From Heterodontus francisci (taxonomy: Eukaryota): a stretch of 64,000 nt of DNA. Positions within the stretch are counted from its first letter, which is position 1. Each line of letters starts with the position of its first letter. The position numbers and the translations under genes are program-made. Positions 1 to 64,000 of the stretch are shown here, in pieces. A model generated the notes under the pieces. That model worked only from the letters and a program-made list of their open reading frames with translations. It was not told the DNA's origin and did no database searches. The stretch lies in NCBI RefSeq assembly GCF_036365525.1, contig NC_090411.1:35112111-35176110 (forward strand), written 5' to 3'.

Positions 1-25
1 TGTACTTCACTGGTCAATACAATTA

Positions 26-535
26 CCCACTGATTTACAAGGATGATACCAGAACTGAGAGGTTCATAAGAAGGTTATAACCATCAAAGACTGAACAGGC
101 TGGGGCTCTTTTCTCTAGAAGAGGAGACTGAGTAGTGACCTGAGAGATGTTTACAAATATGAAAGGATTGGACAGGGTAGACATACAGAAATGTTTCCAC
201 TTGTTTCTTGTTTGTGGGGGTGTGGACTCCAAAACTAGGAGCCATGAACATGAGACCCACGAATAAATCGAATAGGGAATTCAGAAAAACTTTTTGTTAC
301 CCAGAGAGTGGTGAGAATGTGGAATTCACTACCACAGGGAGTGGTCGAGGTGAATAGCATAGATACATTTCAGGGGAAGCTGGATAAACACATGAGGGTG
401 AAAGGAATAGAAGGATATGCTGACAGGGTGAGATGGAGTAAGGTGGGAGGAGGCTCGTGTAGAGCATAAACAGCAGTATGGCCCAGTTGGGCTGAGTGGC
501 CTGTTTCTGTGCTGGAAAATTTCTAGGTCTATGTA
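26..535 (+). mobile_element. CR1 3' fragment (similar fragments at about 3555-4065, 12180-12700(-), 12878-13130(-), 22550-22970(-), 27310-27740(-), 34975-35420, 47280-47640(-), 55240-55730(-), 62940-63110)
   Basis: CR1 C-terminal/3' UTR motifs (ggacagggtaga...cagagagtggtg...tggaattc...gggctgagtggcctg). Confidence 0.75.
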
Positions 536-562
536 ATTGAAAGAGCTGTAGGGTGCTGCTTA

Positions 563-880
<318 letters not shown>

Positions 881-2104
881 CTAGAAAATAGAATGAAATG
901 GGATGGGAGGAGGTGGGGGTGATTTACAATTCAATGCTAAACATCAAATAAACCTGGGCAGTGAAGATCCACATTCCTGCTTTCGTCCACAAAGACAAGC
1001 AAGATACCTGTCCATTTTCATCAGTAAGTGTGTTTGCTTGATCCACCCTTTAGATGACTGAAAGCCCTGTTTGGGTATGAAAAGAATTGATGTCCTGAAG
1101 CCAACAACTTACTTTAGAAATGTAATAACTGTTGTAATGTAGGGAAACGCCGTAATTTGCAAAATCCCACAAAAATAGCAGCAACTTAAATTGCCAGTTA
1201 AATCTTTTTTTGGTAGTGCTGGTTAAGGGATAACTGTCGAGCAGGAAATGAAAACATCCCTAATCTTCTTTGTATCGGGTCATAGTGCCTTTTTTACCTA
1301 TTGGAGCAGGGAATGGGGCCTCGGTTTTAACACTTCAATCTGAAAGACAGCACCTCTGACAGTGCACCATTCCATCAGTGTGGCATTGGAGTGTCAGGCT
1401 AGATTATGTGCTCAAGTCTCAGAAGTGGTACTCAAATCCACGACCTGACTCAAGGGGTGAAATTGCGACCCACTGAGCAGAGGCTGACACCAATTAATTC
1501 TAACTTGTTTATCAGGACAGAACAAGGTGACCCCCACCTCAAACCTCAGTTTGTCCAGCACATTAATGCACCTCCCACACAATCCATGCAATTTTCATCT
1601 CAAGACTGGGACCATCCCACTAATCAATTGACAGCTGGCCTAAACCAGCAGATCAGTTCTTGGATTATATGGGTTAGGCCAAAGCAGCATGCTGCAATTC
1701 ACTTCAGTGTCACTGGATCAGAAAAAAACAATGAATCAGATTAGCAGCCAGCTCCTGATCATTGCCTTGGGACTCCGGTTAGTACCTCGTGTAGGCTTTC
1801 TTTCTGTGGCTGAACACTCAATGGCTGTTGCAGTCATGCCTTCAGCTACCTAAGTTCTGGAATTCCCTTCTTAAACCTCTCCACCTCCCTCTCTTCCTTC
1901 AAGAAGCTCCTGAAAATATACCTGCCTTAATATCATCTTCTTTGACGCTGTCAGTTTTTGTTTGGTAATGCAACTACGCGAGAGACACTGTTTAAATGCA
2001 TTGATGTGCTAGAGGACTGGCAGGGAATTCTCCTCTGCAAGCTTAATACTTGGGATTAATAGAGGCAATTTCCTAGCATCCAGCCCCCGGATACAAGGTC
2101 TCAC

Positions 2105-2249
2105 CGGGACAGAATAAGTGTCGTCAATCTGAAACTCTGCTGGCTCATCCTCCTTGAAACTTGTCCGCGGTGACAACAGGTTCAAGAACATCTTCAGCAG
2201 TTCCAGGTTCTCCCCAGTCACATTGGAGATCTGGAAAATGGGGCACATC
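2105..2249 (-). CDS. GTPBP1: GTPBP1 coding exon 7 (145 nt)
   Basis: [48 protein letters not shown]; AG/GT boundaries. Confidence 0.96.
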
Positions 2250-3063
2250 CTGAGGCAAAGGAAAGGGGAGGGCCTTGTTACAAGGAGAGAAAGAACAAGT
2301 GCGAGAGAAATGAAGAGTTCACATATGACAGTCTCAGAATGTCAAGAACACACACCAGGGATACTGGATAGGTAACATTTGTGAAGTCGATTGCCTCCTG
2401 TGCTGTACAGCAAGTATTTTATATACCTTCCTCTGTTGCGATCAGTTACTGCAACAAGGCAAAAGTATGAAGCATTCCTCTGGTGTACCTGTACTCATCA
2501 ACTTTCCAAAGCTTCCTGTCTAGCAGCAACAAGCTGCTGAAAGAAGCATGTCCCATTTAACTTCAGCATCAAATGCTCCCAGGCTGGCTTGGCTCAGATT
2601 AGATTAGCCAGGATCACAAGGGCAACTGAAAGGCAGAACCTTATCAGACAAAGAAAAGGCCATCACACCCATCGACAGTCACCCTTTCAGGTCAGCTGTG
2701 CTGTCTCAGGCATCACCCACTTTGAGCGAGCAAGTGCCCCGTTGTGTCAAGTTAACAGATCAAATTAGGACAGCAGCAGAAATGCTGTAACTAGCTGCAG
2801 GATGGAGGAAGGGCAGAATATTCAAACAAAGCGCCGTCCAGTGCCCACCACCACCCCCTCCCCACCTGAAGGACACATGCTGGTCCACTGGATAAAGAGA
2901 AGATTGGAGTAGGCAGTGATGCCCATTCCAGTAGAGCAACCCGCCAATTCTCACTGCAGGAATGGCAGGCACCCATGGAATCGTACGTGGGCAAGACTTG
3001 GATTCCAGAAGATGGGAAAAAATTCAAAAGCACTGCCCCCGTCAGCTGACTGTGAAGTAGTTA

Positions 3064-3183
<120 letters not shown>

Positions 3184-4456
3184 TTAATAAAGAAACAGAA
3201 CCAAACCCATCAATCTTTACACATTTCACCAGCAGTCCATAACAAATTACAGTAATGCAGGACCATTCCTCATAACCAGCTAGGGTCCTATTATCTAGAT
3301 CTCCTCGCTCTACCCCCCCCCCCCACCACCACCCTTAGAAACCTTCGCAAAAGTTCTCTCTTCAATCAAGCTTTTTTCCCCATACCTGTTTCCTTTGCAG
3401 CCACATTGGCATATCCCTCAGGTTAAAAAAGATGCCATATAAATAAAGTTAATGAAAACTTTCATTGAAAAAGTCTCTACAAAGCAGTATTTAAACATTT
3501 CTTTTAAGTAATTAAAAAGAGTTGATGACAATTGGGCGACTTTGCTTCAATTCTTTTGGCACTAGCCACATGTACTATAGAAGCACTGGAGAAAGTGTAA
3601 AAACATTTTACAAAGATGGTACCAGAACTGAGATTACAGCTATCGGGAATAATTGACAAGTAGGAGCCAGAAAAAAAAAACTTAGAGAAAGGCCTGTTAG
3701 AGGTCTTTAAAATGATGAATGGGTTGGACAGGGTAGATAATGGAGAGAGTGTTTCCACTTGTGGGAGAATCTAAAACTAGGGGGCATCAATACAAGATAG
3801 TTACTAATAAATCCAATAGGGAAAATAAGGAAAGTTCTTTACTCAGTGTTTGAATTTGGAACTCATTACCAGGGGAAGTGTTTGAGGCAAATAGCTTAGA
3901 TGCTTTCAAAAGGAAACTAGATGAGTATGAGTGAAAAGGGAAAAGATATGCTGAAAGACTGAGATGAGACAGATGGATTGGAAGGGGTATTGTGTGCGGC
4001 AGGCATAACAGCACAGATTAGTCAGGCCAAATGGCCAGTTTGTTGTAGATTCTATATGATTCTGTGTGGCCAATTGGGAATTCAAATTTAAAAAACTGAG
4101 TAACAGACACCATGGTCTTCTTGGAGATTGTAACACTCATTCATGTGGTTTATGCATCTTGTGCATTTTTTGGCTGGAGGAGAAAAGTGTGCACTACACT
4201 TTCGTGGTTACTGAAATTCAGTGAATGTTTGTTACAAATATACAAGAGTGGGTACATTTACCTGAATGGTGTGCAAATCAAAGCTAGCGGCCAAAACAGT
4301 CACTGGGGCAGTCAGCAATGGAGCATCTCCTCTCCTCTGCCAACATTCACTGGCTGTATGCCAGTTTACACACAAAACAGAAGCCTCATGTTTGGGTACA
4401 CCTGTCACAGATGGTCAATGTGGCTGGAAATAGGACCCTCTAACATTACGACATCA

Positions 4457-4615
<159 letters not shown>

Positions 4616-6189
4616 TTAAAGACAAAGATCATTCGGTCAGAATGGACCAAAATTCAGCTGACAAAACAGCAGAACTGAAATACTAAAGCTCCTACTCCCC
4701 TTTGTACCAATCCTCATCATGTGGTGCAATGACTACAGTGACTACACTACAATAAAGTACCTTTGTTGGCTGTGAAGGATTTTGGAACATCTGGAGTTCA
4801 TGAAAGGCTCTATAGAAATGCAAGTTTGTTATTTTTCTATCTCTAGGTGACCATCTGAGCTCCTGTGACTGTCCCATACACCTCTAAAGGTAGGAGCTTG
4901 AATCCTGGTGTGTATCAGACTGTCCGCAGGCACTCCTTCATTAATCTGTTCTGTACTGCAGCTGGGTCATGGTTTCCAGGCTATAGGTAACTTAAGGATT
5001 AACTCATCTGACCTTGTGGACTTTTTCATCCGAAGGTTGCATTCACCTTCTCCAGGCCCTCAGCCCGCTGACTGAGTTAGTGCTTTCTGGAGATGACAGG
5101 GTTAGATAACCAGCATTCACCAGTCCCTGGTAGCACCAACTACGACAACAGGGTTTAAACATTGCACCCGTCTCAAAGCTTTCAAGTACTGATTTGACTT
5201 AAGTGAGGGGCGGGGGGGGGAAAGATAATATTATTTTCACTTGTTTCTGCATTGTGACCATCAGGCCCCACTTGTTCCAAACACTCAGCTCACACTTGCT
5301 GCATGCACAAGCTGGTACAGAGGCAAAGTCCTGTCATGATTACCTGCAGAGCTGATGGTGCAGCATCTCCACCCATGGTTTATAGGGTGGCAGGGTTCCG
5401 GCCTTACCACTGGAAACAAAAGTCACCTGATCAGGTGCTGTTGAGAGAATCCCTTTGCATATATGACATTTTGTTCATACAATACAGTGCTCTGGCTGCT
5501 CACCAGCTGACAGAAACGTTTCCACACTATGAACCTTATGTGCAGCAGTGCACTGAAAGTTGCACCAAGCCCCAGTAACAGACTGGGGCGGGGTCGTGGG
5601 GGCACTGTAACCCAATTCACACCCTGGTCTAGTGTGATGTGGAAAATTAGCAATGGCACCTAAATCAGGAAAGGACAGGACTAAAGTCAACTGGACTATT
5701 GTTTTCACCCACAGGTATCAGGTCAACACCTGTTGTATGATCTCACAGGCTGGCAGAGGGCAGCAGATAATCTTTGGAGGGGGAGGGGGAGGGGAGGGGG
5801 CGCGGTCAGTCGGTGCGTTCAGGTAGGCAGGAAAGGGGGGGAAAAACTACCTTAAAGAAAGGAGTCTATAACAGCTGAAGCTCCTTTGGGCATTAACAGT
5901 ATCAGCCACGGTTCAGTGGGTAACTCTCTCGTCTCGGAGTCAAGAGGTCATGGGTTCAAGTCCCACTCCAGAGACCTGAGCACAAAATCCAGGTTGATGC
6001 ACCGAGTGCAGTACGGAGAGAGTGCTACATCGTCGAAGGTGCAGTCTTTCGTATGTAGATAGTCCTCCGAAGCAGAAATAATAGTGTTATTGACTTCTTT
6101 TTTTTTTAAAAAGAGGGGGGGGGGGGGAGGAGGAGGAGGAGTTCTCCTCGTTGTCCTGGACCAATATGACTTAGCAAAGTGATCTGGAA

Positions 6190-8435
6190 ACAGCTACTTG
6201 AAGGAAAATCAGTGTCACAGCAGCGGGAGGCATTAAAAGGAGATGGTGAGTGTTCAGAATAGATATGCTCCCAGAAAAAGCGTGGCACTCCCAAATCTAG
6301 ACCCCCTGGACATCAAAGACTGTACAGGGTAGGATAAGGCAAAGAGGGAAGCTTGTATCAGATAGCAAGAGCTACAGAAAGTGCAGGAGTGAAGTTAAAA
6401 AAAGGCAATGAGGAAAGTGAAAAAATATTAACACATAAAACGGAGGATAACCCAAAGAGGTTTTATAAATAAAGGGTAAAAGATACCAAGGAAAGAGTAG
6501 GGCCCATTAAAGGTTACCTGCGTGTGGAGGTGGAAGACAAGGGCATGGTTCTTAATGAATACTTTGCGTCTGTCTTCACAAAAGAGGACGAAGACGATGC
6601 AGACATTGTAGCTAAGGAGGAATGTGAAATATTGGATGGGATAAACACAGTAAGAGGAAATATGAAGGGGTGTAGCATCTTTAAAAGTGAATAAAATGGA
6701 AGGCTGTTAAGAGAAGCAAGGGAGGAAATAATAGAGGCTCTGACCATCATTTTCCAATCCCCCCTAGCTACAGGTATGGTGCAGGACTGCTGATGTACTC
6801 TTGTTTAAAAAGGGAGGAAGGGATAAAGATTAATTGCAGGCCTAACCTCAGTGTTGGGGAAAATTATTGGAAGAAATTTTAAGACACACTATAATGGCTA
6901 TAATTGTCATTTAGTAAGGCACAAATTAATCAAGAACACCAGCCTCACAGCTCCAGGGACCCGGGTTCTATTCTGGGTACTGCCTGTGAAGAGTTTGCAA
7001 GTTCTCCCTGTGTCCGCGTGGGTTTTCGCTGGGTGCTCCTGTTTCTTCCCACAGCCAAAAGACTTGCAGGTGATAGGTAAATTGGCCATTATAAATTGCC
7101 CCTAGTGTAGGTAGGGAATATGGGATTACTGTAGGGTTAGTATAAATGGGTGGTTGTCGGTTGGCACAGACTCGGTGGGCCGAAGGGCTTGTTTCAGTGC
7201 TGTATCTCTAAATAAAAATAAATAAATAAACACCAGCATGAATTTGTTAAGGGAAGGTCATGTCTAACTGAACTTGACTGAATTTTTTGAGGTGGTAACA
7301 AGGAGCGTAGATGAGGGGAGCATGTTTGATGTAGTCTACATGGATTTTAGCAAAGCTTTTGACAAGGTCCCACGTGGCAGAATGGTCAGAAAAGTAAAAG
7401 CCCATTGGATCCAAGGGTAAGTGGCAAAATTGGCTCAGTGGCAGGTGATAACCAAGCAAAGCGATGGTCGACAGGTGTGGGTGTGACTGGAAGGCCGTTT
7501 TCAGTGGGGTTCTGGGTACCTCATTTTTTCCTGGTCTATATCAACAGTCAGACAAATATAGGGGACATGATTAAGAAATTGGCTGTTTAGTTGAGTGAGG
7601 AAGAAAGCTATAGGATGCAGGAAGCTATCAAATGGACTGGTCAGATGGGCAGGAAAGTGACAAACTGAATTCAATCCTGAGAAGTATGAGGTAATGTATT
7701 TAGTAAGGACAAACAAGGCAAGGGAACTCTCAATAAATGGTAGAAGTGTAGAGGAACTTGGAGTACTGAAGGTAGGACAGATAGATAAGGAGTTAAGGAG
7801 GCACACGGGATACTTTCCTTTATTAGCAGAGGTACAGAATATAAAAGCAGGGAGGTTGTGCTACAACTCTACAAAACACTAGTTATGTCACAGCTAGAAA
7901 ACTGCATACAGTTCTGGTTACTGTATTACAAGGAGGATGTGATTGCACTAGAGAGGGTACAGAGAAGATTTAAGAGAACATTGTCTGGACTGGAGAATTT
8001 TAGCTATGAGTAAAGATTGTATAGGTTGGAGTGGTTTTCTTTGCAACAGAGGAAGCTGAGGGGAGATTTAATTGAGGTGTATAAAATTATGAGGGGCCTA
8101 GATAGAGTGGATAGGAAGGACCTATTTCCTTCAGCAGAGGGGTCAATAACCAGGGTGCACAGATTTAAAACAATTGGTGGAAGGATTAGTGGAAAGTTGA
8201 GGGAAATATTTTTCACCCAGTGGGCATGGGGTCTGGAACTCACTGTCTGAAAGGGTGGTAGAGGCAGAAAACCTCATCCCATTTTTATAAAACTTGGATA
8301 GGCACTTAAAGTTCCATAGCCCAGTAGGATGCAGCACAAGATCTGGAAAGTAGGATTAGGCTGGACAGCTCTATCAGCCAGCACTTAAATGATGGGCTGA
8401 ATGGCCTCCTTCTGTGCCATAAATTTCTAAGATTG
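6190..8435 (+). mobile_element. Degenerate CR1 ORF2 and 3' end
   Basis: Fragmented CR1 RT-like reading frames (DFSKAFDKVPH; LRGDLIEVYKIM) and a CR1 3' stem-loop/tail. Confidence 0.85.
6944..7228 (+). mobile_element. HE1-like V-SINE, 5'-truncated, inserted in a CR1
   Basis: Matches 17130-17440; TSD AACACCAGC at 6935-6943 and 7229-7237. Confidence 0.85.
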
Positions 8436-8592
8436 AATATTTATCCCTCAGCTAACATTGCTTCCAAAAAAAAACATTTGTTGTGTGCAAATTGGTTGCC
8501 ATGTTTTCTACATCTTAACAGTAACTACACTTCAAAAGTACTTCATTGGCTATGGAGTGCTTTGGGACGTCCTGAGGTAGTGAAAGTTGCTA

Positions 8593-9066
<474 letters not shown>

Positions 9067-9628
9067 TTATATGCCGCTGCGATCATCAGCAACCAGGAAC
9101 CTCCCAGTTCTGCCATAAAAAGGAACTTTCAGACAGCTAATTAGTTTCAGTTTTCAACATTCCTTGCAACTCAATGAATCCTAATTTGTTTCCATTTGGT
9201 TCTTAGTTAGCTGAATGGAACCAGGGCAACACTTGGTGTGTTGCTGTTCACCTCGGTGCCTATGGGAAGAGTTATTAAAAGATACTGGATTGTGAATATT
9301 AGCCTGTGACCCAGTGTTGAAGAATGCATAGTGAGGCATTAGGCTGGACAGAGTTAGGCTAGGAGATTGCACAACCTACTGACACTCCAGTTGTCAGCTT
9401 ACGCACAAAGATTGGTCAATCGGGCAAGGTACTAGAAGGCAACTGACCTGCACTATAGCAAGAAAGTCAAGGCCTTTCAGGAAAGGAGGGAAAGAAACAG
9501 GTACATAGACTTTCCCCACCTCCAAAACAAAAAGATATTCTCATTCCTCCAGGAGGTGTTGTCTGATCTGCTGAATATTCCCAGTTTACTGCCGTTTGTT
9601 TAAAATGTTGCCATCTCCAATTCCTTAC

Positions 9629-9809
9629 CTGACCTCCAAAAAATCATTCTCCCCAACTCGTTTACGAACCAAGTAGTCAGCCACTTTCCCTCCCGCCTCC
9701 TGGCGCTCTCGGAGAAGGATCAGATCAGAGTAGATCTGCTCTGCCAGACTCTTGACAGTTGCTACAGACGCTTCTATGTCATCATCATTCAGTCCATACT
9801 TCTTGCCAT
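9629..9809 (-). CDS. GTPBP1: GTPBP1 coding exon 3 (181 nt)
   Basis: [60 protein letters not shown]; ttcag acceptor and gtaag donor. Confidence 0.95.
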
Positions 9810-10141
9810 CTGAAATAAAGAGATCCCAAGGATTGTAACGGAGCAGGCTGCAGTTGTCTTATTGCCCAGTTCATTTTTTTTTCCTGACAAGACTGCAAAC
9901 TGTGTTGGACCATAGAAGGGACTGTTAAAAATTGATCCAGTCAAACTGTTCACAGTGGTAAACTTATAAAAACAAGATGGAGACAATTTAGAAGTTAGAG
10001 TAGGAAGAGAAAATAAGAACTTTTTCCACCCTAAGGACACATAAAATGGAATAAGTTACCAGTAAAGAACATGAAAATTAATGGTATAAATGAACGCAAG
10101 AGAGAACTGGGCATTTATCTAGAAAGAAAATTAAACTTTAC

Positions 10142-10253
10142 CCGATCCTTGCCCTATTACGTAGATGGTCTCCCCACAACCCTCGTCCATTCGCTCTCTC
10201 AACTGTTTCAACAGGCAGTCATACTGCTCTGAACTCGGACTCACCAACACAAA
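10142..10253 (-). CDS. GTPBP1: GTPBP1 coding exon 2 (112 nt)
   Basis: [37 protein letters not shown]; AG/GT boundaries; phase joins exons 1 and 3. Confidence 0.95.
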
Positions 10254-11569
10254 CTAAAACAAAAAAAAAGGAAACCAGATCAGTAGAGATTTCAGGGCTG
10301 CATGAAGACACACTCAAAGTCAGTCTAGCACCAGTCAAAACAAAGCACCCCTGCCAATGGTCAGACTAGGAAACGCAATGGCTCAGTTTCAAACACGTTT
10401 AGCTCAATTGGTATTTATGAAGTGCCCATCTTAACGGAGTCAAGAAGCTGATGACAAGAGTGCAAAGGAGCATTTTTGATGCTATGACCAGTTTAAGTGT
10501 ATTGGCAATCCAAATGAAGACAATGACAAAAGAATGTCAAATCAGCAAATACTGGAAATCAGAAAAAAAATGGAAAGCTTTGGAATACACAAGTGAGTCA
10601 ATATTTTGGGTATAAACTTCAGCACTTCTGATGAAGAGTTAAATCTAAATTGCAAACCTGTCATTTTCTTTTTAAAGTGATTACTGCACACAAATCTGGG
10701 ATTCATCTTTAATCAGTGAGGGGACATCAGGTTTGTTTGCACACATCCCAATCTTTGCACATCAAAACAATTCATTGTTTATAACACAATAAGATGACAT
10801 GAAAGACGATACACAAATACAAGATCTTCTCCTTTCTCTATGGCTGTCATCATAGGTTATCAATTACACTCTTGCCTTTCATGTTAGCTCTAACTCCTAC
10901 TCTCACTTTTTAATAAAACTGAATTCAGTCTCAGGTTATTTGTTTCTGTTGTCACTGCTCTCCCGTCCCACAATATTTCATTATAATTATTGTATCTGTT
11001 GGAGTAATTCCACTATCTGACTGTTACACATGGCACACCCCCTGCTTCAGTTACAGTATTTTGGTGTAGTTGCTATATTCAATATGCGATTATACAAATT
11101 CTGTCCTATCTTTAGAGTGACTACAGTTAATCCATCACATTCAACCCAGTATTAAATACATTTCAGCTCAGTCGCAAACATCTTGAAAAAAATGTATTCC
11201 TATTTTACACTGATCATTAGATCTGTGCCCTACACGCAATTGCAGTTCTTTAATTTAGGACCAGATGGGAGTATTGCTGCATTTGATGCCCCAATTTAAT
11301 GTCAGCATTCCCGCTCACTACTCAAGACAAGATCATAGAGTATATTTACATTATAACTCATGTCCGTGCAAAGCACTACCAGCAAAAAAAAAGTCATTCA
11401 TTCATTTCATCTTCGTGGGCCGTTACTGGCTTCCCTGTTTGACTACAAAAGTGACATTTCATAATGTAATCAGTTGACTGTAAAGCACTTTGGGACATCT
11501 GGAGGACCTAGAAGTTGTTATATAAACATAAGCTCATTTGCACCAACACTAAATTTGCAGAAGGCTTGC

Positions 11570-12030
11570 ACCTTGGGAGTTCCAGGTTTTTGACCCAGCA
11601 AAAATGAAGGAGATGTGATATATTTCCAACTGAGGACGGTGAAACGTGAACTTGCAGGTGGTGATGTTCCCATACATCTACTGCCCTTGCCCTTCTAGGT
11701 GGTAAAGGTCATGGATTTAGGAAATGCTGTTGAAGCATTGGTGAGTCGCTGCAGTGCATCTTGTAGATGGTACACAGACTGCTTCATTATCTGAGGAGTT
11801 GCAAATGGAGCTGAACAAGGTACAATCATCAATCAACATCCCCACTTCTGACCCTATGATGGAGGGAAGGTCATTATGAAGCAGCTAAAGACAGTTGGAC
11901 CTAGGACACTACCATGAGGAACTCCTACAGCGATGTCCCAGGACTAAGATTGGTCTCCAATAAGCATAACCATCTACCTTTGTGCTATGAATGACTCCAG
12001 CCAGTGAAGAGCTCCCCCCAGTTCCTATCG
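11570..12030 (-). mobile_element. Older degenerate fragments of the same LINE family (similar remnants at about 14405-14535, 16610-16690, 53085-53190, 54680-55140)
   Basis: Diverged similarity to the RT/3' region of the 43033-46302 element. Confidence 0.65.
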
Positions 12031-13320
12031 ACTTCTCTTTTATTGAGCAATACTGAAATTGCTCTCTCATCGATCCAGGTCAGGGCATCACTCCAGATTC
12101 AATCTGCATTTACAATGCAAACCAAAGTCAAGCCTGTACACCCAGTCAGTGACAGCATAGGGAGGGTGCAGCAAATCAACTCATCGTGTGGAACAAAGCA
12201 ATAGGAGGCCATACAACCCCTCAAAACTGTTCCACCATGCATTACATCATGGCTTTTTTTTTAAAAAACACACTGTTGCTCCATAATCTCTCAGCACGCT
12301 TACCAACAAAAACATTAGTCTCAGTTTTGAAAGCAACAATTCACCCATAGTATGCATTGCATTTTTGAAGGGCGGGGAGAAAAAAAAAGTTCCAGATTTC
12401 CACTAGTTTGAGAGAAAAAGTGTTTCCTGATTTCACTCCTGAATTGCAGAGCAATTAAGAGTTTGCTTTTTAAACAAAACAGCTCAAAAGTATTTCATTG
12501 GCTGTAAAGCTCTTTGGGGTGTCCCAAGATCATGAAAGGCACTACAAAAATATAAGTCTTTCTTTCATTCCATCTATTTTTCAGACTGTGTTCCCTCAGT
12601 CTGGATTCGCCTACCACAGGAAATAGTGTCTCTGTATCTACCCTATTCCATACTTTTAGACACCTCAATCAGATCAGCCTCAATCGTTTTATACTCAAGG
12701 TTAAGAAAGGAGGCACTTGGGATGGTTTGGAGATGTTGGATGAAAGGGTTTGGAATCAAATTCCCAACAGTCCCCTAATACTTTCAATACCCTACCCACC
12801 CCTAATACTTCCAATACCCCCTGTACCCATCCCTATACGTCCAATATGCGCCCCCCCCCCCCCATCCCCACACCCATAGAATCATAGAAAGTGTACAGCA
12901 CAGAAAGAGACCACTTGGCCCATCATGTCTGCACCAGGCGAACGCGAGCCACCCAGTCTAATCCCACCTTCCAGTATTTGGTCCGTAGCCTTGAAGGCTA
13001 TGGCAGCTGAGGTGCATATCAATTTAAATGTTGAGGGTTTCTGCCTCTAGTACCCTTTCAGGTAGTGAGTTCCAGACCCTCACCACCCTCTGGGTGAAAA
13101 GATTTTTCCTCATTTCCCTTCTCCTAATACTTACCCCCAGTACTTCGCCCCCCCTCCCCCTCCACCCTAATACACCCATACCCACCCCAATAGCCCAAAA
13201 CTTCCTAAACACACCCCAGTACCCGCCCCTCCCCCAGGCTGACCATTACCCCCGGGTTGCCCCGCTCCTCTTAGCCCCAGAGCCCCGGGTTCCTCCTTCA
13301 ATCCCCGACCACCCGTTTAC

Positions 13321-13566
13321 CTTGGACGCCAGGTCGGGCTCCAGCTCGCCGTTGACATTCTCACCGACCTCGCCGTCCAGCTCCGGAGCGAAGATGCTCG
13401 GCAGGTCCCCGGCTCCGGGCCCGGGCCCAGAGCCGGGCGTTGGCGACTCACAGCTGCAGGCCGAGCCCCGTCTGCCAGCGCCCTTCACCATCATCGCGGC
13501 GGCGGGAGGCCCGGCTCCGGTTCCCGCTCCCGGTGCAGGCCCGGCCGCCACGGCCGGCGCCGACAT
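13321..13566 (-). CDS. GTPBP1: GTP-binding protein 1, coding exon 1 (82 codons)
   Basis: ATG at 13566; MSAPAVAAG...LPSIFAPELDGEVGENVNGELEPDLASK resembles the GTPBP1 N-terminus (SMFAPE...NGEPELDLTSK); GT donor at 13320-13319; lies in a CpG island. The start could instead be the ATGATG at 13494/13491. Confidence 0.85.
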
Positions 13567-13569
13567 TAT

Positions 13570-14240
13570 CCGGGGCCTTTCAGCCGGGCCCCTTTAACGA
13601 TTTCAAAGGGAATTAAAAACCCGCCGACAAAAAAAAATCCACGGCCGCTGTTTCAAGGCTCCCCCCCTACACCTTGCTCAGCCGGCGTTTTCAAGATCCC
13701 CCCCCCGTACCCGCTTCAAGTGACAGTTTCAAGCTCCCCCTGGAGCCGTCAGTTTCAAGCTTCCCCCAGCCGTTGTTTGCAAACACTGGCTCGAGCGCCG
13801 CACTGTCAGGGCCTTTTCTTTTAATTTCTCAAAAAAAATTTCCCTCCGGTACTTTCCCACCGGATTATTGATATAAATCTCGCCACAATCTCCACTTCCA
13901 AATAAAATTTTTCATGTGAGGATAATTTAACACCGATAATTTAAAACTTGCCGCACAGCTGGGGGCGGGAACAGGGAGGATTGACCAATCGGAGCTCAAG
14001 GAGTGGGGGATGGACGGGTCGCTCAGAGCCAGTGGACCAATCCAAGTGGCTTGAGCTGAGAGGCGGGGCCTCATGATCACGTGGTCCGAGTGATCGACGT
14101 TTCACAGCTACCAATAGAAAGGCGAATTGCCACATCAATCAAAATTCTTATCCAATCAGGGACCTCGCTCCTGCCAACTCCCTGTTGTTGTTTTCGTTCC
14201 TGATGCAACTTCGGTGCAACGAGGGCCAACAGCAACACAA
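13570..14240 (-). promoter_or_regulatory. GTPBP1 CpG-island promoter and 5' UTR
   Basis: CpG-rich; CCAAT at 13985, 14037, 14111 and 14152; GC boxes near 13962 and 14061; CACGTG E-box at 14078-14083. Confidence 0.7.
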
Positions 14241-15002
14241 TAAACACCTGAATAAACTCTGCAATTGGCTGATCTTTAACATAAACAAATTGTCTTTCTT
14301 CAATGCAACTGGGGATTTTTTTCTTTCTGATGAAACACTGTTGAAATTTATTGCAACAATAATACCTTGCATTTTTTTTATTCGTTCATGGGATATTTAG
14401 CGTTCAACAACCACAACCATTTTCCTTTGCGCTAGATATGATTCTAGCCAGTATGGAGTTTTCCCCCTGATCCCTGTTGACTTCAGTTTTGCTCAGGCTC
14501 CTTGATGCCACACTCAGTCAAGTGCTACCTTGATATGTCAGCTGTGGTTTAGTTGGTATAACTCTGCATTTTAAGGATCTAGATTCAAGTCTGTCTAGAG
14601 GACTTGAGCACAAAATCAAGGCTGACACTCCAGTACACTGTTGGAGGTGCTGTCTTTTGGGTGGGAGGTTAAAGCAAGTCTCCTTCTGCTCTCAGGTCAG
14701 TGTAAAAGATGCCATGGCACTATTTTGAAAAGATCAGGGGAGTTCTCCCTGGTGTCCAGGTCAACATTAATCCTCAATCAACATCACATAAAAGAACAGA
14801 TTATCTAGTCATTATCATATTTCTATTTTTGGCAGTTTGCTCTGTGCAAACTGGCTGCTGCGTTTCCTACATTACAACAATTCAAAAGTACCGTGTGCTA
14901 TAGAAATGCATATTCTTTCATTTTTCAGGTATATTCTATTGATGTTGGAGAAACATTGTTGTGAGTATGAAGTATTTGCCCAGCCTTACGATCATCATCA
15001 AT

Positions 15003-15769
15003 GCAAGTAACATTCGCGCCACACAAGTGCCAAGAGAGAATCTAACCATCTCCCCTTGACATTCAATGACATTACCATCGCTGAATCCCCCACTATCAAC
15101 ATCCTAGGGGTTACCACTGACCAGAAACCGAACTGGAGTAGCCATATAAATACCATGGCTACAAGAGCAGGTCAGAGGCTAGGAATCCTGTGGCGAGTAA
15201 CTCACCTCCTGACTCCCCAAAGCCTGTCCACCATCTACAAGGCACAAGTCAGGAGTCTGATGGAATACTCTCCACTTGCCTGGATGGGTGCAGCTCCAAC
15301 AACACTCAAGAGGCTCGACACCATCCAGGACAAAGCAGCCCGCTTGATTGTCACCCCATTCACAAACATTCACTCTCTCCACCACCGACGCACAGTGGCA
15401 GCAGTGTGTACCATCTACAAGATGCACTGCAGCAACGCACCAAGGCTCCTTAGACAGCACCTTCCAAACCCACGACCTCTACCACCTAGAAGGACAAGGA
15501 CAGCAAATGCATGGGAACACCACCACCTGCAATTTCCCCTCCAAGTCACACACCATCCTGACTTGGAACTATATCGCCGTTCCTTCACTGTCGCGAGGTC
15601 AAAATCCTGGAACTCCCTTCCTAACAGCACTGTGGGTGTACCTACCCCACATGGACTGCAGCGGTTCAAGAAGGCAGCTCACCACCACCTTCTCAAGGAC
15701 AATTAGGGATGGGCAATAAATGCTGGCCTGGCCAGTGACGTCCACATCCCATGAATGAATTAAAAAAAA
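15003..15769 (+). mobile_element. 5'-truncated copy of the 43033-46302 LINE family
   Basis: Near-identical to about 45515-46300, with the same 3' UTR and poly(A) tail. Confidence 0.9.
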
Positions 15770-17100
15770 CTGTTCTCACTAATATTAGTGAATAAGACAA
15801 AAATATTTCTCCTCACCTCTCACTACATTATCATAACTATTACAGTCAGTACCTTTCTAAAATTTCCTCTTGTGCCTCCTGTGTTGTAAATGCACTCGTC
15901 TACACATCCTTCCCCCTCGTTGTGTATCAGTTAGAACTCATCACACAGCCACCTATTCCAACTCTATATGTACCAGGGACTTATTCTCTTAACTTCTTTG
16001 GCCTTTCCTTCCTCCCACAATCAAGCTGCATTTAAAACCCAAGCTTACCATTACCTAACCACTACTTCTTTAATTTAAATTGTTCATACTTCTCTCGGGC
16101 TTCGTACTACCTTGCGCAAAAGGACTTGGCCTTTCACTAATTGTACACAATAACACAACTCTCTGAGCATGGCTTTGAAGTGTTGAATGGTGTTCCCTTG
16201 TGCTGGTATTATCTATATTTTGTGAGGTTTGCCATGATTGCATAATTTGCTGTCAATAGATTGGCAATTTTGAGATGTGGCGCCACACTTCAGTGTGATT
16301 ATGTATCATTATGCTGCAATGTTTTGCAAAATATAGTCTAGTTACAGAGAAACTACTTCCTCTGATGGCAGAATCACTTTCAAGGAGGCATAATCCGAAA
16401 ATTCGAGCTAAGCCATGAAGGAGTGAAATCAGGAAGCACTTTTTCACACATGGAGTAGTTAAGGTTGCCAACTCTGGTTAGAAGTATTGCTGGAGGGTGG
16501 ATCATGAAACATCTGCAAATGTTGTTGCATTTACAGTACAATGCTTGGTCACCTGTAGTTGAGCGTCTTTCCTCAGTTTGGGTTCCACCAGGGCCACCCG
16601 GCTCCAGACCACATTATAGCCTTGGTCCAAATAAGGACAAAAGAGCTGAATTCCAGAGGTGAGGTGAGAGTGACTGCCCTTGACATCAAAGAAGACGGAA
16701 TTTATGTGGTGCCTTCATGACCGCCAGATGTCTCAAAGCACTTAACAGCCAATGAAATATGTTTGAAGTATAGTCACTGTTGTAATATAGGAAACACAGC
16801 AGCCAATTTGCACACAGCAAGATCCCACAAACAACAATGTGTCAATATCAAATAATCTGCTTTATTAATGTTGGTTGAAGGATAAATATTGACTCAGGAC
16901 GGTGGGGAGAACCCGCCTGCACTTCTTCAGGATAGTGCCATGGGATCTTTTCTGTCTACCTGAGAGCGCAGACGGGTCCTCAGTTTAATGTCTCATTCCT
17001 CTGACAATACAGCATTCCCTCACTAATGCACTGAAGTGCCTGTGTGGACTCTGAAGGGAGGTACTTGTGCCATTGACATAGTGACAGCCAAGTGTCAAGC

Positions 17101-17460
17101 GCGGCACAGTGGCGCAGTGGTTAGCACCGCAGCCTCACAGCTCCAGGGACCCGGGTTCAATTCCAGGTACTGCCTGTGTGGAGTTTGCAAGTTCTCCCTG
17201 TGTCTGCGTGGGTTTCCTCCGGGTGCTCTGGTTTCCTCCCACATGCCAAAGACTTGCAGGTTGATAGGTAAATTGGCCATTATAAATTGCCCCTAGTATA
17301 GGTAGGTGGTAGGGAAATATAGGGACAGGTGGGGATGTGGTAGGAATATGGGATTAGTGTAGGATTAGTATAAATGGGTGGTTGATGGTCGGCACAGACT
17401 CGGTGGGCCGAAGGGCCTGTTTCGGTGCTGTATCTCTAAACTAACTAAACTAAACTAAAA
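17101..17460 (+). mobile_element. tRNA-derived V-SINE (HE1-like) with CR1-type tail
   Basis: A box TGGCGCAGTGG, B box GGTTCAATTCC, V-domain gtgtggagtttgca...ggtttcctcccaca; tail gggccgaagggcctg shared with the CR1 3' end. Confidence 0.85.
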
Positions 17461-17849
17461 TAGAGCCAGCAGTAGCCAATAGACTGAAGTGTGAAAGACA
17501 TAGGCTTGCCAACTCTACTTCCTGGAGTGTTCATTATATGTCCTCTTGCTTCCAAATGATGCCACCATCGTTGGACCCCAAGGGGTCCATCCTCACAGTG
17601 CCCTGCCTTCCCATGCCAACTAGAAAGCAAAAAAACTCTTCATTAACCATTGGATAATTGCTGTTAGACAAACATCCTTTTTTATGCCCATCTCCTATAA
17701 TTAACAAACAGGTGTTGAAAGAAAATGAAAAAATATCACAATTTTTTTCGTGCCCTTACGATTTTCCTCCTTGGCTTTTCTCACGAGAAATTCCTATTCA
17801 ATTCCTGGAGACTCCCTGCCAATCCTGGAGGGTTGGCAACTCCAGGAAG

Positions 17850-18150
17850 AGAGGGCGGGGCTTTGAGCTCTGCGTGATGATGTTATACGCAAATCGGGGG
17901 CACTGACGTTCGTTTCCCCTGACGTCATGGCGCCTACGGGTTTGGGTGACGTAGTGCGCAGGTGGCGGAGCGGTCCGGGGCTGTGCGGCAGCGACTTCTT
18001 CCTCAGGCGGGAGGGTTTTGTCGCGCCGGGCTTGGCCTGTTCTTCAGCCGCGATTATCCGGTGCGGGGCTCAGTCGGGCGCGGCCGGCGGCGTGAAGTTT
18101 GGAGTTTGTTTTCTGTCGTTGACGGGAGACCGGGAGAGGGGCAGCGGGAC
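17850..18150 (+). promoter_or_regulatory. JOSD1 CpG-island promoter and probable non-coding exon 1
   Basis: CpG-rich; GC box at 17851-17860; full CRE TGACGTCA at 17920-17927 with TGACG half-sites at 17904 and 17947; about 1.1 kb upstream of the JOSD1 ATG. Exon boundaries not determined. Confidence 0.65.
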
Positions 18151-18740
18151 CGGGGTCACAGGGAGAGCGGCCAGGGACTGGCACAGGAAGAGCCCAAAGA
18201 CTGGCACAGGACGAGCCCGGGTCACAGGAAGAGCCCAGGGACTGGCACGGGAAGAGCCCAAAGACTGGCACAGGGACTGGCACAGGAAGAGCCCAGGGAC
18301 TGGCACAGGACGAGCCCAAAGACTGGCACGGGGAGAGCACAGGAAGAGCCCGGGTCACAGGAAGAGTACAGGGACTGGCACAGCAAGAGTCCAGGAGGGC
18401 AGGGACTAGCACAGGGAGAGCTTGGGGGCAACCGATAGAACCCAGGGACTGGAACAGGAAGGGCACAGGGACTGGCACAACAAGAGTCCAGGAGGGCAGG
18501 GACTAGCACTGGGGGCACAGGGAGAGCCCAGGGGGCACAGACTGGCACAAGGGGCACAGGGAGTGCCCAGGGAGGACAGGGACTGGCATAGGGAGAGCCC
18601 AGGGGGTACACACTGGCACAAGGGGCACAGAGAGTGCCCAGGGGGGACTGGCACAGGCACAGGGAGAGCTCAGCGGGGACAGGCACAAGGTGAGCCTGGG
18701 GCACAGGGACTAGTCCAGGGGCATAAGAAGAGCCCAAGGA
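18150..18740. repeat. Degenerate GC-rich tandem repeat, about 23-bp unit
   Basis: Repeated GGGACTGGCACAGGAAGAGCCCA variants; source of several spurious overlapping ORFs. Confidence 0.85.
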
Positions 18741-19232
18741 CTGCCTGGAAAACAGGACAGAGGCTGATGAGATGGTCTGAAGACTGGGGAAGAATGCAAT
18801 GGTTGACACAAAGCCCTCTGCAACTAAGAATGTTCTCACAACAGCAAGTTGGGGCTTACTGAGAGATTATAAATATTGTGCCAGAATGGCTGAACTTCAG
18901 GGAAAGAAATACTGATTTCAGTCTTAAAAGTGTTAGACTTACAAGAAGAAAGTGTCCTTAAAGGATTCTTGCATGCCACTGATTGACCTTTCTCCACTGG
19001 AGTCATACAATATCTATATTTTTCTAGTTCTTGGAAGTGACCGTGACGAAGTTTTGCAACCGCAGCTATTGTTTATATTTGATTGAATTTTACTGAGTGT
19101 CGAAGACACTCGATGCTACAGCTCCGAAGTCTTAATATGACTATAAGGTACCTGAAACGTGAACTAGGGTCGAGGTGTACTTTTTCTTGAGATTTGACCA
19201 CGTTTTGGGCAGTACGACTTGTCGAACTGAAA

Positions 19233-19408
19233 ATGAGCTGTGTCCCCTGGAAAGGTGATAAGTTAAAACTGGACTCTGATGCTCAGCCACCTGCTCTGAT
19301 TTACCACGAGAAGCAGAGGAGAGAGCTGTGCGCACTACACGCCCTCAACAATGTCTTCCAGGATGGGAGAGCTTTCACCAGAGACACCCTGCAGGAGATT
19401 TTTCAGAG
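19233..19408 (+). CDS. JOSD1: Josephin-1 deubiquitinase, coding exon 1
   Basis: [10 protein letters not shown]...[36 protein letters not shown] (catalytic Cys in ELC); GT donor at 19409; probable acceptor tttctag ending at 19027. Confidence 0.96.
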
Positions 19409-20237
19409 GTACCAGAAGCAGGAGGAAAGGATGTCACTGCCCTGTTGTAGCATGTTGCTGGGTAACACAGTTTTTGCTAAGGCTACTGTTAGCCATGGCT
19501 TAGTGGTGTAGCATTCAGTCGCCTCGGAGTCAGAAGGATGTGGGTTCAAGTCCCACTCCAGAGACTTGAGCGCGCAATGCAGAGTGACACTCCAGTACCG
19601 TGCTGAGGGAGTGCTGCACTGTCGGAGGTCCTGTCTTTCGGATGAGACGTTAAACCAAGGCTTCGTCTGGCCTCTCGGGTGGACGTTAGGTTCCCGTGGC
19701 TACTATTCGAAGAAGAGCCGGGGTGTGCTCTCATTGACCGTCACTACACTTCAATAGTATTCATTGGCTGTAAAGAACTGAGAGATGTCCTGAGGTTATG
19801 AAAGGCTACATAGAAATGCAAGTCTTTCTATCTGTCACAGGACACATTTGTTTCTAATAATGTTGCAGGATTCAAAGTGAATCAGAAGTTATAGCAGGGA
19901 AGGAGCCCATTTGGCCCTTCGTATCTGTTTGTACTAGCTTTTCAAGTGGAGCTACCTAGTCAAACCTCATTTTCTCTGAATGCTTTTATGTTCCTTTAAA
20001 AATTCTTACCCATTTCCTATTAAAATGATATAGGCTTTGTTTCAAAAGCCAGAGGTTTAGTAACTCCCTGTTCTAATAATGTGGAAAAAATTCTTTTAAC
20101 ATTTTTATCTTTGTTCTGTTGATGATTCTGTGCTGCCTTGTTACCGATTCACCAACCACAACAATTATATTGTGCCTTTAACATAGAACAACATGCCAAG
20201 GCACATCAGAGGCATAATCAGAAAAAAATGGAAGCTG

Positions 20238-20345
20238 TCCTCTCTGCCCTCCTTCGTCCTCCCTCTCCGCCCTCCTTCGTCCTCCCTCTCTGGCCCTCCC
20301 TCTCTCTCCTTCCTTCGTCCTCCCTCTCTCTCCTTCCTTTCTGCT
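20238..20345. repeat. Polypyrimidine (CCT/CT) tract
   Basis: Repeats of ccttcgtcctccctctc. Confidence 0.8.
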
Positions 20346-21289
20346 TCAGTTGTTTCTTCCTCACTTTTGTTTGCCTCTTTTTTTCTTGCTGCATTTCTTT
20401 ATTTCTTCTATCTCCGCCAGTCAGGAAGATAAAATCTATCATTGTGTACTGGGGGATTTTTCATAGTTTAAGTGTGTTTGGTCTGGAAATTATGACACAC
20501 CCACTTCAGTTTTACTGAAATCTCGGTACCGTCAGCCATGATCCAATTGAATGGTGGAGTAGGCTCAAGGAGCTGAACGGCCTCTTATATTGACAACACT
20601 GTTGAGCACCTGGTATGGCGTTAATACTGGAAGAATTTTTGAATAACGCAGGTGTTTTTTATCCCACGTTCATAGACTGAATACCGGTAGTTTATTTCTG
20701 TACTGATTCTCTAATGCATCATGTATTTTATGCATCACTGACGGCTTCAGGAAAAAAAAGCTAACATTTAAAATGCTTTAAACTTTACCACAGTATCCAG
20801 TTTATCATTAAGAAAGAATGAACTTGTATTTATAAAACATCTTTGTCCTCTGGATGTACCAAAGCATTTCTCAGCTAATGAAGTGTGGTTACTATCGTAG
20901 CAGAAAAGCTTTAAAAACATTACTTTGCATCTAACTATGTTACACTTACCCTGGGAGTGTTTGTTTCTCCACTGGGATCTTGTTGAAGCATTAAAGCATT
21001 GCACCCACTAACCAGAGTCAGATTCAGAATTCCCAGAGGTGAAATCCCCCGCGTTATTCGTTGGGTTCCTATGTGAATTGAATTTCAGTCTTAATCAAAT
21101 TTATAGTGAACACAAGTCTCTCTGATGAATGCGGCTCTAATTTGATCATCTCACTCAGAAGCTGATGAATTGCTCATGTGGCAAATCAAAGAAATTACAA
21201 CACGGAAACAGGCCTTTCAGCCCAACTAGTCTCTGTTGGCATTCATCTTCCACTTGGGCAGTACTCTTACTCCTACTGGTTTGTGCATC

Positions 21290-21920
21290 ACAAACACCGC
21301 CGCCTTTCACCTGCTTAACATCATCCCGTCTCTGCTCCAGCTCAGGCTGTCTGCTGTTGAATCTCTGATCCGTACCTTTGTTACTTCCAGGCTCGACTGT
21401 TCCAATGCTGGACGGCCTCCCATCCTCCAGCCTCCGTAAACAAGCTTGTCCAAAACTGGACTGGCCGTATCCTGTCCCGTTCACCCATTACCCCTGTGCT
21501 CTCTGACCTATCTTGGTTTCCAGTTTCCGAACTCCTCAAATTTAAAATTCTCATCCGTGTTTAAATCCCTTCATGGCCTCGCCCTTCCCTATCTCTGTAA
21601 CCTCCTCCAGCCTTACAACCCTGTGAGATCTCTGCAGTCCTCCAACACTGGCCTCTTGTGCATCGCCCACTCCCACCCCTTCATTGGTGGCCATTCCTTC
21701 AGCCATCTCTAGCCTAAGATCTGGAATTCCCTCAGTAAATATCTTTGCCTCGCCTCCTTTAAGACCTCCCTTAAGACTTGCCTCTTTAAGCAAGCTTTTA
21801 GTTATCCCTCTGATGTCTTTTTTTTAGGCTTGGTGTCAATTTTTGTCTGATTATGCTTCTGTCAAGTGCTTTGGGATGTTTTTCTGCATTAAAGGCTATA
21901 TGAATGCAAGTTGTTGTTGT
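21290..21920 (+). mobile_element. L2-clade LINE 3' fragment (others at about 1820-2000, 26450-26835(-), 42850-43029/46572-46660)
   Basis: FVTSRLDCSNA and FKSLHGLALPYLCNLLQPYNP motifs; tail aaaggc(g)ctatatgaatgcaagtt shared with the DeuSINE tail. Confidence 0.7.
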
Positions 21921-21947
21921 CCCACCCATTCCCATATCTCTATTCTA

Positions 21948-22238
21948 GATTAGAGAGATTAGAGATACAGCACTGAAACAGGCCCTTCGGCCCACCGAGT
22001 CTGTGCCGAAAATCAACCACCCATTTATACTAATCCTACAGTAATCCCATATTCCCTACCACCTACCTACATGAGGGGCAATTTACAACAGCCAATTTAC
22101 CTATCACCTGCAAGTCTTTGGCTGTGGGAGGAAACCGGAGCACCCGGCAAAAACCCACGCGGTCCACACAGGCAGTACCCAGAATTGAACCCGGGTCCCT
22201 GGAGCTGTGAGGCTGCGGTGCTAACCACTGCGCCACTG
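21948..22238 (-). mobile_element. HE1-like V-SINE
   Basis: Reverse complement of the 17101-17460 family. Confidence 0.85.
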
Positions 22239-25200
22239 AGGGATTCTGTTTTCCTTCAACCACTTATCTCTAGAAAGTATTCTTAAATATTGATATAGTC
22301 TCTGATTCAATCACTAACTCTGGTAATGAATTCCACAGCTTCACAACCCTCTGTTTTAAAAAAGTTTCTTCTTGCTGTCTGTCCTAAATCTTACATTTAA
22401 CCTTGTAGCTATGTCCCAGCTTTCCCTAGTCAGTGTATAATATTTTTAGCCAAGATATACCACCTCACATTTACTGGCATTGAATTCCATCTGCCCCTTG
22501 TTTGCCCATTCCGCTGTTGCAGAAGTGATCCCAGAATTCAGTCTACTTCCAATCATTTTGAGAAACTGCCCTTAACCCCTACTCTGTTTTCTCCTTTCTA
22601 GCCCTATTTTAATCCAATTTTCTACTTTCCTCTATTTCCATAGTCTTAATCTTCTTCTGTAGTTACCTGTGTGGTACCTTGTTAAAGGTTTTCTGTAAGT
22701 CCATGTACAATGCATCTGCTACATTTCCCTCATCTACCACAGCCATTACATCTCTAAAGAACTATCAGGTTTGCCAAGCAATATCTTACTTTCTGAAATC
22801 CCTGTTGCTGTTTCAGCTATATTCTCCATCTAGATGTTTAGTATCCTTTAATTGAAGAGTCCAGAATCTTCCCTGTCACTGACATTAAATGACCTTTCAT
22901 TACCCAGCTTAGCTCCATCTCCCTTTATGAAAATATCTGTTACAATGGCTGCTCTGCAGTCCCCTGGCACACCTCCCCTCTCAATATCATTTCTAGGGCC
23001 TTTTCTAGGGCTCTTCTACCTGGAGTGGGCTTTACTCTGCATCTCACTCATGTTATATCTGACCTGGGGTTGCTTGATGCTTGAGGCACAGTGTTACATC
23101 CCCAACAGCCTGGCTGTGATGAGCAGAGACATGAAATGCTCCAGTAAAAGTAAAACAAACAATTGCTCTGCTAAAAGCAATTGGGCTGTTACCATGGTGA
23201 CAACCACGTAATGTACAGTAAGGAGAAGCAGAAGGTTCTTATCAGTGTTTGTATAATTCTATTCCAGGATTTGAAAAGTGCTGCAGTGATTGGCCCAGGT
23301 TTTCAAAAGAATCCTGTAGGCTGGGGTTATTGCCATTTTTAAAAGAAAATTTGCCTTTGGTTGATATATGTTATTGTCATTACATTTGGAAAATACAGTG
23401 TGCATTGTATAGTGAGCAGCAGTATTGGTTGGCTTGACTTGTGACAGTTTATAGGGAGCGGTGCAAACATTCTGCAGTTGCTGATTGAGTTGGCTTCGTG
23501 GGGTTTAAACAAGAGTTTCATCTATTGTTCACTTGAGACTCTGATAAAGCCATACTTTTTATGCTGTGTGCATATCAGATCTGTGACACTATTGTGCAGT
23601 TGCATCCAAGTTTAATTGTGTCCCTAATGATTGTAGTAAGACTGGATGTAAAGCAGGGTACCAGGTCATTGCCAGTCCAGGATCATTTAAGTCCTGAAGG
23701 AAAGTGAAGCAGGTTCAATTTATCCTTTCTAGAAGCTGGAAGATAGAGGACTTGCATTTTTTTCTCCAAAATGTCTCCAGTATTTTGTATGCAATGAATT
23801 ACTTCGACATGTAGGTGAACGTGGTCCTCGTCTTCACCATAACAAGATCCTGCAAACAGCAATGAGGCAAAGGACCAGTTCATCTGTATTTGGTAGTGTT
23901 GGCTGAGGGAGGAATGTTCGTCTAGGAAACTGAAAGAACTGCCTATTCTTAGAATGGTGCCACCAGGGCAGGCAGACAGGACCTGCAATGATCTTACATC
24001 AAGGCAGCTGGCTACTGTTAACCTCAATATGAGGAGGAGGAAAACTTAGGACCGGGTATTGACAGCTTAGGAGGAATGAGAGAGGAAACTTCAGAGGGAT
24101 ACTGAGTATTGTATCGATAAGAAATGAGAAACTGAGTGACAGAGGGTAGATTGTGAGAGCTGCCTGATAAATCTTTAAAAACATATGAAACACAAGAAAG
24201 GCATCACATTGGCACTGATATCTGTTAACTCTTATCACATTCAGGGTTATGTAAAAAAAAAACTCAACTGCATCACATTTGTTATAGAATCCAGTTTATT
24301 TGTTCCAAACTAAACACTTGAAAACATTTAATTGTCTAGACAAGGATATACAGAAGATGCTCATACTCCGATTTGTCATATTGAGATCAGCAAGTGACTC
24401 AGTGATGACTGAGGTGTGATATTTGTCCGTTTAATGCTGTGTATTTGCAAAGTATGCTTTTTGAAAACTCGTGCCAAACTGCTGGGGTGTTAAAAATTTA
24501 TTTTAAAATGTATCTGTAACAGAACCAATACAAGATGCGCTCCTTAAACTTTTACTAAGTGTGATGGCTTTGAGTTCCCTTTGGATCTTAAATCTGTGCC
24601 CTCTGGTTACCAACCCTCCTGCCACTGTAAACAGTTTCTCCTTATTTACACTATCAAAGCCCCTCATGCAATACTGATATATCATGTGTGTATCTCTGGA
24701 CCTAATATTCTGCAATTAAAGAAACAATGGCTGTAATTTTTTTTATTGAGGGGACTGAAATGATCTTTAAGGGAGCACTCTTTTCTTTCTATAAGAAAGA
24801 ACAAGCATTTATATAGTGCCTTATACAACCTCAGGATAACTCAAAGCACTTCACATTGTAATATAGTACAGTAAATGTCAATCTTTCATTCCTGCTTGAG
24901 AAAGTGGTGCATTGACAGTTAGCACACTGATCATCCCCTGAAGACTCAGCTGGTCAATCGCTGCCTTACTTAAGGGGCGGACCAACGTATTATTTAGTAA
25001 AACCAAGATCACAACTGTTCCCCGTGCACAATCTCCAATAATTTTTAATATCCCACTGCCATAGTGGTTACAGCTAAATAAACATAAGATCTTTATTTTT
25101 AACCTCAATCATTTTTTTATGTAAGAAAGAGTCTGATAGTGAACTCTATAAAAGTGGTGTCTTTGAATTCTACCAATAATTGTGGCTTGTCTTTTAGAGT

Positions 25201-27859
25201 GTCTGTATCTTTTTAACGGTGTCAACCTTAACTCAGTGATAGCAATCTCACCTTTGAGTTAGAAGCTCATCATTTTAAGCCCCATTCCAGAAACTTAATG
25301 CACACATAATGCACGCTGAGGGAGAGCTGCACTGTTAAAGGTGCCTTCCTTCAGATGAGACGTTAAACCGAGGCCCCATCTGCCCTCTCATGTGGAAGTA
25401 AAAGATCCCATGGTATTAGTCAAAGAAGAGCAGGGGGTTCTTCCTGGTGTCCTGGCCAATATGTATCCTTCAACCAGCATCACTAAAATACAGACTATCT
25501 GGTCATTATCATAATAGTGTTTGTGGAATCTTGCTGTGCACAAATTGGCTGTCGGGTTTCCTGCATTGCAACAGTGACTACACTTCAAAAGTACTTAATT
25601 GGCTGTAAAGTGCTTTGGGGTGTCCTGAGGTTGTGAAAGGCGCTATAGGAATGCAGATCTTTCTTTTGTTCTTGTTTTTTTGAGTTTTAGAAATGTTCAA
25701 AGTAAAATTGATTTTCTTTGAACTTAGCTGAGATGTTCAGGGTCCAGTCTATTTTTCCTACTGACTTTTTTTTCATAAGCATTAAGAATAAAACTGAAAA
25801 GGCCTGGGTTTTTAAATTGGTGACAAAAGATGAATTTAAAAATCCTTACTCCTGTTCCCAAATTCCTCCTCCATTGTCCACTCCTATGAATTCTGTCTAT
25901 TTCACTAATCCATTCTTTGTTCAATGTTACAATCAACTGGAATTACTATACTTGTCTTTAACACAGTTTAAAAAAGACTAGTTCTTTTATTTTTAAAAAT
26001 CACCAATGGAAACAACCCATGGATTAACTTTAGGTTAAAGCCCTTTGTATGCTCCCTACAATTTGCCTTTTTCCCATTTTAGGAATAGAACATTACTTCA
26101 CAATTTCCATTTCCCACACCAACTACCAGGCTCCTCCTGAGTGAACTTGTCCTTTAGTGTTAGATACTGGGGAATATTTTACTTCTGATTTATCCCAACT
26201 TGAATGTGTGTTAAAACTGTTAAACTTTTGGAACTCTTGCAGAAAGGTTGTGGGGCTCTAATTCCATCAGTTTGGATTCGATTTGAATCTAGGTCCCGGA
26301 CATGAAATGATCATAACATTAGGGTGCAGTACCAGTAGCTACTGCTCTGACACTGGTCATGAATTAACATCTTGCAACAAGTGTAACGCACATTGTTTTT
26401 TAATTCCTTTTAACCATTTCACTCTCATCCCAAATCAAAGCCAGATTGAACAACAACTTGTATTTATATAGTGCTTTTATCTGAATAAAACTTCCCAAGG
26501 AATTTTACAGGAGCAATTATAAAGCAAAATTTGACATGGAGCCACATGAGATATTAGAGCAAGTGACCAAAAGCTTGGTCAAAGAGGTTGGTTTTAAGGA
26601 GCATCTTAAAGGAGGAGAGGCAAAGAGGTTTAGGGAGGGAATTCCAGAGCTTAGCTCCTAGGCAGTTGAAGACACGGCCGCCAATGGTGGAGCAATTAAA
26701 ATCCAGGATGAACAAGAGGCCAGAATTGGAGGAGCGCAGAGATCTCTGAAGGTTGTGGGGCTGGAGGAAATTACAGAGATAGGGAGGGGCGAGGCCATGG
26801 AGGGATTTGAAAACAGGGATGAGAATAATAAAAGCAAAGTATTTTTCGGGTAAATTGTGAGAAATTGTACACGCCAGTCCATGCTTGATGCAGTGTTGTC
26901 ACTAGGATTTCAATGAAATATAACAGTGGACAAGTTATCTTTAATATTATAACCACTTGAACTGATACTAGCAAAATGATAGAAATAAAAGCAGAATGCA
27001 TTTGTTGTATAACAGGGTAGGTTGGAGGTAGGCTAGGGTTCTAGTGCGATCCTTTATTTGGATCCTGATTACTGTTCTGTATGCAAGTACAATTGTGAAA
27101 TGTGTCCTTCCAAACTTGAGTTGTTTCAGAGGATGGGGTTACCTCTCTGTCACTGATAGTAGTGGTGGGAGCAGTTTCAGGTGATGAACTCACACAAACA
27201 AAATTGCAGATCAAAGCTTATTAACTCAGTGTAACTGCTCCTATAGCATAGTGTTAAATAAATTTAGTGACAGCGCAATGATCTCTGTAGCTGTTTAAAT
27301 TCAATGCATACATAAGAGCATAAAAATAGGAGGAGGAATTGGCCACATGGCCCTCAAACCTGCCTGTCATTCAGTAAGTTCACGACTGATCATCTAGCTC
27401 AACTTCGCTTTCCTGCCCTATCGCCATAATTCCCTCAGTGTCCAAAGATCTATCGATCTCAGCCTTAAATATATTCAATGACTGAGCATTCACAGCCCTT
27501 TGGAGTAGAGAATTCCAAACGTTCACAACCCTCTGAGTGAAGAAATGTTTCCTCATCTCAGTCCTAAGTGACCGATTCCTTATTCTGAGACTGTGACCCC
27601 ATGTTCTAGACTCTCCAGCCAGGGAAAACACCCTGTCAGCATCTACCCTGTCAAGCCTTCTAAGAATTGTATACGTTTCAATGAGATCACCCATCATTCT
27701 TCTAAACTCCAGAGAATATAGGCCCATTCTACTCAATACAAGCAGCCGTGTGGATATTTTGCTATCTTATTCACTCCTGTAAATGTGGGCCATTTGATGC
27801 AGATGGGTGATGTTGTTTAGTGTTTTATCGATGTTTAAATTTGCTTTTCTGTCTGCCAG

Positions 27860-27988
27860 GTTGTCCCCTAATACTATGGTAACACCGCACAAGAAGAGCA
27901 TGCTGGGAACAGGAAACTACGATGTTAATGTAATCATGGCTGCTCTTCAAACTAAAGGTTACGAAGCCGTTTGGTGGGACAAACGAAG
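27860..27988 (+). CDS. JOSD1: JOSD1 coding exon 2 (129 nt)
   Basis: [42 protein letters not shown]; cag/gt boundaries. Confidence 0.97.
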
Positions 27989-30394
27989 GTAGGGACAATC
28001 AGAAGGTTGTGGGTTTGAGTTCTACTCCACAGATTTGAGCGCATAATTGAGGCAGACACTTCAGTGCAGTACTCATTTGGAGGTGCCATCTTTTGGACGA
28101 GATGCTAAACTCAGTTCCAGCTCACTCGAGTGGGTGTAGAAGATGATATGGAGGGCTGTGGACGCTCAGTCGTTGAGTTTATTCAAGACTGAGATTGATA
28201 GATTTTTGATCTCTCAGGGAATCAAGGGATATGGGTATTGGAGGAGGTGGGGGGGAAGGGAAGTGGAGTTGAGTTAGATCAGCCATGATCTTATTGAATG
28301 GCAGAGCAGGCTCGAGGGGCCATTGTGGCTTACTCATGCTGCTATTGCTTATGTTCTTATAACGCATCAAACTATTCTAAGGAGAGCAGTCTGCCTTGCC
28401 AATAGTTAACCCTCACTGAAATCACTAAAACAGCTTTTCTGGCCATTTCTCATTGCTGTTTGTGGGAATAGATAGGTGCTTGATGGCCAGCATGGACATG
28501 ATGGGCCGAAGGGCCTGTTTCTGTGCTGTATATCTCTATGACTCTATGAACTTGCTGGGTGCAAATTGGCTGCTGTGTTTCCTTACATTTCAACAGTGGC
28601 TACTTTTCAAAAATGCTTCATTGGCTGTAAAACACGAAAGGAATGTCCTGAAGACATGAAAGATGTCATATAATTGCAAGTTATTTCATTTCTTCTCAAA
28701 ATGGGGAGTAATCTTACTCTCGGGGACATCGGTGTAGTATAAATTCTCACTATTGAAATGCTTTTTGTATTGTTGAGGTAAAAAGATAAGTTGATTCTTT
28801 TGCACATAATTTTTAAATAACGGAGTGAGTGTTGCTGCTGCTGTGTCAGCCAATGAGTTGGAGATGGCACAGGATTTAGGGCAGAACTGACAGGAAACAG
28901 AGTCTATTTAAATGGAGTCTGTATGAACTACAGCAAACAGAACATGACCAAAACCTCAGCAGTCTCCTACAGCAGGGCAAGTTCTGCAGCAAACCATAGT
29001 GAGTGGCGAATAGTTACATAATACAAATGACTTGTGTAAGTTCAATCCCAGTTCCTTACATCAGTGATTGGGTAATTTCCTCTGCCAATCATCTCCTGCA
29101 TCCTGGCTGGGACTTGTAACGTCACTATATGCCACCTTAAAATTATGGGATCCTGAAGGTGCAGCTCCCTGTGTGTGTGTGTTACCAATAACACAGGCGT
29201 ATAAATCACATCGAAACAGATACATATACAAAATAAGACTGTAGCACATCTTCGATCTAATTGTATTCACCAGTGGATGATAGTTTTATTTCACAAGCAT
29301 TTTAAATTAGATTATATCGTTCATATTGACAATAACACAAAAGATGGTCCCAAAACTTGTCCAGCTGATTGCAAAGTAGAGCTCCAGCTCTGCCACAATA
29401 TTTAGAGTGCAGTGTCGTGTTGCAGAAGCTGCTCCTTGACCAGGGTTGTTTTTGTTTGTAAAAACAGCCAGTTCAGTGACGCAACTTGCATTGAACTGCA
29501 TCACGGAGTGTTACCATGTTTGCGTGTGCTTGTGGAGATGGGGAAGAAACTCTTTGCTCTTCTGGCTCTTGAGCCTACTCTTCTCTTCAGAATTATGTTA
29601 TGCCTGACAAAATGTAAATGTTTATATGTTCCAGCCCTGATGTGCGCCGACAGCTGATGTAATTCACATTATTTATGGCTGCTTGTGTCCTCATTAAGGC
29701 AAAAGGCACCAGCAGCATCACAGTCACAGTGGGGCTCATCTGCGCTGAGAATGATGCATGCAAACGTAATGTGCCCAGCAGCCTGAACTATGTGCCAGAA
29801 TTCTGTACATCTGCATGCATATTTTGCTGTTTCCTGTTCTCTAATGCTGCTACAATGGTGATTCACAGGCACAAGCAACCTCCAGTATCCAAGTAGCCAG
29901 TGTTTTTTTGGGGGGTGGGGGCTGGGGGGAGTGTAGATGAGTGAGCCCCCAAAGGCATTAACCCACTGCTGGGGTATAATACCAGGGGTGCAGTGACGCT
30001 ACGATACTTCACCCAAGTGGCTGTTCTTCATGTGTCAGCCCAGGCAGTGAATGCTGGAATTCTAGCCAAGCCTGATGCTGTCCTCCCTTGACATCCACAG
30101 GCTCTCACTCTGCAGCTGAACCCATTAGATAGGGAGTCCTAATGCAACAGCAAAATGCTGAAAATTGGAAATAGAAATAGAAGATGTAGGAAATACTCAG
30201 TAAGTCTGGCAGCATCTGTGGAAAGAGAAGCCTGTGATAAAGGGTCATCAACCTGAAATGTAATTCTGTTTCTCTCTCCTTACATAGAGAGCCCTGGCTG
30301 ATTTTTAACGCCCCCCACCACCACCCCACCACTCCTCCCCAATGCAGGCACTGAGACCAGTTGTAGAGCCCTGACTGTCACCCTAGTTGAACAC

Positions 30395-33300
30395 AAGAAC
30401 ACAATAGGAGCAGGAGTAGACCATATGGCCCATCGAGCCTGCTGCACCATTCAATACGATCACGGCTGATCTTGGGCCACTTACCCACCTGTTCACCATA
30501 TCCCTTGATGCCCTGAGAGACCAAAAATCCGTCTATCCCAGCCTTAAATGTATTCAATGATAGAGCATCCACAACATTCTGGAGTAGAGAATTCCAAAGA
30601 TTCACAACTCTTTGAGTGAAGTAATTTCTCCTCATCTCAGTCCTAAATGATCGACCCCTTATCCTGAGACTTTTTTTTATTCATTCATGAGATGTTGGCG
30701 TCACTGGCAATGCCAGCATTTATTATCCATCCCTAATTGCCCTTGAGAAGGTGGTGGTGAGCTGTCTTCTTGAACTGCTGCAGTCCATTTGGGGTAGGTA
30801 TACCCACAGTGCTGTTAGGAAGGGAGTTCCAGGATTTTGACCCAGCGACAGTGAATGAACGGCAATATAGTTCCAAGTCAGGATGGTGTGTGACCTGGAT
30901 GGGAACTTGCAGGTGGTAGTGTTCCTATGCATCTGCTGCTCTTGTCCTTCGAGGTGGTAGAGGTCGCGGGTTTGGAAGGTGCTGTCTAAGGAGTTTTGGT
31001 GCGTTGCTGCAGTGCATCTTGTAGATGGTACACACTGCGGCCACTGTGCATTGGTGGTGGAGGGGGTGAATGTTTGTAGATGGGGTGCCAATCAAGCGGG
31101 CTGCTTTGTCCTGGATGGTGTCGAGCTTTTTGAGTGTTGTTGGAGCTGCACCCATCCAGGCAAGTGGAGAGTATTCCATCACACTCCTGACTTGTGCCTT
31201 GTAGATGTACAGGCTTTGGGAGTCAGGTGGTGAGTTACTCGCCGCAGGATTCCTAGCCTCTGACCTGCTCTTGTAGCCATGGTATTTATATGGCTACTCC
31301 AGTTCAGTGTCTGGTCAATGGTAGCCTCTAGGATGTTGATAGTGGGGGATTCAGCAATGGTAATGCCATTGAATGTCAAGGGGAGATGGTTAGATTCTCT
31401 CTTGTTGGAGATGGTCATTGCCTGGCACTTGTGTGGCACAAATGTTACTTGCCACTTATCAGCCCAAGCCTGGATATTGTCCAGGTCTTGCTGCATTTCT
31501 ACACGGACTGCTTCAGCATTTGAGGAGTCACGAATGGTGCTGAATATTGTGCAATCATCAGCAAACATCCCCACTTCTGACTGTATGATTGAAGGAAGGT
31601 CATTGATGAAGCAGCTGAAGATGGTTGGGCCTAGGACACTACCCTGAGGAACTCCTGCAGTGATGTCCTGGAGCTCAGATGATTGACCTCCAACAACCAC
31701 AGCCATCTTCCTTTGCGCTAGGTATGACTCTAACCAGCAGAGAGTTTTCCCCCTGATTCCCATTGACTCCAGTTTTACTAGGGCTCTTTGATGCTGCCTT
31801 GATGTCAAGGGCAGTTACTCTCACCTCACCTCTTGAGTTCTGCTCTTTTGTCCATGTTTGAACCAAGGCTGTAATGAGGTCAGGTGCTGAGTAGCCCTGG
31901 CAGAACCCAAACTGGGTATGACTGAGCAGGTTATTGCTAATCAAGTGCCGCTTGATGACACTGTTGATGACACCTTCCATCCCTTTACTAATGATTGAGA
32001 GTATACTGATGTGGTGGTAATTGATCGGGTTGGACTTGTCCTGCTTTTTGTGTACAGGACATACCTGGGCAATTTTCCACATTGCAGGGTAGATGCCAGT
32101 GTTGTAGCTGTACTGGAACAGCTTGGCTAGGGGTGCGGCAAGTTCTGGAGCACAGGTCTTCAGTACTATTGCTGGAATATTGTCAGGGCCCATAGCTTTT
32201 GCAGTATCCAGTGCCTTCAGTCGTTTCTCGATATCACGCGGGGTGAATTGAATTGGCTGAAGTCTGGCATCTGTGATGCTGGGGACTTCAGGAGGAGGCC
32301 GAGATGGATCATCAACTTGGCACTTCTGGCTGAAGATTGTTGCAAATGCTTCAGCCTTATCTTTCGCACTGATGTGCTGGGCTCCCCCATCATTGAGGAT
32401 GGGGATTTTGTGGAGCCACCTCCTCCAGTTAGTTGTTTAATTGTCCACCACCAATCACGGCTGTGCCCCCGTGTTTTAGATTCCTTGACCAGCGGAAACA
32501 ATCTCTGTGTCTACCCTATCCAGCCCTTTCAGAATCTACTATCTTTCAATGAGATCGCCTCTCATTCTTCTAAACTCCAGAGAAAATAGGCTCAATTTAC
32601 TCAGCCTCTCATCAAAAGACAACCCCATCATCCCAGGAACCAACTTAGTGAACCTTTGCTGTACCGTCTCCAATGCAAGTATATCCTTAAATGTGGAGAC
32701 CAGACTGCACACAGTATTCCAGATGTGGTCTCACCAAAACCCTGTACAATTGTCGCATGACTTCCTTATACCTGTACTCCAATCACCTTGCAATAAAGGC
32801 CAACGTGCCATTTGCCTTCTTAATTGCTTGCCGTATCTGTATGCTAACTGTCTACGTTCCTTGTACAAGAAAACCCAAGTCTCTTTGAACATCAACACTT
32901 ACGAGTTTCACACCTTTTTAAAAAAAAAAAAAATTCTGCTTTTCTATTCTTACGACCAAAGTGAATAACTTCATACTTCCCTACATTTTACTCCATCTGC
33001 CACTTAACCTGTCTATATCTCTTTGCAACCTCTCTGTGTCCTCCCCACAGCTTACCTTTCCACCTACCTTTGTATCATCAGCAAACTTAGATACATTACT
33101 CTCTCTCCCTTCATCTAATGTAGATTGTAAATAGCTGAGGCCCCAGCACTGATCCTCGAGGCACTCCACTGTTCAGTGCCTGCCAACTTGAAAATGCCCT
33201 GTTTATTCCCACCCGTTGCTTCCTGTCCATTAACCAATCCTCTGTCCATGCTAATATATTACCCCCAATTCCATGAGCCCTTATCTTGCCTATTAACCTC
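30395..33300 (-). mobile_element. CR1 3' portion split by the LINE at 30672-32463
   Basis: SKFADDTKVGG at 32981-33169; CR1 3' UTR at 30395-30671. Confidence 0.8.
30672..32463 (-). mobile_element. 5'-truncated copy of the 43033-46302 LINE family, inserted into a CR1 fragment
   Basis: Minus-strand RT ORFs (GVPQGSVLGP, FADD); poly(T) tail at about 30671; the host CR1 sequence resumes at about 32464. Confidence 0.9.
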
Positions 33301-33605
33301 GAAGACAGCTAACTGTGCACAGACTTGCAATTGAATCTAAAGGACTCTGGATCAGTTGCCCATCAGAGCAGCTTTTGTGTGTCTGTACATAGGTGAATGT
33401 TTCTGGTACCTGAAGATGGATTTCAAATTCTGAAATGGTTTTTCTTCTGTACCAATTTGTGTTAATTTTGGTTAAATAAATACTTTTGTTTGCCAGAGTT
33501 TAGTTTACTGTTTCAACTCAAATTATACGAAGCCAACAACTGTGTAAATTCTTCAATTTCTGTCTTGCTAAACCTTAGCAAATGAAAGAACTTGTATTTA
33601 TGAGA

Positions 33606-33781
33606 TAAAAACAAGAAATGCTGGAAATACTCAGCAGGTCTGGTATCATCAGTGGAGAGAGAAGCAGAGTTAACGTTTCAGGTCAGTGACCCTTCTTCAG
33701 AACTCTGCCAGACCTGCTGAGTATTTCCAGCATTGCTTGTTTTTATTTCAGATTTCCAGCATCTGCAGTATTTTGATTTTA
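33606..33781. mobile_element. Short Penelope terminal-repeat-derived fold-back insertion
   Basis: Inverted arms (aaatgctggaaatactcagcaggtctgg / ccagacctgctgagtatttccagcatt); 14-bp TSD TTGTATTTATGAGA at 33592-33605 and 33782-33795. Confidence 0.85.
33665..33707 (-). ncRNA. Minimal type I hammerhead ribozyme motif (Penelope type)
   Basis: Minus strand: CAGAGUU-CUGAAGA-AGGGUCACUGACCU-GAAAC-GUU-AACUCUG; stem I CAGAGUU/AACUCUG, stem II GGUC/GACC, palindromic AACGUU stem III. Confidence 0.7.
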
Positions 33782-33893
33782 TTGTATTTATGAGAGTACC
33801 TTTAATATAGTAAAACATCTCAAAGCGCTTGCATTTATAGAGCATCTCTCAAATACCTCTCTCCATCTCCTGATATTATTTCATTTCTTTCAG

Positions 33894-34088
33894 AGATGTT
33901 AATACTATTGCTCTTTCGAACGTGATGGGCTTTATTATGAACATCCCCTCCAGCTTGTGTTGGGGCCCCGTGAAGCTTCCCCTCAAACGACAGCACTGGA
34001 TTGGCGTACGCGAGGTCGCTGGAATCTACTACAACCTTGACTCGAAACTGAAATTGCCAGATCAGATCGGCAACGAGGACGAACTCAG
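33894..34088 (+). CDS. JOSD1: JOSD1 coding exon 3 (195 nt)
   Basis: [64 protein letters not shown]; catalytic His (QHW) and Asp (NLDS). Confidence 0.97.
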
Positions 34089-34221
34089 GTTAACTGATCA
34101 CCCAATTCTATTTCCGTGATCCAAGCTCACTTGCGTCCTGTTCGGTGATAGATGTATAAATGTGAAGCAAAGAAAGGTGGTGCATAAAATGTCATTCAGA
34201 CATACAGTGACCTCCTTCTCC

Positions 34222-34442
34222 AAACGTGCATGCGCATGTTTCCAAGCGTGCGTGCGCGTGTATTTCTCTAAGCGTGCTTGCATGTCTCCAAGCGTGTGTC
34301 TGTCTGTCTGTGTCTCCAGGCGTGGGTGTGTCTATCTGTGTCTGTATCTCCAGTCGCGCGTGTGTCTGTGTCTCCCAGCGTGTGTGCGTATGTGTATCTG
34401 TGTGTGTCTCCAAGTGTGTGTGTGCGCGCGCGTGCACACATT
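34222..34442. repeat. Degenerate (TG)/(CG)/(TC) low-complexity tract
   Basis: Alternating purine-pyrimidine runs such as gtgtgtgtgtgcgcgcgcgtgcacaca. Confidence 0.85.
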
Positions 34443-36478
34443 GGGTAAGTACAAAATTGGGCTGGCATGTGATGCCCCCACAGTCGGATAGCCCACTGTC
34501 CCTTCAAAATAAATGTTCTTCACTAATTTTGCTCTTAATCCCGTGAATGTGTTGCCTGTTGCTGGGTTGGGTTCCACAGCAACAGCCATCAAAGGGACAT
34601 GTTTCATGTGAGAGTCTATACATTGACTGGCAGCAGGTTATTTGTCTGTTGGGTTGAAGGAGGGCCATTGTAGCGAAGGCCAATCCTGTCCTTGCCTGGC
34701 ATTCACACACTCATTCCAACAGGAGTCACCGGCCCTCCATCACCAAGAGCAAACATATTGCATTCTAATCTGTGTGAGATTTTTATTCATTCTCAGGGTA
34801 TGGGTGTTGCTGGCAAGGGGGGGCGGGGGGGGTTCGATCAGCCCCTAAGTACATTATTTGAGGTTGGAGGGGAGGCAGGGGTGGGGTGTCAGCCCATGAG
34901 AAGATTTGCCAGAATTATACTGGGGGAATAACTGCTCACCTCGCCACATTCCATGAATGAATAAGAAAAATGAGTGACTTCAGTTATGTAGGGCGATGAG
35001 AGAAGCTGGGGTTGTTATCTTTAGTGTAGAGAAGTTTAAGAGGAGATTTCATCGAGGTGTTCAAAATTATGAGGGGTTTTGATGAGAGTAAACAAGGAGA
35101 AACAGTTTCCCCTGGCAGAAGGATAGTTGTCCGGAGGATAATTTGCAAAGATGTTGCAAATAATAAGTTAATTAAGAGAGAAGTTGAGAATGTTTTCACA
35201 CAGTGAGTTATGATGAGCTGGAACGCGCTGCCTGAAAGGGTGATGGAAGCAGATTCAGGAATAACTTTCAAAAGGGAATTAGAAAGGGGAATTGGATAAT
35301 TGAAGAGAAAAGATTTTCAGGGCTATGGGGAAAAGGCAGGGAGTTGCTCTTGCAGACAGCTGGCACAGACATAATGGGCCAAATGGCCTCCTTCTGAGCT
35401 ATAACTATTCTATGATTCTTGAAAAGTTGCACTTGTTCATAGCAGTTTGATACAAGATGAGTTAGTCGGGCGATTACTTTTAACTGCATCCCATACTGTT
35501 TAATAGAAAATATGCTCTGCTGGGGCAGCAGTGTGGGTGCTGCAGTCACTCTCTGTGCCCAGGGCTGCTACTCCAGACCACCATCCAGTGACAGCCCCCT
35601 CACCGCTGCGTAGTCTGTGTATGTGAGAGAAAAGGATCCCATTTGAATGGAAGAAAATTAGTTCCAAGTTTGAAATATTGTAACTTCCTGACTTTGTGTA
35701 ATATAAATAGCCGCAGCACGTGGGAAAATCTGGCACAGTAGCTGCTCGGGGAATGTTTTAAATGAAGAATTTAATTTAAGACCATCCTGATGTCTTAATG
35801 TCTTGTGAACCATATAGGCCATGAGAGTGCCAAATTCGAACACCAGTCTATTAGCTGTCAGCTGAGGGAAGTACTACAGGGGGCTGCAGTTAGCTACATC
35901 GACCTTGCATGGTGGAAAGAAAAAGGAATCCTTCCTGATGGCACTCCTGCATTAATATACTTGCATTAATCTAGCGCCTTATCAATGCATCACACCATGA
36001 GATAATTTGAAGCAATTATTTATGCAGGCAAATGACTCTTGCCTCTAATGGGGTATGCACAGGCGCTGAATGGGGATTTGATCGGACTCGGCTATGATGC
36101 CCTCCCCAGTCGGATAGCCTGCTAGTACCACAGCCCACACATGCATAATGACCAACTGGATAAAGTGCCGGAGAGCACTTTGCAACCATTAGAAGTCTAT
36201 TGAAGGAGACAGCAAATTGGAATCATAGAATAGTACAGCTGAGAAAGAGACCATTCGGCCCATCAAGTCTAGAGTGGGAAAGTAAACAAATTTGGATGAA
36301 AGGGGTGAACACAAGGCAGTAACCTCATTGGGATGTCAGAGTGTGAAAGAAAGTGATTTATATAATCATATCTGTTGCTTATCTGATCCCTTGATGTGTT
36401 CAGTGTGAACTGCAAATTTGTACATTGTATTGAAGGTTTTCTCTGACGCTGTATTGTATATTTCTAATCATCACACAG

Positions 36479-36578
36479 AAAGTTTCTGAAACACCAGCTG
36501 AGGGGGAAGAACTGTGAGCTTCTACTGGTTGTAAGTGAAGAGGTTGAAGTCCATCAGAGCTGGAGAACGGATGGCTGA
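36479..36578 (+). CDS. JOSD1: JOSD1 coding exon 4 with stop codon
   Basis: [32 protein letters not shown]; cag acceptor ending at 36478; exons sum to 600 nt (199 aa + stop). Confidence 0.95.
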
Positions 36579-39500
36579 CTTGGGGAAATCCCAATTGAAC
36601 TAACTCTTGTAGTCACTACAGTTCCACATTCAATGGACAGAAGCAAAACTCTTCAACCACAGCCTCTATCGGTGGAAAAAGAATTTATTTTTAGCTCTGC
36701 ATATCTTTAAAAGACTTGGTGACTTAAGTATTCTACAGGAGAGTTGGTGCTTTTTTTAAATATATAAATTACTCAAAGAGCAGAAAATCTGATGAGGGAC
36801 AATAAGTGTTTTGTTTTTGTTTCGTTGCTTAGTGAAGAAAAAATGTAAAATATATAAATATCAAAACTGAGGGGAAAATTGTCAAAAATATAAAGGAGTC
36901 AGGTAAGACTTCAGGTCTGGGGCCAAGACCATATTAAAAAAGAATTTCAAGCGAGCAACACAAACCCTTGCACTAAATATTATTAAATAAACACAGAAAA
37001 TGCTGGAAATATTCAGCTCAGGCAACATCTGTGGTGAGAGAAATAGAGCTAACTTTTTAGGTCGGTGACCTTTCATCTAGAAACTTGTTGCTTGATTTAG
37101 TATTTCTGAGCCACCCCCCCCCACCCCCCACACCCTCACCGACCCTCTTGGGCATTCGGCAGTGGCTTGCTATTGTTTTCTAATTGAGTCATTAACAGTT
37201 GCACTCACTTCAGCATTAGAAAACCAAAAAACATTGCTGGGGGTTGTGTTACTAACATTTGGGTCATTGGACAGAGGTCTGTGCTGGACATAAAGGCCCA
37301 TTTTTGGAGGAGGTTCCCCTTCTGTCTACACACGGCAGCCTGTCTCATTTAAGAGGCCTTGAAGAGACAAATCAAGTTTTAAAATTACTGTTTTGGCTAC
37401 CTGTTTCTTAAAATGGACACTAAAGCGTTTAAAAGTGGTAGCTGCTTTGACAATCTGCTCAAAGGTAGAGAGCATTGTTGAGATCAGTTCAAATCCTGTA
37501 GATATTAGTTTTCCAGTACGTGTTGTAACTTGACAAACGTTTGTACTGCCTGATAGTGCCAATGGATGTGTCTCTGTGCTATTCAAATGCCCTATAGTAC
37601 TCCACACTAGTGACATCCAAGGGGTAACTTTAACATAACTCAACAGATGGGAAACCGACAAGACGAGGTGGATTGCCTGTTTACACCCCACCCAGTATTA
37701 GTCTCTCACTGGGAGTAAAATCAAGTGGGGTGTGAAACCAGCATTGTGCCCGATGTCATCTGGTTCCCAATGGGAAGGTTTGGTTAGAATTTCGCTCCCC
37801 CCCCCACCCCCCATCCCATGTCAGAAAATGTATACTTGATCAACCAAACTCAGAAATTGGAACCAGTGGCAATTCATACTAAATAAATTTGGTCTGACGC
37901 AAATCTGGATAATGTGGACAGGTTAAGATAAACTACAGCACAAATTATTGTTGAGTAAACAGGCATTCTTTTGGCACCTTAATAATTGTCTGGACAATCT
38001 ATTTATAAAGAGCAAAGACTTGTTGGGAGTTTCCAAATTCCCCAAGTTGTAGAATTTGTTGACGATATTTCACAAAACATTAAAAAAAATTTATCTAAAT
38101 GAAGTAAATTTATATTTAGCTGATCAGACAACCTAGTCACTGATGCAAGGGCTGGAGACGTGGGTGAGCTGCACTCGAGCTTGAGTATATCTGCTTGCAC
38201 TAGGAGTTTGAGGAGAGATCTGACACCGAGCATGCTCATTCGTCTTGATGTGTATCTCTGAAAGGGATGTTCCGGGCCATCACATTTTATAGTTTAATGT
38301 ATGGGATCAGGTCCAGCTGTAAGATCAGACATTGAGAGAAACGAAGGGAGAAAAATCCCAATGGAATCATTTTTTTCATTACTCATGTTCCCTACATTTA
38401 ACTGCTATGACTGTTCCTTGACAGTTTCCTGTCCCTGTAAGCAGTGTGGCTGTGCGGATTTAGATCAGCTGAGTTGGCTTGACTTTATATGAAGGGTTCT
38501 GGTTAAATGATGCAATTAACAATTCCTTTGCATTTCTTGAATGGGTTTTACCCAGAAGCCTTGAGATGACAGTAATGTGACTAACCTGTGTTGGTGTTTT
38601 AAACCCACCAACATGGATTAAGTGAGAAAGTGCAGGCTGCTTTGATCAGAGGAATGAGAAAGTATTGACAAACCTTAATCTCATTCGCTAGTTGTGGTCT
38701 GATTGACCGCAGGCATTGTAGTTCTGTTTTTAAAAAGGCATGTTAAGACTGACAGCTCTGTGACAGCATCCTTGGAATTGGCTGTGTTCTCATTGCTGAC
38801 CGCGTGCCTTCACCACTCAGTTACTGGGTCCAAAATGCTTGTCATGTGCTGACAAAATGGTTGGTGAACATCTTAATAAAAAAAATCTTCTATTTGTGCC
38901 AAAATAGAGGGCGATTATGGGTTTCAATGACGGAAAGAAAGAACTTGCATTTCGATAGCACCTTTCACAACCTCAAGACGTCCCAAAGCGTTTTACAGCC
39001 AATGAAGTACTTTTGTAGTGTAGTCACTGTTGTAATGATAAGATCAGTAAACTCTATGGCGCCTCTCAGCCATACTTTGTGAAATCGTCTCCACTTACTG
39101 CACACTAAAGCTAGGATAAGTAGGCATGTACAGTTTGGCCAACAGAGTTTAGTTTGAATTGGCTAGAAACTAAATTGATCTGAATTTTACAGCTGCACTT
39201 CAGAAAACCCAAGGATGAGAAAAGGCTGTTCACTTCAACAAAGTTCACCTGTTTGGCACAAACATTTAAACAGCAGATGCAACAGCGACGAGAATTTTGG
39301 CCTGACCTTGAGCTCAGACTCAAAGTGATAGTTTAGTCAGCTCAATTGTAGTTAACCAGGTAGAAACAAGCAGGTGACCTCAAACTGCAGGTTAGTAGGT
39401 TAAGTTGCAGAATAAAACTGCTACTTGGGCTTATTTGGCTGATCCAGGTATCGTTCCATGAGTTTCCCTCCCGGCAGCTAGTGAACCGTTTCAATGGTTT

Positions 39501-40339
39501 GCAGTGAGGTGGAGCAGTGCGGAGTAACTGGTATCTCACCAGCTGGCCTGGTCCTCATCTTATTCCTAAGCCACGAAAATGTAAACAGCCTTGAGCATAT
39601 AATCACTCGAGTTTGGCAACTGTTTGAAAGAGGGGAAAGACCAAACTTGCAGCAGTGTGAAGGTAAGAGGGTTTTTATTGGAACTTAAATAGGGATTCAG
39701 TGAGGGAGGAATGAAGTCCAATCAGATGTAGCAGTGCCCAGTTTAATCACGTGATCAACAATCCAATGCTGAGTTGGCATTCTAGAAAGAAGTAATGCAT
39801 CAAAATTTGAAAACCTGTTGAAACAGCAAAGCTGAAGGTAAGGGGGAGTAAGACATTCTGCAATTGGCATAGTCCAGTCTCATTTACAGAGAACGCGTTG
39901 AAAATTCTAGTTGGGGGATTGTCATTGCATCAACATTTTCCCCCCCACCTTCTGAAAATTGGATATGCAAATCTGAACAGTGTCTCAATTGAGAAGCTGA
40001 AACCTGCTGAGCGTCAGGTATCGCTATGGTGAGCAAAAGAGTGATGTTTACTCCAAATCCTTAAATCGACCATCCTTCTGATTCTGTCTGAGAGATTTTT
40101 TATTTTTCTTTTGCTAACTGTCCAAAGATGAATAGCAATCTATTTCCAAACTTTGTCGTCACTAACATGCAAGTAAAAACATTCCTTGCACTCGACCAGA
40201 ATAATACTAACATCCTTCTTTGTGTCACTCACTGGAATGGTGATGAATGTTCAGAACTGTACCAGGAAAGGAATTTTCACAGGTTTAGGCTCTACTTTTA
40301 CATGGGAGTCAGGGGGCCAGTGGGTGGGGGGAGGGGGGG

Positions 40340-41540
40340 GGGTGTTGAGATGGTATCTGTAGGTTGTGAGGAGGGGGCGTGGGTGGAGATGGTATTTGTA
40401 GATTGTGAGGAGGGGGGGTGGAGATGGTATCTGTAGGTTGTGAGGAGGGGGGGGGGTGGAGATGGTATTTGTAGATTGTGAGGAGGGGGGGTGGAGATGG
40501 TATCTGTAGGTTGTGAGGAAGGGGGGGTGGAGATGGTAGCTGTAGATTGTGAGGAGGGGGGGTGGAGATGGTATCTGTAGATTGTGAGGAGGGGGGGGTG
40601 GAGATGGTATCTATAGGTTGTGAGGAGGGGGGGGTGGAGATGGTATCTGTAGATTGTGAGGAGGGGGGGTGGAGATGGTATCTGTAGATTGTGAGGAGGG
40701 GGGGGGGTGGAGATGGTATCTGTAGGTTGTGGGGGGGGGGAGTGGAGATCGTATCTGTAGGTTATGAGGAGGGGGGGGAGTGGAGATGGTATCTGTAGGT
40801 TGTGAGGAGGGGGGGAGTGGAGATGGTATCTGTAGATTGTGAGGAGGGGGTGAGTGGAGATGGTATCTGTAGATTGTGAGGAGGGGGGGGAGTGGAGATG
40901 GTATCTGTAGGTTATGAGGAGGGGGGGGTGGAGATGGTATCTGTAGGTTGTGAGGAGGGAGGGTGGAGATGGTGTCTGTAGATTGTGAGGAGGGGGGGAG
41001 TGGAGATGGTATCGGTAGATTGTGAGGAGGGGGTGAGTGGAGATGGTATCTGTAGATTGTGAGGAGGGGGGAGTGGAGATGGTATCTGTAGGTTGTGAGG
41101 AGGGGGGAGTGGAGATGGTATCTGTAGGTTGTGAGGAGGGGGGGAGTGGAGATGGTATCTGTAGGTTGTGAGGAGGGGGGGAGTGGAGATGGTATCTGTA
41201 GGTTGTGAGGAGGGGGGGAGTGGAGATGGTATCTGTAGGTTGTGAGGAGGGGGGGAGTGGAGATGGTATCTGTAGATTGTGAGGAGGGGGTGAGTGGAGA
41301 TGGTATCTAGGTTGTGAGGAGGGGGGGAGTGGAGATGGTATCTAGGTTGTGAGGAGGGGGGGAGTGGAGATGGTATCTGTAGGTTGTGAGGAGGGGGGGA
41401 GTGGAGATGGTATCTGTAGGTTGTGAGGAGGGGGGGAGTGGAGATGGTATCTGTAGGTTGTGAGGAGGGGGGGGAGTGGAGATGGTATCTGTAGGTTGTG
41501 AGGAGGGGGAGTGGAGATGGTATCTGTAGGTTGTGAGGTT
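40340..41540. repeat. G-rich minisatellite, about 36-bp unit, roughly 30+ copies
   Basis: Unit GTGGAGATGGTATCTGTAGRTTGTGAGGAG(G)nA with variable G-run length. Confidence 0.95.
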
Positions 41541-43032
41541 CTAGAGACGGTCAGTTGTGGGAACCATTAAGTAAGACGAATGTTAAGTAATGCAGTGTTG
41601 CTTTTATGAGTCCTGATGCGGTGTCCATAAAGCTCTCGTGGCCATATTTGCAGAATCCCAATACTGCAGCATTTCTGAATGTGACCAACTTGTAAAATAC
41701 ATTTGTCTTTTTGGCACAGACTAGCACTGTGAACTGGAAGAAAAGCCTCTCAACCAAAATAGTATTACATTTAGCTGGTGGGTTAGTTGTGACCCTCTCA
41801 TTTTAGAAGGGATTGTTGTTGAATTAATGTGTTCAGAGAACTGGCCAAAGTTTGTTGCATTGGCAATCCCCCAATCCATCATTGTTGCTTTCTCCAATTA
41901 ATCAGATTGGAGCAAGTAGATTAAGGAAAACTGAGCCCCTGAGCAGACACCAGCCAGTTTGCAGACTTCCAACAGGGGCTCCGCAAACATGTGTATCTCT
42001 ATGGCCTCTGTTGCACTTTAAAAATGATAACTTTATTGCATAGTTAACACAGAACCTGGCATGATTACAGGCAGAAAGGTAATCAATTTGTATTTTTGCA
42101 TTATTACCACCCTGTCACTGTTTCTTATCCCTTGAATTTGGAAGAGGAATAAACGGTGCAAAGCTGAATAATAAACACTATATGTTTCGGGTAATTGTGA
42201 GGGTCATTTTTGTTTTATGATCCTCGGGCCACAGAAATAAACTGAGTTTCTGACCTGCCAGCTTTGTGATTCTTCCTTCATCCTATTTTGTATTGTGTCT
42301 ATACGAATGAAAAAAAAATTGTTTTAATAAAATCTTCGATTAATTTGTTTAAATATAAAACTAATAGTTTTTGTGGCCTTAATGTGTAACATAAGAGTAT
42401 ATGGCACTGTTTAAGAAAAGTCACTATTAAACTTTTCTTGGTAACAGATTTCAGTTTCCAACTCTTTCTTCCAACTGTAGTCATATCTAGGGGGAACAGC
42501 CTGCGATTTGGTCTTTTAGTATGCAATGGGTAGGTACACTTAAGGGTTTGATTCCAAGACTAGCAATTACTGTGGTTGATGGGGAGTGAAGATTTATCTT
42601 GTTTGTATAACTTGCTGCTATTTCGATAACACTGACCCATAAACAATTTAGCACCTTGGACAGGGAACCCTCACGTACTATTCTCACCAGTAATTTATAT
42701 GTTTGCAAGGCAGTATTGGAGTGATTTAGATATCTCATTAATAATGCCGCTACATTTTGAATGTTTACTGACTTTGATTCTAAGTCAGGGGAACACTTCC
42801 TCGGATTACTCCGCTGGAAGCTATGGGTCCTATGAATTTGTAGCCAAGAGTGCAAGTGGCCTGTGCATCTGAACCTCCACATGTCCTTGTACTATGCCTT
42901 CAGCTGCTTGGATCTTAAGTCTTGAAATTCCCTCCCTAAACCCCTCTATCTCTCTTTCCTCCATTAAGATGCTCCTTAAAACCTACCTCTTTGACCAAGG
43001 TTTTGGTCATCTGCCCTAATATCTCCTTAACA

Positions 43033-46000
43033 GGTAGACAGTGGCGTAGTGGTATTATCACTGGACTAATAACCCAGAGACCCAGGGTATTTCCTGGGTT
43101 CGAATCCCACCACAGCAGAAGGTGGAATTTGAATTTAATTAATAAATCTGGAATTAAAAGCTAGTCTAATGATGGCCATGAAACCATTGTTGATTGTTGT
43201 AAAAACCCATCTGGTTCACTAATGTCCTTTAGGGAAGGAAATCTGCTGTTCTTACCTGGTCTGGCCTACATGTGACTCCAGACCCACAGCAATGTGGTTA
43301 ACTCTTCCATGCCCTCTGAAATGGCCTAGCAAGCCACTCAGTTGTACCTAACCACTACGAAGTCAATAAAAAGGAATGAAACCGGACGGACCACCCAGCA
43401 TCGACCTAGGCACCGGAAATGACAATGGCAAACCCAGCCCTGTCGACCCTGCAAAGTCCTCCTGACTAACATCTGGGGGCTTGTGCCAAAGTTGGGAGAG
43501 CTGTCCCACAGACTAGTCAAGCAACAGCCTGACATAGTCATACTCATGGAATCATACCTTACAGACAATGTCGCAGACACTGCCATCACCATCCCCGGGT
43601 ATGTCCTGTCCCACCGGCAGGACAGACCCACCAGAGGTGGTGACACAGTGGTATACAGTAGGGAGGGAGTTGCCCTGGGAGTCCTCAACATCAACTCCGG
43701 ACCCCATGAAGTCTCATGGCTCCAGGTCAAACATGGGCAAGGTAACCTCCTACTGATTACCACCTACCACCCTCCCTCAGCTGATGACTCAGTACTCCTC
43801 CATGTTGAACACCACTTGGAGGAAGCACTGAGGGTGGCAAGGGCACAAAATGTACTCTGGATGGGGGACTTCAATGTCCATCACCAAGAGTGGCTCGATA
43901 GCACCACCACTGACCGAGCTGGCCGAGTCCTAAAGGACATAGCTGCTAGACTGGATCTGCGGCAGGTGGTGAGGGAAAAACATACTTGACCTCGTCCTCA
44001 CCAATCTGCCTACCGCAGATGCTTCTGTCCATGACTGTATTGGTAGGAGTGACCACCGCACAGTCTTTGTGGAGACAAAGTCCCGCCTTCACATTGAGGA
44101 TACCGTCCCTCGTGTTGTGTGGCACTACCACCGTGCTAAATGGGATAGATTTCGAACAGATCTAGCAATGTAAAACTGGGCATCCATGAGGCGCTGTGGG
44201 CCATCAGCAGCAGCAGAATTGTACTCAACCACAATCTGTAACCTCATGGCCCGGCATATTTCCCACTCTGCCATTACCATCAAGCCAGGAGACCAACCCT
44301 GGTTCAATGAAGAGTGCAGGAGGGCATGCCAGGAGCAGCACCAGGCACACTTCAAAATGAGGTGTCAACCTGGTGAATGTACAACACAGGACTATCTTCG
44401 TGCCAAACTGCGTAAGCAGCCTGCGATAGAGATAAGCGATCCCATAACCAACGGATCAGATCTAAGCTCTGCAGTCCTGCCACATCCAGCCGTGAATGGT
44501 GGTGAACAATTAAACAACTAACTGGAGGAGGTGGCTCCACAAATATCTCCATCCGCAATGATGGGGGAGCCCAGCACATCAGTACGAAAGATAAGGCTGA
44601 AGCATTTGCAACAATCTTCAGCCAGAAGTGCCAAGTTGATGATCCATCTTGGCCTCTTCCTGAAGTCCCCAGCATCACAGATGCCAGACTTCAGCCAATT
44701 CGATTCACTCCGCGTGATATCAAGAAACGACTGAAGGCACTGGATACTGCAAAAGCTATGGCCCTGACAACATTCCAGCAATAGTACTGAAGACCTGTGC
44801 TCCAGAACTTGCCATGCCCCTAGCCAAGCTGTTCCAGTACAGCTACAACACTGGCATCTACCCTGCAATGTGGAAAATTGCCCAGGTATGTCCTGTACAC
44901 AAAAAGCAGGACAAGTCCAACCCGATCAATTACTGCCCCATCAGCCTGCTCTCAATCATCAGTAAAGTGATGGAAGGTGTCATCAACAGTGCCATCAAGC
45001 GGCACTTGCTTAGCAATACCTGCTCAGTGACACTCAGTTTGGGTTCCGCCAGGGCCACTCAGCTCCTGACCTCATTACAGCCTTGGTTCAAACATGGACA
45101 AAAGAGCTGAACTCAAGAGGTGAGGTGAGAGTGACTGCCCTTGACATCAAGGCAGCATTTGACATCAAGTATGGCATCAAGGAGCCCTAGCAAAACTGAG
45201 GTCAATGGGAATCAGGGGGAAAACCCTCCGCTGGCTGGAATCATACCCAGCGCAAAGGAAGATGGTTGTAGTTGTTGGAGGTCAATCATCTGAGCTCCAG
45301 GACATCACTGCAGGAGTTCCTCAGGATAGTGTCCTAGGCCCAACCATCTTCAGCTGCTTCATCAATGACCTTCCTTCAATCATACGGTCAGAAGTGGGGA
45401 TGTTCGCTGATGATTGCACAATGTTCAGCACCATTCGTGACTTCTCAGATACTGAACCAGTCCGTGTAGAAATGCAGCAAGACCAGGACAATATCCAGGC
45501 TTGGGCTGATAAGTGGCAAGTAACATTCACACCACACAAGTGCCAGGCAATGACCATCTCCAACAAAAGAGAATCTAACCATCTCCCCTTGACATTCAAC
45601 GGCATTACCATCGCTGAATCCCCCACTATCAACATCCTAGGGGCTACCATTGACCAGAAACTGAACAGGAGTAGCCATATAAATACCGTGGCTACAAGAG
45701 CAGGTCAGAGGCTAGGAATCCTGTGGCGAATAACTCGCCTCCTGACTCCCAAAGCCTATCCACCATCTACAAGGCACAAGTCAGGGGTGTGATGGAATAC
45801 TCTCCACTTGCCTGGATGGGTGCAGCTCCAACAACACTCAAGAAGCTCAACACCATCCAGGACAAAGCAGCCCGCTTGACTGGCACCCCATCTACAAACA
45901 TTCACTCCCTCCACCACCAACGCACAGTGGCAGCAGTGTGTACCATCTACAAGATGCACTGCAGCAACGCACCAAGGCTCCTTAGACAGCACCTTCCAAA

Positions 46001-46302
46001 CCCGCAACCTCTATCACCTGGAAGGACAAGGGCAGCAAATGCATGGGAACACCAGCACCTGCAAGTCCCCCTCCATGTCACACACCATCCTGACTTGGAA
46101 CTATATCACCGTTCCTTCACTGTCACTGGGTCAAAATCCTGGAACTCCCTTCCTAACAGCACTGTGGGTATACCTACCCCAAATGGACTGCAGCGGTTCA
46201 AGAAGGCAGCTCACCACCACCTTCTCAAGGGCAATTAGGGATGGGCAATAAATGCTGGCCTGGCCAGCGACGCCCACAACCCATGAATGAATTAAAAAAA
46301 AA
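43033..46302 (+). mobile_element. Apparently full-length non-LTR retrotransposon (CR1/L2-group-like, single APE+RT ORF, frameshifted) with tRNA-like 5' head
   Basis: APE motifs KVLLTNIWGL, DIVILMES, MGDFNVH; RT motifs TALDIKAAFD, GVPQ.SVLGP, FADD; 3' end AATAAA...(ATGA)n + poly(A); A box 43042-43052 and B box 43097-43107. Clade not determined. Confidence 0.9.
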
Positions 46303-46557
46303 GCAAAATGCTGCGGATGCTGGAAATCTGAAATAAAAACAAGAAATGCTGGAAATACTCAGCAGGTCTGACAGCATCTGTGGAGAGAGAAACAGAGTTA
46401 ACGTTTCAGGTCAGTGACCCTTCTTCAGAACTTGGCAGCATCTGTGGAGAGAGAAGCAGAGTTAACGTTTCAAGTCAGTGACCCTTCTAGAGAACTTCTT
46501 CAGAGTTCAGATGCTGCCAGACCTGCTGATTATTTCCAGCATTTCTTGTTTTTATTT
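46303..46557. mobile_element. Penelope terminal-repeat-derived fold-back insertion with a tandem internal duplication
   Basis: Same family as 33606-33781; CTAATATCTCCTTA duplicated at 43016-43029 and 46558-46571. Confidence 0.8.
46396..46432 (-). ncRNA. Minimal hammerhead ribozyme motif (second copy; degenerate tandem copy at about 46460-46495)
   Basis: Minus strand: AGUU-CUGAAGA-AGGGUCACUGACCU-GAAAC-GUU-AACU. Confidence 0.65.
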
Positions 46558-48886
46558 CTAATATCTCCTTATGTCGCTTTGTCACAAATTTTGATAACGT
46601 TCCTGTGATGTGCCTTGGGATGTTTTATTGTGTTAAAGGCGCTATATGAATGCAAGTTAGTGTCATCCAACGTCAACAATCCAATTGGATTTTTCACTGC
46701 TGCTCTGAGGTTGTGCCTCTGCTCAGTAATATGCAGCTTGGCTCAGAGCAGAGCGAGCCATTCCGATCAGTTCATCCCTTTCTTCATAAATAAGACACAC
46801 ACCTTGTTTACTTTTTGCTGATGCATTCAACCTGGGGAGGGCTCTTGCAAGAGAAAGTTTTAAGTAATGAATATTCTGCGAGGGAATTTGGAAAATAAAA
46901 AGCCGCACAGCAATGAGAAACAGTAACACTGCTTCCAAATGATGCAACATTAAGTTCAGCCTGTATATTGCTGTTTTTAGTTAGTGCTGAGTCACTTATT
47001 GCAAATTATACAGTGACAGTAACTATGCAGCCAGTGTCATGGCATTCCATAGTAACTCCATGGAGATATGCAAATTACAAGTCCTTATGCAAGGTAAGTG
47101 CCATACTGTAGGCTGCAGAGACCAAGTCAACACAATGGAGCTTTGTAAGAAGGCAAATCAAGTGGTTCATGTGACATTGTCATGAAGCGCAAGCTCAATA
47201 TGCAAGCTGTTTATGAACATCAGCTGAACCCTGAGATTTTAAGTCCGTGAGATAATAACCAGATCATGTGTGCATATAAAACCATACAGCACCGCAGGAG
47301 TCCATTCAGCCCATCATGCCTGTGCTGGCCTTTTGAAAGAGCTGTCCAATTAGTCCCATTTCCCCCTTTGCTTTTTCCCCATTGCCCCGTAACTTTTTCT
47401 GTTTCAAGTATTTCTCCAATTCCCCTTTGAAGATTATTATTGAATTTGTTTCCACCCCCCTTTCAGATCATAACTCGCTGCGGAAAAAAAAATTCCCCTC
47501 AACTCTCCTCTGGTTCTTCTGCCAACCTTAAATCCGCGTCCTCTAGTTACTGACAGAGTAAATAGGGAGAACTATTTCTACTATCAAAACTCCACGTGAT
47601 TTTGAACATCTCTATTAAATCGCCCTTTAACCTTCTCAGCTTAAGTAGAACAATTGCAGCTTCCCTCAGGTCCAATCCTAAATTTACCATTAAACCATTA
47701 AACAAGGGTGACACTGTTGGTGCTCGAGGAGCTGAAGTCTACCTTTCGGAGGCTGAATGCCAATTCTCTGACCTCTCCTTCCATGACCCCACATCAAGCC
47801 ATCACTTCCCAGACTGTCACCGACCTCATCTCCGCTGGAGAGCTTATCTCCACAGCCTTCAACTTCATCGTCCCTCAACCCCACACAGACCACGTCTACC
47901 TCATTTCAAAGATCTACAACAGGGTTGCCTGATAGGGCAATCATTTAAGCCATGGCACTGATTTCTTCCGATATCAACTATTTTTTTCTTCTACTCCTGT
48001 CCTGTCTCTTCCCACCTACGTCCATGACTTCCAACACCCACTACCACTTTAACAGTTTCCTGGCCCCAACCCATCTCCTTTTCACCATGAACATCCAATC
48101 CCTTTACACTTCCAACTCCCACCAGGACGGTCTTAAGGCTCTCCACTTCTTCCTTGAATGGAGGCCCAACTAGTCCTCATCCACCACCACCCTCCTCCAC
48201 CTGTCTGAACTTGTTCTCACATTGAACAACTTCTCCTTTAACTCCATTCACTTCATCCAAATAAAAAGTGTTGCTATGGAAACCTGTAAGGTTCCTAGCT
48301 ATGTCTGCCTTTTTGTGGGATATGTGAAACATTCTTTGTTGGAACCTTTCTCGGACCCTCTTGCTCATCTCTGTTTCTGGTAAATTGATGACTGTATCAC
48401 GGCTCTCGACCTGAACTGGAAAATGTCATCAGCTTTGTTTCCCATTTCCACCCTTCCCTCATCTGCACATGGTTCATCTCTGACTCTTCCCTTACCTTTG
48501 TCAACTTCTCTATCTCCATTTTTGCAATAGACTGTTGGTCAATATCTGCTCTACTCCACTGACTCCCACAGCTACCTTACACTGATTACACTTCCTCACA
48601 TCTTCCTGTAAGGAGTCTATTCCATTCTCCCAGTTTTTCTGTCTCTGTCCTGTTGATGCCACCTCCCATACCAATGCTTTCAATATGTCTTCCTTTTTCC
48701 TCAACTGAGGATTCCCCCTCCACCGTGGTCGACAGGGCCCTTGACCATGTCTGTCCCACTTCCCGCACATCTGTTCTCGCTTCCCCTCCTTCCCTCCCAG
48801 AATCACGATCAGGTTACCATTGTCTGCACCTTCCACCCCATCAGCCTCCACAAGCAATGCATCATCTTCCACCAATTCCACCACCT

Positions 48887-51800
48887 GGAGGGATGGTGCA
48901 GGAGGGAGGGTTTTGGTTTCCTGGATAATTGGGGCTCTTTCTGGGGTAGGTGGGACCTCTACAAACAGGATGGTCTTCACCTGAACCAGAGGGGTACCAA
49001 TATCCTGGGGGGGAGATTTGCTAGTGCTCTTCGGGGGGGGTTTAAACTAATTCAGCAGGGGAATGGGAACCTAAATTGTAATGCCAGTGTACAGGATGTT
49101 GAGAGTAGTGAGGTCAGGGATAAGGTTACAAGGACGCAATAGGGCACTGGCAAGCAAGAACCTGGTTTAAAGTGTGTCTACTTCAACGCCAGGAGCATCC
49201 GGAATAAGGTGGGTGAGCTTGCAGCATGGGTTGGTACCTGGGATCTCGATGTAGTGGCCATTTCGGAGACATGGGTAGAGCAGGGGCAGGAATGGATGTT
49301 GCAGGTTCCGGGATTTAGATGTTTCAGTAAGAACAGAGAAGATGGTAAAAGAGGGGGGGGGGGGGGGGTGGCATTGTTAATCAAGGAGAGTATTACAGGG
49401 ACAGAAAGGACATTTGAGGACTCGTCTACTGAGGTAGTATGGGCCGAGGTTAGAAACAGGAGAGGTGAGGTCACCCTGTTGGGAGTCTTTTATAGACCTC
49501 CGAATAGTTCCAGAGATGTAGAGGAAAGGATAGCGAAGATGATTCTCGACAGGGGCGAGAGTAACAGGGTAGTTATTATGGGGGACTTTAACTTTCCAAA
49601 TATTGACTGGAAATACTATAGTTCGAGTACTTTAGATGGGTCAGTTTTTGTCCAGTGTGTGCAGGAGGGTTTTCTGACACAGTATGTAGACAGGCCAACC
49701 AGGGGCGATGCCACATTGGATTTGGTACTGGGAAATGAACCCGGCCAGGTGTTAGATTTAGATGTAGGTGAGCACTTTGGTGATAGTGATCACAATTCGG
49801 TTAGGTTTACCTTAGCGATGGGCAGGGACAGGTATATACCGCAGGGCAAGAATTATAGCTGGGGGAGAGGAAATTATGATGCGATTAGGTAAGATTTAGG
49901 ATGCGTAGGATGGGGAAGGAAACTGCAGGGGATGGGAACAATCGAAATGTGGAGCTTATTCAAGGAGCAGCTACTGCGTGTCCTTGATAAGTATGTATCT
50001 GTCAGGCAGGGAGGAAGTTGTCAAGCGAGGGAGCCGTGGTTTACTAAAGAAGTTGAAGCGCTTGTCAAGAGGAAGAAGAAGGCTTATGTTAGGATGAGAC
50101 GTGAAGGCTCAGTTAGGGCGCTTGAGAGTTACAAGCTAGCCAGGAAGGATCTAAAGGGAGAGCTAAGAAGAGCAAGGAGAGGACACGAGAAGTCATTGGC
50201 GGATAGGATCAGGGAAAACCCTAAGGCTTTCTATAGGTATATCAGGAATAAAAGAATGACTAGAGTTAGATTAGGGCCAATCAAGGATAGTAGTGGGAAG
50301 TTGTGTGTGGAATCAGAGGAGATAGGGGAAGCGTTAAATGAATATTTTGCGTCAGTATTTACAGTAGAGAAAGAAAATGTTGTCGAGGAGAATACTGAGA
50401 TTCAGGCTACTAGGCTAGATGGGATTGAGGTTCACAAGGAGGAGGTGTTATCAATTTTGGAAAGTGTGAAAATAGATAAGTCCCCTGGGCCAGATGGGAT
50501 TTATCCTAGGATTCTCTGGGAAGCTAGGGAGGAGATTGCAGAGCCTTTGTCCTTGATCTTTATGTCGTCATTGTCGACAGGAATAGTGCCGGAAGACTGG
50601 AGGATAGCAAATGTTGTCCCCTTGTTCAAGAAGGGGAGTAGAGACAGCCCTGGTAATTATAGACCTGTGAGCCTTACTTCGGTTGTGGGTAAAATATTGG
50701 AAAAGGTTATAAGAGACAGGATTTATAATCATCTAGAAAAGAATACGTTCATTAGCGATAGTCAGCACGGTTTTGTGAAGGGTAGGTCGTGCCTCACAAA
50801 CCTTATTGAGTTTTTCGAGAAGGTGACCAAACAGGTGGATGAGGGTAAAGCAGTGGATGTGGTGTATATGGATTTCAGTAAGGCGTTTGATAAGGTTCCC
50901 CATGGTAGGTTATTGCAGAAAATACGGAAGTATGGGGTTGAAGGTGATTTAGAGCTTTGGATCAGAAATTGGCTAGCTGAAAGAAGACAGAGGGTGGTGG
51001 TTGATGGCAAATGTTCATCCTGGAGTTTAGTTACTAGTGGTGTATCGCAAGGATCTGTTTTGGGGCCACTGCTGTTTGTCATTTTTATAAATGACCTGGA
51101 AGAGGGTGTAGAAGGGTGGGTTAGTAAATTTGCGGATGACACTAAGGTCGGTGGAGTTGTGGATAGTGCCGAAGGATGTTGTAGGGTACAAAGGGACATA
51201 GATAGGCTGCAGAGCTGGGCTGAGAGATGGCAAATGGAGTTTAATGCGGAAAAGTGTGAGGTGATTCGCTTTGGAAGGAGTAACAGGAATGCAGAGTACT
51301 GGGCTAATGGGAAGATTCTTGGTAGTGTAGATGAACAGAGAGATCGTGGTGTCCAGGTACATAAATCCCTGAAGGTTGGTACCCAGGTTAATAGGGATGT
51401 TAAGAAGGCATATGGGGTGTTAGCTTTTATTAGTAGGGGGATCGAGTTTCGGAGCCACGAGGTCATGCTGCAGCTGTACAAAACTCTGGTGAGACCGCAC
51501 CTGGAGTATTGCGTGCAGTTCTGGTCACCACATTATAGGAAGGATGTGGAAGCTTTGGAAAGGGTGCAGAGGAGATTTACTAGGATGTTGCCTGGTATGG
51601 AGGGAAGGTCTTACGAGGAAAGGCTGAGGGACTTGAGGTTGTTTTCGTTGGAGAGAAGGAGGAGGAGAGGTGACTTAATAGAGACATATAAGATAATCAG
51701 AGGGTTAGATAGGGTGGATAGTGAGAGTCTTTTTCCTCGGATGGTGATGGCAAACACGAGGGGACATAGCTTTAAGTTGAGGGGTGATAGATATAGGACA

Positions 51801-52024
51801 GATGTCAGAGGTAGTTTCTTTACTCAGAGAGTAGTAGGGGCGTGGAACGCCCTGCCTGCAACAGTAGTAGACTCGTCAACTTTAAGGGCATTTAAGTGGT
51901 CATTGGATAGACGTATGGATGAAAATGGAATAGTGTAGGTCAGATGGTTTCACAGGTCGGCGCAACATCGAGGGCCGAAGGGCCTGTACTGCGCTGTAAT
52001 GTTCTAATTCTAATTCTAATTCTA
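48887..52024 (+). mobile_element. Young 5'-truncated CR1 LINE: end of ORF1 (SGNH esterase) plus near-intact ORF2 (APE+RT)
   Basis: DGLHLN esterase motif; LKCVYFNARSIRNK/GDFNFP/SDH endonuclease; YMDFSKAFDKVPH, QGSVLGP, FADD RT; in-frame stops at 49140 and 49890; (ATTCTA)n tail; ACCT repeated at 48883-48886 and 52025-52028. Confidence 0.95.
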
Positions 52025-52282
52025 ACCTCCAGTGTGAAGACGCCACCAAATGCATCATCCCCTTCCCTTTCAATTCCCAAGGAACTGTTCCCTCTGTGAA
52101 ACCCTGGTCCACTCCTCAATCACCCCCAACAGCCTCTCCCCTTCCCACGGCAGCTTTCCTTGCAAGTACAGGAGATGAAACACCTGCCCTTTTACTTCCT
52201 CCCTTCCAGGGCCCCAAACACTCCTTCCACATGAAACAGCAATTTCTTTATACTTCTTTCAATTTTATATACTCACATTGTA

Positions 52283-52611
52283 GGGTGGCACAGTGGCGCA
52301 GTGGTTAGCACTTCAGCCTCACAGCTCCAGCGACCTGGGTTTGATTCTGGGTACTGCCTGTGTGGAGTTCTCCCTGTATCTGCGTGGGTTTCTGCCGGGT
52401 GCTCCGGTTTCCTCCCACAGGCAAAGACTTGCAGGTTGATAGGTAAATTGGCCATTATAAATTGCCCCTAGTATAGGTAGGAGAATGGTGGGGATGGGAT
52501 AGGAATATGGGATTAGTGTAGGATTAGTATAAATGGGTGGTTGATGGTTGGCACAGACTCGGTGGGCCGAAGGGCCTGTTTCAGTGCTATATCTCTAAAT
52601 TAATAAATAAA
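52283..52611 (+). mobile_element. HE1-like V-SINE
   Basis: Same family as 17101-17460. Confidence 0.85.
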
Positions 52612-53999
52612 TGCAGCATCCTCTACATGGGAAAACCAAATGCAGATTGGGTGATTGCTTTGTGGAAAACCTCTGATCAGCTTGCAAGTGTGACCCCGAG
52701 CTTCCGACCACTTGTCATTTTAATTCTCCATCCCATTCTGACCTCTCTGTCCTGGGCCTCCTACACTGTTCCAATGAAGCTCAATGCAAGCTGGAGGAAC
52801 ACCACTTCATCTTTCAATTGGGCACTTTCCTGTCTTCTGGACTCCAGCATTATCTGGTCATTATCACCTTGCTGATTATGGGATCTTGCTATGTGCAAAT
52901 TGACTGCCAGACTTTCCAGCATTACAACATTCTAAAAGTACTTTATTGGTTGTGAAATACTTTGGAATGTCCCAAGGAGGTGCAAGGCACTGTATAAATG
53001 CAAATTATTCCAAACAATGATGCAGAAGGGATTTGCTACTATTAATGCAACAAATAAACATTTTAAAAATCATTTTCAGGACAGCCAGGCTGGCATTTAT
53101 TGTCCATCTCTAGTTACCCCTTGAGGAAGTGATGGTAAGCCACCTTCTGGAACTGCTGCAATCATGTGGTAAAGGTATTCCTAACAGTGCAGTTAGTTCC
53201 AGTTAGTAGCTTATGGGAGCTGCCTGCACTTCTTACCAGAGAGAAAATATCAATCTTTTTCATTTCAGAAACAGTCGTTGAATGTTTAGTTGTGAGAAAT
53301 GATCCTGGTGTTACCCTATCAGAACTTTGTAAAACACTGGCAAGCAGCCAGTTCCTGATCCAGGATGTTAGGTTTAGGTTGGGAAGGATCCAGGAAATGC
53401 TGCGTGTTTTCCAAAAGGAAGGGAGGAAATATCAGGGAGCATTGGCCTTGGTCACTGCTGTTTTAGTATTTACAAAGGATGAAGATACAGCCACTGCGGA
53501 ATGCATGACTTATTCAAACACAGGGACTGGACAGAGGCCCAACCTCTGTAGTGATCAAGGTGTCTATAACAGGACTGCATGACCTTGAATTAATCATTCA
53601 ACACACATTGGCCATTGATCAAAGAATAATTGTTTTTTTCTGGTATAATGAATGTGCCCAAAAGAAAAATTCTTTTTACTGAAAAGAGCACTCCTCATTT
53701 ACAAATTCATTCTAGACCTCACTGCACAACCTCTCTGCATCCTCCCTGAGGCCCATGCCCTCTCTGACTATGTGCTTCCTCCAGCCTCCCCTTTACTCCA
53801 TCGGGGCTTTCAGAGCATCGAGGCACCGCATAGTTTGTTCCCTAAATCCCGGCACCTTGTCCCCTTTCTCCCCACTTTCAGAAACTTCCTTAAACCTATC
53901 TCCATGACTGCCCCTTTGACCAGCTCCCTGAACTCTTCTCCCAAAGTCTCTATTACATGTTCAGCGCCCTTTGGGATATTTCATTATATAAATGGCCCT

Positions 54000-54308
54000 C
54001 AATGTCACAAGTCGTGGGAATCAGTTGTCAGCGTTCGCCAGAGCTGGCGGGCAGCCATAAAGGCGGGGCTAAAGTGTGGCGAGTCGAAGAGACTTAGCAG
54101 TTGGCAGGAAAAAAGACAGAAGCGCAAGGGGAGAGCCAACTGTGTAACAGCCCCGACAACCAATTTTATCTGTAGCACCTGTGGAAGAGTCTGTCACTCT
54201 AGAATTGGCCTTTATAGCCACTCCAGGCGCTGCTTCACAAACCACTGACCACCTCCAGGCACTTACCCATTGTCTCTCGAGACAAGGAGGCCAAAGAAGA
54301 AGAAAAAA
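54000..54308 (+). mobile_element. RTE-clade LINE 3' end
   Basis: WES...RQSWRAAIKAG...FICSTCGRVCHSRIGLYSHSRRC C-terminal zinc-finger motif; (GAA)n/poly(A) tail; TSD AAATGGCCCT at 53990-53999 and 54309-54318. Confidence 0.8.
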
Positions 54309-55899
54309 AAATGGCCCTATATGAATGTGGGTTGTTGATGCTTTATTAATTATTTCACATCACACTGTAGCAAGGTTAGAAGCAAGTTGCGTGCAATACA
54401 ATTATCCACGCTGCCTGGTTTTATCAGTATCTTCTTTTCGTTGTTTTCCCAAATAGTTTTATTCGCATCAATGGCGAGGAGTGATTGCCCCGGGAACGAA
54501 AGTGACTGATGGAAATGATTGCATACTGCAGTGGTGATGTTAACAAAATTACAAGAGTGCATAAAATATAAGATATAGAAAAAGAAAACGTGGCACAAAC
54601 AAACACTGGGTTCTCACAGAGCTTTGCATGGTGGTTGCAATACCTGCATGGTATGTAATTTTTTCAGTATTTATGTGTCACACCTTCCACATTGCCTTTA
54701 AAAGGTGGTGATGGATCACCTGCTCTTTGAGTACGAGTGATGAAGGTGTATCCACAGTGCTGTAAGGTTGGGAGTTTCAGAGTTTTGACCCAGCAACAAT
54801 GAAAAAATGGCCGGCATATGTGCAGCTCAGGATGGTGAATGAATTGGAGGCGAGCCTGGAAGCAGTTGTCTTCCTAAGATATTGCTGCTGTTGTCTTTCT
54901 CAGCACTTGAGGGAAATCCGGGTGTTCCTGCAATTGTCTTTGATGTTGTTGACGTAACCCTGGTTGAGTTGCTGCAATGCATTCTGTAGATAGCATATAA
55001 TGTAGCTACAGTGCACTATTGGTGAAGGAGGTGGCTGTTGAGTTCAGTGGCAAGGGCATCATTGAAGTGAACTGCTCCGTCCAGGATACTGCCTGGATAG
55101 CTTCTTGAGGGTCATTGTAGCTACTCCCATCCAGGCAACTCTTTAAGATCATCTATAAAAACTATCTCTTTGACTAAGCTTTTGTTCACTTGTCTTAAAT
55201 CTTTGGCTCGGTGTCTGCTCCTGTGAAGTGCCTTGGGGCACAAGAGCACAAGAAATAGGAACATGCGGCCCCTCAAGTCTGCTCTGCCATTTAATACAAT
55301 CAGGATCTGATTGTGGCCTTAGTTCCACTTTCCTGCCAGCCCCATAACACTTGACATCCTTACAGATCAAAAATCTATTTAACTCAGCCTTGGATATATT
55401 CAATGACCGAGCCTCCACTGCTCCCTGGGGAAGAAAATTCCAAATATTAGCAACCCTCTGAGAGAAGAAATTGCTCCTCATCTCCATCTTAAATGGGAGA
55501 CCCCTTATTTTGAAACTTTGCCCCCTAGTTCTAGATTCCCCTACGAGGGGAAACATAATTTCAGCATCTACCTGTCAAGTGCCTTCAGAATGATATATGT
55601 TTCAATATAGATCATTTCTCATTGTTCTGAACTCCAATGAGTATAGGCCCAACCTGCTCAACCGTTCCTCATAAGCCAACCCCTTCATCAACCTCGTGAA
55701 GCTTCTCTGAACTGCCTCCAGTGCAGGAATTTTAATGCAAGTTGTCTTTAGTCTGTACACCTGAAATGTTAGCCACTCTCCTTTCTTCCAAATGCTGGAG
55801 ACCTGGTATATATTTCCAACATTTTCTGGTTTTGCATCAAATTTCAAACATTTGGCTGTTTTTTTCTTCTTTTTATTTCAATTTTAATTTTGAAGTGTG

Positions 55900-56340
55900 T
55901 CAGCTGTGGCTCAGTGGTTAGCACCCTTGCCTCTGAGTCAGAAGGTTATGGGTTTGGCTCCCTGTCCAGAGACTTGAGCCCATAATCCAGGCTGATGCTC
56001 CAGTGCAGTACTGAGGGAGTGCTGCACTGTCAGAGGTGCCGTCTTTTGGATGAGATGTTAAATCAGGACCCTGTCTGTCCTCTCAGGTGGATGTAAAAGA
56101 TCCCACGGCCACTATTGGGAAGAAAAGCAGGGGAGCTCTCCCCGGTGTCCTGGTCTAATATTTATACCTCAATCAACGTCACAAAAACAGATCATCTGAT
56201 CATAATCACGCTGTTTGTGGGATCTTGCTGTGCACTAATCGGCTGCTGTGTTTCCTACATTACGACAATACTTAATTGATTGTAAAGCGCTTTGGGACAT
56301 CCTGAGGTGGTGAAAAGCACTGTAGAAATATAACTCTTTT
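55900..56340 (+). mobile_element. tRNA-headed DeuSINE (SacSINE1/AmnSINE1-like), near full length
   Basis: tggctcagtgg A box; Deu-like core gtcttttggatgagatgttaaa...gtaaaagatccca...ggtgtcctgg; tail gcgctttgggacatcctgagg. Other copies or fragments at about 1090-1480(-), 5901-6190, 8430-8610, 14537-14920, 16695-17050(-), 19490-19830, 25225-25670, 28000-28690, 38935-39040(-). Confidence 0.75.
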
Positions 56341-57691
56341 TGATTATTTGAAGCTGGCAGTTCACGCTCTTTTATCTTTTATTTGTGACCCACTTAGAGG
56401 CAAGAAAACTCACACCATTAGGATGAAATATTTCTCCCCAAAGCCAGCAAGTTTACCCACACTGGTTTATTTATTAATTCCTGGAGGAAAGTAAAGGTGG
56501 AATTTGTGGAGACACTGGCCATAATCTCCCAATCGTCCTTAGATACAGGCATGGTACCAGAGGACTGGAGAATTGCAAATGTTACACCCTTGTTCAAAAA
56601 AGATTGTAAGGATAAGCCCAGCAATTACAGGCCAGTCAGTTTAACCTCGATGGTGGGAAAGTGTTTAGAAGTGATAACCGGGACAAAATTAAGTCACTAG
56701 GCGAAGTATAGATTTATTAAGGAAAGCCAGCATGGATTTGTTAAATCGTGCTTAACTAACTTGAATGAGTTTTTTGATGCAGTAACAGAGAGGGTTGTTG
56801 AGGGTTATGTGATTGATGTGTTTACATGGACTTCCAAAATGCATTTGATAAAGTGCCACATAACAGGCTTGTCAGCAAAGTTGGCAGCATGGATACGAAG
56901 TTGGCTGAGTGACAGGAAACAGAGAGTAGAGGTGAACGGTTGTTTTTTGGACTGGAGGAAGGTATACAGTATGGTATTAGGACCTTGATATAGATTAATG
57001 GTCTAGACTTGGGTGTACAGGGCACAATTTCAACATTTTCAGATGAATCAAAACTTGGAAGTATTGTGAATTGTGAGGAGGATAGTGATAGACTTCAAGA
57101 GTACATAGACAGGCTGGTCTAATAGGTGGATGCATGGCAGATGAAATTTAATGCAGAGAAATGTGAAGTGATTCATTTTGGCTGGAAGAACGAGGAGAGG
57201 CGATATAAAATAAAGGGTGTAATTCTAAAGGGGGTGCAGGAACAGAGAGACCTGTGGGTGTATGTGCACAAATCATTGAAGGTGACAGGGCAGGTTCAGG
57301 AAGTGGTTAATCAGGCATTTGGGATCCTGGGCTTTATAAATAGAGGCATAGAGTACAAAAGCTAGGAAAGTATGATGAACTTTTATAAAACACTGGTTTG
57401 GCCTCAACTGGAGTATTTTGTCCAATTCTGGACATCACACTTCAGGAAGGATGTGAAGGCATTAGAGAGGGTGCAGAAAAGATTTACAAGACTGGTTCCA
57501 GGGATGAGGGACTTCAGTTACATGGAAAGATTAGAGAAGACGTATTTGGATTTTCAGAAGGCTTTCAATAAGGTCCCACACAGAAGGTTAGTAAGCAAAA
57601 TTAGAGCACATAGGATTGGGGGTGATATACTGGCATGGATTGAGAATTGGTGAACGGACAGAAAACAGAGAGTAGGAATAAACGGGTCATT

Positions 57692-58726
57692 GTGGTTGTT
57701 GGAGGTCAATCATCTGAGCTCCAGGACTTCACTGCAGGAGCTCCTCAGGGTAGTGTCCTAGGCCCAACCATCTTCAGCTGCTTCATCAATGACTTTCCTC
57801 CATCATAAGGTCAGAAGTGGGGATGTTCGCTGATGATTGCACAATGTTCAGCACCATTCGTGATTCCTCAGATACTGAAGCAGTCCGTGTAGAAATGCAG
57901 CAAGACCTGGACAATATCCAGGCTTGGGCTGATAAGTGGCAAGTAATATTCACACCACACAAGTGCCAGGCAATGACCATCTCCAACAAGAGAGAATTTA
58001 ACCATCTCCCCTTGACATTCAACGGCATTACCATCGCTGAATCCCCCACTATTAACATCCTAGGGGTTACCATTGATCAGAAACTGAACAGGAGTAGCCA
58101 TATAAATACCGTGGCTACAAGAGCAGGTCAGAGGCTAGGAATCCTGAGGCGAGTAACTCACCTCCTGACTTCCCAAAGCCTGTCCACCATCTACAAGGCA
58201 CAAGTCAGGAGTGTGATGGAATACTCTCCACATGCCTGGATGGGTGCAGCTCCAACAACACTCAAGAAGCTCAACACCATCCAGGACAAATCAGCCCGCT
58301 TGATAGGCACCCCATCTACAAACATTCACTCCCTCCACCACCGACGCACAGTGGCAGCAGTGTGTACCATCTACAAGATGTACTGCAGCAATGCACCAAG
58401 GCTCCTTAGACAGCACCTTCCAAACCTGCGACCTCTACCAACTTGAAGGACAAGGGCAGCAGATGCATGGGAACATCACCACCTGCAATTTCCCCTCCAA
58501 GCCACACACCATCCTGACTTGGAACTATATCGCCGTTCCTTCACTGTCACTGGGTCAAAATCCTGGAACTCCCTTCCTAACGGCACTGTGGGTGTACCTG
58601 CCCCACATGGACTGCAGTGGTTCAAGAAGGCAGCTCACCACCACCTTCTCAAGGGCAATTAGGGATGGACAATAAATGCTGGCCTGGCCAGCGACGCCCA
58701 CATCCCATGAATGAATTTTTAAAAAA
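57692..58726 (+). mobile_element. 5'-truncated copy of the 43033-46302 LINE family, nested in a CR1
   Basis: RT C-terminal ORF 57817-58446 and the family 3' tail; the CR1 continues on both sides. Confidence 0.9.
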
Positions 58727-58981
58727 TTCTCAGGTTGGCAGTCTGTGACTAGTGGGGTACCTCAAGGAGCAGTGCTTGAGTCCCAGCTACTCACAATCTA
58801 TATCACTGATTTGGATGTAGGGACCAAAAGTAATATTTCCAATTTTGCTGATTATACAAAACTAGGTGGGAATGTGAGTTGTGAGGGTGATGCAAGGAGG
58901 CTTCAAGGGGATTTAGACAGACTAAGTGAGTGGGCAAGAACATGGCAGATGGAATATCATGTGGAAAAATGTGAAGTTATC

Positions 58982-60175
58982 GTTTACTACATTTCCTCAC
59001 ATCCTGTTTCCTGTAAGGACTCCATCCCATTCTCCTAGTTTCTCCATCTCCAATGCATCTGCTCTGATGATGCAATCTTCCACAACAGTGCTTCTGATAT
59101 GTCTTCCTTTTTCTCAATCCTCAACCGAGGATTTCCCCCACTGTTGTTGACAGGGCCCTCATCCGTGTCTGACCTATTACCCGCACATCTGCCCTCTCCC
59201 CTTCCCCTCCCTCCCAGAACCTTGTCCTCACTTTCCACCCCACCAGCCTCCACATCCAAAGGATCATCCTCCGCCATTTCTGCCACCTCCAGTGTGATGT
59301 CGCCACCAAACGCATCTTCCCCTCCCCTCCCCTATCAGCATTCCGAAGGAATCGTCCCTCCGTGACACCCTGGTCCACTCCTCCATTACCCCCACCACCT
59401 CGCCCCTTCCCATGGCACCTTCCCATGCAATTGCAGGAGATGTAATACCTGCCCTTTTACCTCCTCTCCTCACCATCCAAGGCCCCAAACACTCCTTTCA
59501 GATGAAGCAGTGATTTACTTGTACTTCTTTCAATTTAGTATACTGTATTCACTACTCACAATGCAGTTGTCTCTACATTGGGGAGACCAAATGCAGACTG
59601 GGTGACCGCTTTGCAAAACACCTCCGCTCAGTCCGAAAGCAGGACCCCGAGCTTCTGGTTGCTTGCCATTACAACACTCCCCTCTGCTCTCATGCCAACG
59701 TTTCTGTCTTTGGCCTGCTCCAGTGTTCCAGTGAACATCAACACAAGCTCAAGGAGCAGCATCTGATCTTTTGATTAGGCACTCTACAGCCTTGCGGACT
59801 CAACATTGAGTTCAACAATTTCAGAACATGACTGGCCTTTTTTTTACATTTTTCTATTTTTTTTAACCATGTGTCTGTTTATCATGTGGACGGAGCTGCT
59901 CATTATTCTGCCATTAACACTCTCTGGACTAATGCTCTGTCTTTCACAGGACAGCTTTGTTATTTAATCTCTCCTGCCCTCTGCCCCATCACACTCCTTC
60001 CCTTTTGTTCTCTTCCCCCACGCCCCCTTCACTTGCTTAAAACCTAATTTTTTTCTAACCTTTGCCAGTTCTGATGAGGGGTCACTGACCTGTTACGTTA
60101 ACTCTGTTTCTCTCTCCACAGATGCTGCCAGACCTGCTGAATATTTCCAGCACTTTCTCTTTTTATTTACTGGAC
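58982..60175 (+). mobile_element. Penelope-like element 3' portion (GIY-YIG endonuclease remnant and terminal repeat), inserted in a CR1
   Basis: From 59532 reads NLVYCIHYSQCSCLYIGETKCRLGDRFAKHLRSV (GIY-YIG); GTTATC duplicated at 58976-58981 and 60176-60181. Confidence 0.85.
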
Positions 60176-60979
60176 GTTATCCACTTTGGTAGGAAAATCA
60201 GAAATGCAGAATATTTCTTAAATAGTGAGAGATTGGGGTTTGATGTCCAAAGGCACCTGGGTGAAACTGTTCAGGAGTCACTGAAAGCTAACAAGCAGGT
60301 GCAGCAAGCAATTAGGAAGGCAAATGGTATGTTGGCCTTTATTGCAAGAGGATTTGAGTACAGGAATAAAGATGTCTTTCTGCAATTATATAGAGCCTTG
60401 GTGAGACCGCACCTGGAGTGTTGTGCACAGTGGTCTCCTTACCAAGGAAGGATCTACTTGCCTCAGAAGGAGTGCAACGAAGGTTCACCAGACTGATCCC
60501 CTGGGATGGTGGGATTGTCTTATGAGAGATTGAGGAGACTGGGCCTATATTCTCTAGAGTTTAGAAGAGAGGTGATTTCATTGAAGCGTACAAAATTCTT
60601 ACAGGGCTCGACAGGGTAGATGCAGGAAGAATGTTTCTCCTGGCTGTGGTTGAGGGGGGTGGGGGTAGAGGGGAGGGTGGGTCCAGAACCAGGGGTCATA
60701 GTCTCAGAATAAGGGGTAGGCCATTTAAGACTGAAACGAGGAGGAATTTCTTCACTCAGAGGGTGGTGAATGTGAGGAATTCTCTACCCCAGAGAGCTGT
60801 GCAGGCTCAGTCATTGAGTATATTCAAGACAGAGATTGATAGATTTCTAGATATTAAGGGTATCAAGGGATATGGGGACAGTGCGGGAAAATGGCATTGA
60901 GGTAGATCAGCCATGATCTAGTTGAATGGTGAAGCAAGCTCGATGGGCTGAATGGCCTACTCCCGTTCCTATTTCCTAT

Positions 60980-61370
60980 GCTGGGGCTGTTCTCATTTGT
61001 TATGGGAAGGTTAAGAGATTTGCTGGAGGTGTTCAAAATCATGAGGGGTCTGGATATAATAGATAGAGAGAAACTGTTCCCATTGGTGGAAGGGTCGAGA
61101 ACCAGAGGGCCCCGATTTAAGGTGACTGGCAAAAGATCCAACGACGAGGAAAAACTATTTTACCCGACGAACGGTTCGCAGGGGGAGCGCACCGCCCGCC
61201 AGCGTGGTGGAGACAGATTCAATCGCCCGAAGGGCAAAAGATCGGCAGGCTTGGGGGAAGAAAGCGGCGGGCCCCCCCCCGCCGCGGGACCAGCTAAGCT
61301 GCTGGAGCGGAGAGCCAGCACGGACCCGATGGGCCGAACGGCCTCTTTCTGAGCTGTAGCCATTCTATGC
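60980..61370 (+). mobile_element. CpG-rich CR1 3' fragment merging with the CBX7 CpG island
   Basis: LRDLLEVFKIMRGLD...TRGPRFK and tail gatgggccgaacggcctctttctgagctgtagccattctatg. Confidence 0.75.
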
Positions 61371-61743
61371 TTCTTGTTAGCACCTTGCTCAACGCTTAAA
61401 TTGGATAGTTGCACTTTTCTCAGAAAATAAAAAAGGGTGCAGTTTTCACTACATCCTCCCCCTGTGTCGGGTACAGAGAGCGAGGCTTTATTACACCGTG
61501 AGCTGTGGCTCCAATTCTCTCTTTGCAATTGCTGTCTCCCTGGGATTCTGCGTGGCGACGTTGGACAAGAAGGAGGGGAGGGGGGTGCACGCGCACTGGG
61601 GGATGCACGTGCACTTGATGCACGTGCATGTGCACGGGTGCGTGCATGCGTGTGCACAGTGACAGAAGAGAGAGAGAGAGAGAGAGACTCGGGGACGCGC
61701 TGGTGAAAATGTTGCGCAGGAAGAAAGCTGCCAGGCTGCCTGT

Positions 61744-61812
61744 ATGGAGCTGTCTGCAATAGGAGAGCAAGTGTTCGCGGTGGAGAATATCAGCAAGAAG
61801 CGGGTCAGAAAG
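61744..61812 (+). CDS. CBX7: Chromobox protein (Polycomb PRC1), coding exon 1 (69 nt)
   Basis: MELSAIGEQVFAVENISKKRVRK followed by a gtaatc donor; the AIGEQVFAVE signature matches CBX7 better than CBX6/CBX8 (AVGERVFAAE). Later exons were not found in the window. Confidence 0.85.
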
Positions 61813-63592
61813 GTAATCCATCACAAAATGCAAACCACACCCGGGTTCAGCAACTTTAATGGACTGAAGGCAATTAATCAAAGCACCCTCCTCCCCCCCA
61901 AAAAACTGCATTAGAACGAAAGTAGCAGCTGTCAGATGTAGCAGAACCTCCGGAAGAGATGGAGTGGAAGAGGGAGGAGATTGTGTTAACACTTAATAAT
62001 TAAACTCAATAACAATTAATGCAAAGAGAAATAAATAATGCAAAACAAAAATCAGGTGCCAGCTGCAAAAGAGGGTTTTTTTTTTGCAGTGGAATGTTTT
62101 CCACAAAAAAAAAATGCAACTGTGCAAAGTGTGAGAATAATTCTTGTAGGTTTAAGGGATGAGGGTGCGAATTTTGCAGAGATTCTAATCAAGGTGTTAG
62201 GAGTTTTAAAAATTGCTTCGTCAGTGAGAGGGGTGGAAGTTGCAATGTTTACTTGCTTTTTGGGTCAGAGTCTTGCTGGGAGTTAAGAATTGTTTAATTA
62301 ATTATTAGATTAATTAATCAATAAACTTTTGCTTGCAAAAAGGCACCTGTAGTAATTAGACAAGGAGATACCAATAAAAAGTAACTATAATTGGAACTCC
62401 AATTTAATCAGTGAAAGCTAGATTATTGGACAATTAATAACAATTACAGCACATGGGTTAGTTGGCGTACAGAGAGGAGATTGTATGCAAAACATAAAAC
62501 AAGATGAGATCAGTATTACACATTGTTAGAGCCTCATGGAATTGTTTGCTCCAGCACTCTGGAATCTGATACAATCTTCAGCATAGGAGCAACCTCAGTT
62601 TGTACTTGAACCTGTTCCTAGCTACTCTATTCACATTTCCCTGCCTTTATTTATTTATGTGCACGTGTGTGTTTTTGTTTATAAAGTCTTCGATGCGCAG
62701 AGGAGTCCATTCCAAACAGCCCAGGAGGAGGGTGCATTAGAGAGAGGGAGTGATCCCAGCTCCAGATTGCTGAATGATGACTCAACTGTGCTGGAAGTGT
62801 GTGCGTTGAGTAGCCACATTCGTGCCTGCCTCGGTCGAATAGCCTGTTAATGCTCCAAGTCCAGATTCTTATGTGGTTACTGGGGGTCTTGTGCAGGGAC
62901 CCAGAGCAGTTTTGGGACTATTACATAAAGACTTCACACCTTCAAGGAGAAGTGTTTGAAGCATTCAAAAGGGAATTAGACTGTTGCATGAAAAGGAAGA
63001 ATGTGCAGGGGTTGCGGGGAGAAGGCGGGGGAACGGCACTAAGTGAATTGCTCATTTGGAGAGCTGGTGCAGACACGATGGGCCGAATGGCCTGCCTCCT
63101 TCTGTAACAATTCCGAGAGAGGTAGGGAGGAAAATTCGTAAAAAATATAAGACCCCAGTCCAGGCCACAGGATCCTCTGCTAGCGTCTCGCTCATCCATG
63201 CTCTTGTGTGGCTTTCATGGTCGAATAGCCAGCCTGGGCTCATTGTCCCAGCACGCTGGTGGCCTTTACCGGATTGCAGAGTGAGGGGATGAAGGTCAGG
63301 AGGGGTTTGTGGGGAGCAGCTCTACTGCAGCGTCTGAGTTGTTTCAGATGGGTCACTGCGTGGGAACGAGAGAGTCAGAAATCATTCCCGACATTGTCAC
63401 ATTCGGCCGTCCCTCTCCTCCAGTGGCTGCGTACTTGCTTATTTTCCCCTACAACGTCCCAGTGGTTAAAACCTTTATTGCATCACCTGAGATGTTATTT
63501 ACTTGCTGATAGCAAAGTAACCAACGGTGAATTGGGTCCCACTTCACACTCCTGTACACAACCAAATATAGATCCCATGTGACAAAGTTTGA

Positions 63593-63781
63593 TAGAGGGA
63601 GTTTTACTCTGTATCTAACCCCGTGCTGTACCTGTCCTGGGAGTGTTTGATGGGGACAGTGTAGAGGGAGTTTTACTCTGTATCTAACCCCGTGCTGTAC
63701 CTGTCCTGGGAGTGTTTGATGGGGACAGTGTAGAGGGAGTTTTACTCTGTATCTAACCCCGTGCTGTACCTGTCCTGGGAG
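63593..63781. repeat. 69-bp tandem repeat, about 2.7 near-identical copies
   Basis: TAGAGGGAGTTTTACTCTGTATCTAACCCCGTGCTGTACCTGTCCTGGGAGTGTTTGATGGGGACAGTG starting at 63593, 63662 and 63731. Confidence 0.95.
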
Positions 63782-64000
63782 CAGTACAGTCAGCAGTGAT
63801 GGTGAAATTAAGATACTGTACTGTTGAGATTCAGGTGCTTGATAACCCGGGTGAGGGCAGCTTTAGTGGTTAGTCTGTGTCCTGTGAATCTCTGATCCGT
63901 TGTTCCATTTCTGTCTTTGTGTATATGGTGCAGACCCTGGCCAGAAAGAGCTGGAATCAGAGTGAGGGTCACAGTGTGTGCCGTAGGGTGGAGTGAGAAG

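Follow-up and report, generated by a model that had tools for sequence, protein, structure and literature searches.

A tRNA-headed, single-ORF Zenon LINE of elasmobranchs whose full-length transcript probably comes from RNA polymerase III

Which RNA polymerase transcribes a coding retrotransposon that begins like a tRNA gene? This question is raised by positions 43033-46302 of the window, by which we mean the whole 64,000-nt stretch of DNA analysed here. Judged from its sequence, this segment is a worn copy of the elasmobranch Zenon LINE, a 3.27-kb non-LTR retrotransposon of the CR1 group. Its single ORF contains the APE endonuclease and reverse transcriptase (RT) domains, an ORF1 is absent, and approximately 300 nt separate the 5' end from the frame. 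The features of this copy and its relatives in the window are as follows.

43033..43117, + strand: tRNA-like head with a long variable arm; this copy lacks 9 nt just ahead of the B box, and the family 5' end is 1 base earlier
43042..43052, + strand: A box of a type 2 Pol III promoter; among 51 heads whose copies were chosen on LINE-only DNA, 33 match exactly
43097..43107, + strand: B box, exact in 34 of 51 heads
43118..43343, + strand: 5' leader common to the LINE and its partner SINE, to element position 311; without a match to the Deu motif
43321..43329, + strand: nearest in-frame AUG 5' of the endonuclease, with an in-frame UAG two codons on (AUG and UAG in 72 of 97 copies)
43376..43378, + strand: conserved AUG in the +1 frame, opening an overlapping frame of ~46 codons; also in 6 of 7 published shark/ray consensuses (by eye)
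43330..46238, + strand: single ORF, broken in this copy (Pfam PF03372, PF14529, PF00078)
~43468-43980, + strand: APE endonuclease domain, within the single ORF
~44880-45650, + strand: RT domain, within the single ORF
46225..46302, + strand: 3' tail common to the SINE, with stem-loop, ATGA repeat and short poly-A
15003..15769, + strand: 5'-truncated Zenon copy, 92% identical
30671..32463, - strand: 5'-truncated Zenon copy, 93% identical
57690..58726, + strand: 5'-truncated Zenon copy, 95% identical
11575..12041, - strand: older fragment of the same lineage with an internal deletion, 76-78% identical

The original prediction placed both boxes correctly and the 5' end nearly so, since the family begins one base further upstream, 10 nt ahead of the T of the A box. 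The boxes also bear out its description of the head as tRNA-like, although neither ARAGORN nor Rfam finds a tRNA in the window copy with its deletion. An undeleted head copy gives a weak full-length match in the tRNA clan (tRNA-Sec model, 20.3 bits, E 0.054, below gathering), and the fold of the head is not significant (z -1.6). When two tRNA types were compared with the heads, Thr was the best for 2/3 heads (score 50 versus ~24 for shuffles), and no parent tRNA was found among the tRNA genes retrieved from the genome. The predicted ORF with APE and RT was recognized by its Pfam domains, but stops and frameshifts split it into at least seven pieces in the window copy; no fully intact head-bearing copy was seen among the copies examined. 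The genome is 6.0 Gb in size and, by its repeats, probably that of a shark or ray; it contains at least 6,044 exact leader-ORF junctions, and the family is thus abundant. Identity to the window copy is 90-95% for copies selected by similarity and 75-92% for older ones. A short A tail is present in 30 of the 31 copies listed, and no consistent target-site duplication was found around the copies. The 3' tail folds into a long stem-loop (fold z -1.4, not significant); LINE proteins recognize 3' stem-loops of this type.

Because the copies for the analysis of the head were chosen on LINE-only DNA, circularity was avoided. The A box was reached by 51 of the 68 copies picked in this way, which agrees with full-length copies throughout the genome starting at the head. 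Among the 29 endonuclease-picked copies (including L071 and L080, which share flanks), 24 reach element position 20 or less, one starts at 38 and four are cut or rearranged. The leader-ORF junction of an old copy picked 39 others, 27 of which reach position 20 or less, with five starting at 30-83 and seven at 112-352. No alternative shared 5' end was found, the 14 truncated copies having no common 5' junction. The 5' edge is sharp and lies 10 nt before the A-box T: position -10 is a G in 34 of 43 LINE heads and in 9 of 12 SINE heads, and the sequence is random by -12. One mis-oriented row, L245, was left out of the alignment of copies. Both boxes are exact in 23 of the 51 decayed heads, and the diagnostic variants of the same head borne by older copies indicate that LINE and head have been joined for as long as the sampled copies reach back. 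The head is therefore the true 5' end of the family, in old and young copies alike; a chance SINE-LINE chimera is ruled out by the presence of the head in both copy sets and in seven published consensuses. As in type 2 Pol III units, the A and B boxes are internal and near the 5' end, and no internal terminator (T4, T3VT2 or T2VT3) is present in the window copy or among the commonest letters of the young copies.

Zenon has been described as a CR1-group lineage that lacks ORF1, has a poly-A tail and occurs in elasmobranchs, coelacanth and hagfish; the poly-A tail is stated there to be unique to Zenon inside the CR1 group (Stuart et al. 2026, PMC13343379). The named elasmobranch elements (CarCar_Zenon-1, HypSab_Zenon-1, RhiTyp_Zenon-1, ScyCan_Zenon-1 and SquAca_Zenon-1 to -3) are 2,886-3,314 nt in length. 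When the first 400 nt were compared by eye, all seven consensuses, from five species, had the same head, leader and ORF start as our element, with no sequence difference seen, and a 15-nt leader word matches six consensus rows in the supplement. In the two hagfish consensuses and the coelacanth consensus (EptBur_Zenon-1, EptBur_Zenon-2 and LatCha_Zenon-1), by contrast, the head is absent and T4 runs are present in the first 400 nt (by eye). In the parts of PMC13343379 covered here, the main text does not mention tRNA, promoter or polymerase, and the searched portion of the supplement does not mention tRNA. The family is thus already in print as Zenon, and its head and avoidance of T-runs are not remarked on there. 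No description of an autonomous LINE driven by Pol III came up in the open full texts searched; one may exist elsewhere, for example in subscription papers, Repbase or Dfam.

Relatives were also retrieved from metagenomes. They encode a single APE and RT ORF with 41-49% identity in the RT region (L100, L103, L104 and L105; proteins P0003-P0122), and L100, L103 and L104 end in poly-A like Zenon; the loci may themselves belong to Zenon. They have no A/B-box head in the available sequence, where contig ends may cut the 5' ends, and their T4 numbers are near expectation. No B box was found near the frame start in 65 loci with frames of at least 350 codons, nor an ARAGORN tRNA in the 60 of 80 loci scanned, many of the contigs being without 5' ends, and an Rfam search of five relatives returned nothing. 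No homology of the leader to invertebrate 5' regions was found (best nhmmer E 0.93 over 80 loci). In a comparison without a named Zenon protein, the RT groups with single-ORF RTs of marine invertebrates (amphioxus P0036 and crab P0110), apart from the CR1 of this genome, to which it is 27% identical. Canonical vertebrate CR1 carries an esterase ORF1 before ORF2, which is absent from the Zenon copy and present in the neighbouring CR1 family (PF13472).

The head and leader are also carried by a partner SINE of 390 nt, which consists of the 5' 311 nt and the 3' 78 nt of the LINE. Its leader-tail junction has at least 3,890 exact matches, compared with 0 for a control pattern, and in 20 SINE loci that were read, element positions 1-311 are joined to ~3190-3270 in several junction forms. 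The SINE and LINE have an identical first base. As the SINE spreads with this 5' part only, its promoter probably lies within sequence that the LINE also carries. The SINE and LINE heads are intermingled in a tree built from 48 heads without L184 (rough bootstrap), with six label changes, two of which are forced by well-supported branches. The birth of the SINE by ORF deletion appears to have happened more than once. Shark Deu-SINEs such as SacSINE1 (PMC5499810, PMC3747384) likewise combine a tRNA-derived head with a LINE-type tail in the same host group; the tail of SacSINE1 is reported to be L2-like and, as far as its description allows comparison, the partner SINE differs in having a leader without the Deu motif. 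The one 23-nt Deu motif tried, printed in the supplement of PMC7245038, matches positions 19628, 25341 and 56036 of the window with up to three mismatches and nothing in 43033-43400, and the reading of the leader as a Deu domain is therefore not supported. It did not match UCON3 by eye either.

The second unusual feature of the element is its lack of T-runs. The counts originally made by eye were largely reproduced: from 43033 to the tail, the sense strand contains no run of four or more T (T4) and 16 runs of four or more A (about 15 had been estimated), the CR1 at 48887-52024 contains 13 T4 runs (about a dozen), and the three truncated copies are T4-free, each on its own sense strand, which is the minus strand for 30671-32463. 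With a window background of 5.6 T4 per kb, the longest T4-free stretch of the plus strand is 43005-46548 (3,544 nt), followed by one of 1,302 nt. The commonest letters of 29 young copies are also free of T4, as predicted for the consensus. However, the absence of T4 runs depends strongly on the null model. It is significant against a mononucleotide null (4.9 expected, P 0.005) and not against dinucleotide (2.1 expected, P 0.12) or trinucleotide nulls (0.9 expected, P 0.41), which upholds the earlier caveat that low T content may explain part of the depletion. Synonymous-codon shuffling gave 2.2 expected runs and P 0.085 for the window copy, P 0.052 for L271 and 2.2-2.6 expected runs with P 0.05-0.09 overall, and the zero count does not exceed this control. 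T4 absence alone is therefore borderline, because few T4-prone sites are left, and we rejected it as stand-alone proof. Three further observations were set aside as evidence. Pooling 39 copies (18 T4 versus 85 expected, the mis-oriented L049 dropped) is not a valid significance test because copies are not independent. The recurrent T4 at element position ~1116, found in 14 of 47 copies and the commonest state in older classes, is CpG decay that creates a stop codon, and thus neither a T4 of the source lineage nor evidence on T-run selection. The T-run before the poly-A of some copies resembles T-for-A changes at an internal A-run and was not accepted as the relic of a Pol III terminator.

A clearer signal is found at synonymous sites. 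We scored T/C synonymous third positions outside CpG according to the length of the T-run that a T would make. In L271, a natural 5'-truncated copy with an open frame of 956 codons, T is used at 81 of 235 isolated sites, 31 of 125 TT sites, 2 of 34 TTT sites and 0 of 5 TTTT sites, so that its frequency declines with run length (0.34, 0.25, 0.06 and 0.00); for runs of three or more, the 2 of 39 compare with the isolated 81 of 235 at P 5e-5. The window copy behaves similarly (71/227, 29/125, 3/35 and 0/4; 3/39 for runs of three or more), the A/G mirror test is flat, and the synonymous T-run analysis gave 5 runs of three or more T against 17.3 expected. The log odds for Zenon are -2.07, compared with a mean of 0.08 (sd 0.40, minimum -0.79) in 38 metagenome relatives, namely those with frames of at least 700 codons among 80 loci fetched; the four closest relatives with DNA have +1.38, +0.37, -0.38 and +0.30. 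Within the genome, Zenon has 0-0.2 T4 per kb against 2.2-4.5 in the neighbouring CR1 and three other LINE groups, which use T at 0.41-0.72 of run-making sites; one of these control groups mildly avoids T3 (76/167 versus 216/367, four related copies). The non-canonical terminator classes of PMC3141230 together with T4 number 2 in Zenon against 12.1 expected; across 29 copies, the strong classes T3VT2 and T2VT3 have means of 0.0, against 1.45 and 4.24 for their A mirrors. Strong terminator-like sites are also below the null in the CR1 control (15 versus 22.3, P 0.015).

TTT is the most depleted non-CpG triplet of the element. TA and TTA are depleted too, the k-mer test giving TA and TT equal depletion (z -4.1 and -3.6), but T before A is not avoided at the T/C synonymous sites (47/126 versus 34/109), and TTT falls below the prediction from the TT rate with a binomial P of 0.001-0.06 depending on assumption. 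Four T3 runs remain in the head and leader. Low Phe (2.1% versus 3.3 +/- 0.9% in 79 relatives) was too weak to count as a signal. The depletion of TTT and longer runs is a robust, T-specific signal on the sense strand. The T3 statistic was selected post hoc, after the data had been seen, and all copies derive from one slowly changing source lineage (backbone ~0.05 changes per site) and thus represent one sample. The prediction that selection has purged terminators is therefore not borne out by T4 absence, which does not survive the codon shuffle, one of the refuting conditions named beforehand, and is supported only by T3 avoidance with this later statistic.

The ORF of the family was under purifying selection: over 730 codons compared, the old class differs from the young one by 30 silent and 8 replacement changes, compared with 287 to 700 for private changes (P 7e-10). 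The head-bearing lineage was therefore autonomous. How its protein is started is less obvious, because no open AUG was found 5' of the endonuclease in the copies examined. The UAG after the upstream AUG is kept in 74 of the first 100 pattern matches, and the first in-frame Met of L271 falls past the endonuclease. The frame of the upstream AUG is maintained, by eye, in three of the five published species and not in the whale shark and dogfish consensuses. GAG and CAG variants at the in-frame UAG were rejected as signs of open source copies, since CCTA is a T-to-G hotspot elsewhere too (20/431). The protein may start at a non-AUG codon, by UAG read-through or by coupling to the short +1 frame, and such a non-standard start would fit an uncapped RNA. 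A 3.3-kb RNA of this element would contain several upstream AUGs, which counts against simple uncapped translation.

Taken together, the head, the first base common to the SINE and LINE, and an avoidance of T-runs that is absent in head-less kin make Pol III transcription the best explanation, and at its 5' end the element works like a SINE. Pol III probably makes the RNA that is copied, and we consider it likely, with less assurance, that the same RNA also serves as message. Accounts of Pol III termination set limits on this reading. In human cells, T1-T3 do not terminate and T4 terminates 18-75% of transcription, according to data in PMC5725217, and T3 is the negative control in terminator tests reported in PMC3141230. 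The earlier statement that Pol III stops at T4 thus holds in part: given this leakiness and the internal T4 in 10 tRNA-Lys genes of this genome, T4 is no absolute bar. Since T3 is harmless to human Pol III, T3 avoidance would require fish Pol III to be more sensitive, or T3 variants to be involved. Among the 30 top-scoring tRNA genes of this genome, 22 lack any T4 within 90 nt, and a T3 signal follows immediately in 21 of these, a hint only as they are mostly tandem-array copies. A T4 lies 0-437 nt downstream of the element in 28 of 31 copies. Public sequencing runs from several organisms contain Zenon sequence, and in all four runs examined the contigs cover all 30 bins and the SINE joint; transcript start, strand, cap and level cannot be read from such contigs, and three of these runs are only presumed to be RNA.

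We propose the following course of events. An ancestral head-less Zenon would have acquired the tRNA-derived head before the shark/ray split. TFIIIC would bind the A and B boxes, and Pol III would start 10 nt upstream of the A box and continue past the tail as far as a T-run in the flanking DNA. Source copies gaining T-runs would give truncated RNA and leave no offspring, and T3 and T4 would thereby be purged. The protein, made from a non-standard start, would bind the 3' stem-loop and copy the RNA by target-primed reverse transcription, and deletion of the ORF would yield a ready-made SINE. On this evidence, the full-length RNA of the tRNA-headed, single-ORF Zenon is likely made by Pol III and its translation likely cap-independent. 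We also lean, by a small degree, towards the proposal as a whole: an autonomous coding retrotransposon wholly on Pol III since before the shark/ray split, whose one uncapped 3.3-kb RNA is both message and template, is translated from a non-standard start and has repeatedly been a source of SINEs by ORF deletion without later addition of a head.

An unlikely alternative is a LINE transcribed by Pol II from a promoter in the leader or flank, in which the head would be a relic or enhancer and T-runs would be avoided for an RNA-level reason (U-rich decay elements, U-specific nucleases or premature 3' processing). The failure of the head to score as a tRNA any longer would suit a relic, but the A and B boxes have been retained in five shark and ray species, and SINE and LINE have the same first base. 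Likewise, the depletion of TA would suit an RNA-level cause, but other LINEs of the host meet the same nucleases without avoiding T-runs, and TTT is below what the TT rate predicts. The prevailing view, expressed in PMC5786205, that LINEs use Pol II remains in favour of this alternative.

Rather improbable, too, is a division of labour in which the Pol III RNA, a very long SINE in effect, would be copied, and the protein would come in trans from capped Pol II RNAs made by host read-through or internal starts. It would account for the lack of an open AUG 5' of the endonuclease, for a protein that evidently moves a SINE in trans and, weakly, for a contig depth that climbs toward the 3' end, as read-through of truncated copies would produce. 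The purifying selection on the ORF of the head-bearing lineage argues against it, since, given the cis preference known for other LINEs, such selection is most easily understood when one RNA is both copied and translated. Very improbable is a bias of composition (T 20%) or of RT errors that strips T-runs with no polymerase-linked selection, for although a trinucleotide null accounts for zero T4 (P 0.41) and one lineage is one sample, the synonymous test conditions on the T use of the element itself, the effect increases with run length, the private C to T excess (171 versus 48) would create more T-runs, no bias of this kind is seen in the four closest relatives with DNA, and the head is left unexplained.

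Pol III transcription of a coding LINE can be compared with systems that are already known. R2 is also a single-ORF non-LTR element, whose RNA does not come from Pol II and needs neither a cap nor an AUG for its translation. It lies in rDNA, where it is co-transcribed by Pol I and excised by a ribozyme, and it has no promoter of its own; the Zenon copy differs in having its own A/B-box head. SINEs are by definition non-coding and non-autonomous, unlike this 3.3-kb element with an ORF under purifying selection. The SINEs described by Kojima (2018; PMC5786205) join a tRNA head to a LINE 5' part and a LINE 3' tail, as does our 390-nt partner SINE. In the model given there, the head joins a non-autonomous deletion derivative of a LINE, the autonomous LINE using Pol II, and the donors named are RTE and Vingi only; here, the coding LINE itself bears the head.

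If the Pol III reading is true, Zenon would contradict the usual assumption that LINEs depend on Pol II and that non-coding SINEs alone use Pol III. It would provide a natural Pol III message of 3.3 kb in a vertebrate and a small model for the export and translation of uncapped Pol III RNA. The SINE would have originated by loss of the ORF from a LINE that already had its promoter, the reverse of the order set out in PMC5786205. Finally, the element would suggest that fish Pol III can terminate at T3-type signals, and that a compact promoter-leader can serve for long RNAs made by Pol III.

Most of the high-copy tRNA-Thr and tRNA-Lys genes of the H. francisci genome (L297-L319 and L324-L326), which are apparently arranged in arrays, end in T3-type signals, and 22 of them have no run of four or more T (T4) inside 90 nt. 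Among the copies of the Zenon element in the same genome, CCTA is a hotspot for T-to-G changes (20/431 versus 0.6% overall), and CCTAG occurs at the following sites:
window 43321-43329, CCTAG site
element positions 375, 2156 and 2304, other CCTAG sites

L117:54-2789, which lacks its 5' end, holds a 912-codon frame from a distant member of the CR1 group; this frame has 32 runs of four or more A and no T4 run, against 5.6 T4 runs expected. The synonymous-site test detected no avoidance of TTT in this frame. The lack of T4 runs in L117 is possibly a second case, or possibly the product of chance in 65 tests. Separately, two related single-ORF proteins, P0029 and P0031, have an unusually low Phe content (1.7%), though Lys and Asn are high.

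The window also contains other repeats:
5953, 17154, 19543 and 22191, further A/B-box heads of other tRNA-headed SINEs
19628, 25341 and 56036, Deu-motif matches of other tRNA-headed SINEs
46303-46558, separate repeat with inverted ends, directly 3' of the element's poly-A tail
48887-52024, young canonical CR1
54696-55139 (minus strand), old fragment that matches the 3' region of the element at 65% identity

The repeat of 46303-46558 is found again at least seven times across the window and also splits the copy of the element's partner SINE in L202. Other copies of the young CR1, 98-99% identical to it, carry an esterase ORF1 and an intact ORF2 of 970 codons. The top genomic matches of the old fragment reach just 66-68% identity across its length; it perhaps represents an extinct sister lineage.

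The head-less relatives L100 and L103 have in common a 5' motif of ~55 nt, 85-89% identical between the two:
L100:180-215, one occurrence
L103:391-425 and 450-485, two occurrences

The motif bears a loose resemblance to a hammerhead core placed around a small hairpin; Rfam gave no match. In hagfish EptBur_Zenon-2, a similar stretch seems to be present, as far as the consensus row in PMC13343379 can be read by eye. If the motif is a ribozyme, uncapped RNA in this clade may be older than the gain of the tRNA head.

Follow-up and report, generated by a model that had tools for sequence, protein, structure and literature searches.

The window, that is, the whole stretch of 64,000 nucleotides that was analysed, contains a copy of a CR1 LINE of the cartilaginous-fish type, extending from ~48885 to its (TTCTAA)x4 end (Table 1). 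CR1-group LINEs end in short tandem repeats and have no poly(A), and the copy shows such an end, together with an ORF1 encoding an SGNH esterase and an ORF2 with APE endonuclease and reverse transcriptase (RT) domains. The remaining ORF1 fragment is 85% identical to residues 260–312 of the homologue P0002, which bears Lipase_GDSL_2, and a profile of the close ORF1 relatives matches the ZfL2-1 ORF1 esterase (4C1B) with an E-value of 2e-30. By eye, the junction between the two ORFs resembles rows labelled CR1 in published consensi. The copy is dead. It is 5'-truncated at ~48885 (loose ends of related contigs precede this position) and carries an in-frame TAA at 49890–49892, two features that the first-pass annotation lacked.

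Table 1 Features of the CR1 copy and of its ORF1/ORF2 junction in window coordinates.
Feature	Position	Strand	Remark
CCT at 5' junction	48884–48886	+	possible 3-nt target duplication with 52026–52028
ORF1 3' fragment, end of SGNH esterase	48885–49050	+	DGLHL at 48969–48983
G run, 8 G in the window copy	49033–49040	+	7-G form common in other copies
Candidate -1 shift site U_UUA_AAC (TTTAAAC)	49041–49047	+	sequence and conservation in relatives
ORF1 stop TAA, adjoining the heptamer	49048–49050	+	in ORF1 frame in the 7-G form
Variable purine-rich linker in ORF2 frame, no AUG in the window copy	49051–49166	+	
G-rich motif 11 nt past the heptamer, candidate unstructured stimulator	49058–49067	+	read by eye
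TAG private to the window copy	49140–49142	+	G at 49140 in other copies
APE endonuclease domain of ORF2, beginning LKCVYFNARS	49167–49793	+	PF03372, E 5.5e-21; aligns to L1 endonuclease entries
First AUG in ORF2 frame	49296–49298	+	downstream of the E43-equivalent Glu
Second premature ORF2 stop, TAA	49890–49892	+	
Reverse transcriptase domain	50631–51269	+	PF00078, E 4.9e-35
ORF2 stop	51936–51938	+	
3' tail (TTCTAA)x4	52002–52025	+	

No second ORF1/ORF2 junction was found within the 64-kb window. Other decayed LINE ORF2 fragments lie at 6338–8235, 31239–33299, 44751–45753, 56488–58987 and 60173–61136, none of them with an ORF1 junction. The CR1 copy itself is nested in a decayed RT-like element on the + strand (47640–48885 and 52026–52830), whose reading resumes past the insertion. 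This host element is presumably Penelope-like by its looks, and its two flanking pieces have no match in Pfam. At ~52280–52600 it is further interrupted by what is probably a SINE, a short insert whose head is tRNA-like and for which Rfam gave no match. Within the CR1 copy, two more G runs were noticed, i.e., seven G at 49007–49013 in ORF1, where the relatives P0016–P0018 change frame, and 16 G at 49353–49368 in ORF2, where P0021 has fewer Gly. G runs are indel hotspots in this CR1 family.

The first-pass annotation described the junction as C followed by eight G, TTTAAAC and TAA, and the letters are exactly so, with the C at 49032. It is also true, as had been claimed, that ORF1 with eight G already reads into the ORF2 frame, since the ORF1 frame passes via FKL up to the TAG at 49140–49142, which interrupts the -1 frame in this copy. 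To see the form of the family, contigs of four of 24 public runs (X1, X5, X7 and X13) were aligned over 48880–49340. The other copies carry G at 49140 (604,047 of the 604,080 depth in X1 and all depth in X5, X7 and X13, with one contig each) and read GAG there, and the TAG is therefore private. A 1-nt deletion in the G run occurs in 34 contigs of X1, with a depth of 140,355 out of 486,909 (a denominator that includes contigs ending inside the run). X5, X7 and X13 have the deletion in a single contig each, and in both X5 and X7 the contig spanning the whole stretch carries one gap. Loose contig ends reveal other subfamilies with TTTAAAC-TAG (X7) and TTTAAAC-TAA (X13). Among 20 close ORF1 homologues, 15 end with G-L-N or A-L-N, two continue into FKL, and three end otherwise. 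The contig deletions and these endings bear out the proposal that one G fewer puts the heptamer in phase before the stop, and the 7-G form, with T_TTA_AAC directly before the stop, can thus be taken as the working layout. That is, the 7-G form and the relatives have a zero-frame X_XXY_YYZ heptamer ahead of the stop, but the 8-G window copy as assembled does not, and the eighth G and the TAG of this copy are private changes or assembly errors.

The indel-prone G runs of the family (eight G here, 16 G at 49353, the frameshifted P0016–P0018) and the CAG-CAG after the stop in the window copy could also suggest that the two ORFs are joined, or ORF2 is freed, at the RNA level, either because the polymerase slips on G or T/A runs or because the RNA is spliced to an acceptor near 49055–49058. 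We consider this highly improbable, as most relatives keep the heptamer but have neither the G run nor that AG, and the runs in the heptamer are only three long. The contigs of the public runs contain no splice joint near the junction, to which we give no weight, since assembled contigs are concerned and the RNA nature of X13 is a guess.

Slippery heptamers are not rare in the window. TTTAAAC occurs 21 times on both strands (1.6e-4 per position), and any heptamer of the form XXX-AAA/TTT-[ACT] occurs 606 times (4.7e-3 per position). A single site is therefore weak, and the weight rests on the conservation in phase.

We then consider how ORF2 could be started. In the frame -1 to ORF1, a stop precedes the heptamer by ~20 codons, and the stretch between them has no Met. 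Downstream, the annotation had placed the first AUG of this frame inside the endonuclease, and indeed it is found at 49296, codon 86 counted from the heptamer. This AUG lies behind the Glu of ISETW, which aligns to the Glu of CIQET in the L1 endonuclease, taken as position 43 by count from the alignment; E43 is the catalytic Glu of the L1 endonuclease. Since the upstream stop is followed by no Met and the first AUG comes after the E43-equivalent Glu, no AUG start, judging from the reading frames, can yield an intact endonuclease in the CR1 family of the window. None of the variants at a frequency of at least 5% in the run contigs creates an AUG in the linker. Neither a conserved stop nor an AUG thus separates the heptamer from the APE domain in the window family, where 49140 begins a GAG. 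The near-cognate codons in the ORF2 frame are ATT at 49050, ACG at 49134, and several AAG and AGG. An L1-type layout, with an inter-ORF spacer and an AUG before the endonuclease, is absent in the window copy. The -1 frame accordingly runs open from the heptamer into the endonuclease with no usable start in the window family, and some relatives (P0018, P0022 and P0077) have an in-frame Met in the linker. A protein search for ORF2 N-termini gave only two proteins among 84 candidates.

To see how far the junction is conserved, a profile built from 10 of the 20 close ORF1s was compared with 1.84 billion representative proteins (50% identity), and the best 150 of 4,552 matches were analysed. Of these, 106 cover the column of the catalytic His, 104 extend at least 15 residues past the His and are called complete, and 44 end earlier; eight added cluster members were dropped from the ending counts. 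With a heptamer X_XXA_AAC before the stop, a final Asn should be preceded by L, G, K or P only, and the codon before that should end in the same X. Among the best 150 matches, 69 of the 104 complete esterase ORF1 representatives are Asn-terminal, versus 2 of the 44 ending before the motif. The 69 endings are LN (52), GN (10), KN (2), SN (2), EN (2) and FN (1), and in 63 of the 64 LN, GN and KN endings the preceding residue fits the third base required by X_XXA_AAC. Residues unable to end in G stand against Q, E, K, M or W in a ratio of 21:1 before LN and 0:9 before GN, while at internal sites the same split is 58:23 for xLN and 22:19 for xGN. Fisher's p for the contrast at the endings is 5e-7, a value that overstates independence since the rows are related. 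Tandem slippage on U_UUA_AAC is the only reading we found that would explain the covariation of the triplet two codons ahead of the stop with its neighbour.

In a FastTree tree of 102 esterase cores with the ends removed, in which 32 of 98 branches are weak, the LN ending appears in several clades, once nested inside a GN clade. Given the relatedness of the rows and the weak branches, the LN/GN pattern should be regarded as a few independent switches rather than dozens. The endings and the residues preceding them point to an interchange of U_UUA_AAC, G_GGA_AAC and A_AAA_AAC, where the heptamers behind GN and KN would be those predicted from the residues. The hosts named for LN endings include snake, turtle, anole, swallow, Komodo dragon and poison frog (seven named of ten looked up), and a sea-cucumber ORF1 protein ends with VSN. 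Among the best 150 matches, 35 of the 104 complete representatives have no Asn at the end, and five of the 69 Asn endings are EN, SN or FN.

It may be argued that the C-terminal Leu/Gly-Asn is simply needed by ORF1p, with the heptamer incidental and ORF2 made in another way. In the vertebrate clade the ending is indeed fixed at 22 residues from the catalytic His, and shared ancestry explains many of the rows. But the LN, GN or KN ending is kept over tails that vary from 19 to 60 residues past the His, and all eight rows of the DGLHP-type clade are without it, which indicates that the esterase fold does not need the ending. In addition, 17 of 17 junction rows of the published consensi available in part (see below) use TTA for Leu and AAC for Asn, preceded by a codon with T in third place, a uniformity due partly to the search design. 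We regard this explanation as quite improbable, only slightly better than one at the RNA level, and both of them fit less well than frameshifting or reinitiation.

A second search seeded with 25 distant ORF1s added 72 new proteins, 42 complete and 30 truncated. Only 19 of the 42 complete ones end with LN or GN, versus no Asn-terminal protein among the 30 truncated ones. The 19 consist of 14 YLN and five QGN. The YLN proteins are near-copies from a single family, with entries of the tubeworm Lamellibrachia in its clusters, and three of the QGN proteins are named snow crab. The endings CRG, CSG, VSR and VGR fit no heptamer. In about ten proteins, F-F, F-L or F lies close to the stop, possibly owing to a U_UUU_UUA/C site one codon earlier. 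Overall, the Asn-ending signal across CR1 ORF1s is old and widespread, but not universal.

Several further endings were observed in passing. In a branch of the crab-type clade, P0079, P0112, P0130, P0209, P0210, P0212, P0216 and P0218 end with FFR, FFH, FLG or FLV, possibly from U_UUU_UUA/C plus one codon before the stop or from a site of the UUU_CGN type, which we take to be a +1 frameshift site. P0106, P0161 and P0170 have R/T/S-K-N at the usual end position and then ~11 more residues, possibly an A_AAA_AAC with a more distant stop. Besides, three CR1 ORF1 sequences (P0003, P0005 and locus L002:56-337) are labelled Pseudomonas, Proteus and Providencia, and are most likely animal DNA in bacterial assemblies.

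The DNA of the junction can be partly recovered from the proteins themselves. In five frameshifted proteins (P0005, P0018, P0077, P0194 and P0241) the junction is translated in the -1 frame, each time as FKL. Since LN-stop stands in one frame and FKL in the other, the junction DNA has to be TTTAAA(C/T)TA. In P0241, which is of the tubeworm-linked type, no Met occurs between FKLDAQGE and LKCVCLNARS. A sixth protein with FKL, P0265, does not have it at a junction.

For consensus DNA, we searched the first 400 nt of each noisy consensus in the available part of the PMC13343379 supplement; the query contained the heptamer and is thus biased toward the motif. There are 20 matches to TTTAAACTAG/TAA, of which, by eye, 17 lie at the end of ORF1, two in 5' UTRs and one in an L2. 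The 17 junction rows are from AldAff, AllMis (2), AmiCal, AquCat, CalMil, CroPor (3), HypSab, LatCha, PriPec, ScyCan (2) and SquAca (3), so that TTTAAAC-stop is present in published consensus DNA from sharks to crocodilians. Two checks in the same partial source were free of this bias. Four rows found via terms for the endonuclease start comprise two with TTTAAAC, one beginning inside it and one behind it; among the 22 rows of part 40, four contain the junction, three with the whole heptamer and one beginning inside. The pattern of TTA, AAC and a T-ending codon also holds in these rows reached without the heptamer query. Taken together, protein endings, FKL reads and consensus DNA show that the heptamer is kept in phase before the stop far beyond the window family, a check that the annotation had proposed.

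Other sources yielded nothing at the junction. Scans of the viral contigs gave no related loci; the locus in the metagenome contigs (L001) is a false match in bacterial-looking DNA, and that in the genome contigs (L002) is a 506-nt decayed piece of ORF1 without the junction. Four matches to TTTAAACT in the available part of the PMC4316615 supplement lie near the 3' end of ORF2 and are not junctions.

The strongest rival is termination-reinitiation, in which translation would end with ORF1 and begin anew in the -1 frame. The restart would use either the overlapping codon (the UAAUG of SART1, AUU in the window copy) or, as in L1, no AUG at all, and its product would be a free ORF2p. The geometry of the junction equals the stop-start of SART1, reinitiation is the accepted route for L1 and SART1 (PMC2881922, in the part available), and any sense codon is tolerated at the L1 ORF2 start (PMC1965478, likewise in part). 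The overlapping codon is ATG in three of the 17 consensus rows available (TAATG), GTG in one and ATT in one, the window copy has ATT at 49050 (TAATT), and the linkers with an in-frame Met in P0018, P0022 and P0077 would also suit a restart. But the other 12 of these 17 rows have GGT (4), GAA, AGC, GGG, GCT, GAT, GTT, GTA or AGG at this position, and ~16% of the X1 depth has AAT there. SART1 moreover needs a downstream structure, which is not seen at the window junction, and reinitiation leaves the covariation of the XXX triplet, two codons ahead of the stop, unexplained. Reinitiation as the general route is therefore unlikely in our view, though both routes, frameshifting and reinitiation, could coexist in some shark families.

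If frameshifting is the route, a stimulator would be expected, as a bare heptamer usually shifts weakly. The annotation had seen no obvious downstream pseudoknot, and our search in the single window copy agrees, giving no hairpin 5–9 nt downstream, no long-range partner and no Rfam match at the junction. Windows beginning 6 to 10 nt past the heptamer fold no better than shuffles (z from +2.0 to -1.3, single copy), and the best long-range duplex partner is matched by 41 of 60 shuffles. Folding was done by ViennaRNA, which does not model pseudoknots, and the stretch has few C to pair (A39 G39 T25 C17 over 49051–49170). A UGGGA at 48951, upstream of the junction, which we take to be a TURBS-like motif, was discarded, since it encodes Trp-Asp and the named tetrapod ORF1s do not retain it.

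What does recur at the junctions is the stop directly after the heptamer together with a G-rich motif. By eye, six of the 17 consensus rows available have G at all five positions from +11 to +15 and then A(T/G)GGG; the residue in front is Q, P, L or R, but its codon always ends in G. In the remaining rows, which are often noisy, the motif is shifted or absent. In the window copy it is GGGGAATGGG at 49058–49067, coding Q-G-N-G here and x-G-D/E-G in relatives, and FKLDAQGE of P0241 has the same motif spacing. By analogy, the abutting stop and the G-rich motif at +11 may replace RNA structure as the stimulator. In the available part of PMC5009743, U_UUA_AAC, G_GGA_AAC and A_AAA_AAC are among the most shift-prone heptamers on mammalian ribosomes, the -1 shift of PEMV requires a nearby stop, and PRRSV has a protein-binding motif 11 nt downstream of its shift site.

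Based on the above analyses, the heptamer is a real and conserved feature, and is best read, from its sequence context, as a -1 frameshift cassette that lacks the usual RNA structure. We consider it quite probable that the ORF2p of esterase-type CR1 LINEs is produced through -1 programmed ribosomal frameshifting, as a fusion of ORF1 and ORF2. This was the interpretation of the first-pass annotation, by analogy to gag-pol, and it is the best-supported one, from the phase conservation and the lack of a usable AUG. Most ribosomes would read through UUA AAC to the stop and release ORF1p, while a minority would slip back by one base on the heptamer (UUA to UUU and AAC to AAA) and bypass the stop. 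The shifted ribosomes would then read the variable linker into the endonuclease and RT, giving an esterase-endonuclease-RT fusion, and the rarity of slippage would set a low ratio of ORF2p to ORF1p, as in gag-pol. A more tentative proposal, on which we are doubtful, is that the shift works without RNA structure, via the abutting stop and a protein binding the G-rich motif 11 nt downstream, and that the uncleaved fusion tethers the RT to a lipid-binding ORF1p particle. The protein binding the motif might be a host binder of G runs or ORF1p itself.

CR1-group elements are the dominant retrotransposons of most vertebrates, and ORF2 translation in LINEs has been called an open question (PMC13343379 and PMC3894237, in the parts available), while the worked-out LINE cases, L1 and SART1, are reinitiation (available part of PMC2881922). 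We have found no report of a frameshift site in CR1 in the open literature, as far as the accessible parts of the sources go (PMC11835228, PMC1965478, PMC4255032, PMC3905857, PMC3894237, PMC10275272, PMC5911963, PMC5006619, PMC2881922 and PMC5009743), with the primary papers of 1997–2005 outside this scope; an older suggestion of frameshifting for CR1 is quite possible. In the main text of a 2026 CR1 survey (PMC13343379), neither "frameshift" nor "slippery" occurs, and CR1 is not named in the part of PMC5009743 available. If frameshifting is true, CR1 uses the retroviral solution instead of reinitiation, the real ORF2 protein begins with ORF1p and the annotated ORF2 starts are wrong, and a widespread natural -1 site without evident RNA structure is added to those known. 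With a cassette of 100 nt, the question could be tested immediately.

Compared with a canonical -1 frameshift cassette, the CR1 junction is alike in that an X_XXY_YYZ heptamer ends the structural ORF and the enzyme ORF lies in the -1 frame without its own start. It differs in that no 3' hairpin or pseudoknot was found and the CR1 shift is deduced from sequence, and in that CR1 is a non-LTR element with no protease domain in the Pfam scan, so that the fusion may stay uncut. Mammalian L1 likewise has a bicistronic LINE RNA and a low ORF2 level, but its ORFs do not overlap and an AUG precedes the endonuclease (PMC1965478 and PMC2881922, in the parts available).

SART1 is closer in layout, with no inter-ORF spacer and an ORF2 frame that overlaps the ORF1 stop by one base, and its UAAUG coupling needs downstream RNA structure (PMC3894237 and PMC10275272, in the parts available). 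The window copy has TAATT instead of UAAUG and shows no downstream RNA structure, AUG is found in only three of the 17 CR1 junctions available, and CR1 has a conserved slippery heptamer. Among viruses, PEMV has a stop codon next to the shift site and PRRSV has a short unstructured motif at the same 11-nt distance, both analogies only (available part of PMC5009743). The PRRSV motif is C-rich, unlike the G-rich candidate of CR1, for which the binding protein is hypothetical.

The nearest precedent among LINEs is Dictyostelium TRE5-A and TRE3-A, which are stated to require a -1 frameshift for ORF2 (PMC5911963, in the part available). They belong to a different lineage with a different ORF1, and the likeness rests on the statement of this review. 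Like CR1, they are APE-type non-LTR elements with ORF2 in the -1 frame, and the idea of -1 frameshifting is thus not new for LINEs as a class.
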